A stretch of 64,000 nucleotides of DNA from Dimorphilus gyrociliatus (lineage: Eukaryota > Animalia > Annelida): NCBI GenBank assembly GCA_904063045.1, contig CAJFCJ010000005.1, positions 4,307,689 to 4,371,688 of the forward strand, read 5' to 3'. Every line of letters begins with the position of its first letter. Position 1 is the stretch's first letter. The notes beneath the pieces were generated by a model. It saw only the letters and a program-made list of their open reading frames with translations. It had not been told where the DNA came from and searched no databases. A program made the position numbers and the translations under genes. Below, in pieces: positions 1 through 64,000 of this stretch.

Positions 1-546
1 TCCTCTTCCTTTTCTTTCTGCTCCTCCTCTTCGTGGTTTTGTTCCAATTGCATTTCTGTGTCTTCTCTTTCGCGTGGAAGATGGAAAGAGAGAGAAAGCG
101 AGATGAGTGAGAGAAAAAGAAGAGAAGAGAGAAAGAGGAAGAGGAAGAGAGCGAGAGAGATAGAGATAGAGAGATAAAGAAATGATAAAGTGAAGAACAG
201 AGAGGAGAAAAAACAAATAAATAAACATAAACATATTCCTATTACAGTATACTGTATAGAAGGGAAATAAAAGCTTATACGACTGTTATTTGTGTATATA
301 ACAGCGTATTATCATTGTTTGCATATAGTCTTATAGTGTAAATATATATATATATATATATATATATTGTATATACTGCATAGTGTACAGTGTATAGTGT
401 ATATTATAATAGATAATAAATAAGGTACTTAAGATATAAAGATATATATATATATATATACACCCTGGATACAGTACACAGTATATAAGAAAGATATAGA
501 GATAGGGAAAGATATCGGGAGAGAAAATGTGATGGCGTTTAATCTT

Positions 547-783
547 TTAAAAAATTGGAAAGAACCTTTGCCTTCGATGGTTCGGATGAGATTTAAAATG
601 ATGACGTAATTTTCTTATAGATGATCTGAGATGGAAAGCGATTGGTTGTACCTCAAAAGAGATGGCAGGATAATTCTTATCGAATTTCTCCTCCTCGTGC
701 GATAAACTAAAAGTATACATAGGCGTAGTTTCATCATCAGCAGTAGTCGTTTGAATGGCGTTTAATTGCGCTGTTGGCTCCAT
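547..783 (-). CDS. Putative small ORF or first coding exon of an unknown gene (78 aa, MEPTAQLNAIQ...)
   Basis: True ATG at 783. Upstream minus-strand splice signals suggest 5'UTR exons (donors near 966 and 862, acceptor near 800). No recognisable domain. It may splice to an exon near position 70 and continue out of the window. Confidence 0.35.
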   Translation of the reverse strand: MEPTAQLNAIQTTTADDETTPMYTFSLSHEEEKFDKNYPAISFEVQPIAFHLRSSIRKLRHHFKSHPNHRRQRFFPIF

Positions 784-2569
784 TGATTGACTATCGGCTA
801 CCAGAAATTATAGCATAACAATATAATATTGGTAATAATAAACGATAGATGGCGCATTTACCTGTTTGTATCACGAAATCTGCGGTTCCCAATCCGGGCT
901 TCCCTGAATACAGATATATAGTATTTATACACAAATTAAATTTAGTAGAAAACCAGCCACAACTCACCGAGGAATTTAAATAAAAGGATTTCGAATAGTC
1001 TTTCTTTCAAATTGTTTTTTTATTTACTTATTTGTTTAGTTTGTTTCCCTGTTCATTATTTTGTTTGTCTCCTTGTTTTTTTTAAAAAAAAAACAAACAA
1101 ATAAACAAACAAACATAAGAAGGAGACAAACAAAATGCAAGAAATATGAAAAAGAGAAACACTTGGAAAGAAAGATTTATGTTTGTTTATTTTAAGATAA
1201 AAGAGGCTCACCGAAAGTGTTTATTGGACCAAACTAGTTTGATTCTTTCTTTTATACTGAAAAAGGGTAAATAGAATCATGCCCTCTAAGACAATATCTA
1301 TGTTAAAAGAGGGAGAGAGAGAAAGAGAGAGAGAAAGAACTATATATTTATATATATATATATATATATACACCATACAAGCGTAATTAACTTGTAAAGA
1401 ATTACTTTTTACGGACGACGAATAAACGCAAAAAATATGGACTATTCATGTCAGCCGCAAATTTATTGCAGTAGCGTGAGTTGAAATACTTATGTACATA
1501 ACCAGCTTAATAAATATATACTATACAATATATATAGTCTGTAAAGATATATACAATATACATTTATTCTTTTTGCTTGTGTCTGTTCAACTATTGAAAG
1601 ATTGGTCGGTTAAACTACCACCAACCCTCGTCCTCCTCCTCCTCCTCCTCCTCCTCCTCCTCCAATATGCGTATTGTTTTAAATACAAATATCATTTACT
1701 TATAAAGCCTAACTCACTCTATCTAATAAGATATTACATGTTTAAATAATTCCATCAAGTTGCATTCGATGACCCATTGCAAATGGCTAATGCATTTTAA
1801 GAACGATACAACTATCACTTATAGGTCGCTTTATAATTTATTAATACAACCTCTTGCGGGAAAATGGGGAGGCGGACCGCCCATCGCCTACTTCTAATTT
1901 AAGGAAGGACTATGCGCAACTGGGGAAATATAAAAAACTGGTCAACTTTGGATAAACGTCCATATTTTCTTCGTTTTTTTCTTTAATTGCACTTTTCCAT
2001 GCCTTATTCCTACGTATATCGCTCTTACTCACACCGACTTCCACCCTTGCCTTATCCCTCTCTCTTTCTCTCTCTTTATCCCTACAGCTGGTAATTAAAT
2101 GGAAATATCCATTTTTTATTATAGGCTTAAAAGAGGAGAAAAGCGTAAAAATTGTGGACAAAATTATATAGCGCAATTGAAATTATAGCGGGCAACTCGA
2201 TTGAATATAAAAGCGGGACAGCAGATAACTGTCAACGGCAACAGCAAACTTTACTGCAGCAATGCACTTGTCCGCTTTTTTTTTTTATTTTTTTGCCGTC
2301 AGCCTTAATCTCATTACTTTTGCTGACTAATCTCTTATATAGACGGTTCTGCTAAAGAATTAAACGGCGTCTATAATGTTACATAACAACGTTTTACAAT
2401 TATATAAATATAAATACAATTATATAAACAGCCGCCTATATCCATATATTTTTTATATATAGACATTATGAAACGTTCTAGATTATATCCCTTCGGATTT
2501 CAGATGTGTATATGCCCTTCACCAATTAATCTGCCTCTCAATATTTATACAAATGCGACAGTCGAGGCT

Positions 2570-3617
2570 TTAGCCACATTTGCATACTCGTTCGCTTAAT
2601 TTCGGCCTTTTGCTCATTTCGAATTCTCGACGGCGATTTCTCATTAGGTCGCTTGATATCTGTCTTTGTTGCGTTAGACGCTTTTTTTTAACTCGGTAAA
2701 GAATATGAAAAATGAAATAAAAGGAGAGAAAGAGACAGAGAGAGAGAGAGAGAGAGAAAAAAAAATGAAAAAAAAAAAATAAAAAATAATAAAGCAACCC
2801 CGAGTTAACATCGAATTGTTAACTGCAACACGTGCGTCTATTCTACAGCTTGTTCGCTTTCTAACTCATTTCAACTTATTGTGTTCAAAACTATTGTTTT
2901 CATTCACATCTGCCATCGGAATATCGCCCGTCCCCTCCCCCCTCCCCCCCCTCTCTCTCTGTCTCTCTCTCTCTGTCTCTCTCTCTCTTTAGCTTGCCAC
3001 TCCCCTTCTTAGCTTCTTTCCTCTCCCTCCTACACCGCCTCCTATTCCTACTTCGACACACGCCCATAGTCGTAGTTCTACTTTCCGGTCTCTTATACTA
3101 GTCATTCATACTCGTTCTCCCTTTTGTTCTAGATACTTGAAACAAAAAAACTCTTGCTATCGCGAGTCGTCCACTCTGCCAATATCCGTATCAATCTTTA
3201 TCGCGTTCAGATATGCTAATTACGCTCATATTGATTATAGGCTAATTGATTACATATATAGGAAATTAGACGCTCTACGAAACAATTCATGCGTATTAAA
3301 GCCTTACAAGGGTAATTTGCATATTTACCGACAGCCGTATAGATTATAACTATTACAACAGACACGAAGAGAACAATTCCAGTGGTTATGAAGGTTATGT
3401 TGAGAACTTTCTTGAGACATAAATGCTCTCCAATTTGACTGGAATTTTGGTCGTTTAGCTCCTGCTCGACATCCTCTAATCTGTCGTCTTCTAATATTCG
3501 AACTATCTTTTTCATAAAGTTCTTTGATCTGGTGAATCCGGAAGATTTTTGCACTTTTTCCGGACGACCAGCTATATCCGAGGAAGCTGGGTTCGAGTCG
3601 ACTTCGATCGATGTCAT
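2570..3617 (-). CDS. Small single-pass membrane protein of unknown family
   Basis: ATG at 3617 and exon 3327-3617 ending at a G|GTAAAT donor. Hydrophilic N-terminus, then the hydrophobic stretch ITFITTGIVLFVSVVIVIIYTAV. Two candidate terminal exons are in phase: 3106-3128 (EQKGERV*) and 2570-2691 (VKKKRLTQQ...CKCG*). A TATA-like element lies near 3805. Confidence 0.6.
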
Positions 3618-4756
3618 TTTTCATTCTTTTTCTCATCATTTGACGCTCAACGGTTTTCGCATTGCGCGCTCTATATGGTCGAAATTCTCTCGCACTCAAC
3701 TGGACGTTTTACGCCACCTATCGGTCGAAAATTTCCCCATTGTCCCCCTCCACCTCTCCCCCTAATAAAAAGTCTAGTATTGCTTAAATCATCTAGAGGG
3801 CGTTATATATCACTCATGGAGGGTGACGGAAATGTATAAATGTCTACTACGGAAGGGAGGAGATAGTCTTATGTTATCCTCTTTATTGGCAGTAAATTAA
3901 TATTCACGTAGGCGAGAGAGAGAGAGAGAAGATGAGGCAAAAGAGAGAAGAAAGAGATAGAGAGATAGAGAGAAAGAGAGAAAGAAAGAAAGAAAGAAAG
4001 ATAGGAAAAGTCCACGCTGTCATTTGTATAAATAATAGAGTTAGAAGGAGGGTAAAAGAGGGGAAAACGCAGACAAATAAGGCACGCTAATGATTTTATA
4101 GGCCGTTTACATACTTTATATAGTTGGTATATAAACAAATAAAAATACTAGCTATAAAGTGGAGGTAGACAGTAAGAAAAGAGAGTAAAGGATTACCTTT
4201 AAAAGACCAGTGAAAAAAGAGAGAAAGAGAGAAAGAAAGAAAGGAAGAGAGAGAGAGAGTGAAAGAGAAGAAAAGGAAGAAAATGTTTCATTCCATCTCT
4301 CTAATGAATATATTTTATCCATGTTGTCTCCTACGTTTTATCAATTAATCTTAATAATCCATAGAGTATTTGACATAAAACGATTGTTTATATATACTGC
4401 ATTCATATAAATACTTGTATATATAGGCATATACTGGATTTTTCAAGGTATATTGTCTGTATTAAAAAACAAGATTTTCGGAAGATGATGATGATAATAA
4501 TGACGATGATGAAATTAATAATAAAGATAATGATATTGTTAGCTTCAGTTATTAGAATAATTAAGTATATAATATACTTTATGATATATATATATATATA
4601 CTTTATCCTTAAAGAAAACATACAAAGAAGTAGCTTTTTCTGCTCATTTTGTACAATTGAGAAAGGTTCACTGTCAATTAAATAGCAGCAATCATAATAG
4701 GCCTAACCTTCGTGCATATATTAGTGTGGCTATATAGGTAGTAAATTAGGCAAATT

Positions 4757-7700
4757 TTAAGAAATAGAACTGCAAAAGAGAGAGAAAAAAAATATTAATA
4801 TGAAAAATATTGTTTTTTTAAAAAAAAAAGAATTATAGATTTGTTTTATACCAAGCATTTTTTGTTGCATCGACTTCTTTTTCAATTAGAATACGGACGA
4901 AAAATTCTGTTTCTTTGCCTGATTCGCAAGGATAAGGAACGAGTAAATAATAGCCAGGTTCCAAATCAAATCTTCCAATAATTTCGTACGATTCATGCTT
5001 GCTACAGCAATCGGCGACTAAAGGCAGTTTGCCAAGATTTCTTTTTTCCTTGTCCGTCGTCTTGCCCTTTTGTTTCGCAATTAAACAAATAAGATTTTAT
5101 ATATAATATGTACGTAGACAAATGTCATCTATACACTTCGTATACACTTAAAGTGCAGTTGGTCGAAAAAGGAGAACAAGCCTGCTTTTCTCTTTCTCTC
5201 TCTCTCTGGCTGCTGTTCTATGTTGTTATTTTTTTTCTAATTCCTTTTCTTTCTATTTTGATTTCTCCCTTTCTCTCTCTCTTTCTGTCTCTCTCTTTTT
5301 TTCTTTTTCTCTCTCTCTCTCTCTCAACTGTTATAATATTCCCTTACCGCAAAAATCCCACTACCGATGCCAATTAATTCGCAAGTTCGTTTTTAGGCGT
5401 TAATTAACACTTTTTTCTCCCTTTCGCTGCACCCCTCCTCTATCCATCTTTCTCACTTACTTTATACAAGGCGAACCCAATGTTAAATAGTAGAGATCCC
5501 TTAGAACCTTGTCTATAATCTTGCATTAGAGAAATGATCACATGACTCTTTCCTGTAAACGAAGAAGAGGGTGATAAGAAGTTCTCGTGGTCCCTCTTAT
5601 TAACGGCAAAGAGGAATCTAGGATTTCTCGAGTGCTGTCTCATATTCGTTCTCGGTCCTCCCGAACACGACACTGTTATTGTGCATAAAATAATGGCGTA
5701 ACTGACGGATTTTAGTTGATTAATACGAAAATCTTTCAATGCTTACGTGTCCATTTACCATAGAAAGAGTCGAGCTGCTTCCATTGTCCAGTAGGCCTAA
5801 AACTATCATAGTTTGTCTCGAAAATACTTAATTGACTAGCGAAAGAATTGAGCGATTGAGATCGGTGAATGGCAGGGGTTTTTAATCGATTAATTTCTTC
5901 ACCTATACGCCTATTATTACTATGCTTCCTACAGCGAGGAACGTCGGAATAGCTGTAATCGGAAGCGCACTCCGAGGCGCAAGAAACGTTCGAAACTGAC
6001 GACGTTGTCGACATATTCGAAAGTCCACCTACACAATCACATAGCTGATTTTCTGAGCGTAGTTGAGAGGTTCGGAGTAAGAATTGGCAAGTTGTCGAAC
6101 CACCACCACCACCACTACCACCACCGGTTCCAGCTTTAGTTAATTCTATACGATTCTTAATAGTTTTAGAGCTATTAGCAGTTATTGTACCATTTTTTCT
6201 ATTCCTTTCCCTAGCCGAGTGGGTACGTCGTATGAATAAAGGCTCTTCGGCTTGTTTAAATGACGAAATAGACGTATGATCCTCGAACGCCGTATCGGTA
6301 GGAGGATCTACTTTTTTCGAGTAAATTCTCTCCGAATCCGTACTAATCGAATGAAACGGTTCCGTGCTGCTAATTACGATGATGTGAGCGAAGTACTTTA
6401 AGAAATCCACCCACGTCATCCAAAACTCTCTTGGATTCTCTAGGCATTCCAAAGGTTTTCGGGCTTCTTTAAAAGTAGGAGAGACTAGACTCCAGTTTGC
6501 TTCGTCACTGTTATAAGTATAAAAATGTACCGCATATTTACCATTTGTATATTTACATTGTTAAATATGTACGACGTTATTAGGCCTAAACTAGCAGCGA
6601 CAATTAGGTAGTGAGAGGTTAAATGGGCGGATGAATGGACGGCCGGATAGGTAGATGAGTGGGTGGATGGTATAAGATAAAGATAGAAAGTATCAAAATG
6701 AATAAGATAAAGTGGAAAAGAGAAGTTGTAGAGGTCGTTTTGTTGAAAAAAACTGAATGAATAATTATCACAATAATCATTATAGCGATAATAGATGGAT
6801 AGAATGGAAGAAAAGCAGAGAGGAAAATAGACAAGAATAAGTAAAAGAGAGGCGATTAATAAATCTTTTGTTGAAAAATACTGACTTTAATGAGAAATCT
6901 CCCAGCCATACGGCATCCGGCTCGCTTGTGTATTTGAGTCGAACCATTTCCTTATTACTTCCATTCTGCAGTGAGAACTAGGAGGGGAAAAAGAAAATGT
7001 GATAGGCCTACTATTGGATCACGACTGCATGCAACGTCGTACATTATATTAATCTAGAATATGAAACCACTTTGAAAACTGTTTGTGCAATTTACCTTCG
7101 CAACTGCGCTTACGTAAAAAAGTTTGCAATCGTTGACGTCTGCATTGGTGAAACCGCCCAACTGATTGCACTTTGCCTTTCTCCAGCAAACCATCATTGA
7201 CCTACTAATATAAGATACGTATAGAATGTGGAATAAATTGTCGTTGGGAGTCTGCTGTTGGTCGTCCAAACAAAAATCTTCGCAGATCGCACCTGTTTAA
7301 ACCAAAGTGAACGAAAAAAAAAACCAATTTATTCAGAGAGAAAACAAGAGAAAAGCGTTGACCGATAAAGGAGTTTGAGTAGAATAATATCAGTTTACCC
7401 GTGAAATCCGTCAAGGCGTTTATAGGTTTGCCGATTTCGATTGCTTCGTAAGCCTTATGACACCTGCGTTAATTGATTCGACATTTACGCCGTGGCCGTT
7501 TAGCTAGAAATAAAAACTCACTTAGCATAGGCCTTTTCCAGTAACGCTGTCCAGTATTCATCATCAAATGCGGGCGTATAGGCTAAAGAGCCTTCGAGCG
7601 TCGGTAAATAATCGTCGATAACGACGGTTTTCCATTCTCCGAATCGCCACATCTTAAACTCGAAAGCCCCTGCGATTTTTTGTTCGTCAATAGTTAAATA

Positions 7701-8931
7701 AGAGGAAAAGAAAGGAAAAAACAAATCATTGACTCTTTTTCTTTTCTCACTTTCTCGTTCCCTCATTCTTTCTTTCTTTTTTTTTTCTTTCATTATTTCT
7801 TTATTTCACTCTACCTCGTTTCGTTTTCTTTCCCCTCTCTTACACATACACACCCTCTCACTCTTCTCTCTCTCTCTTTAACTGCACCTTGCTCTGTTCT
7901 GTAACTGATTTACTTGTTATCTTCATTCCTCTTATTGTTTTACACATAGACGCACACCCACACACACTGACGCACACACACACATTCTCTCTCTCTCTCT
8001 CTCTCTCTCTCCCTGTATTTCTTCTTTCTCATTCATTCATATATCTATTCATTCACTCATTCATTCATTCATTCATTCATTCATTCACTCATTCATTCAT
8101 TCGTTCATCCATTCATATACTTACTCGCTCATTCATTCATCAACTTACTCACTCACTCAATCTTCTTTCTTATTTCTTTTGATTCATTCTTTATCTTTCC
8201 CTCTCGGTTCTCCATTTCAACATCTCTCGTTTCCCTCTCATCTTTCTGCCTACCTCTTTTCTACCTTTCTCCTCTAACGTACACGAGTCATTCTCACTCT
8301 GCCTTTTACTTAACGACGAACAAAGATAAATGCATGCTTATACAGGCCGAGTTGTCTACGAAAGAATATATAAATAATTGTAATGTACAGTATGAAACAT
8401 TTATATAGAGTTTAGAAGAGATTACATCGAAAGACTATGTGCATAACAAGCCGAATGCAAATTCATAATATCTTTTGCCAATCTACGGGACCGTCAGTCT
8501 GTTTAATATGCACACGTGTGCCTCGTTTATAAAGACAGTACAAACAATAAGAAGATTTGTCATCATTGACAAACTCTATGGTTTACCGTACGTTTTGTCG
8601 TGATACCTGTATAATTATTAGTAAAGTTGCGTATAAAGTCTTTGAGGCCCGGTATGATCCTTTCCATAAGACGTGTGTTCAGGCTAATAACGGCTAAAGG
8701 AAATCTCAGCCATCGTCTATCATGCCAGAACTTCTTTTCTAAGTGGATCTTTAAGTAACCGCCTACCCCAACAAATTTTGGGTTAGGGCATTGGTTCTTG
8801 GCTCGAATAAACTCCATTCTTTCGTATTTATCGTCTCCACTATACACATACGTAAGGGAAGATTGTTCTGGAGGAAAATCATTGTCCGTAAACAAATCAC
8901 TGATTAGACCGCTGAAATCTGCTAACGCCAT
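4757..8931 (-). CDS. Calpain-like protein (CysPc + domain III), predicted catalytically dead, about 675 aa
   Basis: Exons 8607-8931, 7522-7669, 7399-7463, 7096-7292, 6886-6977, 5747-6507, 5461-5672, 4852-5066 and 4757-4769 join in frame (2028 nt). Calpain motifs: LFTDNDFPP, WRFGEW..VVIDDYLPT, YWTALLEKAYAK, ALTDFTG, EFWMTWVDF, NPRF, GRFDLEPGYYLLVP. Confidence 0.9.
8006..8160 (+). repeat. (TTCA)n tetranucleotide microsatellite, degenerate, in calpain intron 1
   Basis: Repeated attc/ttca units are directly visible. Confidence 0.9.
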
Positions 8932-9611
8932 AGCGTCGAATGACGTTCGCTGACCGATAGACGGCGCTTAATGTCTCAAAGTTGCAAAGATTCGCCTACA
9001 TTATTGTTACAATGGTTGTATTCAATAAATTATTATACTGTAACCATTCCAGATTATAATCTTTACAGCTTTTTGTTTTGTTTATTGTAAAAGAAATACG
9101 ACGAATATAAATGCAATAAAACTTTGGTCCTCGATTTTCTCTGTCTATCACCTTATCTCTGTCTCTCTGTCTCATTTCTAATCCCTCCCTACACTGTACC
9201 TCTTCTCTTTTAAAAACTTTTGTTAAATCCAATTTACAAATTTCTCTTTCCAGTTTCCTTCGTCAGCACACTGGCAAAATTCCTCCCTCTTCCCCCCCGG
9301 CCCGTTTTAACTCTTTCTCTCCATAATTTACGCTAGCAGATGAGTACAAAGATACGATCAGTTTCGCAGATGTATTATACAAAAATCTTGACGTTTATCT
9401 ACGTCTGTATACCGAATGTGATCAATGTATAACGTATACGTGTATATAATAATTTCAAAGTACATTTCACGTATAAAACAAATGAAAAAAAAAAGGTGGA
9501 AAGAGAGAAAGAGATTTTTTTATAGACATTTTCTCACTGACAATTTATATACACGTATATCTCATACTTATTAATATAGATACTGTATATTAAACATACA
9601 CAGCATATATA

Positions 9612-9645
<34 letters not shown>

Positions 9646-10146
9646 TCTATATATAAAATATGCCTCCACTCTTCGACATATTCCAAGTATATTTATAAGT
9701 AAAAAGTTTAATTAAACGAATTGGTATACAAGCATATATGTATACTGTAATTATATATGTATAAGTATATATATAGTATATAATGGTACATATAACACAC
9801 ATATATACCATACCTATATACGTATCAACATATATTCTCTCTTATAATTGAAATAATTTAAAAGTCAATTGGCGGTTCATACAAAGCATCTACTTACACA
9901 TCAGCATATATAAATCATGTCGATTAACCAACACAAAAATAATTACAAGGAGCAGAGGTGTATTGTGACAAGGCAAATGTGACCATTCTTAATTTATCTC
10001 CTCGTACTCCATGAAGAGAAAATCGACAAATATGACTAGTTTGCAGTCTTTTTTAGTTTTCAGACAAAACAAACACTTTTTTTAATATTATTGTTACGTA
10101 TAGCTTTACATGCATGGTAAATTATTATAAATATCTGATACGTTGT

Positions 10147-13742
<3,596 letters not shown>

Positions 13743-16401
13743 TTATCTAATCTGTTTCTTCTCTTTTCAACTTCCTATCGCCGTTTTCCTTTTGTTGTTG
13801 CTTCTTTTATTTAGAAATATCCCATTGAAAAAAAAAAAAAACTACTTATCCTTTTTCTAACGTTATAATAGATGCTTTTATCTGTAAAATAATAAATAAC
13901 ATCATGCATTAAACATATATAGAGTGAAAACTATCGAATAATATATACATGTATATTAAGTGTGTATGTACGTGAGAAAAACACCGCAATTTATATTGGC
14001 CTAATATAACGTAAAATATTTACAGCTCTATTTTATTTTATATTTTTTTTTCATTTTATAACAATTCTCTCCATTCTTATATTTGGCTTTATCTATTTCT
14101 CTTACTTTTACTTATAAACTTTCTAATTAGGTTATTAACTTGTTGTAGAACGAGAAAGAAAAAATTTAGCCAAAAAAAAAAAAATGACACAAATCAGTAA
14201 TTCTCAAGTGACGGCTAAAGGTTAATAACTTTTTTTTATATATAGATTAACTCGTCATCTAAACTAATCAGCCAATCTGAAAAAATTGACTATTTTTAAA
14301 GACAAATATATATACGTACATATTTACTTATTCATATATATAAATATACTTATATTAGAAATACTTATATTTCACCTACGCCTTACGTGATAATTTTCTG
14401 TCTGTTTGCTACTTATCCAACTTTTTAGGTTTGAGGAGTTTTCTATAGATGTCTTAAAAAACATACCACTTATCGTAATCGATTATATAAAAACATCTGC
14501 AACAAACATAGAAGCGGAACTATCCTCATAAAAATCAATTTACTACAGAGGATGAAGTTTGAAATATTTATCTAATAGATTTAAAAAAAAAAAGGCGGGG
14601 GCGACTTGTAGACTGAAATACTGTCAACTTCCTACTGAGAAGCAATTATTATTGTTATTAGCGGTTGAGGTTTTCCAATTAGTATTAGTACTCTTTCCGA
14701 TAATTATTTAATCCTTTATAAGACATATTTCGTCAAAATAAACAGAAACATACAATAAATATATCTATATCATTAATTAAAAAAAAGAAAAACTAAAAAG
14801 TATAGATTTCTATGTGTATATAAAAATAAATATAAAGCACATGCATATAAAAATCAAAGGTTTCAAGGTTCTTTTTTTTTTTTTGCGTTGATTATTAACT
14901 GTAACAATTTCTTTACTTACATATCAGAATCAATGATAAGGCGTTTTCGTTAATTGAACATCAAGTTATAAAAAAAGAATTGATCGCGTAGTCCAATTAT
15001 TATTTTTGAAATGTATCCTTCATCAAATTGTAGAGTTCTTTACTTTAGACTAAACTAAACTACTTTGTAATATCAAAAAAAAACCAACATTTCTAAACAA
15101 TTATTTATAGGGCACCACGGAAATTCATGACGTCATACACCTTCAACAAATAGCTAAGAGCACAACTTTATTCAGATTTTTTTAACGTAGACATACTAAC
15201 TACGTTGTGGAATATCCTTTTTTTTTAAACGTTCTCAATTCCGGCTTCTGAATCATTCAGAAAAGCTCTATTCATAACCGTTCATACACGAAAGAATATA
15301 TAAATATATATATATATATATATTAGTAATACTCACACATATATACTGCATATGTATTATGTATAAGAGAAGAATATACACCCTGACAAAAGTAAAAAAA
15401 TATAAACTCGTTTGATACGAAAGACTTAACTGAAATGTTCTTAAAAGAGAACATTTTACATTTTACACTAACTGAACTATTTCTTAAAAAGAATCGTACT
15501 TACGTACACTGAAAAACAGACATAAATAAAAATGATGCCAGAGATTTAACTTATTGATGTCTAAATACAAACAAATATAGCGAAAATCTTAGGGAAATTC
15601 TAAATAAGGTCATAATACCTTTACGTCGTATTAGAAAAAAAAGAATGGAGAGAATAAACTGAGTAGAAACTAGTCTTGTAAAGTTTTAGCCTTCTTTGAT
15701 GAAATCAAATTGTGAGAGATTTATACATATATATATATATATACTGTATATATATATATATATATATATGTACATAATGTTATTACAGATATATACAGAA
15801 GAATGGAAGGCTGATTGTAGTACGACCTCTCTTTGTCGGCTGAAACCACTCGATGAAATACAATACTGAACTTCAAGAGAGCTAAGTTTAATATTATAGA
15901 AGTAGGCAAAGTATACGACTTTTGGACCAACAAGCATTTATACTTAAACTTACGAACTCTTAACTCGCATTAACCTTTGCTGATAATTCCCATGAATCAT
16001 TGAGATTAACCATATCTGATAAAATGATATAAGGATCGTCTTGGTGCAAGTGTATTTCTGGTTATAGTTAACGAATTAATAATTCTTAGTTTATAAATTA
16101 TATCAACAACTGATTCCTAAGTAAACGTATGAAAAAAATAGTTTTTTGTTCATAAGGAAAACAACAATAAACTAAAGGCGAAGGCGGTATTGTTCCGTGA
16201 TCAGGATTCGTTGATTAACTATTTAACTACTCTCTTATAAGAAATCCTTCTTTAATAATCGATTGATAATATATTTAAAACTTACCAAAATTTAAAAATA
16301 AATATCAGAGATAGCGCTGGTTTTTGCTTTTCTTACGGGATATGCGATCTCTAGTGATCGTCCATTTTGTTTGTTTCCAGACGAAAACGAGACTCCCTTT
16401 T

Positions 16402-16411
16402 GTCACGTGAC
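16402..16411. promoter_or_regulatory. Palindromic E-box GTCACGTGAC (CLEAR/USF-type) in the FBXO9 proximal promoter
   Basis: Exact 10-bp palindrome about 87 nt upstream of the FBXO9 ATG. Confidence 0.5.
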
Positions 16412-16497
16412 CAAATTATTCGTTTTTCGTTTCGTTCTCTCTATCCGTCTATATTGCTCTATTCGACTTCCTGTACATTTTGCCTATCCTTAACAAG

Positions 16498-19068
16498 ATG
16501 GCTGCCACAAAAAATGCAAAAATATTCGTAAATTCGGTTATCTGTTATTCTTGGCGTGATCTATAAACGTGAGATAAATCCTTCGAAAGTTCTCGACAAT
16601 GGTTGTTAATTTATAGCATTTTCATTCTATTTGTTCTTCTGAAATAGGCAGATTTTCATTTAAAAACAATACATTGCCTTCCTTCTTTTTAAAACAAGTA
16701 AAAGGTTTCACGTTAGAAGCTAATGACAGCTCTACTTTTAGGAAGGATTTGGCCCATTAATAATCGAAGAATCTGATGAATCTTCCGAATCGTTTCTATC
16801 AATTGAAGATCAATTGGCAAAGTTTAGAGAGCAATGGCAATCTGAACTACGAAGCAACAAGAGCGGTCAAAATCTCGATTTGAATATCTGTCAGCCAACT
16901 GAAGAAGAAGAGGTAAATGAAGCGTTGTTTTTGTTTTGCTTTCGTCTTTCCAAATTCTAGTACATACTCAGTTTGTTAAAATTGTATGATGGACTCGGGT
17001 CTATGGTTATAGGACAAACCTATTAATAACAATAGAGGGAGCCCGTTAGTCTTTTTTTTGACATTACAGATGACATATGCTATACTAGCATTTTTTTCAT
17101 TTCATACTGTTGTGCAATAAAAACACCATAAGGTCTTTATATGTATTATTATTAGGACGATCGTATTGTACTTCTCTTCGTAGTGGTAAAATCGAAAAGG
17201 TGTTTAGTAGAATTAAACCGAAAAAACAAATTATGCCTATTAATGAAGATAAGTTAATATCACAGGCAAAGTATCTTTTCCTACAAGGAATAGAAGCTGA
17301 AAGAAGCCACTGCTTACCTGAAGGTAATTGATATAATATTGATATAATTTTTTACAAGTATTTTAATTGCTATATAATATATTCGATAAACAAACAGCTA
17401 TAAAATACTATCGAAAAGCCGTTCAACTTGTGCCAGATATTGAATTCAGAATAACTGAAGATGATATTTCTAGAGCAGATAATAAACGAAGTAGGGAATA
17501 AAAAAAAATAATTGATTAGCCTTTTATTTTACATCTTATGGATTTTTATACGCTTCTTTCTAATCTCTCAGATCGTTTGGATAGCGAAAGCTCTATTCTT
17601 TCGGATGGACTCTCAGAAGAAATTGAGAATATTGAAGATGTCCTTGAACGATTATTCATTTTACAGGTACATTCTACTCACTCTTAATTTGTCTCACACA
17701 TACTTTTCTCTCTCTGTCTCGCTTCTGTCCGTTCTCTTTTCTCTTCTTAGCAAAATGTAATTAACTAGTTCTTAATTAGAAAAGTTGAAAAAATAAATTA
17801 ATCCCTTCTCTTATGTTCCATCTCTATTACTTTTTCCTGTTTTTGGTTTAATAGGCTCAAGAAGGCATTGTTTGTCAGATGGAATTATCTACAAATAGAA
17901 CTCATTTTTCCAATTTACCACCAGAGATAATAGCTCATATAATTAAGTGGGTTGTTGGTAAGCATCTAGATGTTGAATCATTGGAAAATCTCGGTATGGT
18001 TTGCCGAGGCTTATTTGTAAGTTCGAGAGACGAGAAAATCTGGAGAGGAATTTGTCAACAGTTAGTAAAAGTTGATGCATGCAAAACAATGATTACTAAT
18101 TAGAGCTTGTTGTTAATTTTTAACAGAATTTGGGGAATAAATTGCAGTTCTGTTAAAAAGTACGGATGCTGGAGGAATATGTATATACATAGACCTCATT
18201 TAAGATACAACGGTAGATTTAGAAAAAATTTCGCTTAGTTCTTCCCTTTCTCATCTTTCTCATATTTCTCTTAAGATAATAAGTAGTAAATGAAATTTGT
18301 TCACAGGTGTCTACATTAGTAAAATGAGCTATCTTAGACAAGGAGAAGTTAGCTTAGACGGATTATACAATCCCTTTCATATTGTGGAATATTATCGATA
18401 TGTTCGCTTTTATTCCGACGGCCGCGTTGTCCACCTAACTTCACCTGAGCACCCCCGATCCGTTGTTGGCGTATTAAAATGGAATTGTCGCCTACAAGGT
18501 CTGCAATATGGATACTATAAAATGGCTGGAGACAATGTTACCGTGATTCTAAAGAGGAGAATTGCCGAAAAGAGTACTTATCAGCGTTATAAGTCGAGAC
18601 GCAATAAGAACGGAGAAGCTTTGGTGGAAAAGCAAAAGTTTCAGGCTGTACGTAATAAATGAACACGATTAGCTGTTATATTATATAGTACTATACTTAC
18701 ATTTCGTATAAATCATATACGGTGTATTGTATTAGCAGATAGGATATATTGTTTTTCGTTATTTTTTCGTGGAAAGTTTAATCTATTATTCATCAATTAC
18801 TTTGCAGGAGTTTACTGTTCGAAACGTCGGAAAACGAGCAGGAGCTCAGCTAGTCTGGAATAGATACGCGGTTTTAGCCCTAAATCAGTAAGAAATTGAA
18901 AAAAAATTTATTTTTCAACTAAGAATTATACTAAATTAATTTCTTTGTTATAGGCTAGATAACGAGGAAGATTTGATGGAGTTTGAGCTTAAGCCAGCAA
19001 CCTATCCACCGTTAATCTTTTCTCAAGTCCGTAGCTATACCGCTTACGCCGAAGAGCCGTTGTTTTAA
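16498..19068 (+). CDS. FBXO9: F-box only protein 9, about 424 aa
   Basis: Exons 16498-16527, 16742-16912, 17266-17323, 17398-17490, 17572-17666, 17855-18060, 18127-18212, 18307-18647, 18808-18887 and 18954-19068 join in frame. Motifs: FREQWQSEL, YYRKAVQLVPDIEFRI, F-box LPPEII..I, RPHLRYNGVYISK, VEYYRYVRF, VRSYTAYAEEPL. The first exon is the least certain. Confidence 0.95.
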
Positions 19069-20119
19069 AGATGTTGTATTATCTTTCCTCTCATTTTTTC
19101 TCCCAACCCTATATCTATAACCAATTGAAAACCTGTACGGTTAAAATAATTTGAAAATTTCACTTGATAATGAAAAATGTTGATTATTGTATCTTTGTCA
19201 ATTTGACTGTTTGAATTTTTAATGTGTTTCTATTAAAATTTTACAGAATTTAATCAAGAAGACAAAAAAAGACTGAACATTTGTTTGTAGTTGAAAGTAT
19301 TTCATATACAAGTATATAAATATACGTATAAAGACTATATATAGTATACTGTATATATATATACTGTATATCTGTTATGTACAACAACTATAACTAGAAA
19401 ACTAGATATTTGTCTTTTATCGTTAAACGTTTTGCTCTTGAGTGTTTTGATTAAAAATAGTTACAATGGCTGTTATTACTTTAAAAATTAATATAGAGGT
19501 TTGTGCCTTAAATGAGAAAAGAAAAACAAGAAAGAGATTTTCCTTTTAGTCAGTTGTTTCTCTTACAGATCGTTTTATTATTCATATCTATAACTTTTAA
19601 CAAGAAACATTCATTCATCATTTTCGGCGATCAATGAAGCCAAAATGTATACTTTTTCAGTCTTTAACCATCCCAGAAAGGAACAAGAGAAAAGGAAAAA
19701 GAAGAAGACGAAGAAGACGAAGTAAAAAAAAAAAGAAAAAAAAAACAAGTAATAAAAAAAACAAATAAACAAATAAAGCTAATATTGAAAGAAAAATGTT
19801 TTTTTGCTTCTTTTTCATGAATTTCTTTCGTTTTTAGTTAAATGTAAAAGTTATTTATAAAGCACATATATATGCAGACAATTTTCTTTGTTTTCATTAT
19901 TTTTACAGCATATCTATATCATCTACACGTCTTTGTATATGTATATCATATATACTGTAGATACTGTATATATATATATTCATTGATAATTTTGTTATTT
20001 TCCTCTTTCAACATATACTGCAATACGTAAGCAAGATATTTAAGAACTATATAGTATCTAAATTTCTTACAGTCAATTCATTATTGTAGTAATTAATATT
20101 GCTTTTGCTATTTTATCTG

Positions 20120-23100
20120 CTATACATTGTGTTGAAAGGTTATATTTCCTCCAACATGAAAGGTTGTCGTGTCTGTTTGTCCTGGATCATACATTCTGTT
20201 ATGTACATCTATTGGAAAACTTGGTATTGTATTTCGGACGTCCATTTGACCGGTAACTGCTGGCATAAAAAATTGCGATATGCCAACGTTTGGGCCCATT
20301 TGATTTATGGGTTGGAGTAGTGGAGGAAGATTCTTTTGCATAGTTTCATTTAAAATAGCTTGCTGTTGAGCTACTGCGACGGCGGCTTGATTAGAATGAT
20401 GAGTGTGACTAAGTTGGTGAGGTGCAGCAGATACGGTATTAGGAGTAAAAGAGGTTGGTACCAGTATGGATGAAGTATTTATTGGATCTTTAGAATTTCC
20501 AATAACAGCTGAAACTGCCTGCTCTAAAATATCCTTTTGAGCGTGATTATCCTCTTGAGAAACTGGTACGTGTGAAAGAGGTATAATGTCGACTATAGGG
20601 CCTTCTGTGCCATCTTTAACGTGTCGTCGTCTCTCCGGATGCCCTACTTCAGCTTTTCCCGTTTTCAGATGAAGTCGAATGTGTCGGTCGATAGCCGACT
20701 TCTTTCTCGGAGCATAGTCGCAATAAGGACAGGGAAACCTTTTCTTTGCCGTATGATTATTACTTCGATGTCGAATAACGGACACTAAAAAAAATGTATT
20801 TTCCTATATTAATTTAATAGCTAAAATACGATTGTAATTAATTAATTAAAAGGAGAAAAATTAATTTAATAATAAAGATAATTGAAGTTTAACGTAGTTA
20901 TATTCATATATAAAGTACATGCTGTATGTACAGTATATATACCGTATATGTACGTACCAGTAGATATAGTCTATATCTATACCGTCTATGTTGATACACT
21001 TACGCTTTATATTTATTTATAGAGGGGAAGAGATTTAAATAAAAAAAAAAAACTATGATCAAAGGGCGAAGAATAAAGAACTAAAGAGGAGAAAAATAAA
21101 AGGAAGAAGGAGAAGAAGAAAACAAAAAAATGAAATAAAACTTACATCTATTCTTAAAAACTTTGCCGCAAATATCACAGCAGTGTTCTACTCTATCGTG
21201 TTGTTGCATATGTTTCCGGAATAGACTTCCAGCCAATAGTTCAACGCCGCATTCAGGACACTTTTCCACTGGTTTATTGAACATATTCACCTTGTGCTTA
21301 ATGAATGCGTGATGCATTAATTGGGTATTATTCGAACAGAATTCACCGCAGGTTGTACATAACTTTTTTCCGGCCTCCTTCTTAGCTTGAGGATCTAATT
21401 CGCATACGTTCACTCTCGGACGTCCCCTAGTTCTTTTCTCGCCGTCACCTTCGTCCATTGCCTCAGTTGTGGGCCATCTAGGACATTTCTTTTTATGTAA
21501 ATTCTTCATAGTTGGCAAATAGAGAGCGTTACAATATTCACACTTTTCTTTCTTATTTGTATGCTTCATTTCATGACTCTCTAAGAAACGTGGAAAAGAC
21601 GTCTGGAATTCACAATAATTGCATTTCATTAAATTAACGTATTCAGGCCAAGGCAGACTGTGCAAATGATGCATATGGTGAAGAAGCTTTTGTAATGATT
21701 TTCTACCGCAAGTTCCGGATTGGCCTTGGAGCATATATTTTTTGGGACACTGGGGACAAGTAACCGATAGATAGCTAGTGTTCGGCTCTCTAACAAAGTG
21801 GAGTTTTTTAAAATGTTCTACTAGAGCTAACCACGAAGAATAGCAGACTTTCTCGTCGTTGTCGGCCCCGTCGCATAGAAAGCAAAATATAGTTTTGGCT
21901 TTTGGTGAAGAGGTGACTTTAGCCCTTCTAGTACATTTCTTTTTTCTTTTTCGTTTCGTACCTCTCTTTTGAACTTCTTCTACTTTCAACTCTATCATGG
22001 CATCTTTATCTTCTGGATCCTTAGTTTCGTTAACACTGTCGATGTCTTCTAGAACGTCGTAATTGATATTTGGACTAATACTTTTTACAATTCGACTCGA
22101 CCGTCGTCTCTTGGGGGTTGGTGAGGTATCGTCAACATTTGATCCAATACTAGCGTGGTCTTGATCGTTGTCGCCTTCTTCCTCGTCGTCGTCGTCTTCT
22201 TCGTCGTCGTCTTCTTCTTCCTCTTCCTCCCCCTCTTCGAAACCACCGTCGTCGCGACTTCCTTCCGCTCTTTTCGTTTCGCCTTCATTGCCATTGGGAT
22301 CGTTAACGCTACAGCTATCCGATTGGGAATTTGAGATGATTTTTCGTTTCTTGAAGAACTTTCGCGGTATTTGAGATAATTTTGTAACATTTACAAGCTC
22401 ATGATTTTCTGAATTTTCCAAACATAAACTTTTTAATTGAAGTCTAAAGAAATAAAGGTAAAAAAAAGGAGATAAATAGAATTTTCAACATAGATTTTAC
22501 TTTAATATTAAAATATATCAATAAAGAAGAAAAACAATAAAGTAATAAAACAATAACAAACAATAACAAAAACAAAAATACAACTTACTTATTCGTATAT
22601 ATTTTATTAACAATTGTGTTTACTACTTGATCGACTGCTTCTAACACATCTTCATCAGTCGCTCTTTTCTTTAAAACGTGAGATAATTCGGAAACCTGAT
22701 GATAAGAAAATTGTTGCCTAGTAATCTACATTGGAACCCCCTCCCTCCGGGGGAAACAAATAATGGCGGACATCTCCTTTTATTATTAACTGTTAAACAT
22801 ACCTTTTCCATGCATAATAGCGTAGAGTCTTCATCCAAAGTCATAACTGACAAACGGCAGGCGATGTTAAAAAATCACCAGAAGATTTCAGCTAAAAGCC
22901 AATTTGTAAAAAATACCCACAAAATATGGGGTTTTCGACAACGCTACGCCACAGTCGAGTACTTTTAGTGTTAAAATAGTATAAGCAAAACAGACGTCAG
23001 CACTTACAGCGTTAAAATTAAACGGATTGATATTCCAGCCACATTCTTACGGCACGTATTTAGGGCGGGGAGTTGGATTCCTTGCTCATAAATTTGTCCT

Positions 23101-23120
23101 TCACCCTTACAATGCGCCAT
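20120..23120 (-). CDS. Multi-C2H2 zinc-finger protein with an acidic N-terminal tract, about 742 aa
   Basis: Exons 23051-23120, 22917-22961, 22803-22846, 22589-22695, 21146-22443 and 20120-20784 join in frame (2229 nt). Fingers include CPECGVELLAGSLFRKHMQQH, CDICGKVFKNRLSVIRHRSNNH (split by an intron) and CPYCDYAPRKKSAIDRHIRLH. There is a poly-E/D tract and a Q/P-rich C-terminus. Confidence 0.9.
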
Positions 23121-23353
23121 TCATAAACAAAGCGGGATATTGTTTTTGAATATATATTACTTTGTTTTCTCTTTATCAAACATTTGACAACGTTATATAT
23201 TTGATCTATTAATGTTGCAAGTTTTGGATTATTCTTAAAATAGTTTTTCTCGCCTGCTCTCTCATCGTAAGCATTCCGACGTGTTTCAACACGAATTCGC
23301 CTCTAAATATCAACTCAAAAAAGTGTAAAACGGTAAAGAAAATAATAATAACA
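23121..23353. promoter_or_regulatory. Compact bidirectional promoter between the zinc-finger gene (-) and OFD1 (+)
   Basis: Only 233 nt separate the two divergent predicted ATGs. Confidence 0.7.
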
Positions 23354-26300
23354 ATGAGTTCAGACGAATCGAGTATTAAAGAACTTCGTACTCATCTTTA
23401 TAAAAATATGAAAGATAAAGGATATCTATCCAATTTGAAGGTTTAATACTTTTTTATCAAGAAAAACTGTAAGTGTAATTGCATATTCTTTTTTCTTCTT
23501 CGTCTCTCGTCCTATCAGTGCCAGTTAAGGAACAAATTACTGGCCGATTTAAAGACTAAAGGACTACAAGCTGAAAAATTAAAGTCTAAGGGAACCGAAC
23601 AAGAGCAAAGTTTATCAATAAAGGCGGCAAATAGTATAATAATAGATCATTTGGAAAAATGTAAAATGGAATATACACTGAGTATGTTCTTACCGGAAAG
23701 TAATACTGAAAATAATATGGTACGTAATAATTAATTATTTAGATTAATTGTATATGATTTCTATCTGTTCAATTCAAGGTTTTCAATACAAGTGAATTGC
23801 TACAAATTCTACGTATCAGTCCTGAATCCGATTTATACAAATATTTAATGGAAGATTCTTCAGTGAAGAGTGAAGAAGGTTATATATATATATATATATA
23901 TATACTTTATATGTTTTATAGTATTCAATAATATACTCTTAATAATAGGTTTTCTATCAAAATTGCTCAAGAGAATTTCCGAGGAGCATGGTTTGAATAA
24001 AATCGCTTCAGCATGCCAAACTGATACTTATATTCAACCTCACCATTCATCTTTAGGTAAGTAATTACAAATCAAAGTTAAAGAGAAAAGAGAAAGAATG
24101 TTAATTAACTAAAAGAAATTGTCGATGAATATAAATTATTCATTCTAATATAGACTTTTTTCTTTTAATTCTCTTCTACTTTATCAAAACTATCACGAAA
24201 TCAACATGAAAACAACTGTAATTAAATAAAAGTATATAAATAAGAGAATAAGAGCGAATTAGAGAAAAGAGAAAGAGAGAGAGAGAGTGAGCGGAGTGGG
24301 GAAGAAAGATAGAAAATATAGAATTAGATATTTATATTGTATACTTTGTAGGAGTTTCTATTATTATTGTTGTTATTATTTTTATCTTATTACTTGGCGC
24401 TTTCCTCCTTCCTTCCCTCCCTGCTTTTTTTTTAATTAATTATCTTGCCTATCATTCCTTGCCGAGAATCTAAATACAGCTTAATTTAACTGTTAAATGA
24501 CTATTGTTCTAACCTCAATATATACCTTGAATAGAAGTAGAACAACATCTTGCTCGTCTAATATAAGAATAACAAAGAAAAGAAAAATCAGTAGTATTTA
24601 ACCTTAACATTTCTGTTTATCCTCTTCAACAAATCCTATTCTACTCTTCGTTCTATCTCGTATTAATAAAAAAAAGAACATCTCTAACTGACGGATTGAC
24701 CTGGAGGCGAAGAGAAATAATGGAAATATAAAAAGTATATATATTGGACATTCAGCGAAGCGTTTGATTGTAATCAAGGGAATGTCGATCCTGCTTTTAT
24801 CAATCTGGATTTTAACGCTTATCATCTTTGATAATGAGGTTTTCCGGGAATTGGAGCTAAGGGAATAGATGGCTAAATTTTCCTTTAATAAAATACTTTC
24901 CTTCTATTTTTATTTATTCAATTTCTCTAATTGAGGCGTTTCCTTGTAATTAGGTGAAAAATTCGACATTAAAAAGCAAAACATAGGTCTAGAGAGATAT
25001 TCTAGAAGAGAAGCAAAATATAGAATATAGAACTAGCTAACAATGACAATGATATAATACAAAGTTTATATACTGTATATAAAATTTATATAGTATAATT
25101 AAAGAGAACAAATTACATAGTCTTTAGCCTTTTAAGTAACAGTTCAACTCTAAAATTTATGGTTGAAAAATACTTGTAATACTTTGGTTTGTAGCTTAAT
25201 TTCATCCTTTTTTTTATTTCACAGAAAATAAAATGCAAATGATAGACAACAGTTTTACGGATGCCTCTAGGGAACATAGATCAGTAGAATTCGAAAATAG
25301 AATTACGGCTTATAAAAAAGAGATAGATAAACGCTCCCGAGCCGATTTTGAAGCTGAGGTAAGCGTTTTTCTATTCCATATTTTTAATAATTTACATATG
25401 ATGTATATATACAGTATATATTACATATTATACTTTATAGCTCGCTTGTTTACTTTTACATCCATCCTTCCTTTAATATATTGTAGATCATACGTTTCAA
25501 AGAGACAGAAATTAGTCGTATTCGAATAGAAGAAAGAGAAAAATTACGTGAACAACTAGATGCTACCAGAAGAGAAGTATTAAGAGAATATCCTTAAAAT
25601 ATATATACTCGGCTTCCGACTATATCGGACCTAACATACTTCTTATTTTGTGTAGTTGGAGAGGACTTACCACGTGAAAGCTGAAGCGTTACTTCAACGT
25701 GAGAGGCACGCTGTAGAAAGAGTTCAACAACAGCAAAGTGTTTGTATTTAGAAAAAACATATACAGTATACAGTATATACAATATATTAACATGTACTTT
25801 TTTGCGCTAATAGATTCAAGAGAGAGAGGTCTATAGCCAAAGACAAAGTCTTTTGGATGAGATAGAAGCCGTTAGAAAGAAGGAAGCGCAAGTGAGAAGA
25901 GACGCTGAATTGATGAGAAGGTAATGAAGATAAATAATTAACAAGGATTGACAAATTGAGATTACTCTATATTTATTTCTGTCGCATGCTTTTCCCTGAT
26001 TAGAGAGCAAATGATTCAAGAAGAGAGAATGAAAACTAGGGAAGAACTAACATCAAAAAGGGAGGAAAATGCTCGTAAAAAGGAAATAGAGCTGGCCAAA
26101 GAGCTGCATGATCAGATGAGCAAGTTAGTTATTTATTCCAAAAAGCAGATGTATTATTAATTAGTTTCCTGTATAATAATTCTATTCTTTTTTAATTAGA
26201 TTCAAGTTGGAGCAGGAGGCTAATTACATGCAAAGATCAAAAGATTTGGAATTTCGCGAATTAAAAGTTCGAGGTTAGAGTCCTAATTAATTTTATAACG

Positions 26301-29300
26301 TTATCATAAGCCTATTAGTCTAACTATAAACGTATATATATATGCAGTATATACAGCCTTCCAGCGATAGAATAGTATAAAAGATAGGCCAATAAACAAG
26401 GGCAACTGCAAGAATAATAATATTAATGATTAATTTAACTCTTTCTTTTTAGATGATCAACGGCGTCTAGATGACGAATTACGTGATATTTATAATGTAA
26501 AACAAGAGTTAAGGGAAAAAGCCAGTAGAGTTTGCCAACTGGAGGCTGAACTAAACAGCAGCAGACAACAATTAATCGTATTTGAAAAGAAATCAGAATT
26601 ACAAGCGGATAAAATAAGAGAGGTGCTTAAACTCTTCATTTATTCATTATTCTTTTCTTTCTATCCTTTTTATTTCTTATTTCTGTTCTTATCTCTCCAC
26701 TTTTCTTCTTTTACCTATTTAATTATTATATCCTTATCTTTTAGATGGTCGATTATGAGACTTTGAAGAAAGAGAATTTTTTATTGAAAAAAGATCTAGA
26801 AGTTATAAAAGAGTAAATACTTTTTTTTTAAAAAAACAAAATTCATTCCATTCGCAAAATCTATGAAAGAAGGATTCTAATTCAACCTTTATTTTTCCAT
26901 CTCCTCTCCTATTTAGCCAATACGCCCAAGCGTCTAAAGAAGCTATGGTTGAGAGAAAAAGTAATTAAAATTTGTTATCCCCCTTGCCCTATTTATTTTA
27001 ATAATTGTTTATTTTCTATTCTCCTACTCCCTCTCCCTCCCCCCTCTCATTGTAGAACAGGAAAGTTTGTATAGGGAAATGACGGAAAGAGCCGAAAGAC
27101 CTTCACCCGAGGTTATTCTTATTCAACGAGAATTGGATAAAGCCAGAGAACAATCGAAACAGCAAGAAATTCTAGGCAATCATCATAGGAATTTATCTGA
27201 AAAAAATCTTCAAGATGAGGTAAAAGGATTAATATATTTTATCTTATATTTAATGAAAACCTGAGACAATATAATAAATATTTTATAGCGTGAAAGTAAA
27301 CGTCAACTATTACAAAAATACGAAGAACAATCGATGCAAATGAAAGAGATGAATAGGGAATTAATGGATCTAAGGCAGCAATTAGGAATGACAACAAAAG
27401 GTTTCTCTTTCTCAATTCGTTCAATCATTTTCCTAATTCTTTATCTTATTGATAAAAACCTAGCACTTACAAATGAAATTTATCGAAAACCATTTGCCGA
27501 AGTTTCTAATGATTCAAAGCACGATATAAGTATTGATAGATATACATCTGGAAGGATACTTCGGGAAGAAGAAGTTCCAACGAGGTAAGTTTCTCCCTTG
27601 TAGTTTCCCTCCCTCCTCCTCTGCCTCCCTTCCTATAGCTTTTTTTAATTCATTCTAAATCCTTAACTCTTTGTTTTCTTCTTTTATTTTAATTTTCCTT
27701 CTTTACTTGTTTCTTCACTTTTTGGAGGATACCCGGTGTGTCTAATAGCAGACGAATTTATCCGGAAAAATGGCAAACATGGTAAGGAATAAGTTGATTA
27801 ACCGAATTCTTTAGACTTATTTTACTAGTTTAAGTTAATTAGACAAATAAGAAAGTGTTAAATAAATATTATACCACTCTCTTTAGGGTAGATAAGATGA
27901 GATTATACAAACCGGAACGTTTTTATATCGATCGTACGAACTATCTACCTAGATTATACAAAAATCTGGCTCAGGCCTCAGTTAGTCATATGATACATCG
28001 AAATAAAAGTCGACGACGGTACTATCTTATCTTAATGGTTTGATTACACGGAATGCGGTCACTTATTTATTATTTTATCGAGTCAGCTCCTTTTTATTCG
28101 ATTTTCTATTCACAAGAATCGATCAATTCACTATTTTATTTTTTTTGGAGTGTTGCTTCCTCTCTTCTTTCACACACACACACGCTCTCTCTGCCTTGAC
28201 ATTTATTGTTTTCATTTCATTTAGGTCCAGAGATCTACATTCCCCCGAAAGTCACAATTCCAGTTCTTCTACCGATTTAGTAGCCGAAACAAAGAGAAGA
28301 CTAAAAAGTTTAGACGCAGAAGCCGAAGTAAGTACATTGAATATCTGATTTTTTATTTCAACAGTTAAGTTTTTTGAGCGCACTATACGTAACCAAAAAC
28401 AACACTATAACAAAAAACAAGTATTATTTACATAGATATTATATATATAATCTCTGTTATCTATCTAATTATTAGAACCCTTTCTTGAAGTTTGCCTTCT
28501 CCAATTAGCTATTTCAGCTGGTCTTTTAACGTTTCGACACCTATTTCGTCTATTTGCTAACCATTTTCTTATTTGTTCCTGATTTAAACCCGTTTGTAGT
28601 GAGAGATTTGCCAACGTTTGCTTATCGGCGTACGGGTGCTGCACATTATTGTTGTACCATCTTTCTAAAATTCTTAGTGTCCTTGAATCGTAAGGCGGCG
28701 TTTTCGATTTTGTCGTTGGTATATAATTAACAACTTCGCATTCTTCGGGTGATGAAGGATTTTCCGAGTAGTGATTGTGATACATAGGAGGCGTTTTAAT
28801 CTCATTCGGTATTTGATATCCTTGCACTGAACCGACTGTAGGGGGCGAATCATTAATCGGATGGTAAGGTAGAGGCGGCGACGGCGATGGTTGTTGCGGT
28901 GGTAAGGCTGAACTAATGGGAGGCTGGGAATAATGAACACCCAAGGAATAATCGTTAAAAGGCTCGCTTGTTAAATTGTGTAGATCGACAGCTGTAAATA
29001 ACGCGTGATAATCGTAATGGAAGTGGTCTTCTACTGGTGCAATTCCTTTACCAAATTCTTGAGCAATTTGCCTTTCGATTGCGGTCCTATGCCAATTGTT
29101 GTGATTCGGCTGGACACATTTACATCCTTCACTTTTATATTGCGCTTTATGTAAATTTTTCAAAGAACATTCAATACGAGATTTCAAGCGATTTCTTTCT
29201 CTTTCGTACCGCCTTTGAACGTACTCGTCAATTCTTTCGGGCCGGTTTTTGAACTGTTCGTCGAGTTCAGCTTTGGATGCTTGATAAACTCTCCATAATT

Positions 29301-32300
29301 CGTCGGCTGCTGGTTGGTATTTTGTATATTGAAACTCTTGGAAACGACTATAGAGTGGGTCAGTCTCGTCTTTCCTTTCGCTAATTATAGGCTGATTGCA
29401 AGTTCCCAGTAGAGTGTTGAGGGCACCACACGAAATCGTGTCGTATCGTATTTTATTTAATTCTTCGGCGAGTGTTTCTCTTAAAACATTCATCGTTGAT
29501 GAATCAGTTTCGGGAGTTGATTTTAAATCGTTTAAAGGTAGAATGGGCGGTGGAGACCAAGGAGGAGGAATTGCTTCTGGCGCTAGGGACGGAGGGGGCG
29601 TTCTAGGACGGCATATGTCATTTCGGCAAACCTCAGGAGATTCCGTTGCATATCCAGAAGAATCCGAAATAGAATTGCACGATGTATCCCAACTTTCTGT
29701 GTTTTTCGTAGATGTAATAATCTCTTCCACTTGAACGTCATCGTCCGCCTCGGTGTGGTCGATTCCCGACTAGAACAGCAGAAAAAATATTTATTTTACA
29801 TAGAGAACAAAGATATATAGGCTGATGAATTGATTCGTTATTAAAGTATCCTACCGATTGCATTGCTAATTTCAGTAGGTCCATCCTCTTCGATAGTCCG
29901 TGAACTAATGGTGATTGTTAACTGTTCAAGGTCCATTATATAGAGTTATGCCGTGAGTTCTTTAGTACTTTCCAATTATCAACAAAGTTGTTGAACTGAA
30001 TAGACGCTCAACTCGTTTGTTAGCGACAGGCCTATAGGATTGTGAGTGCAGTGAACGTTTTTGAGCATTGTTTTGCTTTATACACTGCGCTCTATTAAAT
30101 GAAAGTAGAACGTAAACGGAGTATTAACAATAATTATTCATGCTATTTTGAAATAAACAGAAATTGAAGCAAACCTACGACGATTTCTACTATCGGTTGA
30201 AGGCGCCACCTAACGAAAGCCGAGAAATACCAACTACACGAAAAAAAACGTCATCATCTGCAAAATATAGGAACAATTCCAGGGGTAACTAGCTTTTTTT
30301 TCTATATTAATTATTAATGATAATTGACTAATATACGACAAAAATTAAATTCAACAGAAGCCGTTCAGGAGAATTTTGCTTATTCCCGAGAGAAACCACT
30401 CTCATCGTCAACTCCCGAAAAGGCTTCTAGGAGTTCACGACTTTATAGCGAAGAAGAACATCCACAATTGGATCCGTCTAGTTCACCACTAAGGATAACG
30501 CCTAGAAACTCGGAGGATAGGTTTGTCTATTTTGTAAAAGTCGATAAATTGTATAGTTATCTGTATATATCTATAAATATATCTATATATAAATATATAT
30601 ATATATATATATAAATTTATACTATATGTATACAATATATAAATAGAAATATGTATATTTATACAAATTTCCTTAATATCAATGTCTTTCTTTAAACAAA
30701 TCGATAGGTCTGTATCGAGAAAAGGTGATTTACGTGTGGATGATTTGGAAGCGCGACCTGGTTCTCCCCCGCTTATGATATTAGAATCGTCAGCTCATAG
30801 CTCTAAATCGAAAGGTAAGATACTATAATAAATTGTCAGGGTTAGAGCGGATTACAACAACAGTATTTATTTGTATTAGTATTAAATTAGTCGAACAATT
30901 GTACAAGCACAAAATATACATATACTGTATATATATATATATATCAACAGATTCGGAGAGAGCATCGTCAACTAAGTCTTTTACTGGTGCTGAAAGAGGA
31001 AACGAACTTCCATCCTCTAGTCGCAACGAACCACCAATTCAACCAGTTTCTTTAGACGACGCATGGAAGACTAGGACAGGTATTTATAATATATTCTAAG
31101 CTATTCTATTTATTACGTTCTATTCGTTTAAAGCTTTTCGTAAGTCGTTTTGAAGGTCATAAGTTCTCATTCTTTGTCTATCAACCTCTTTGATCCGGGC
31201 AAGTTTTTGACCTCTTAGAGCCAAATCTCCGTATCTAGATTTTTGCATTGTGGCTAAAGCGTAGGAAGGCGAATGGGGTCGGGCAATAGGTCCAGAGTTT
31301 CTAAGCATATTCTGAACAGTTTCGGATTGTTTGAGTGATTTTGTAAATGTATCTGTTCGAGCGAAAGTATAAGGTTTCGATCCGCCTATACCTCCTTCCA
31401 CTCCTTCTATTGGAAGGGTCTTGTACAACTGCCAAAATCGAACTTCCTTATCCTTTTTCCTCGTATAACTTCGCGGTATAAAATCTTTTCGGGGTTGTAG
31501 GGCATCTAACTCTTCGTGACATTTCATATTAGACGTTGGTGTTGGGTAATGGGTTCTTTCCAAATTTCGATTTTCGGATGAATCGAATGTACGATGTTGA
31601 TTCGATTCGAAATGAGAAGAGTCCTTTTCGTAAATGCTAGGTAAAGACTTGGACGTAAAATTAATTGAACTACTTCCGTATCGTCTACTCTGAATGGGAA
31701 CGTTCGGTTTAGGTAAATTAGTTTCTCCTTCATTCGACGACTCGAACGGACTAGGTAAATTTGTAGGATTTTTTTCTCGATTGGCCGAACTATTTAGCCA
31801 ATGATCTATTCTTCGACTCCTTAAAGCCGAATCTCCTACTTCTCTTCTCTCTTCTATTCCTCTCTTGAAGAGTTCCGATTCGTCGATATTTGGCACGAAT
31901 CTAACCGGTATTTGTGCTAGAACAAACGATGGATTCGGTTGGCCGCAACGAACACATCCCTTAATAGGTCGAAAATGAGACATAGTCATGAAGAAGGTAG
32001 GGAGTAGGAGAGTTATACGAATAAGAGGAAGCAAGAGCAAAAAGGGAAGAAGTTAAAGAAGAAAAAGATAGAGGAGAAGAAGATGAAGAGGAATGGTAGA
32101 AATAATAATAAGAACACAAATTGAAAGAATGCATTAGACAATAGAAAAGATGTAGGATAAAAAGAGAGTTGAATAATCAAAAAAGAGAACGGAAAGTAAA
32201 AAATCCAAATTGTTTAAAATCACAAAAGAGAACTGTCGGTCTACAGTATTCCAAAAGTTCGTAGAAGCAGAGATATTATTAACGTCTGTCTGTAAGAGTT

Positions 32301-33609
32301 CACACGATGTTTGAGAAGTGTTTCGTTAAACACCTTGACGTTAACTGCGATGCGAATAAAACAGAAAGAATGAAAGAAAAAAAAAGAAAAGCACTAGCGC
32401 CCTATTCAGTGTCCTTTGTTCTCGTTTCTTTACTGGCGGTTGTTGATTATTGACAGTCTTATTGACGTTAATATTGAATAGAGTTGTTTTCCGAGTGTTA
32501 ATAAATACTAGCTACCGCAATAACTAATCAAGCGTTTTTTTATATGTCTAGTTAATGTAATACATAACTTTTTGAGTAGGCTATCGAACTGTTTTTGTTG
32601 CAATCTCAACGGTTAAGGAGAAAACTCTGGTTTGCTTAGTATTGCCTTTCACTTCTACTTTACTTAATCAATTGAATTTTTTCGGCAAAACATTGATTTA
32701 TGCTAATCTTTAAACTACTTTTCCAACGATTTTATCGGTTGTCTGGTAATCGATTTCTCTCTTTTTTTCTGAAGGCAAGTTGACCGTCGAATGGCTTGCG
32801 ACTGTATAAAAGAAAATTGTTTGTGTGCAAATAGCATTAAGGCTGTAAACCTCAATTAGTCAAAGGCCGACTGAGTCGATACGCTTTCTTTAATTCTCAC
32901 TTCTTTTCAATTGAATATCTTAAAATATAAGAGAGGGCTGTTTACTTAGAAGGTGGAACGAGTGTTGACGGTTTGAATCTGTGTTTGTTATATTATATAT
33001 ATATAAGGCATGCCTTTGGATAGCGAGAAGAAGAGATAGAATGTAAAAGGTAGAGGATAGGTGGGGAGGGTGGCGGGTGGTCGGCACCTTTTTCTTTTCA
33101 GTTAGAAAGCAATTAAAAGATTAATATATATTTCTGTATAGAGTTTTTGTTATTATTGGATTTTTAAGCGAATTATTTTTAATTCCTCCCCTTCTACGTA
33201 GAAAAAGAACAACAGGAGGAAAAGAGTGCCGATGTAGTCGATTCGCCTAAAGATATTGAAGAGAAAAAGGCGGAGGAGGAGGCTAAGACCGAAGAGAAGG
33301 ACGACGAAGCCGGTATCGATCCCGAAATGCTCAAGTATATGAAGTTAATCAAACAGAGAAAAGAAACGGAGAAGGAAAATAAAGAAAAGTCTGGAGAAGA
33401 GGCGGCTGGGGCTGCCACTACAACGGCAACCGATTCAAAGCAAGTAGGAAGTTTCAAGTGGTATACGAAAAACGACAGCGAGAGCGAAAATCACATATCG
33501 ATCGCTAGTGATAAACCGTAAGCAATACTATTTATATAATCTGATTATTTAATGATTTTTTTCCTTCTTAAACAGTGACAGCGTTGACGACGAGGATTTT
33601 TTCTTTTAA
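23354..33609 (+). CDS. OFD1: Oral-facial-digital syndrome 1 centriolar protein, 24 exons, about 937 aa
   Basis: N-terminus ELRTHLYKNMKDKGYLSNLKCQLRNKLL, a LisH motif (ANSIIIDHLEKCKMEYTLSMFLPES), long coiled coils, RLKSLDAEAEKL and DPEMLKYMKLIKQ near the C-terminus. Exons in frame: 23354-23440, 23519-23719, 23779-23878, 23949-24056, 25225-25358, 25487-25576, 25656-25739, 25814-25920, 26004-26123, 26200-26273, 26453-26622, 26745-26812, 26917-26960, 27056-27219, 27289-27400, 27464-27584, 27728-27781, 28225-28327, 30161-30284, 30358-30520, 30708-30814, 30951-31079, 33202-33517, 33576-33609. Confidence 0.93.
28465..29884 (-). CDS. Divergent TALE-class homeobox transcription factor nested antisense in OFD1 intron 18, about 444 aa
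   Basis: Exons 29855-29884 (MDLLKLAMQS) and 28465-29769. C-terminal homeodomain at about 28524-28712 has the TALE loop (WYNNNVQHPY) and helix 3 QIRKWLANRRNR. It lies wholly within OFD1 intron 28328-30160. Confidence 0.92.
31120..31989 (-). CDS. Orphan intronless ORF (289 aa from ATG 31989) nested antisense in OFD1 intron 22
   Basis: An 870-nt open frame in AT-rich DNA with coding-like composition. N-terminal CxxC (GCVRCG) and a Ser/Pro-rich middle. It lies within OFD1 intron 31080-33201. Confidence 0.75.
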   Translation of the reverse strand: MTMSHFRPIKGCVRCGQPNPSFVLAQIPVRFVPNIDESELFKRGIEERREVGDSALRSRRIDHWLNSSANREKNPTNLPSPFESSNEGETNLPKPNVPIQSRRYGSSSINFTSKSLPSIYEKDSSHFESNQHRTFDSSENRNLERTHYPTPTSNMKCHEELDALQPRKDFIPRSYTRKKDKEVRFWQLYKTLPIEGVEGGIGGSKPYTFARTDTFTKSLKQSETVQNMLRNSGPIARPHSPSYALATMQKSRYGDLALRGQKLARIKEVDRQRMRTYDLQNDLRKALNE

Positions 33610-34192
33610 GAAACAGTTTCTAACCAACATATCTATGTATCTATGTATCTTTATATCTTGATATCTTTATATTGGTCGGTAGACGCTCACCTATAGTATT
33701 TAATCATTTCGAGAAAAAGAAATGATAAAACCTTCAATATCAACTCTTTCCTTTTTTTTCTCCTCTTTTTATTGCTTTTTGTAAATTTTTTTTGAGTAAA
33801 ATAAATAGAGTCAAAACAATTTTTCCCTTATTTCCGCTTCCCATAAAAAATCTCCCGGGATTTTTGTAGATATAAACACAAAATAATATAATTAAGTCTT
33901 TTCCCCTTCAACCTTTAATTGTTTTCCTTTTATCCACGAACCTGAGATAGAGTAGAGCACATAATAGTAGCATAATAGTAGACATTTTGATGTTGAGAGA
34001 AACCAGTGAGAACGGAGAGTTGGGGCTGGATGTAGAGAAAGAGAGAAAGAGAATAAATACATTAGATAATAGAATGATAATAAAGGAATCAAAAGAAGGA
34101 TGCGTAAAATATGAAAGAAATAAGACAACTGATGAATAGAATTAAGAAGAGAAAAAGTCAGCAGTATTATATTTTGCAGGTCTGCAGGCGAA

Positions 34193-37057
34193 TTAATTTC
34201 CTACAATGGTCTTATTAAGTTTCCGAAGAATTTTTGGTATTTGAGTAATTTTGTCCGTTTGAGAATTTGTTGTTAAAAATTGAGTTGTCGAGTTGATGAC
34301 CTTCCCAACAGTCGTTAATTTAACATTATCCATAGTTTCTATATGATGAGGATGTATCATTCGCGAGATGGCGTCGCAAGTTCCAACAATACCACTAAGT
34401 AGGAGAGAAACAAATGAAAAAAAAAAGAGATATTACATGATAAATTATGCAATAAGCTGATTTCTTTTTTATAATAATACTCTACAGTATACAATATATA
34501 ATATAATATAATATAATATAATATAGTTTTTACCCGATTATTCCAAAAAGGATGAGAAACACATCGATAAATATTGCGCATTTTGTTGCCGACCTAATAG
34601 AGATAAAAACATGCATTTCTATATAAATCACTTATTAACAAATAATACTGTATACACAGTATTATACAGTAAGAGTATATGAAAGTTTTTCTATTACCCT
34701 TTAAATATTTTCAAGTGAAATATCGCCGGTAGAATAAATGCTAGCAAAATACAAAATGTTGAACCAACAAGAGCAAGTAAATCGGCAAAGTTTGGTATGA
34801 TTAAAACTATGATGCCAGTTAAAATTACGAATATTGTTCGTAGTAAATTCTGGATGGGGGAAAAACATAAAATAGGAAAAACAAACGAGATAATTGACAG
34901 AAAAGAAATTCAAGTCAAATTAGTTGATTAGTGCAATTGATGATTGTTAGTTAGTGATTTAATATTAAATATAGTGAGAGAGAGAGAGAGAGAGAAAAGA
35001 GGAAAAGCCAAACAGTAAAGATAAAATTAATTACCCCTTTCCAAACTGGCGGTGTATCATCGCCGTAAATTTTTCCCTCGACTATTTTAACGACAGGAAA
35101 CATCATCACTGAAAAATTATTTACATTTTAAAGTCTCGTTTTTCCTTCTCATTAATTTTATACGAAACGAGGGAAATATTAAAATAATACTACTAACCTG
35201 GATATGTAAAAAATAGGGCAACGCATAGACAAGTTATTACTAATATTGCAAAATCCATTCCATCTCCTTTAGGCAAGTTTAGGGTTATAATCTCTCGAGT
35301 CTCAGCGCCGAAAGACTGTAAATACGAATTAGAATTTAATAGAATAGAGATAAAGATCGTTAAGACCCTTATATAGACTTTATAGTTTTGATAAACTTAC
35401 TAAATATCCGCATGCTCCGAAAGTCACGTAAAGAAGGGTGACAAAAATCATAGTTACTTTAAAATAGCTGCCAAAATAAAATCAATCAATTAACATCTGG
35501 TTAATCGATTCTTCTTCTTCTTTACAATATAAATAACATACAACAACAACAACAATAACAAGAAAACAACTGATTGTTTAATAAATTCTTACAATCTAAA
35601 GTAGTCTCGAAAGCTTTTAGCAACGGAAGATTCCAGAGAGAGTATCATTCCGGCTCCTGTAATCAACAACGAGAACGACGAGATGTAAATAAAAGAGAAA
35701 AACAAAAAAAATACTCCTTACTCTATTACCCTAATTAAAATCATCAATTAGAAATGTAGCTTACCTTCGTAGCAGTAGATTGAGATAGCTAGAAAGAATG
35801 GAAAACCTCTTAGCGACATTTTCTTCGGATGGATACTGTTTTACAAACATTTGCAGAAGAGAGATTGGTAATTGAAAAGAACAATCATTAGTATCTTCTT
35901 TTCTTTTATATCAACTTTAAATACCTGACGAGATGAATATGATCAAAATCGAACCAAAATACTACTGTAAAGGCCAATAAGTTTGATATTTGAGCGAATA
36001 AACTGCAAAATAAACAAACAAATAGGAGAATGATATAACAGAGGACGGAGACGACAGACTAACAAAACGGCTACTAACCTTGATATGGCAAGACTGTTTA
36101 AATGTCGAAGAAGGGACAATAACCCTAAAGGTGGAAGTAGCACTAACAGCCAAATCCATCTACGATTTCGGAGGGAAAATATTAACAAACGAAATTAGAC
36201 GCTTTTCTATACTAACAATTTGACGCCTTTTAGATAATGCGATAGATTTTCGGACATAAAAATTAAATAAGCGCAGCAGAAACCTGGAAAATACCAATGA
36301 GAAAACATCGATTAAACAACAAATTGGTTAAGATAAAAGAAATGGAAAAACTTACCAATTTGAGAAACGATTATACAGAGTTCAACTAGCCACCTGCCCA
36401 ACTTACCAATGGCGTAATAACCTATTACGTAACAAGTAATTAAAAAATATAATGTAACGCCGATATTAGCTATTACTCACCAACGTCGCCGTAGGATAAT
36501 TCTTTTCCAGGAGCCTTGCGGGTAATTAAACGATAGTTAGTTGGATTAGAAATAAAGAATGAAAATGACAAGAAGATTGATAAACCTGTGGTTTATAATC
36601 GCTGGCTGATAGAGATGATGAACCATTATTGCTGGAATGACTTTGATTATCAATTAATCTTTCTTCGTCTTCTTTTATATTAACAACTTCCTTTACAAGC
36701 GTTTTTAAGCCGATATCTCTGGGCATTTCTTTTTGCATAAGTCGGTATTTACAATCGATTATTAGCATCATCGCCTTAATACTTAGCAAACCAACAAAAG
36801 TCATTAATAGGATCCCTTCAACAATACCAGCCTAAAAGACAAATTAATATATATACATATATACATTTTGTACATTAATTACTGTAATCGATATTAATTT
36901 TATATCCCTCTACAACCCAACTTTGTCTACTAACTTCTTTGAACGCGTAGGGAAGACCCAGGACACCAGCACCGATAAAAGATATAAAAATATTAGCCAT
37001 AATTCTTATTGGGCTCTTTGAGCCTTCCCCTTTCGTTTGAGTCGTTGCGGAAGTCAT
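34193..37057 (-). CDS. Amino acid transporter (Aa_trans family; SLC36/AVT3/ANT1-like), 15 exons, about 500 aa
   Basis: Exons 36935-37057, 36586-36831, 36481-36514, 36356-36421, 36217-36283, 36079-36159, 35925-36002, 35765-35835, 35593-35656, 35401-35467, 35198-35315, 35035-35108, 34698-34849, 34534-34593 and 34193-34394 join in frame (1503 nt). Motifs: NIFISFIGAGVLGLPYAFKEAG, SYGDVG, SQIGFCCAYLIFMSEN, YCYEGAGMILSLE, LFFTYPVMMFPV, LVGST...FILPAIFH. Confidence 0.95.
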
Positions 37058-37685
37058 TATTTTATTCAATAGAATAGTCAAGTGTATATATTTAATGTTG
37101 ATAAATTCCAATTAAAATTATGTCATTTCGTCCTTTTGTTATAATTCCTTTATTTATAATTTATCGTATAAATCAAACACGTTACAGGATATAAGCAGAC
37201 GGATGTTGCCTGAATAGCATGGTTTAGTGGTATGTAATACCGTTCTAGTCTCACCACATAGAATACAGATGACACTTAACCTTACTCTTTTTCTCCGCAT
37301 CCCCTCTACGTAAAAGTGATATATACGCATTTAAATATATATACTAATATATATACAATCGTATGCAAATATCAATTTTAATCTTTCCCTCTGTCCTCTC
37401 ATCTCCCTGCCTGCTCATTTCTATATTCTACTTTTAATTGTTTCTCATTGACACTAGCGACCTCTATATGATATATTTTATTGGCCAATTCTTTTCGTCT
37501 TCTCCTTGCCTTTGCTTTTAATTGAAGCGCGGGAAAGACGCGCCTTTTCTTTAATAATCTTTAAGAAAAAGAAAACCAATTTCTTCTCAATTAAGCCAAT
37601 AGATTGCTTGCCAACAAAAGCAATAAATTAAATCGTATAATTTTATGCTTTATCGCATGGACGAAACGTTGACAATACTTGGAAT

Positions 37686-37718
<33 letters not shown>

Positions 37719-40057
37719 CAACAAAGATAGGGGGGAGGCTGGGAGAAAACTAAGTAGAGGAGAAACAATGTAAATATAATAATAATAGACGTTATCATAT
37801 GTCAAATGTAATAAAAGAACAACTCGTGACAAGAGCGAATTCGTAACCCGACGGAAGTTGGAAGAGAGGGAACGATAGTAGGACAAGTAAAAAAGAAATA
37901 ATGTAAATTAAACTATGCACATTCTTTGAGACAGTTGTCGGGCCGTCGGTCAAACACAGACATCAGTATAGAGACGGAGACGGACAGGCAGACAGAGAGA
38001 GAAGATAGATAGGATACAGACACTCCAGAGGAGAGAAATAGTGAGGAAAAGAAGAAAATAGTTGGACAACTATTTTTTTCTTTTGATACTAAAACGTTAG
38101 CGAATTTAGACGTCAGTCGGCTTATGCTTATCGCATTTCGTTGAGTGCCTGATGAGCTACGGAACATTTGCGGTTGTAATGAGTAGAATGTGAGCGGAAA
38201 ACGACTTTATCGTACACAATCGTCAGCCAGTTGAAAATTATAGAAAATTAAGGCTAGCCCATTAATTGTCATCGATTGGCGCCAAGAAATATAATTATGT
38301 ATACAGTTCAGAAGGTCACGGGAACGATAAATCATCGCGCCACAGCAATAATGCGGTATCGTGACTAGGAGTCAAAAAACACAAGGGAGTGGGGGGGCAG
38401 ACGAGAAGGGGGAGAATGAAAGAAAGAGAGGACAAATTACACGATTTCGCGTGTTGCTGCTTGTTCGGCGTTTTTTTTTCTATTATTTGTATAAAGTATT
38501 ATGTTTCGATAACCCATTATAGAGCTATGTGCCTAAACGAACAGATGTCTTCTCCGCACGACGTTTACGAGTTAAACGCTTCAAATTGACGCATAGTGAC
38601 GCAAAAACTTTTTCCCCTTTTTATTTCCTTTGTAGACAATTTCTCACCATCTGTTTGAAGATTTTTTTCTCTATTATTTTCCTTTTCCTTCTTCTTCCTC
38701 TTCTTCCTCTTCTTCATCTTATTCTTCTTATCCTTTTTCCACTTTGACTCTAACGACTTTGAATCTGCTAAAAAAAAAGCAAAAAAATTAAAAAAAGAGA
38801 CTGTCTTCCGCAAATTTCCTGTCCCCTAACTCACGTTTGGCTTCTCTTCATTGTCTCTGCTTCGTAATGAATAGGATTACGACAAAGATTCGATCGTCAC
38901 TCGGAATGACGTCGGTAGAGACGGCAATTCCACTTAACGTAGGAGAAAAAAAACGCCACTAGTAAGCTAGAATAGTTTTTATAGAATACTTCAGAGGCGT
39001 CTACAATAGACGAAAGAGCAGCCAAAGAAAAAGGGGAAAAACACTACCGAGGCGATGGTTGTAACTTTTCCGCCTTAACGGATTAGTGACGCCTACGTGG
39101 TAGAATCCGAGTAAGCCTATACTCGGATTGATTGCATATTGTAAAATGAGTTAATTTTTACATGATCGGCGTAACGCTTCTGTCCCTTAATTAATTCCTA
39201 GTCTTGACTCAATATCGTTTCGTCCTTGAAAAAAGAGCAATTCTATGTACTAAAAGGGATGAAATATTAGCTTTTCCGGAACGTCCTATTATACGACACG
39301 TGCTACGCGTCACCTAGAGACGCTTTACGAGCGTCTACGTTATATAGGCTTATTTACCCGCCTTAATGAAGCGAAGGAATGAACTTTTGCCTGCTTAGAT
39401 AAAGGGCGTTATAATGATAAAATGGGGGCCAACGGTAATTAGGTAATGTCCATTAATGTTTACATTAATTTAATTTGTAGCAAAGAAGCAAGTTGCTAAC
39501 TTAATCGATTACTGTCTGCACGTTCACTTTTTCTCTTCCTAATATACTATACATAATAAATTATCCCGTACGAGGAGAGAACAACTCGACGAAGGGAGCT
39601 CGGCTTATATATTTGTAGAACGAAGGTCGGCAAATTCGAAAGAAACGAGCCAACAGCTTGAAAAATCATCAACAATAAAACCCGTGTGCGAGATACATTC
39701 TTTCATAGTTTAACACGACCCATCGCCCTCCTTCGACCTAGCTATCTTTAACCCTTACACCCCATCTAACAGCTATCCACTACAGTCGCCGCCACTCTTT
39801 TCCTCTCAGCTCTTCTTGTTTAGCACGTAAAAACGTTTATAAAACATGACTAATTTGCTGTTAGAGAACCAAATAACTCTATCACCACGAGACCGATAAA
39901 GGTATCATTGCTTCTTAAGAAAACGTGGCTTGTTGCGAAGATAAATTTAAGAGTAATTTCCAATGAGTTTTTCTAATACAAAAGCGTCCTTTATCAATAT
40001 TTAAATTATTAGGAAAATTTAATGAATTTACTCCCTTCCCTCCTGCCCCCTCTTTTC

Positions 40058-40105
<48 letters not shown>

Positions 40106-41399
40106 CCTCCCCTAACCCCTCTTTACCCTTCTCCACCTCACTACCTCTCCATAACTCTTATTAAGGTAAGCGGTGTGGCGTACCGCAATCTACAGCAATA
40201 GAAGGATCTACTGCAAACAAAATTGAAAAAGCTGGGTAATGTTGGCGAAATTAAAAATGAAATGACAAAAAAAGGATAAACCCGTAACCAGTCGAAAAAG
40301 AAATATTTCATTTGTTAATTATACGAGTAGGGGTTAAAAGTGAGAAAGGAAGATAGAGCGAAGGGAATAGGGAATATAGAAGAGGGAAGATAACGAAAAA
40401 GATGAATAAAAAGGAGAAATATTATTTCTAGTTAGCAGTGTTACACTGGGAAAGACGCATGTCAGGTTATCCATAATAAATTAAAGGTATTTAGCGGAAA
40501 AATGTCACGGGTTTTACTTCATTAATGAACAATAACAAAACAAAAAAAGGTTACCTTCTCCTCATGAGCATGCAGCTTTGTACAACGTATTAATGATAGC
40601 TTATGCACTTATATTCAGCCTGTACATATATCTATACATGCATTAATAAGTATATTCATGGATACGGGTGGGAGGAGAAAAAAGAGAAAAAAGAGCGAGA
40701 GAGAGAGAGAGAGAGAAAGAGAGAAAGGAGGTGTTATTAGAAGACTATTCAAAATATGTAAATGATACACTATTACATACATACATACTGAAATATGGAT
40801 ATATAAGTTGTATTTGCCAGATAGAGAAGGGAATATAGTATACTTTTATACTATTGTTATACCCCAATGGTACATACAAACTATATAATAGGCCTACGTA
40901 TTATTTTTTTTATACGTCTTGTTTACTTACACTAGAGATTTTTGCATGAAACTTCTACACATTAGCGTGATGTACGGTATAAAGGTCGCGAAAGCGTCGC
41001 AAATGAACGGTGACAAGTAATTAGTATAGTGAATATATGCGTCACATACAGAAATAAAAAGACAAATAAACAAAAATTTATAACTGGAGACGGTTTCCGT
41101 TTTTTGTTTATTGGATTAACGAATTCCGCCAACAAACCAGGGATTTTCATAAACTGTTACTATAAATAGAGAAAAAAAAAATTTTTCATCTCTCCCTCGC
41201 GCTCTCCCTCCCTCTCTCTCTCTCTCTCTCTTTTCACACTATCACTATCACTTTCATCATAATCATCTATCCACTTTATCGCTCAAACGCTTTCAAAATC
41301 AACTTTTTTCACTAGTTTTGTTATTGTTTATTTCATTGTGTGTCTAAATGTGAAAATAATTATTGAGATTGTCTGTTAGGGTTATCTACAATTTTCAGG

Positions 41400-41594
41400 T
41401 GTCGTCCAATCTATACGACAGCCTACGTTAACAATGCGATCGGCGTTACCGTGACAAATCCAGCCGACTGCAACGTACCAACTGCAAAAACGCGTGGCAC
41501 CCGAGTCTTTGATCGCATGGGCGAGCGCGGCAAACGGCGATCGGTAGGGAACCGCACGATAGGCGCTGACGGCTTCACAAACTCACCGTTCTTC
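41400..41594 (+). other. GC-rich isolated exon, probably a 5'UTR exon of the downstream secreted-protein gene
   Basis: Clean acceptor (ttttcag|G) and donor (TTC|gtaagt). Contains two ATGs. The downstream exon at 45211 has an acceptor before its ATG, so an upstream exon is expected. Confidence 0.45.
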
Positions 41595-41686
41595 GTAAGT
41601 GACGCTACAAAAAAAGTAAAGTTAACGTTCCGTCTGTGAAAGAGTGGAAAAGTAAGGAGAAACAAAATTATAGATAGGTAAAAAGT

Positions 41687-41776
41687 GAAGAAGAAGAAGA
41701 AGAAGAAGAAGAAGAAGAAGAAGAAGAAGGGGAGAAAGAAAGGAATAAAAGTAGAAGAAGAAGAAGAAGAAGAAGA
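41687..41776 (+). repeat. (GAA)n microsatellite, interrupted
   Basis: Directly visible. Confidence 0.9.
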
Positions 41777-43224
41777 AAGTAAGGAAATAATAAAAAGAGA
41801 AAGAAAAGGAAGAAGAAAGGAAAAAACTTTGTAATGGAATAACCAAAGTATGTAAGTTTTTTCTTCTTATAAAAATAATATAAGAAATGAATTATTTAAG
41901 TTGCTAATTAAGCCTTTGACGACAAACTCAATAAATTGCCAGATTTAATATAAGCTCGGAGGGGTTTGGAATTAAAGTAGAGTAAACAAAATCCTGCTCC
42001 GAAATCCATTTAGAAGCATTGAACGTACAAACAATAAATTGACTATTCATGTTGGTAAACATTATCGATATTATCCTCATTAGTCTTAAAATGAATTTTC
42101 CGTTCCGCCACGGATAACTAGTCGATTTTCAAGATTTTCATCGATCATTCAAAAATATAATATTTTCCGTTTACTTACGATGGAGAAGGAGAGATTCTCT
42201 CTCTCTCTCTCTGTATTTATCTACTTCTCCGTCTGTTCTATTCTTCCTATTTTCTTTCACGCTATACCTATCCTTCTCCTCTTCCTCTTCCTCTCATCTT
42301 TCCTCTTTCCCTTTCCTCTTCCTCTATCTGTCTATTTGTTCCATTTTCTCTCTCTCTCTCTCTCTCTTTCCCTCGCTCCCCTCCCCCTCTCTCTACCCCG
42401 AACGCTCGACTAATATCGATCAATGGTAGACATATAATGATAATTTTATAATTAAACACAAAAAAACTCTTCTATCCTCTCTCTTTCTGTCTCGTTTTCC
42501 GCATTCGTCAAACAATGAACGCTGGCGCCGTGTAGCAGTTTGCAATCAAACGCAATAAGTCATAAACAAGCACAAAACAGCAACATAAGTGGCATATACA
42601 GCAGTCTTCTATTGAAAAACACGCTGTATATAAGTTAAAAAGAAAAAAGAAATAAAAAAACAAAGTCCATTTAGTAGGTCATAGTCAGTCGTTAACAATC
42701 AAAGAATATTGTAAATTTCTACCTATATACTGTATATATAAATTAGAGAAATATTAAAATGGATTAGTAGAAAAGCAGAAAGAACAAATGGGTTAATAAG
42801 AGAGTGGAAGAGCGAGGAAGAATATACTATATGCGAAACGAAACAAGAGCAAGATGTAGCCTATAGACTCTCTCTGGAAAGAGGCATCACTATAAAACTT
42901 ATACAATTTGATAACCCGGTAAACAATCTTTATAAACAGTATAAACTGAATGGATGTATGTAGTTAATACTTGTATATTTTAATAGCTTACATAAAAACT
43001 ATACCAGTTTTTATTTATTGTTTATGCCTTCATTTAAAATTTTAATATGTTGTTTATTGTTTGCCTTTTACAATTGAATTGAGTCCCATCTGTGTAATTT
43101 TGCAAAAAGACTTGGATTAGAGCGTTAATTCGGCCAAAAAAGGAACGCTTCTATGGGAATAATTATTCTTTCGGTTCGTCGAAGCGTTTAATTCGGACGG
43201 TAAAAAGAAAGAAAAAGAGAGGGA

Positions 43225-43260
<36 letters not shown>

Positions 43261-43286
43261 AATAGGGAAATTTACTTTTTTCAATA

Positions 43287-44252
43287 NNNNNNNNNNNNNN
43301 NNNNNNNNNNNNNNNNNNNNNNNNNNNNNNNNNNNNNNNNNNNNNNNNNNNNNNNNNNNNNNNNNNNNNNNNNNNNNNNNNNNNNNNNNNNNNNNNNNNN
43401 NNNNNNNNNNNNNNNNNNNNNNNNNNNNNNNNNNNNNNNNNNNNNNNNNNNNNNNNNNNNNNNNNNNNNNNNNNNNNNNNNNNNNNNNNNNNNNNNNNNN
43501 NNNNNNNNNNNNNNNNNNNNNNNNNNNNNNNNNNNNNNNNNNNNNNNNNNNNNNNNNNNNNNNNNNNNNNNNNNNNNNNNNNNNNNNNNNNNNNNNNNNN
43601 NNNNNNNNNNNNNNNNNNNNNNNNNNNNNNNNNNNNNNNNNNNNNNNNNNNNNNNNNNNNNNNNNNNNNNNNNNNNNNNNNNNNNNNNNNNNNNNNNNNN
43701 NNNNNNNNNNNNNNNNNNNNNNNNNNNNNNNNNNNNNNNNNNNNNNNNNNNNNNNNNNNNNNNNNNNNNNNNNNNNNNNNNNNNNNNNNNNNNNNNNNNN
43801 NNNNNNNNNNNNNNNNNNNNNNNNNNNNNNNNNNNNNNNNNNNNNNNNNNNNNNNNNNNNNNNNNNNNNNNNNNNNNNNNNNNNNNNNNNNNNNNNNNNN
43901 NNNNNNNNNNNNNNNNNNNNNNNNNNNNNNNNNNNNNNNNNNNNNNNNNNNNNNNNNNNNNNNNNNNNNNNNNNNNNNNNNNNNNNNNNNNNNNNNNNNN
44001 NNNNNNNNNNNNNNNNNNNNNNNNNNNNNNNNNNNNNNNNNNNNNNNNNNNNNNNNNNNNNNNNNNNNNNNNNNNNNNNNNNNNNNNNNNNNNNNNNNNN
44101 NNNNNNNNNNNNNNNNNNNNNNNNNNNNNNNNNNNNNNNNNNNNNNNNNNNNNNNNNNNNNNNNNNNNNNNNNNNNNNNNNNNNNNNNNNNNNNNNNNNN
44201 NNNNNNNNNNNNNNNNNNNNNNNNNNNNNNNNNNNNNNNNNNNNNNNNNNNN
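43287..44252. other. Assembly gap (966 N)
   Basis: Run of N. The X-filled ORF 43281-44261 is an artefact. Confidence 1.
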
Positions 44253-45217
44253 TATATACATTTATAACTCTATAGATTGTCTAACGAGCAGACTGCAAGG
44301 TGTATAATCCGAGTTAGAGTGTAAAGATGCTAGTAGAATGGAATATATGATGCGTGTATTCTTGATTTAAAAAGTCTGTATCAAGATATTCATAGTAGCT
44401 ACAGAATACTCTTTATATAGGTAGAGTGTAGTATAGAATACACGGCGACGCGTATATCTATCTATCTATATGCTCAGTAGTATGTTTCTTTATATGCTTC
44501 ACACAACGCCCCTGCATTAAAAATATACACTACTCTGATTAATAAAGCAAAGAAATGCGATGACAAACAAGAAAATTCAATAACCAGAACACACCTTACA
44601 GCTACTTTGTTTTCACGCAAGTTGGTACGTGCGTTTTTATGTTGTCTACGCCTATTCACAATTCTTATTAATTTTTATTAATTCTTGTATATTATCTTGT
44701 TTGTAATTGTTTGCAAACAAGAGCTTGTGTATACGTGCGTACGTATACGCGTATACGTCCGTTTACGCATTATGAGAACGACTGCGGCGTTACTCACGCT
44801 CACTTATCAACACAGTTCGTTTGCCATTTCACGGTCGTCTTCTACTATTTCTCTCTTTCCTTTTGATTACATTAATAAACCATTACGTCAACCTGTTTGT
44901 ACTCTAGTAACATATTGCTTAGTTTGTCAGTTATAGGCTAGTATAAAATGAAAACGAGAATAAGAAGATGGTATCGGCTTTCATTTATAAAGTCGGTTAG
45001 GGTTAAGAGTTGGAAATAAATTCTGTAGACATGTTTAAATTAACTCCATACTCTTTCTTTTTCTGCTTTTCCCCATTATTTATTATTTTTCATTCCCTCT
45101 CTCTCCCTCCCCCACTTTTTTTTTCTCTCTCTCTCTCTCTCTTTTCGTTGTCCAATAAATTTTCTAAATTAAATAATCTATTATTAGTTTTTTCTATTTC
45201 TCCTCATCAGCTCTGGG

Positions 45218-46559
45218 ATGACTAGAATTTCAACTTTTGCTCTACTTTTATGCGCATGCATCATACGAACAACAGGTGAGTTGTCTCGCAAATATGTCTT
45301 ATTAATGAGTCTGAAATTGTCGGCATTTTCGAGTCCATCAAATAGTAATAGTCTATATTATGATAGGCCTAGAAAGTGCAAATTTTATTGTCATATCGTC
45401 CGTCAAACAAAAGCTTCATTAGAGTAAGTGCTTATGTTTCCCTTGATAATCACTTCAATAATCCAATCAACATTTCATAAGCTATCAGAGAGGTGCGCTT
45501 CCTCGTTTACCGAATAAGAATAACAATAACAGTAATAAAAAAATAACATTATACAATGAGAGAAATGGAATATTAAAAAAAAAGACCAGAGGTGAATTGT
45601 ATCTATAAAATCCCATCCTCCCGCTTCCCTTCTATAGTTTTTTTCTCTCTCTCATTCTACACCTCTCGACCATTCTCTCACTTTCCATCTCCCCTCGATT
45701 AGATAATTTCTAAGCGTTCCTGGAAAACACCGCGTGATGCCGTTACTGACAGTGTCCGGTAGTTACGTCAGCCTTAATTATAAGTATTACGCAAGACGAT
45801 CGAACGATTGCGTAAGATTTTGCGGCAGCGGGGCGAAAACGAATGCTGATTAGTGAATAAATAACAGAGTCGTGACGCACCTGCCTTTAAATTTCTCACG
45901 AGTGGTCCCCGTTTCGATCGTCTCTTTGCTACTTATATTATTCAGTTAATATCTCTCTGCTACCTTTCTTCTCATCATTTATACTTCCATCTCCCTCTTT
46001 TAGAATTACACCTACAATATGATTTTAATTCAGTGGTTTATATCAATAATGCTCCCTTCCTCTCCCTATTTTCCCAATGATTATAATCACTTTTTCGCCC
46101 CGCTTTGCAATATATCGTTTGAATAATTTATTCTTGTTCGACGTCGAATTCGCTAATCGAAAATTGCGCACTACGATTCAACCCCACAAATCTTTCCGAC
46201 TTAGCAAAAGACTCCAGATTATGCGAATCGTGACAAACTCTAGCTTTGCTTTTCTTCCTCTTCCTCTCCACAGAACCCTGTTCTTTTCATACGGCCACTA
46301 TTAACGGCCATAAATGCCTAGGATTTCTTTCCTGTTCCAACATGTGTTTATTTTCGGAGCTAACTTTCTCAATTTCATTCTTTTTCTCTTCTTCATTTTG
46401 TCGGATAACCTTGCGTTCCGTAAACAAGGCCCCGCCCACGTCACTGCTACTTTCGTCTACCTTTTGCCTCGTTTCTACCCTAGCAACCAACAGATTAAAT
46501 TAAAACATGTATATATGTATTTTTTCCTCGTCTCTCTCTCCATCTGCCCCCTCCCCCCC

Positions 46560-46592
<33 letters not shown>

Positions 46593-49500
46593 TTCTTCAT
46601 TCCACTCTTTCTCCCCCATACTCTATAACAATAGAGCAGAGACCGTCTATGAAATGCCAATAGTTACCTCCCTCTTACCCTGCTTCACCCCTTGGCTTCC
46701 GCCCATATCAGCCCTCCTTCCAGCCACGTCGAGTACCATCATCTGTAGAACGCCCCTCTGCGCTATAACTGTCCAACGAAACAGATAGGATCAGAAGCCG
46801 ACGTCCGCATTAAGCGCACTTTGATTACATGTTTAGGCCTACAACTAGCTCTTAATTATTACACGCTTCCTTTTTCTCCCTCTTCCGGTTCCGGGGCACA
46901 TACAGTGAGTCAAGATAGGGCATGCGAATTCCCAAACTTCCTAAGGGCAAAGAACAAAATGGGAAATGGTCGGATTTGGTACAGCGAGACGACTTATCTC
47001 ACAAACAGTGTAAAATATGAAAAACAGAAGAAGATAACCGTGGGAGAAGCAACGATAAATATTGAAATGTTTGTAAGTAGGCGTTATTTCCGGGAAGCGT
47101 TGCTTCCATGTTCTCCTTTGCTTCTCTTCCTCCCTTCTCCTCGTAATTGGAGCAAGGAGACGATGACGCTCTGTCAATAAGACGACTAAGCGTCATATTA
47201 ATTATGTTTAATAACCATAATGAAAAAATAATGACGAAATGTATTTTTATAGACGCCGTGCCTTACCGTCTCTGACGATTACGACTGTCACAGTCAACCC
47301 GTAACCCATGTGACCACCTGGACCTGTTTGGGACATTCTGTACTCGATAACCATTACAGGATAAAGATCGAGAACGAGAAGCAGTACGTGTTCACTCTAT
47401 AGGCCTTCATTTTAAACGCATTAGTAGCTATAACAACTGACTCCGGACACCGGAAATATGGAGGTGTTAACGGAAACGGTTTAAAAATATATATTTAATC
47501 TAGTGGAAAAAAACTTCTTGACCAATGGCTATTAAATATTATGGGGTTTTTTATTTATCAAAGGGTCCCGACACACGCTAAACAGCGCTTTTTCCTTCTT
47601 AGTCTACTTTCTTTTCTATTATATTCCTTTTATATTTAAATATTAAAAAAACGTTTGATTTCATTTTTTTTGCTTTTTTTTCTTCCCTTCATATTTCAAC
47701 AAACAACAGGGAAAAGGTTTTCAGCTGCGTCAAGTTCATTAAACGCAATGACAACGTCGTTCAAGTATATTCAGGTGAGTTGTATATTTTTACGAAAGAG
47801 GCGTCTGTTAGAGACAATTTCAACCCCGACCGTAGTACCCTTCGCTTCCGTATTTCCTCCCTTCAACCCATTCAACCGTTTGGCGGGTTTTTTTTTACCC
47901 GATTCGAATCAATCATCCCACTGTCCACCACCGAAATTGCGTCCTTTTCAAACTTTGGGGAATAAAGAATAAAGCTGACTATGACAATAGTAGGGACGAC
48001 ACTGAAGTCTAGAAGAACAACAACGACAGTAGGGGTTTGACCGGGGCACCCATAGACAATTTCCAAGAGGCAAACAGTTTGATACACAATGAACACATTT
48101 GCCCAATTTCGTCCCTTTTTTTATATTGCTCATTTAGCCGGTTCCTTTCAAATGTACCTCGGCTCAATGCTCGACACGTTTATCATTTTGTCCAACAGAA
48201 AAATATCAACCCTTAAGGGGGTAGTAAGAGGGCAAAAGGGTGAGTGGGCGGCTGTGTTGATGTGTGGTGAGAGAAAGGCGGCGGTCGATGTTTAAGAATT
48301 ATGTAACAAAATTGAATGGGCGACAAGAGGTGTTTAGTTTCGGGCCGCTCATTAAATCGCCATCCGTTCTTTTCCCGTCTTTTTGTTTTTTTATTATACA
48401 TTGCCTCTTTTACGTAGATGAGAGAAACTTTATATTTATTTACATCAAACAGTAGTCGATAAGGTATGCGTAAGGGTTTTCCCTTCTTTCTCTGTCTCTC
48501 TCCACGTGTCTCTTTCCCTTCGACAGATGAATATACTAACCACTTTCCTAGTTTTTGCTTCTAAAAACACAGCCAGTAAGAAACATACGCAATATACCTT
48601 ACCAAATCCATAACGTGGGGATTATTATCCTATCCAGAGAGGATAACATAGCGGATTAAAAAAAAAATAGCCTCAGGTGCTCATCTTTCTCCGCACTCTC
48701 TATTCCCCTCCCTCCCTCCCCCTCTCTCTCTCTCTGCCTGTCTGCCTGTCTGTCTGTCTCTCTCTCGCTCTCGCTCTCCCTCTCTCTCCCTTTGCTTATA
48801 GTTTATAAATAATAAAAATTCTCCGGAGCGGAGCGCAACGATACCTTACAAAAGAAACAAAACGAAATTGAGATAAACATAATGTACCTTGCGGTAAAAT
48901 ACGATTATATTGTCATTGCATCATAGAAGCTCAATGATAACGCAATCTCATCGCACTTAAGCTCCATTAGAATATTCTCCTTTTTATTCCATTTACACGC
49001 TACATTGTCGCTTTCCGTGTCTTGGCCTGCCAGGCTATGAAAACCTATACGCTAATATGGCAACAAACACTAACCAAATTACGCTATTTTATCCCTTTTT
49101 TTACGCTATTCCTATTAGAGGAATAAGAAATTATAGGTATATATCCTATAATCCGAGTGGAGCGTCACCACTAACAGACAATACATATACATCCAGGTAG
49201 ATAACCCCCTTTGCCTATCGTCTAACAGATGCTAGCCTTACAGTTTTAGTTATTGTTTTTTTTTCTTTCCTATTTTTTACTTAATCTGTTTCTCTCAATT
49301 ACAGCCGTTCCGAATACAGAGAACTTCGAGAAACTCTGCAAAGAAGAGGCCCTACAGAGAAAGGACTGGCCTTGGATAAGTGAGTAGACTAATCGCTGAA
49401 ATTATATTCCTATATTCTTTTCACCTTCTTTACTTACTTTTCTTTCTATCTTTCTCTTTTCTAATGAAAAAAAAATCAAAATTTCTCTTTTTCTCATCTA

Positions 49501-49687
49501 TCTTTCTCTCGCTCTACCGCTTAAGTAACGCTTATATAGGCCTAGGGGGGTTTCGGGGACGGCTTGAGTAACCTCTTATCGCCTAGCCCAGGGCCTTCGG
49601 TCGAAGAAAATGCCGAAGCAAACAATCCCCGACGAATCGAGTGTTTATCGAGCTGCCGCTTTCGGCAAACAGACTGAGTAAGAGAGA

Positions 49688-49722
<35 letters not shown>

Positions 49723-52307
49723 TAAGCGAGCTAGCGAACGAACAAACGAGCGAACGATTGAGTGAATGAGTAGAGGAAGAGAAGAGAGAGGAAAAAGTGT
49801 CACTCTTCCGCTTGGCTTCTTTAGCGCAAACTTGAGCGTAATTTACCTAATAATTGATTATTAGCTGTTTATTAAAAGACCTATTTTTATGTCGGAGAAG
49901 GTTAAAAGAAATTGCAGCCAAGTGATTAACAAGCGTCAAAAATTCTAAATAAGCAAAGGCTAAATGAATAAAGTAGCGTGTCTTTTAACGCGAAGAACAA
50001 GCTATGTGTAGAGAAATTACCAATTCCAATGTAGCGTATATTAAGTGGAAGAGTGAGCAAGATTAAACAACTCTAGATTGTAGTAATATTTCTCTTTCTC
50101 TTCTTTCTTCCATTATATTGTATATTCAATCAATGTCTCGTGTAAATAACGTATAAATTGAAAGAGAATTAACCTTATCTTTATTCAAAAAGAGAACTCC
50201 TCCTTTCTCTCTCTCGGAAAAATTGTTTTCTATTTTTTCTTTATTTAACATTAGCAGCTGTAAGAAATTACTTGCCAAAATAATAATACATAACTCCCAC
50301 ACGAAAACTACTCATCTTCTTATTTCTTCTCCATCTTTCTCTCTTTTTAGCTTTCTTCCTTTCTTCCTTCATCCATCTTTCTCTTATTCATTTGTTCTTT
50401 TTACGTGTGTATATATATACATGTATAGACTTTCTTCTTTTTCTTCCTCGTGATAAACTGACCCAATCTGATGTAGTCTAGTTATTTATTTCTTTTCTTC
50501 TTTTCTCGTTTCTTCTCTCTCTTTTCCTATATAATTAAATAAAAAAAATACTCTCTTCTTTTTATAGGTAAGGATAAAGATAGCTGGTCTGAATGTCCCC
50601 TATTGGGAGGCTTCGATTTCCGTAGTCATTGGATAAGTAAAAAGTTGCATCATCAAGAGGTAAGTAACTAAAGAAATGATGACAGAGTTGACGCGTAAAT
50701 TACATGGGATTTCTTAACTGCTCACCGATTTTCGATATTTTCCCCCCTGTTATTCATTTTTCTCTCTCTACTATTTTCTCTTTCTCCATTTCCTCTCCCC
50801 AACTCTCGCCCCCCTCCTATGAACGCCATCTCACCCATCTCAAAACGCTGTGACAATAATGGTGACGAAGACGCCGCCATTAACAGTGCCATACCACCAC
50901 CCAATCTCTACTTTTGAGCTGCCTCCTGCTGAAGAGAAGACAAGTTGAGATAAAAATGCCGGCGTCTAATGCATGCGAAATGAACTAACGGCGTTAGCGT
51001 GGTGGTACTCGCACGATTGTATACAGTTTGATTGATGACGCCGTATTGTGGGGTAACCCTGTCATTTGACCTTTTTCTTTTGATTCTTAGTAGAACGATG
51101 TAGTGGGCGGGGGCGGGGGGAGAGGGGGAGTAATAGAGGCCGTCAATAAATTCTAAACCTTACCCCAATCTACAACGACCCATTATAAAACTATAATAAA
51201 AAGCAATATTTTTTTCCTGCCGTTTACTTTTCCCTGAAATATTTCTTACTCTTTGAAAGAGGAAATAAATTTCTATTCGTCCTTTAGCTATGTCGAAAAG
51301 TATGGAGACCTTCAAGGCTGGAAAGCGAATGCGTGATGGGGGAAGGAATGATCTTCCACTTTCCACAGAACACGTGTAATCCTTTCGCAAAAAGGGGAAA
51401 ACGTGAGTCTTGATTTGATAAATTTTTAAACGGTCTTATCTGATTTTTCTATAAAGAAATTAGACGCTCGTTCCTCACACACTCCTCTTTCTCTTTCTAA
51501 TTCTTTGTTGTTATTTCAGATCATCGTCTCTACTGCTGGGCTCATTGGTCAGAAAGCGGCTACATTTTCATAGTTCTCGGCCAACATCACAAGCATCTAC
51601 CGCAATACGTCATGGTAAATTTCGCACAGCATTAATTAGGCCTAATTACTGCGTTGCCTTATATTCGAGATGGACTTTAACTCCTTATAGAATTCCAATG
51701 CTTTCTTAATATTCTACACTCGAAATCGACTAGACTCTAGGCTAATTAGGCATAAATGCTATGTTTACTTTCAATTAAGAGTCCTACCCGAAACAGAGAC
51801 TGCCGACGAATACGGAAATGATGTCAACGTTCAAAGCTAAACTCTACTTTAGCCCAGTAGCCCTTCTCGATTCTGTCGGGCAACCACCCGATAAAGTAAC
51901 AGCTATTCAATTAGAGATGGCCAGAAGTGGTAAGTGCCTTCCTCCTTTCTTCTAAATGAAATCTATGAACAAATATAACGAGCGCCATCTATTGGAAAAA
52001 AGAGGGAAAGGGACTTTGGATTTTTTAGGAAGATTAAAGGAGCATATATAGAGAATAGTTAGGTAACGAGAGAAAGGAAAAAAATCCAAGTTCGACCTGC
52101 ATTGGAGTAATATTGATAATCTTGTAGAAAGTAGAGACAGAGTAAAGAGAAATAGATTGCTTGAAAGAATTATTTAATAATATCATAAAGGGGGCGGGGG
52201 GTGGGTGCGAGGGAAGGGGTTTAGTAAAAGAAAACGAAGAGTTCATAAGAATAGCGATAGGGAAAGGAATAAATAGATATGGACATAGAGATAGAGAGAT
52301 AGAATAG

Positions 52308-52348
<41 letters not shown>

Positions 52349-54661
52349 GAAAGAGAGAGAAAGAGAGATAGATAGAAAAACTATCAAAGAAATATGAAAA
52401 AATAATAACAATAATAAACTAAACAGGATTAATAGGATTAATTTATAAAAGAAATAACAAAATATTGCAGAAGTGGGAAATTGTTACGATGAAGATCCAA
52501 TAGGATGCAAGAAGTTTGCAGCTGAAGGAAAGTGTTTTTCAACAGAAGGCAATTACAAGATTTATTGTCAAAAGTCTTGTAATCTTTGTAGTGAGTATAA
52601 TTATTTGATTTATTGAAGAAATGAGAAAATGCGTATAGGCGTAAAGGAGGTAAATTGAAAAAATACACGTTAATTATCATCTCAGCTCCTCGCGGCATGC
52701 CCCAAGGCGAATGTGCATTTTCGGATAAAATAACAAAGTCTTTGCATTGGTACCTGTTCGAGAATACATGGGAGGATTTAATTACATTTAAAAGTGCTGG
52801 TGATGACAGACTCGGCCGGTTAACCCAATTAAACTCTAGAAAACTTGGTACATTTACTTGTAAAAGTGTTGACAAACAATACAACAGCTACGAATACGCT
52901 ACCGTCTCCTATTATAACAACGGATGGTTTGTCTAATACTTAACGCCTTTAACGTCCTTTTTCCTAATCTATTTTTATAGCCGGCCCAGATATACTTGCA
53001 TTAACTTTGAAACGACTGACGATATCAGCCTAATCAAGTTTCGAATGTGTAAGTAAAACCTCCTTGGGGAAGAGTGCAAACGATAGGGGGAGGGGAGGGG
53101 AGGGGAGGGGAGGGAGACATGGGTGGAAAGAACTAAAGGAAGAGGGTAAACAACGAGGCAGTAAGAAAGAGTATCTTTCCAATTCTATTGTCATAAGAAA
53201 ACTCTTCCCCTTTTCGTTTGTTCTATTAGTTTTAAAAAACTTTACACCATTTATCTTCGTAGCCGAGAGTTCCTTGCTTAACTTGGAAATTCAAAAATTA
53301 TGCAAATATAGAGATTATCCACGTGTTTTAAGGAATAACGTCGTTTCAAAAGAATACAAGATTCTTCTATGTGAGTGTTATTTCTATTTTAATGATTTAA
53401 AGCTTTTTCTTCCCGTCGTCTTACTCTTTCTCCTTTCGTCCGCACCGAGATGAAGGGAAAGAGGAAAGGGGAGATGGGGGAGGAAGAAAAACAACACGCC
53501 GGCTGTCTGTATAATTTGCTAATTATATAGCCGCTAACTATACAACATCGATGGACTGCGGAATACACGGAAGTATGGAGGCTACGTTTTCTGACAAGAA
53601 CAATCTCCAGTGCGAAGGACACGTCTCCGATTGGAATAAGGCGTCGTGTACAGTTCAACCTTCTCTTACGGTTTCGTACAGGCGGTCGAGATGCGAGATG
53701 AGTACCGCTCCTCATAACGATTCATTACAATTTACAGGTAATTAGAGTTAATTATATTTTCCATTTGACCTCAAATAGATATGTAAGTAACGTCACTCGG
53801 GACGAGACGCCTGTCAAAAGTTTTATTCTCTCTAGACGCTCACGCAAACAATGATAAATTAATCATTAATTAAATTAATTACTTAATTAATAGATTCATT
53901 AATTCAGTAATTGGCTTTTCATTTCAGTTCACCTATGTAGAGCCTTTATATACGTGAAAGCATACGGACATAGTATACTCATAACACAAACGCCGTCAGA
54001 TTCTCAATTGTACAGATGTTGGGTAAGAGAGTCGATCATTGCGGTTCATTCTTATCATTTCTTTATTTGCAGATAATATTCAATTATCCAGAGAGAATGA
54101 ACGAAAAACCGTGGAGAAACGCCGTACTTTTAAATAGAGGCCAATGCGGTAAAGCAACAGATTTTAGACAATTAGAAAAGAAAGACGTCATATTTGAGAC
54201 CCGAATGTCGTCTGGTAAGTATCTCTTGAAAGATTATTAATAAATATATCATTTTATCTTCTCTTCCCCTTCCTAAAAGCTATATATTATAGTCTTTATT
54301 CAATTATTATTGAATTTGACCTATTGCCACTAAGATTATAGTAGTGGTTATCATTCGACTCGTAGGGTTATATTTTTCTTTTCTTGTTTATTTACTTTAT
54401 TATATAGCCTCCTTTCAACCATTTGCAGACAATGTAGATACAACCTGTAGGACGAAAAATCGCAACCGCTATGGAAAACCTACTTATGGTCCCAATTTTA
54501 TACCAAGAAAGTCGGATAATAGCCCAACAAATAACCGCCAAGCGAGAAACGGCGAACATGATCGATCTTCTTATAGTATCAGAGGATCGTCAACAACTCC
54601 ATCTATTTGTTTTCATCACTTGATTATTGGCTCCATCTTGTGTTATTTAGTAAAATTTTAG
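45218..54661 (+). CDS. Secreted, probably GPI-anchored cysteine-rich repeat protein with an internal ShKT domain, 17 exons, about 719 aa
   Basis: Exons 45218-45275, 46906-47072, 47253-47383, 47710-47774, 49305-49379, 50568-50659, 51288-51402, 51520-51614, 51782-51929, 52471-52590, 52686-52926, 52981-53048, 53263-53370, 53531-53737, 53928-54022, 54073-54214 and 54429-54661 all join in phase (2160 nt). Signal peptide MTRISTFALLLCACIIRTT. Repeated motifs CEFP..L / ECAF, FSCVKF..R..NVVQ / YTCINF, CPLLGGF / CGIHG. Hydrophobic C-terminal tail HHLIIGSILCYLVKF*. Confidence 0.85.
46428..46490. promoter_or_regulatory. Promoter- or enhancer-like motif cluster in intron 1 of the secreted-protein gene
   Basis: GC box CCCCGCCC overlapping CCACGTCA (reverse TGACGTGG, a bZIP site), with an RFX-like half site CTAGCAACC nearby. 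Confidence 0.3.
52471..52590 (+). other. ShKT (ShK toxin-like) domain encoded by a single phase 1-1 exon
   Basis: CYDEDPIGCKKFAAEGKCFSTEGNYKIYCQKSCNLC has six Cys spaced C-x7-C-x8-C-x10-C-x3-C-x2-C. Confidence 0.9.
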
Positions 54662-57078
54662 CGTTTTTTTATATTAGCAATTCTTTGCTCTCTCGCTCTC
54701 TCTCTCTCTCTCTCTGTCTACTTTTTGTACTTTTACGAATGATAAGTGAAACATGTATACGTTAATGGGTGTATACAAAACCTAATGCTATCAATATACA
54801 CAAACTATCCTGACAGATGTATACAATTGCGTTCTCTGTCTCTCTAGTTCTGTTTTTTGCCTATGAATATCTACCCCCAATAAACTGTATATAGAGGGTA
54901 TTTACTGGTTATAATGGTCTAAAGATATGAAAATGCATTATACTATTCTATATACAGTAGATAATAAAATATTATAAAAATTGTTTCTTTGCTTGTGTTC
55001 TCTCTTTCTGGTCACTTTTCTTCGTCTATCCTCTTTCGATAACGTTATTTTTGTACTCTGTCTGCTTATAATATTCATATATCCTATATCCATCTATCAA
55101 TCTATCTATATTTAAAATGTCGCTTGCTTTTTATCACAGAGATTGGAAATTGAATTTCTAATCCTTTGCCTCATATGACTTTTGCTAGACTTCGTCCTAT
55201 TACGATTTAGGGTGTCTTTCTTTTTACTTTGCCTAGTTTATTTCAGATGTTGGCTGAGTTTTATCTTTTTTAAGTTTAGTATAAACACTTTGTTTGTCAT
55301 TCCTAGTTCAGTTGTTCTTCTCCTGTCTGTGAAATTTTAATGAAAGGAAGAAGAAGAAGAAGAAGAAGAAGGAAATAAATTAGAAATTTGCTAACTTTGA
55401 AATGTTTCTAAGAAAAATGAAAAAATGAAAAAAAGGTGCTAACTAAACAAATTTTATGTTTTAAATATGACAAATGGAATTATACAGAGAAATAAGCATG
55501 CTGGTTTATAAATATCTATCTATATATGTATGCATAGAAATCTATTATATAATGAATTATTGTTTATTTACTGAAATAAATTGCGTATGAACACGGGAAA
55601 GAAGGGAAAATTAGACAAAACAAAATTCGGTTCATTACGTAATAATAGACATGATCTTAACATATAAAAGGTATATTGCGTATATTGTATATATATATAT
55701 TTATTTCTCGTAATGAATGACTAACGAAGGAGAAGATGAAATGTTCTAAAAAGGGAATCGAGCGAGAAGAGTTTCTTTCCACCATCTTTTTTTTTTAATA
55801 CTGTTTCCTCTTTGAATAAAAATTTAAATATTGATAATTGACGTCTAGTCTAATTTAATTATTATTATTTCTAGTCACGCAATGACAAGATGAACGTTCA
55901 ACCTATTTGTTAATGCTTAATTAAAGGTAATTTCCGTTAGGGTTGCCCGTATTTTGACCATGGAAAAACCATTGCTGTACTTGGCTACGCCCTCGCAAAA
56001 AATTGCAGTCGACGACGGCAAAGAGCTTCATTACTACGCCATCGCTTGTAGAGAATACAGCTATGTGATCGACCGCTAATACATTCTATTTCGTTGCGTC
56101 CACACAAAAATATTTCGTGTTCTTGAGGTTCAACTCTAAAATATCATGGTGAGGATTAATAGCTTATTAGGTGTATTTAAAAAAAAAAAAGAGACTAGCT
56201 GTCCATGTGTGCCAATGAGCATTTGACGCCGCATTCGTTCTATTTAGACGTGCATGTTTTTTATACGTATAAATAATCACTAGCCGTGTCTGTCTCTTTT
56301 AAATCTCTAAGTCCCTGTATTTTTTGTGTGCGTGTGTATGTTTCGTTTTGGTGTTTTAAACAGGCAAATCGTCTATTTCTTTGTAAATTTAAATCAAGGA
56401 CGATTAAGGTGCAAAAGAAAAGCTCTCATTCCATTGTATCTTGTCCCTCCCTCTCTCCTATGCTTTGTACATTGTAATGCATACTTAATATACACGAAGA
56501 TGTCAACGTGGTGTTTGCATTTTTTTCCCTCCCTACTTTAATTTATGAGAAAAGGAAATGAAATTTATATTTTCCCTCTTTTCCTCTATCTATCTCTCCC
56601 TCCCTTCTTCCCTTCCTTCCTTTCTCTTTCCTTCTCCTTTGCTCTTATATATTTTCATCTATTTCGCTGACATTTTTTGTGCATATATGCAGTAGATTAA
56701 AAACACGAGAGCTAAATATGGACTGCACTTGGCCTAAACCCTTTTCATCTGGATATGTATGCATTCATTTCTATATATATGTACAGCATATATATATACA
56801 TTTTATACATACATGCAAATAAGCGTACATACCTATATTTTTTAGTTTATTACCAGTTTTCATTCTAAGAGTCATTTTCTTATTCGTAGTTGAATGGTTA
56901 GTTAAAATATTATGTAAAGTAGAACATTTAAATGCATTAGAATCGTAGTTAGATGTATAATTTATGTCGTTATCCGGTCTTATTAAATATCAGTTTCACG
57001 TATATCCTTCCCTGTTTCGTTTTTTAGTAAAATTTACATTTACGCATGTTGTTTATCGTCTTTACTGCATAACAGAGA

Positions 57079-57114
<36 letters not shown>

Positions 57115-58129
57115 GATGATGATGATGGGAAGAAATAAATGTAGGAGAGAGTTTGTAACGCTCACAAAATATATAATCCTTTACCGTCTTCCTACTCTGT
57201 CTATCTGTCTGTCTAACTGTCTTTTTTTTCCTTTTCTCCTTCTTCCTCTCTTCACCCACCCACCCCACCCACTCCCCACCTTCTCTACTTCTTGATAAGC
57301 CGATCTCTCTTTCTCCTATTTCTAGTCTGTTTTTTATTTTCTACAAATCCAATTTGTCCACCCAAAAAAGAAAAAAAAACAGGCCAGGTTCCTTTTCTAC
57401 CCTGGTCCGTACGCAAACAAGGTCAAATGCTTTCGACGCCGCTCTCTAGCCAAAATCTATTTTGACATAACGTATTACAAAAGTTTTTACGATATTGCCT
57501 ACCCAACCTATACATTCTTTTGTCGAGGAATGCCACAAGGAAGCCAAGGTAGCTCTATAAAGTTCCGTTTATTTTGACCTTTTAAGGGCAAGCCGCACCC
57601 TAAAGAAACTCAATTATATACATATTTGGGATAAAAGAGCAAGAGTAGGGAATTTCTTCAGGGGCAGATTGTCAATTAATCTATGCTTCTCTAAAAGAGG
57701 AAAAATATCATTCTATTGAAAATAAATAAGGAAATAAGAAAAGCTAAAGCAGCCGTCAAAAAACAAATCAGCAATAAAACTTATATTCTTCTCCTTCTTC
57801 TTTGCCCCCACTCTCTATGCTAAAAGGAATAAGGAAAAAAAACCAATCGTTACAGTTTCTTTCACTTTTTCTCTAGTCCTACCAATTTCCTCTCTGCAGC
57901 AAACTGTGCAATGCGAGAAATTCGTATCGAATGATGTTGTCACGCAGAAATTCTTTCGAAAGGGTCGTACAAGAGTGTTTTTAGGGAAGAGAGCGAATGT
58001 GAAAGAGTAAGAGGATGAAAGAGAGGGAAGAAGGAAGAGAAGTGGGAACGAACAAGAGAGAAAGAAGTAGAATGTAAGAAATTCTTTTGAATGATTGAAT
58101 GAGCGAAGGAAAGAAGATGAAAAAAAGCC

Positions 58130-58163
<34 letters not shown>

Positions 58164-58311
58164 CAGTAATCTCTTAAAGCCGGGCGTTTTTTTTTCTTTT
58201 TCATTTTTTATTTTTTATTATAAAATAGTTAATTCTAAACCTATAATCCTAACGCAGTCATCCAATTAGGCGTCATAGGTATATTTGAAGCATTATAGAG
58301 AGGGCGAGAGA

Positions 58312-61300
58312 ATGTTTTCTTCGTAAATGGAATGCACGTGATGTCGGTTGATTAAAAAATTTTCTTTGTTTTTCATTTTTGCAGTAGGATATTACTTTAA
58401 TAAAATAAACTCTTTCTATCTTCATTCATTGTATGGTTTCTGTTTCAGAGCGCTCCGGAGGTCGGAAAAGAGGAGGTCAAACAAATTTGGAAAGGCAAAA
58501 CACTCCTTTTCCAATCGTTTAGACTGTCTGACGGATTCTGGCAGCATTAAAAGTAAAAAAAATAGGATGAGAGGATCGAGTAAAAGTTCCGGACGTCCCA
58601 TACCCATTCCTTTAGAACCTCTTAAAGAAGGCCATAGAATTGATCCGCTGGAAAGACTATTTCTTGAGGCAGCTGAAAGGGGAGATAAACATACAGTTAT
58701 AAGATGTCTGCACGGTCCAAGGCCTGTCAACGTTAATTGTACAAATATTCTCGGCAGAAGCGCCATTCAAATAGCGGTTGATAACGAGAATGTGGAATTA
58801 GTCGAACTACTACTCAAGCAGGACGGTGTTCGAATAGGGGATGCCCTCCTTTACGCTATCCGCGAAGGCGTCTACAGAATCGTCGAGATGCTAATCGATC
58901 ATCCGTCCATAACTAGGGACATGTTGGGTAACGCTTGGGCTGGTTATAAATTGGAAGAAAACTCTGGAATCGAAAGTTCTGATTATTCGCCGGATATCTC
59001 ACCAATAATGCTTGCTGCCCATTGCAATCAGTTTGAAATTTTGCAGCTGTTAATCTCCAGAGGTGCCCGAATAGAAAAACCCCATAGGCTTACTTGTTCA
59101 TGTACAAGATGTAAGGAGGAGGTGCAGTCCGACTCTCTGAGATACTCCTTATTACGGATCAATACATACAAGGCCCTCGCCAGTCCGGCATGGATTTCCC
59201 TAACGAGTCCTGATCCAGTTTTATCTGCTTTTAAACTTTCTTGGGATCTGGAAAAATTGGCTATGAGAGAGAATGAATTCAAGGATATCCTTAATGAACT
59301 GAGTGAACAGTGTAAAAAATATGCTTGCGACCTCCTCGATCAGTGCAGATCTAGCGAGGAGGTTATTGCGGTCCTAAATAAATCATCCGATAGCGACAAC
59401 GAAGGCGATGATTCGGACGAAGAGGTCGATTGCGAGAGGCTGACTCTTGACAGGCTGAAAGAGGCCCTCAAGTACGAACAAAAGCAGGTTAGAGGCATAT
59501 CGTTACTATCCGCTTCAGTGCCGTCATATATACAGGGTATATGGATTATAACGGGCTCCAGAGATAAATTGCTCTAGATGGTATTGAAAAAGATCAATTT
59601 ATACTCTCATTTCCTTCCCCATGACGCATCTTTTCCCGTTATTTATAGTTAAATACTAGAAAACATCATACACCAATGTTACGCCTTCCTTGCGTCCTCT
59701 CGTTTAACATTTGCGGTCGCTAGTACTGCCCAATACGTGCCAGTTAGGTCTAACCAGTCTAGTTGGTGGTCGATCAGTGGACTAGTTAAGAAAGAAAGAA
59801 AGAGAGAGAGAGAGATCGATACGAGTTGACCAGAAAAAAGTCCTCAAAGAAAAAGCAATGCGTCTAATTTAACAACTGTATTTTTCATTTAACTAGAGAT
59901 GTAGTGGGTGAGGTGGGAGAGTGTTGAGTAGAAGAGTGGATGGAGAAGAAAAAAAATTACTTGGGCATGGTAGTAGGAATTACTGAGAGGATGTCGTTAA
60001 TACAGGGAAAGCATGGTACTGTCGTACTATAATACGAGCTGAAAGATTCTAATAGAAAGGATCACGAGGGTGAGGAAAAAAGGGAAAAATTTCTTGCCAA
60101 ATATATATGTAGACATATATATAGTAGTATATATTGTAATATATTAGTAATAAAATTAGGCAGAGAGAGAGAGAGAGAGTGAGTGGGAGGGGCAGAGAAA
60201 GAAAGAAAGAGTAAGGGGTAATGGTCGTAGGATAAAGAATTTAACCAAGAATTTTTACCTTTTGTTTACAGTTTGTCGCCCATCCTCATTGCCAACAATT
60301 ACTCGCTTCAATATGGTACGAAGGTTTACCAGGATGGAGGAAAAGCAATTTCTTTGTTAGAACAGTCATAATCGTCATACTTATCGCTCTTATGCCTTTA
60401 ATGGCCGTCTACTATCTCATTTTCCCAAGATCCCGATTGGGTCAGTTAATTAGGAGTCCATTTATGAAATTTATGTATCATTCGGCGTCATTCGGAGTAT
60501 TTCTATTCCTGTTGATATTGGCCTCGATAAATATGGGTTCTCGGGAACAAACTCAAATACAGAGGAAACAACGGCGAGGTCCTGCCTTGAGTCCTCTCGA
60601 ATGGCTAGTCTTCCTCTATGTAATAGGTAAACGATAATTTCCTCTACTTGAAGGAATAAATTACAACTCTATTAGATAATTGGTATTCATTACTAATTGA
60701 TCTTATATCGATTAGCCTCGCTTATCATCAGAGAATATCTTGAACATTTCAGGCCTATTTAGGAAAGTCTCTAATGCTCTCTAATCTAATAAAGAGAAAA
60801 CGAGACAGAGACAAACGAAGAAATAGATAGGAGGAAATAAATGGGAGAGAAGAAATCTAGTTTAGTTCTTTTATTTGAATTGTATGTATAGTATACTGCT
60901 GTATATTATGCTTTGAGAGTATAGGACTTGAAGGGATATTTTTTATTACTGATAATGATTTTAGCATAATACGGGAGGGGGATATACTTTAATCGTATCA
61001 TGTACTTTAGACGATTAAAACAAAACAAGAAGAGAGAGAGAGAGAGAGAGAGGCGGAGGGGAGGGTGAGAGGGGAAAGGGAAAAAGAGAATGAACGAATA
61101 TGTGAATGAATGATACAGAACAGAATTATTCTTTCTACCCAACAGGCTTCATATGGAGTGAATGCAAACAGCTGTGGGATGAGGGCTTAAAGGCTTACAT
61201 CCGCCAATGGTGGAATTGGCTAGACTTTATTATGCTTTCTTTATATTTGTGCACGTTTACTCTTCGATTTGTCGCTTTTATACATTCTTTGGACGAAGAA

Positions 61301-62280
61301 CAGTATGGACCAAAAATGTTACCAAGGACCAAGTGGCCGAGTAACGATCCAACTCTTGTCTCTGAAGGAGTTTTCGCGATAGCCAACGTCTTCTCCTTTG
61401 CTCGAATTATTTATTTATTCCAAGCTAATCCAACGCTCGGTCCGCTCCAGATTTCTCTTGGTTGCATGCTAATTGATATTGGAAAGTTTCTATTTATATT
61501 CTTTCTCGTTTTAACATCATTCGCCTGCGGCCTCAACCAATTGTACTACTATTACACGGATTCTGATAAAACTCAAGGCGCCGTTATTGTCGATAACGGA
61601 AAGGAATACGAGAACGCTTTTGATCCGTAAGTACATTTAAACTTTATACAACAACTGTGCGCTACTCTTCTCCCCCTCCCTTCATCCTCCGTCTTCCCCA
61701 GGCTTTGTCGCGCTCCCCTTTCTTCGTCTAACAACCATTTTATTATTCCCTTAATTCCTTCCGACCTTTTCTCCCCTGTCCCTCCCACCTCTCCTCCCGC
61801 CTCCTCTTCCTACTTGCCTGTACTTTTGCCGTATAATACGGATACTGGTACTGTTACTACAATCACCACAACGGCTACTGCTACTACTACTACTATTACT
61901 ACTACTTTTACTATTACTATTACTATTATTACTATTATTGAGTTTATAGTTTTATTAGCTACTGTAGCGATTACTATTACAAAATTCTACTATCCTAAAG
62001 ATGAAAATTAAAGGAAGCAAATCACAATAGCAGCTTGTGCTACTTTTTTAGTTTTAGTAGTAGAAGTAGTATTTAATTATTCCCTATCTATTTTTCTTTC
62101 CTTCTTTCTCTTTCTTTATCAATCTCTATCTATCTATCTATCTGTCTATCTATCCAGCTCTTCTATTCCATTCTTTAACTTTTAAATATTTCTACTTTTA
62201 CTTCTGACGAATCCTTTAGCTTATTTGCTTCTCTTTTTCTCTAATTTTCTACCCTTTCGTTTGATCCTCAATCCCTTCCT

Positions 62281-62317
<37 letters not shown>

Positions 62318-63749
62318 CATTCTACATCCTATTACTCTCTCCCCCCCGTTCTTAATCGTCGTATAGCTTGTCACTTTGTACCCAACCTTCCTAAGCTTCA
62401 CTGCGAATTTTCCTCGTTGCCCTCCCTCCGCAATCGGTAATATTGTATAAAGTATATACAATATGAGAGAAAGTGTGTAAACACTAGACAGTAGCATTGC
62501 CTATAGGAAGATAGGGAAGAGAGGGAAGAGAAGAAATTTTCTAAAAGCGACTATATAATAGATTAGTAAGTTTATAAATTTATGGAGGAAAGTTCTATTG
62601 GTGCTAATGAACAATCATAGAAGTCTATAGATCTGACATGGTAACTAGTTGATATATACTGTATATTGTATATACTTCGCAATGCCTACCTCCCCCTACC
62701 CCCTTCCCCCTCCGCCCATCCCCTCCCAAAAAAAAACAATATAACATATACATAAATACGTATTTATTACGTAAAACTTGATTCTCTTCTTACTTGCTAA
62801 TTCTTATCATGACGATAAGTAAGATTCTTATTATTTTTCATCGAAATCTTCATCTTTTTTATAAATTAAAAAAAAAAGAAAAGAAAGAAAAAAAAAACGA
62901 TAATAGTAAAAATGATAATAAAAAAGAAAACCTTATTGATTTTTCTTTATTTTGCATATATATTTAGTTTTTTTTTCTTCTTCTTCTTTGTTTGTTTTTT
63001 TCTTTCTTTTCCTTTTTTTTACTTTCTTTATCTTATCTTATCTTTTTGTTTTTTTTAACTTAATCCAAAATTATTAATAAGGAATATAAAAACCTCTTTT
63101 TCATATTTTTCCTCTCCTTTTTACCTTTATTTTTTCTATTTTATTGATTTAATTGTCTGATTTTATTTCTTTCTTCTTTTCCTTCTCTTTTTCCGTATCT
63201 ATTTAACAGACCATCTTCCAATCTTTCTTTCAATCTTCCACTGTACAGTATATCTATGTGGATCTGTTTATCTGTACGTATGTTTGTTTGTATGTGAACG
63301 GAGGGGTTATGCATTATTGCTAAGCCAAATTGACCAGAATCTTGCGCATTACGTTGTCGTATTAATCAGTTAACTTTGGAAAAGTATAAATCTTTCGTAT
63401 TCCGTCTCTAGAGAAGCAATTTACGTCGTTTATTCAATTTCCGTTTGCCAAACACGACTGAGAATTTTTCGTACAGCGTCTCTCCAGGCATTAATTTAAC
63501 ACGATTCTTTAAAATAAATCGTTGACTGACAGTTTTTCACCAATTTCCCAAAGCTTGCCTCAAAGCTATATAACTCTATTCTGGGGATTGTTCGGCCTGA
63601 CATCCCTGAACACTGTCCGTCAAGGTCCGATGCAGGATTTTACAAAGACCATTGGGGAAGTTCTTTTAATGGCTTACCACGCACTCGGCGTTATAATGCT
63701 TATAAACATGTTAATTGCTATGATGTCAAATTCATTTCAAGATATAGTG
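58312..63749 (+). CDS. TRPC: Canonical short transient receptor potential channel (TRPC family), 5' part; continues beyond the window
   Basis: Exons 58312-58322 (tentative MFSS start), 58449-59487, 60272-60626, 61146-61626 and 63554-63749 are in phase. Ankyrin repeats ([30 protein letters not shown]), TRP_2 motif [21 protein letters not shown]-like segment, [17 protein letters not shown], pore helix LFWGLFG and S6 [13 protein letters not shown]. Confidence 0.97.
61850..61985 (+). repeat. (TAC/TAT)n trinucleotide low-complexity tract in a TRPC intron
   Basis: Directly visible. It explains the poly-Thr/Ile ORF 61814-62011. Confidence 0.85.
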
Positions 63750-64000
63750 GTACGGTTTCATTTTTTATTTTATTCTTTTGTTGTAGAAGCAACTTTTTTT
63801 CACTTTGATTTTTTTTTTCATTCTCTTTCTCTTTCTTTCGTTTTTTCTTTCTTTCTTTTTTACAATTTGTTTTTTTTTCTGCTTTTCACTTGATCATTTT
63901 TCAACTGCAAAACTATTTCTATGTTTTATAACTAGAACTATATGCATCTACTTATACGAATGTGTGTTATGGATACTGTATAACTTACTAATTAACTAGA

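Follow-up and report, generated by a model that had tools for sequence, protein, structure and literature searches.

A putative lineage-restricted TALE homeobox gene antisense within an enlarged intron of an OFD1-type gene of Dimorphilus gyrociliatus

The window (the whole 64,000-nt stretch of Dimorphilus gyrociliatus DNA analysed, to which all positions refer) carries on its plus strand a gene of about 20 short coiled-coil exons across 23.2-31 kb, one intron of which holds a second gene on the opposite strand. An N-terminal exon of the host gene encodes a LisH_2 (TOF-LisH) motif (23627..23707, plus strand; PF16045, 42.5 bits with a cut-off of 27) and its atlas matches were FOP_dimer/LisH_2 clusters (score 0.92); a PDB search with this exon gave no match, and Pfam reported nothing for the other host exons or for the neighbouring 306-aa frame. 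CEP43/FOP and CEP20 are short LisH proteins, in contrast to the long coiled-coil OFD1. The LisH_2 match and the architecture (LisH/TOF and a coiled-coil exon series), rather than a match to a named orthologue, suggest that the host is an OFD1-type centriole/cilium gene. The intron of interest, counted as about the 17th-18th, spans 28328..30160 (plus strand; 1,833 nt, GT..AG, phase 0). Its upstream exon (28281..28327, plus strand; ...TDLVAETKRRLKSLDAEAE, with the 5' end at 28225 or 28281) ends at 28327 and is followed by GTAAGT, and its downstream exon (30161..30284, plus strand; KLKQTYDDFYYRLKAPPNES...) begins at 30161, directly behind ...AAACAG; each junction is in phase 0. The other placed host introns are mostly about 59-180 nt, with one more long intron of 1,168 nt at 24057-25224, in agreement with an earlier note on this DNA that had described a 1.8-kb intron where most others are far shorter.

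Within this intron, the minus strand from 28465 to 29769 is a single open frame of 434 codons, closed by a TAG stop (28465-28467) and bearing a TALE homeodomain at its C-terminal end; this frame is the main exon of the nested gene. The open frame comprises an acidic, Ser/Pro-rich N-terminal extension (29493..29769, minus strand; 92 open codons before the first ATG), a conserved orphan core (28969..29490, minus strand; ORF residues 94-267), a fast-evolving Pro/Ser-rich linker (28714..28968, minus strand; ORF residues 268-352) and the homeodomain itself (28525..28713, minus strand; 63 residues, ORF residues 353-415), which is supported by Pfam, a genome scan and alignment to MATalpha2. Upstream of the main exon, a putative 85-nt intron (29770..29854, minus strand; GTAGGA...TTTTTTCTGCTGTTCTAG) would separate it from a putative start exon of 10 codons in phase 0 (29855..29884, minus strand), the ATG of which has A at -3 and G at +4, and a candidate TATA box (TATATAA, 29936..29942, minus strand) lies 58 nt upstream of this putative ATG. 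At the other end, an AATAAA (28352..28357, minus strand) located 25 nt from the host exon end is the likely poly(A) signal. Together, these elements would provide the nested gene with a TATA-type promoter of its own, a small intron behind a short first exon, and a poly(A) signal abutting the host exon, and the 3' end of its mRNA would abut or slightly overlap that exon in antisense. The exon/intron layout bears out the earlier description of an antisense gene lodged in a single enlarged intron, the host being of OFD1 type (LisH plus coiled coil), with the homeodomain confined to a single exon; the same description called the gene hidden, which does not hold, since a 342-aa product of the locus is already present in NCBI/UniRef.

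In this public model (P0001, 342 aa), translation begins with the first ATG in frame, at 29493 (MNVLRE...); it is alone on record in the protein database, where neither a 444-aa nor a 434-aa product was found. The proposed start exon (ATG 29884) would be joined to the main exon through a donor GT at 29854/29853 and an acceptor AG at 29771/29770, with the frame kept; the 10-codon first exon, and with it a two-exon model of 444 aa, is plausible on these signals, and the public gene model may lack about 100 N-terminal residues. It is quite possible, if somewhat short of probable, that the public single-exon model from ATG 29493 is instead the true coding sequence and that the 92 codons and the 10-codon exon 1 are untranslated or lie outside the mRNA. 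The 342-aa protein is the sole product recorded in NCBI/UniRef, and the extension is absent from both P0001 and P0002, the orthologue from a sister lineage. The P0002 model begins near ORF residue 74, 24 residues ahead of the residue aligning with ATG 29493, and alignable similarity starts from about residue 77; P0002 thus gives no support for conservation or coding of the first 76 residues. The codon-usage score of the extension is likewise no better in frame 0 than in the other frames, although the training set was small. Against the single-exon model, the 92 codons are free of stops (the remaining two frames of 29493..29769 contain 3 and 5), with an estimated chance probability of about 0.002 for the base composition. 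The GC content, exon-like in the extension (47%), falls to 27% in the putative intron next to it, and the drop coincides exactly with a strong polypyrimidine-AG acceptor and with the opening of the frame. Moreover, a 5' UTR reading of the extension would leave an upstream ORF of 52 codons, beginning at an out-of-frame ATG (29741). D. gyrociliatus has a median intron length of 66 bp and is reported to lack trans-splicing (PMC7854359), so that the acceptor implies an upstream exon.

Considerably less probable is the reading in which 28327 ends an exon of one plus-strand gene and 30161 starts an exon of another, the TALE gene being intergenic rather than nested. The exons downstream of 30161 carry no Pfam domain and the 28327/30161 junction was deduced from sequence, both of which would suit two genes. 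However, the donor is a consensus GTAAGT, the acceptor is AG and both are in phase 0; the coiled-coil reading runs on across the junction (...SLDAEAE and then KLKQTYDDFYYRLK); and neither a start codon nor promoter-like sequence was evident that would begin a new gene at 30161. The coiled-coil across this junction presumably resembles the ...QQEAERLEKAFRSYHRR... region of human OFD1. A single OFD1-type host gene with the TALE gene nested in its intron is thus the preferred arrangement.

Pfam analysis of the nested ORF returned two homeodomain models alone, Homeobox_KN (36.4 bits with a cut-off of 24, residues 371-410) and Homeodomain (27.3 bits), and no PBC or MEIS/PKNOX N-terminal domain was reported upstream of the homeodomain at E values up to 1. 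The three-residue loop extension was seen in an ungapped 62-residue alignment to the TALE protein MATalpha2 (E 1e-10), and in comparison with engrailed, where 53 query residues span only 50 engrailed residues, i.e. the insertion between helices 1 and 2 that defines TALE proteins is present. PDB matches of the homeodomain were weak for Pbx and Meis (E about 1e-4) compared with 1e-10 for yeast MATalpha2. The recognition helix (...IRKWLANRRNR...) reads W48, L49, A50, N51, R52, R53, N54 and R55, of which the DNA-contacting residues W48, N51, R53 and R55 form an intact TALE recognition-helix pattern that is invariant in P0002; R55 is typical of TALE homeodomains. The protein would bind DNA via this domain. 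It departs from the usual TALE sequence in having PYA for PYP, L49 instead of F (W-L for W-F) and T for R at position 5, and since Arg5, usual in the N-terminal arm, is missing and Leu rather than Phe occupies position 49, its DNA binding may be atypical.

Homeodomain trees were built from the TALEs of the same genome and database matches. The D. gyrociliatus genome contains about 13 non-canonical TALE genes in addition to three Irx genes, Pbx, Meis, Pknox and TALE-I, the last of these identified via a published alignment. A quick tree placed the query in a 9-row clade (SH-aLRT 98), and a careful tree recovered the same clade at 81/94, on 62 columns and with a bootstrap that had not converged. 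The clade mates are non-canonical TALEs of the same genome and unnamed database proteins. Two residues characterise the group, A29 (6/9 inside, 1/82 outside) and L49 (9/9 inside, 11/80 outside), and a small clade marked by PYA for PYP and W-L for W-F receives moderate support from the sequences compared. Irx, Pbx, Meis/Pknox and TALE-I sit elsewhere in both trees; Irx membership, as grouping with WFANARRRLKKEN, was considered, and the trees separate the query from the three Irx genes of the genome. The Pfam match and the position outside the canonical families uphold the earlier designation of a divergent TALE gene that does not match Irx, Pbx or Meis/Pknox and is probably of spiralian non-canonical type. 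That the query is instead a highly diverged canonical TALE (Irx or Mkx), outside the non-canonical spiralian radiation, is very improbable: Ala at homeodomain position 50 is common to Irx and Mkx, but A50 also occurs in many non-canonical spiralian TALEs, the genome has three ordinary Irx genes at other loci, Pfam reported neither a PBC nor a MEIS domain on the N-terminal side, the query stands apart from the canonical families in both trees, and forcing it into a clade with Irx was 44.3 lnL worse (p-AU 0.045).

Word-index protein searches with the whole frame and with the homeodomain alone matched only the product of the locus itself and P0002 (351 aa; 66-67% identical overall). Identity to this orthologue differs sharply along the protein, being 80% in the core (139/174, with no gaps) and 87% in the homeodomain plus tail (67/77), compared with 28% in the linker (20/71 over residues 268-349, with 14 gap columns), and the atypical homeodomain residues are kept in both lineages. 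Such domain-specific conservation argues for a functional gene and not a decayed copy. The earlier note had also proposed retroposition as a possible origin, which found no support here: a poly(A) remnant is absent (no A-run beyond AATAAAAAA), the flanks share just one direct repeat (18 nt, 83%), which is no better than chance would give in a 2-kb region and does not qualify as a target-site duplication, and the nested gene probably has its own 5' intron, to judge by the splice signals. No intron-containing parent gene was found in the genome, where the nearest paralogue is 36% identical in the homeodomain only, and an intronless homeodomain is the rule among the about 13 non-canonical TALE genes. 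Despite the intronless homeodomain and the changed hallmark residues (PYA, W-L, no Arg5), a decaying, functionless retrocopy or pseudogene that landed in the intron by chance is hardly credible for a gene with an intact 434-codon frame, two domains 80-87% identical in P0002 beside a linker at 28%, the same atypical residues in both lineages, neither a poly(A) remnant nor a repeat above chance, and no parent copy in the genome.

The core (174 residues) is predicted to be all-alpha and contains invariant Cys and His residues, including C216-x-C218-x4-H223-x3-H227 and H249-x-H251-x3-H255. No Pfam family matched it. A profile search of 1.84 billion protein representatives gave 580 matches, all via the homeodomain and none to the core, which is considered an orphan because the profile matched solely through the homeodomain. 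The ESM Atlas returned no usable match with the core, a local core profile searched against 363 TALE proteins and paralogue frames detected nothing (best E 0.13), and an AlphaFold2 model from a two-row alignment was of low confidence (mean pLDDT 52.8). The helical, Cys/His-bearing core would serve in partner binding or dimerisation, possibly with metal binding, and would occupy the place held by PBC or MEINOX domains in canonical TALE proteins. A more far-reaching proposal, namely that the core is a new metal-binding and/or dimerisation companion domain of a dinophilid-/annelid-specific PYA/W-L TALE family and that antisense packing at the OFD1 splice donor makes the expression of the two genes mutually exclusive (e.g. 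early embryo and ciliated cells), is unlikely.

Overall, we think it likely that the locus is a functional, lineage-restricted TALE-class transcription factor gene of the non-canonical annelid/mollusc radiation, forming an independent antisense unit in an enlarged intron of an OFD1-type gene. In other respects it is an already annotated and fairly ordinary nested gene, whose only oddity is the conserved front half, unlike anything known. Most simply, its position would reflect gene packing in a very compact genome and not functional coupling to the host; nesting of this kind is a routine result of genome compaction and alone implies no regulation of OFD1. The word TALE is absent from the D. 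gyrociliatus genome paper (PMC7854359), which leaves these genes undiscussed. The nested gene would extend the spiralian TALE expansion by a selectively maintained, single-homeodomain member found in a miniaturised annelid, and its conserved orphan domain could show how lineage-specific regulators find partners.

The non-canonical spiralian TALE homeobox genes comprise the SPILE genes (Morino et al. 2017) and the TALE clades I-XIX (Paps et al. 2015; Barton-Owen et al. 2018). The spiralian TALE expansion has been described (PMC6118893, PMC5322547) and SPILE genes show maternal or 4-16-cell expression (PMC8524836); by analogy with the characterised SPILE genes, the nested gene may act in early development. 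In common with non-canonical spiralian TALEs, it has the WY..N..HPY and (K/R)KW.ANRRNR motifs, and a C-terminal homeodomain free of introns in a protein that is poorly conserved; it belongs to a fast-evolving set of restricted phylogenetic reach, of which this genome has about 13 copies. Unlike them, it has PYA for PYP, W-L for W-F and an arm without Arg5, as well as a 174-residue core that lacks a detectable relative even in other non-canonical TALE proteins. TALE-IV/SPILE-B proteins possess two homeodomains, the first ending KKWMANKRVR..NTL, whereas the query has a single homeodomain stretch and was not assigned to this clade. Two other loci of the genome carry two homeodomains. PADRE-domain TALEs constitute clades VI, VII, XV, XVII and XVIII.

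By eye, the closest published look-alike is TALE-XVI A/B of Helobdella robusta (Barton-Owen et al. 2018, supplementary file 8), whose N-terminal arm likewise opens with IPTTK, which also has a residue other than Pro behind PY (PYI/PYV) and which shares the pattern ...L.NL..Q..L.E.Q.RKWLAN(K/R)R.R.RN, with about 25/56 aligned positions identical between TALE-XVI B and the query (about 45%). However, the IPTTK is offset by three residues, and several unnamed database proteins reach at least the same identity to the query. TALE-XVI has been described as genus-specific (Barton-Owen et al. 2018), and the likeness hints that this Helobdella-only clade may have relatives among other annelids. Capitella teleta HD28/HD32 (Morino set, included in that published alignment) similarly have PYAS following helix 1 and, in helix 3, VRKWL.NKR, but only about 19/63 positions are identical by eye. 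As a nested pair, the locus resembles others in compact animal genomes, with a complete opposite-strand gene in one enlarged intron among mostly short ones and nothing distinctive about the arrangement. Notwithstanding the lack of sequence similarity between the core and PBC or MEINOX domains (Pfam), the overall layout of the protein, in which a variable linker joins a helical conserved module at the N-terminus to the TALE homeodomain at the C-terminus, is similar to that of Pbx (PBC) and Meis/Pknox (MEINOX).

The nested gene contains one minus-strand open frame of 434 codons, which begins at 29769 and closes with TAG at 28467–28465 (residues numbered from 29769), and in which Pfam recognised Homeobox_KN (36.4 bits, residues 371–410; cut-off 24 bits) and Homeodomain (27.3 bits) and no other family at E values up to 1. 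When the last 88 residues were compared with solved structures, 62 aligned ungapped on MATalpha2, a TALE protein of yeast (E 1e-10); the matches to Pbx and Meis structures were weaker (E ~1e-4), and in the engrailed alignments the target used three residues fewer than the nested homeodomain. The recognition helix reads IRKWLANRRNR (W48, L49, A50, N51, R52, R53, N54, R55), and the key DNA-contacting residues are therefore retained, while PYA replaces PYP after helix 1, Leu replaces Phe at position 49 and the N-terminal arm carries Thr, not Arg, at position 5. The above-threshold domain, the ungapped MATalpha2 match and these atypical residues bear out the earlier note's description of a divergent TALE homeobox gene.

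A word-index protein search with the nested frame returned two proteins. P0001, the database protein of this locus (342 aa, 100% identical), starts at the first in-frame ATG, 29493 (MNVLRE...), and is held by NCBI/UniRef; the locus is thus already annotated, and the gene cannot be called hidden, as it had been. P0002, a sister-lineage orthologue from a Logan assembly (351 aa), is 66% identical to the nested frame and carries the same atypical homeodomain residues. Identity between the two was concentrated in the homeodomain and tail (residues 350–426; 67/77, 87%) and in an N-terminal core (residues 94–267; 139/174, 80%), both without gap columns, whereas the linker (residues 268–349) retained 20/71 identical residues (28%) with 14 gap columns. 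Because two conserved blocks flank a free-running linker, the comparison indicates that the gene is kept by purifying selection as a functional protein.

The core had no Pfam family and no ESM Atlas match, and a comparison with 363 other TALE proteins or frames revealed nothing similar in their N-terminal parts (best E 0.13). A profile of the nested protein and P0002, run against 1.84 billion representative proteins (E up to 1e-3), gave 580 matches, all through the homeodomain and none to the core. AlphaFold2, given the two-row alignment, modelled the core as all-helical; pLDDT reached about 65–74 in a central hairpin but averaged only 52.8. Twelve Cys/His residues are invariant relative to P0002, including C216-x-C218-x4-H223-x3-H227 and H249-x-H251-x3-H255, and the core may serve dimerisation or metal binding; in position only, it lies where canonical TALE proteins have their partner-binding PBC/MEINOX modules.

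The nested frame opens directly past a TAG whose AG closes a strong acceptor (ATATTTTTTCTGCTGTTCTAG followed by TCG) and, since Dimorphilus gyrociliatus reportedly lacks trans-splicing (PMC7854359), this acceptor implies another exon upstream of the one starting at 29769. A candidate begins at an ATG at 29884 (A at −3, G at +4), with TATATAA upstream at 29942–29936, and runs for 10 codons to 29855, where GTAGGA would open an 85-nt, phase-0 intron. We consider the resulting two-exon, 444-aa model somewhat the better bet. That the coding sequence is instead the public single-exon, 342-aa model is a less probable but serious alternative, as this is the sole recorded product of the locus and the P0002 model begins near residue 74; however, the 92 codons from acceptor to first ATG contain no stop (the other frames have 3 and 5), their GC content (47%) exceeds that of the putative intron (27%) and of the 3' flank (23%), and as a 5' UTR they would hold a 52-codon out-of-frame upstream ORF. 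A small codon-usage comparison of this extension gave no clear preference. The two-exon gene with its own start exon proposed earlier is therefore partly upheld: acceptor, donor, ATG and stop-free extension are present in the sequence, but the database product is 342 aa only. Under the favoured two-exon model the public one is possibly truncated.

The host lies on the plus strand, where roughly 20 short coiled-coil exons extend between about 23.2 and about 31 kb. The top match of a genome-wide LisH_2 scan (cut-off 27 bits) lies at 23627–23707 (42.5 bits), and in the ESM Atlas this LisH exon falls in FOP_dimer/LisH_2 clusters. OFD1 is built in this way, with a LisH/TOF domain ahead of a long coiled coil, and the host exon sequences resemble human OFD1; the host is probably OFD1, although no search result names an OFD1 orthologue. 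The exon before the nested gene ends at 28327, followed by GTAAGT, and the next starts at 30161 after AAACAG, both sides being in phase 0 (...KRRLKSLDAEAE joined to KLKQTYDDFYYRLK...). This intron, roughly the 17th–18th, measures 1,833 nt, against 59–180 nt for the other placeable introns plus one of 1,168 nt, and a species median of 66 bp (PMC7854359); with its consensus junction, it supports nesting in one enlarged OFD1-type intron. The 1,168-nt intron (24057–25224, plus strand; GC 28%) has a GTAAGT donor and a polypyrimidine-AG acceptor, and no convincing open frame was seen within it. At the 3' side of the nested gene, AATAAA occurs at 28357–28352, and the host exon ends 25 nt away; the nested mRNA probably ends abutting that exon or enters it by a few bases, antisense; because of this arrangement, interference with OFD1 transcription is possible. 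Two further minus-strand regions were observed nearby: a 306-codon frame without a Pfam match at 31120–32040, which lies immediately past the 3' part of the host or perhaps inside it and may represent a convergent neighbouring gene or another one nested in antisense; and, upstream of the host, frames of 221 and 446 codons (20120–22421) that encode zinc-finger-like C2H2 motifs and a run of acidic Glu/Asp residues.

Across the entire 77.9-Mb assembly Homeobox_KN had 35 matches (L-numbers), which were classed by their open frames and by comparison with a published alignment of spiralian sequences (PMC6118893, supplementary file 8). These comprised Pbx, Meis, Pknox and three Irx homeoboxes clustered on one strand within 17 kb (L001–L003, G000:C7:1067984–1084500, +); two TALE-I copies with identical 40-residue cores that match Capitella TALE-I in that alignment (L004, G000:C5:1439008; L005, C26:144395); three Six and other non-TALE genes; and about 13 non-canonical TALE genes. 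Two of these loci carry two homeodomains: a TALE-IV-like 330-codon frame with the pair ~95 residues apart (L009/L019, G000:C7:1892320–1892724, −) and a second pair at C6:3182859–3183316 (L015/L008). The nested gene has its nearest paralogue on contig 4 (1.64 Mb), with 36% identity confined to the homeodomain.

The best profile matches were multi-homeodomain TALE proteins and two-homeodomain TALE-IV-like proteins, and 291 homeodomains were taken from the matches, the trees having 91 rows and 62 columns. In both trees the nested gene and P0002 fell in a nine-member clade with the contig-4 paralogue and six database proteins (the quick tree gave SH-aLRT 98, the careful one 81/94 with bootstrap short of convergence), and every canonical TALE family lay outside it. 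Placing the nested gene in Irx by a forced joint clade cost 44.3 log-likelihood units (p-AU 0.045). A homeodomain phylogeny, as called for earlier, sets it apart from the canonical families. Clade members share Ala after PY (6/9 inside, 1/82 outside) and Leu at position 49 (9/9 inside, 11/80 outside).

The nesting fits a by-product of genome compaction; insertion by retroposition, as once suggested, finds no support: a poly(A) remnant and a parent copy in the genome are lacking, the sole direct repeat on either side of the gene (18 nt, 83%; 28362 and 30049) is at chance level for 2 kb, an intron of its own is probable, and homeodomains are generally intronless among the non-canonical TALE genes of this genome.

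The best-supported reading is that the locus encodes a sequence-specific TALE transcription factor, kept by selection, whose N-terminal module is an orphan and which belongs to the non-canonical TALE radiation of spiralians; it would thereby add to a known radiation. Those SPILE genes that have been characterised are expressed maternally or become active at the 4–16-cell stage, and they act in patterning along the animal-vegetal axis (PMC8524836); it is a reasonable guess that the nested gene may share this early-cleavage role. Some database proteins (P0003, P0018, P0009 and others) carry 4–10 tandem TALE homeodomains (KKWYDEHESHPYPTKEEK...WF..ER.RRKKAAG repeats), arrays that look far longer than the two-homeodomain TALE genes of PMC6118893. 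Among named sequences in the published alignment, Helobdella TALE-XVI A/B are the closest by eye only (about 45% identity) and share with the nested gene the IPTTK arm, a non-proline residue after PY (PYI/PYV) and RKWLAN(K/R)R; Capitella HD28/HD32, with PYAS and RKWL, are the next most similar by eye.
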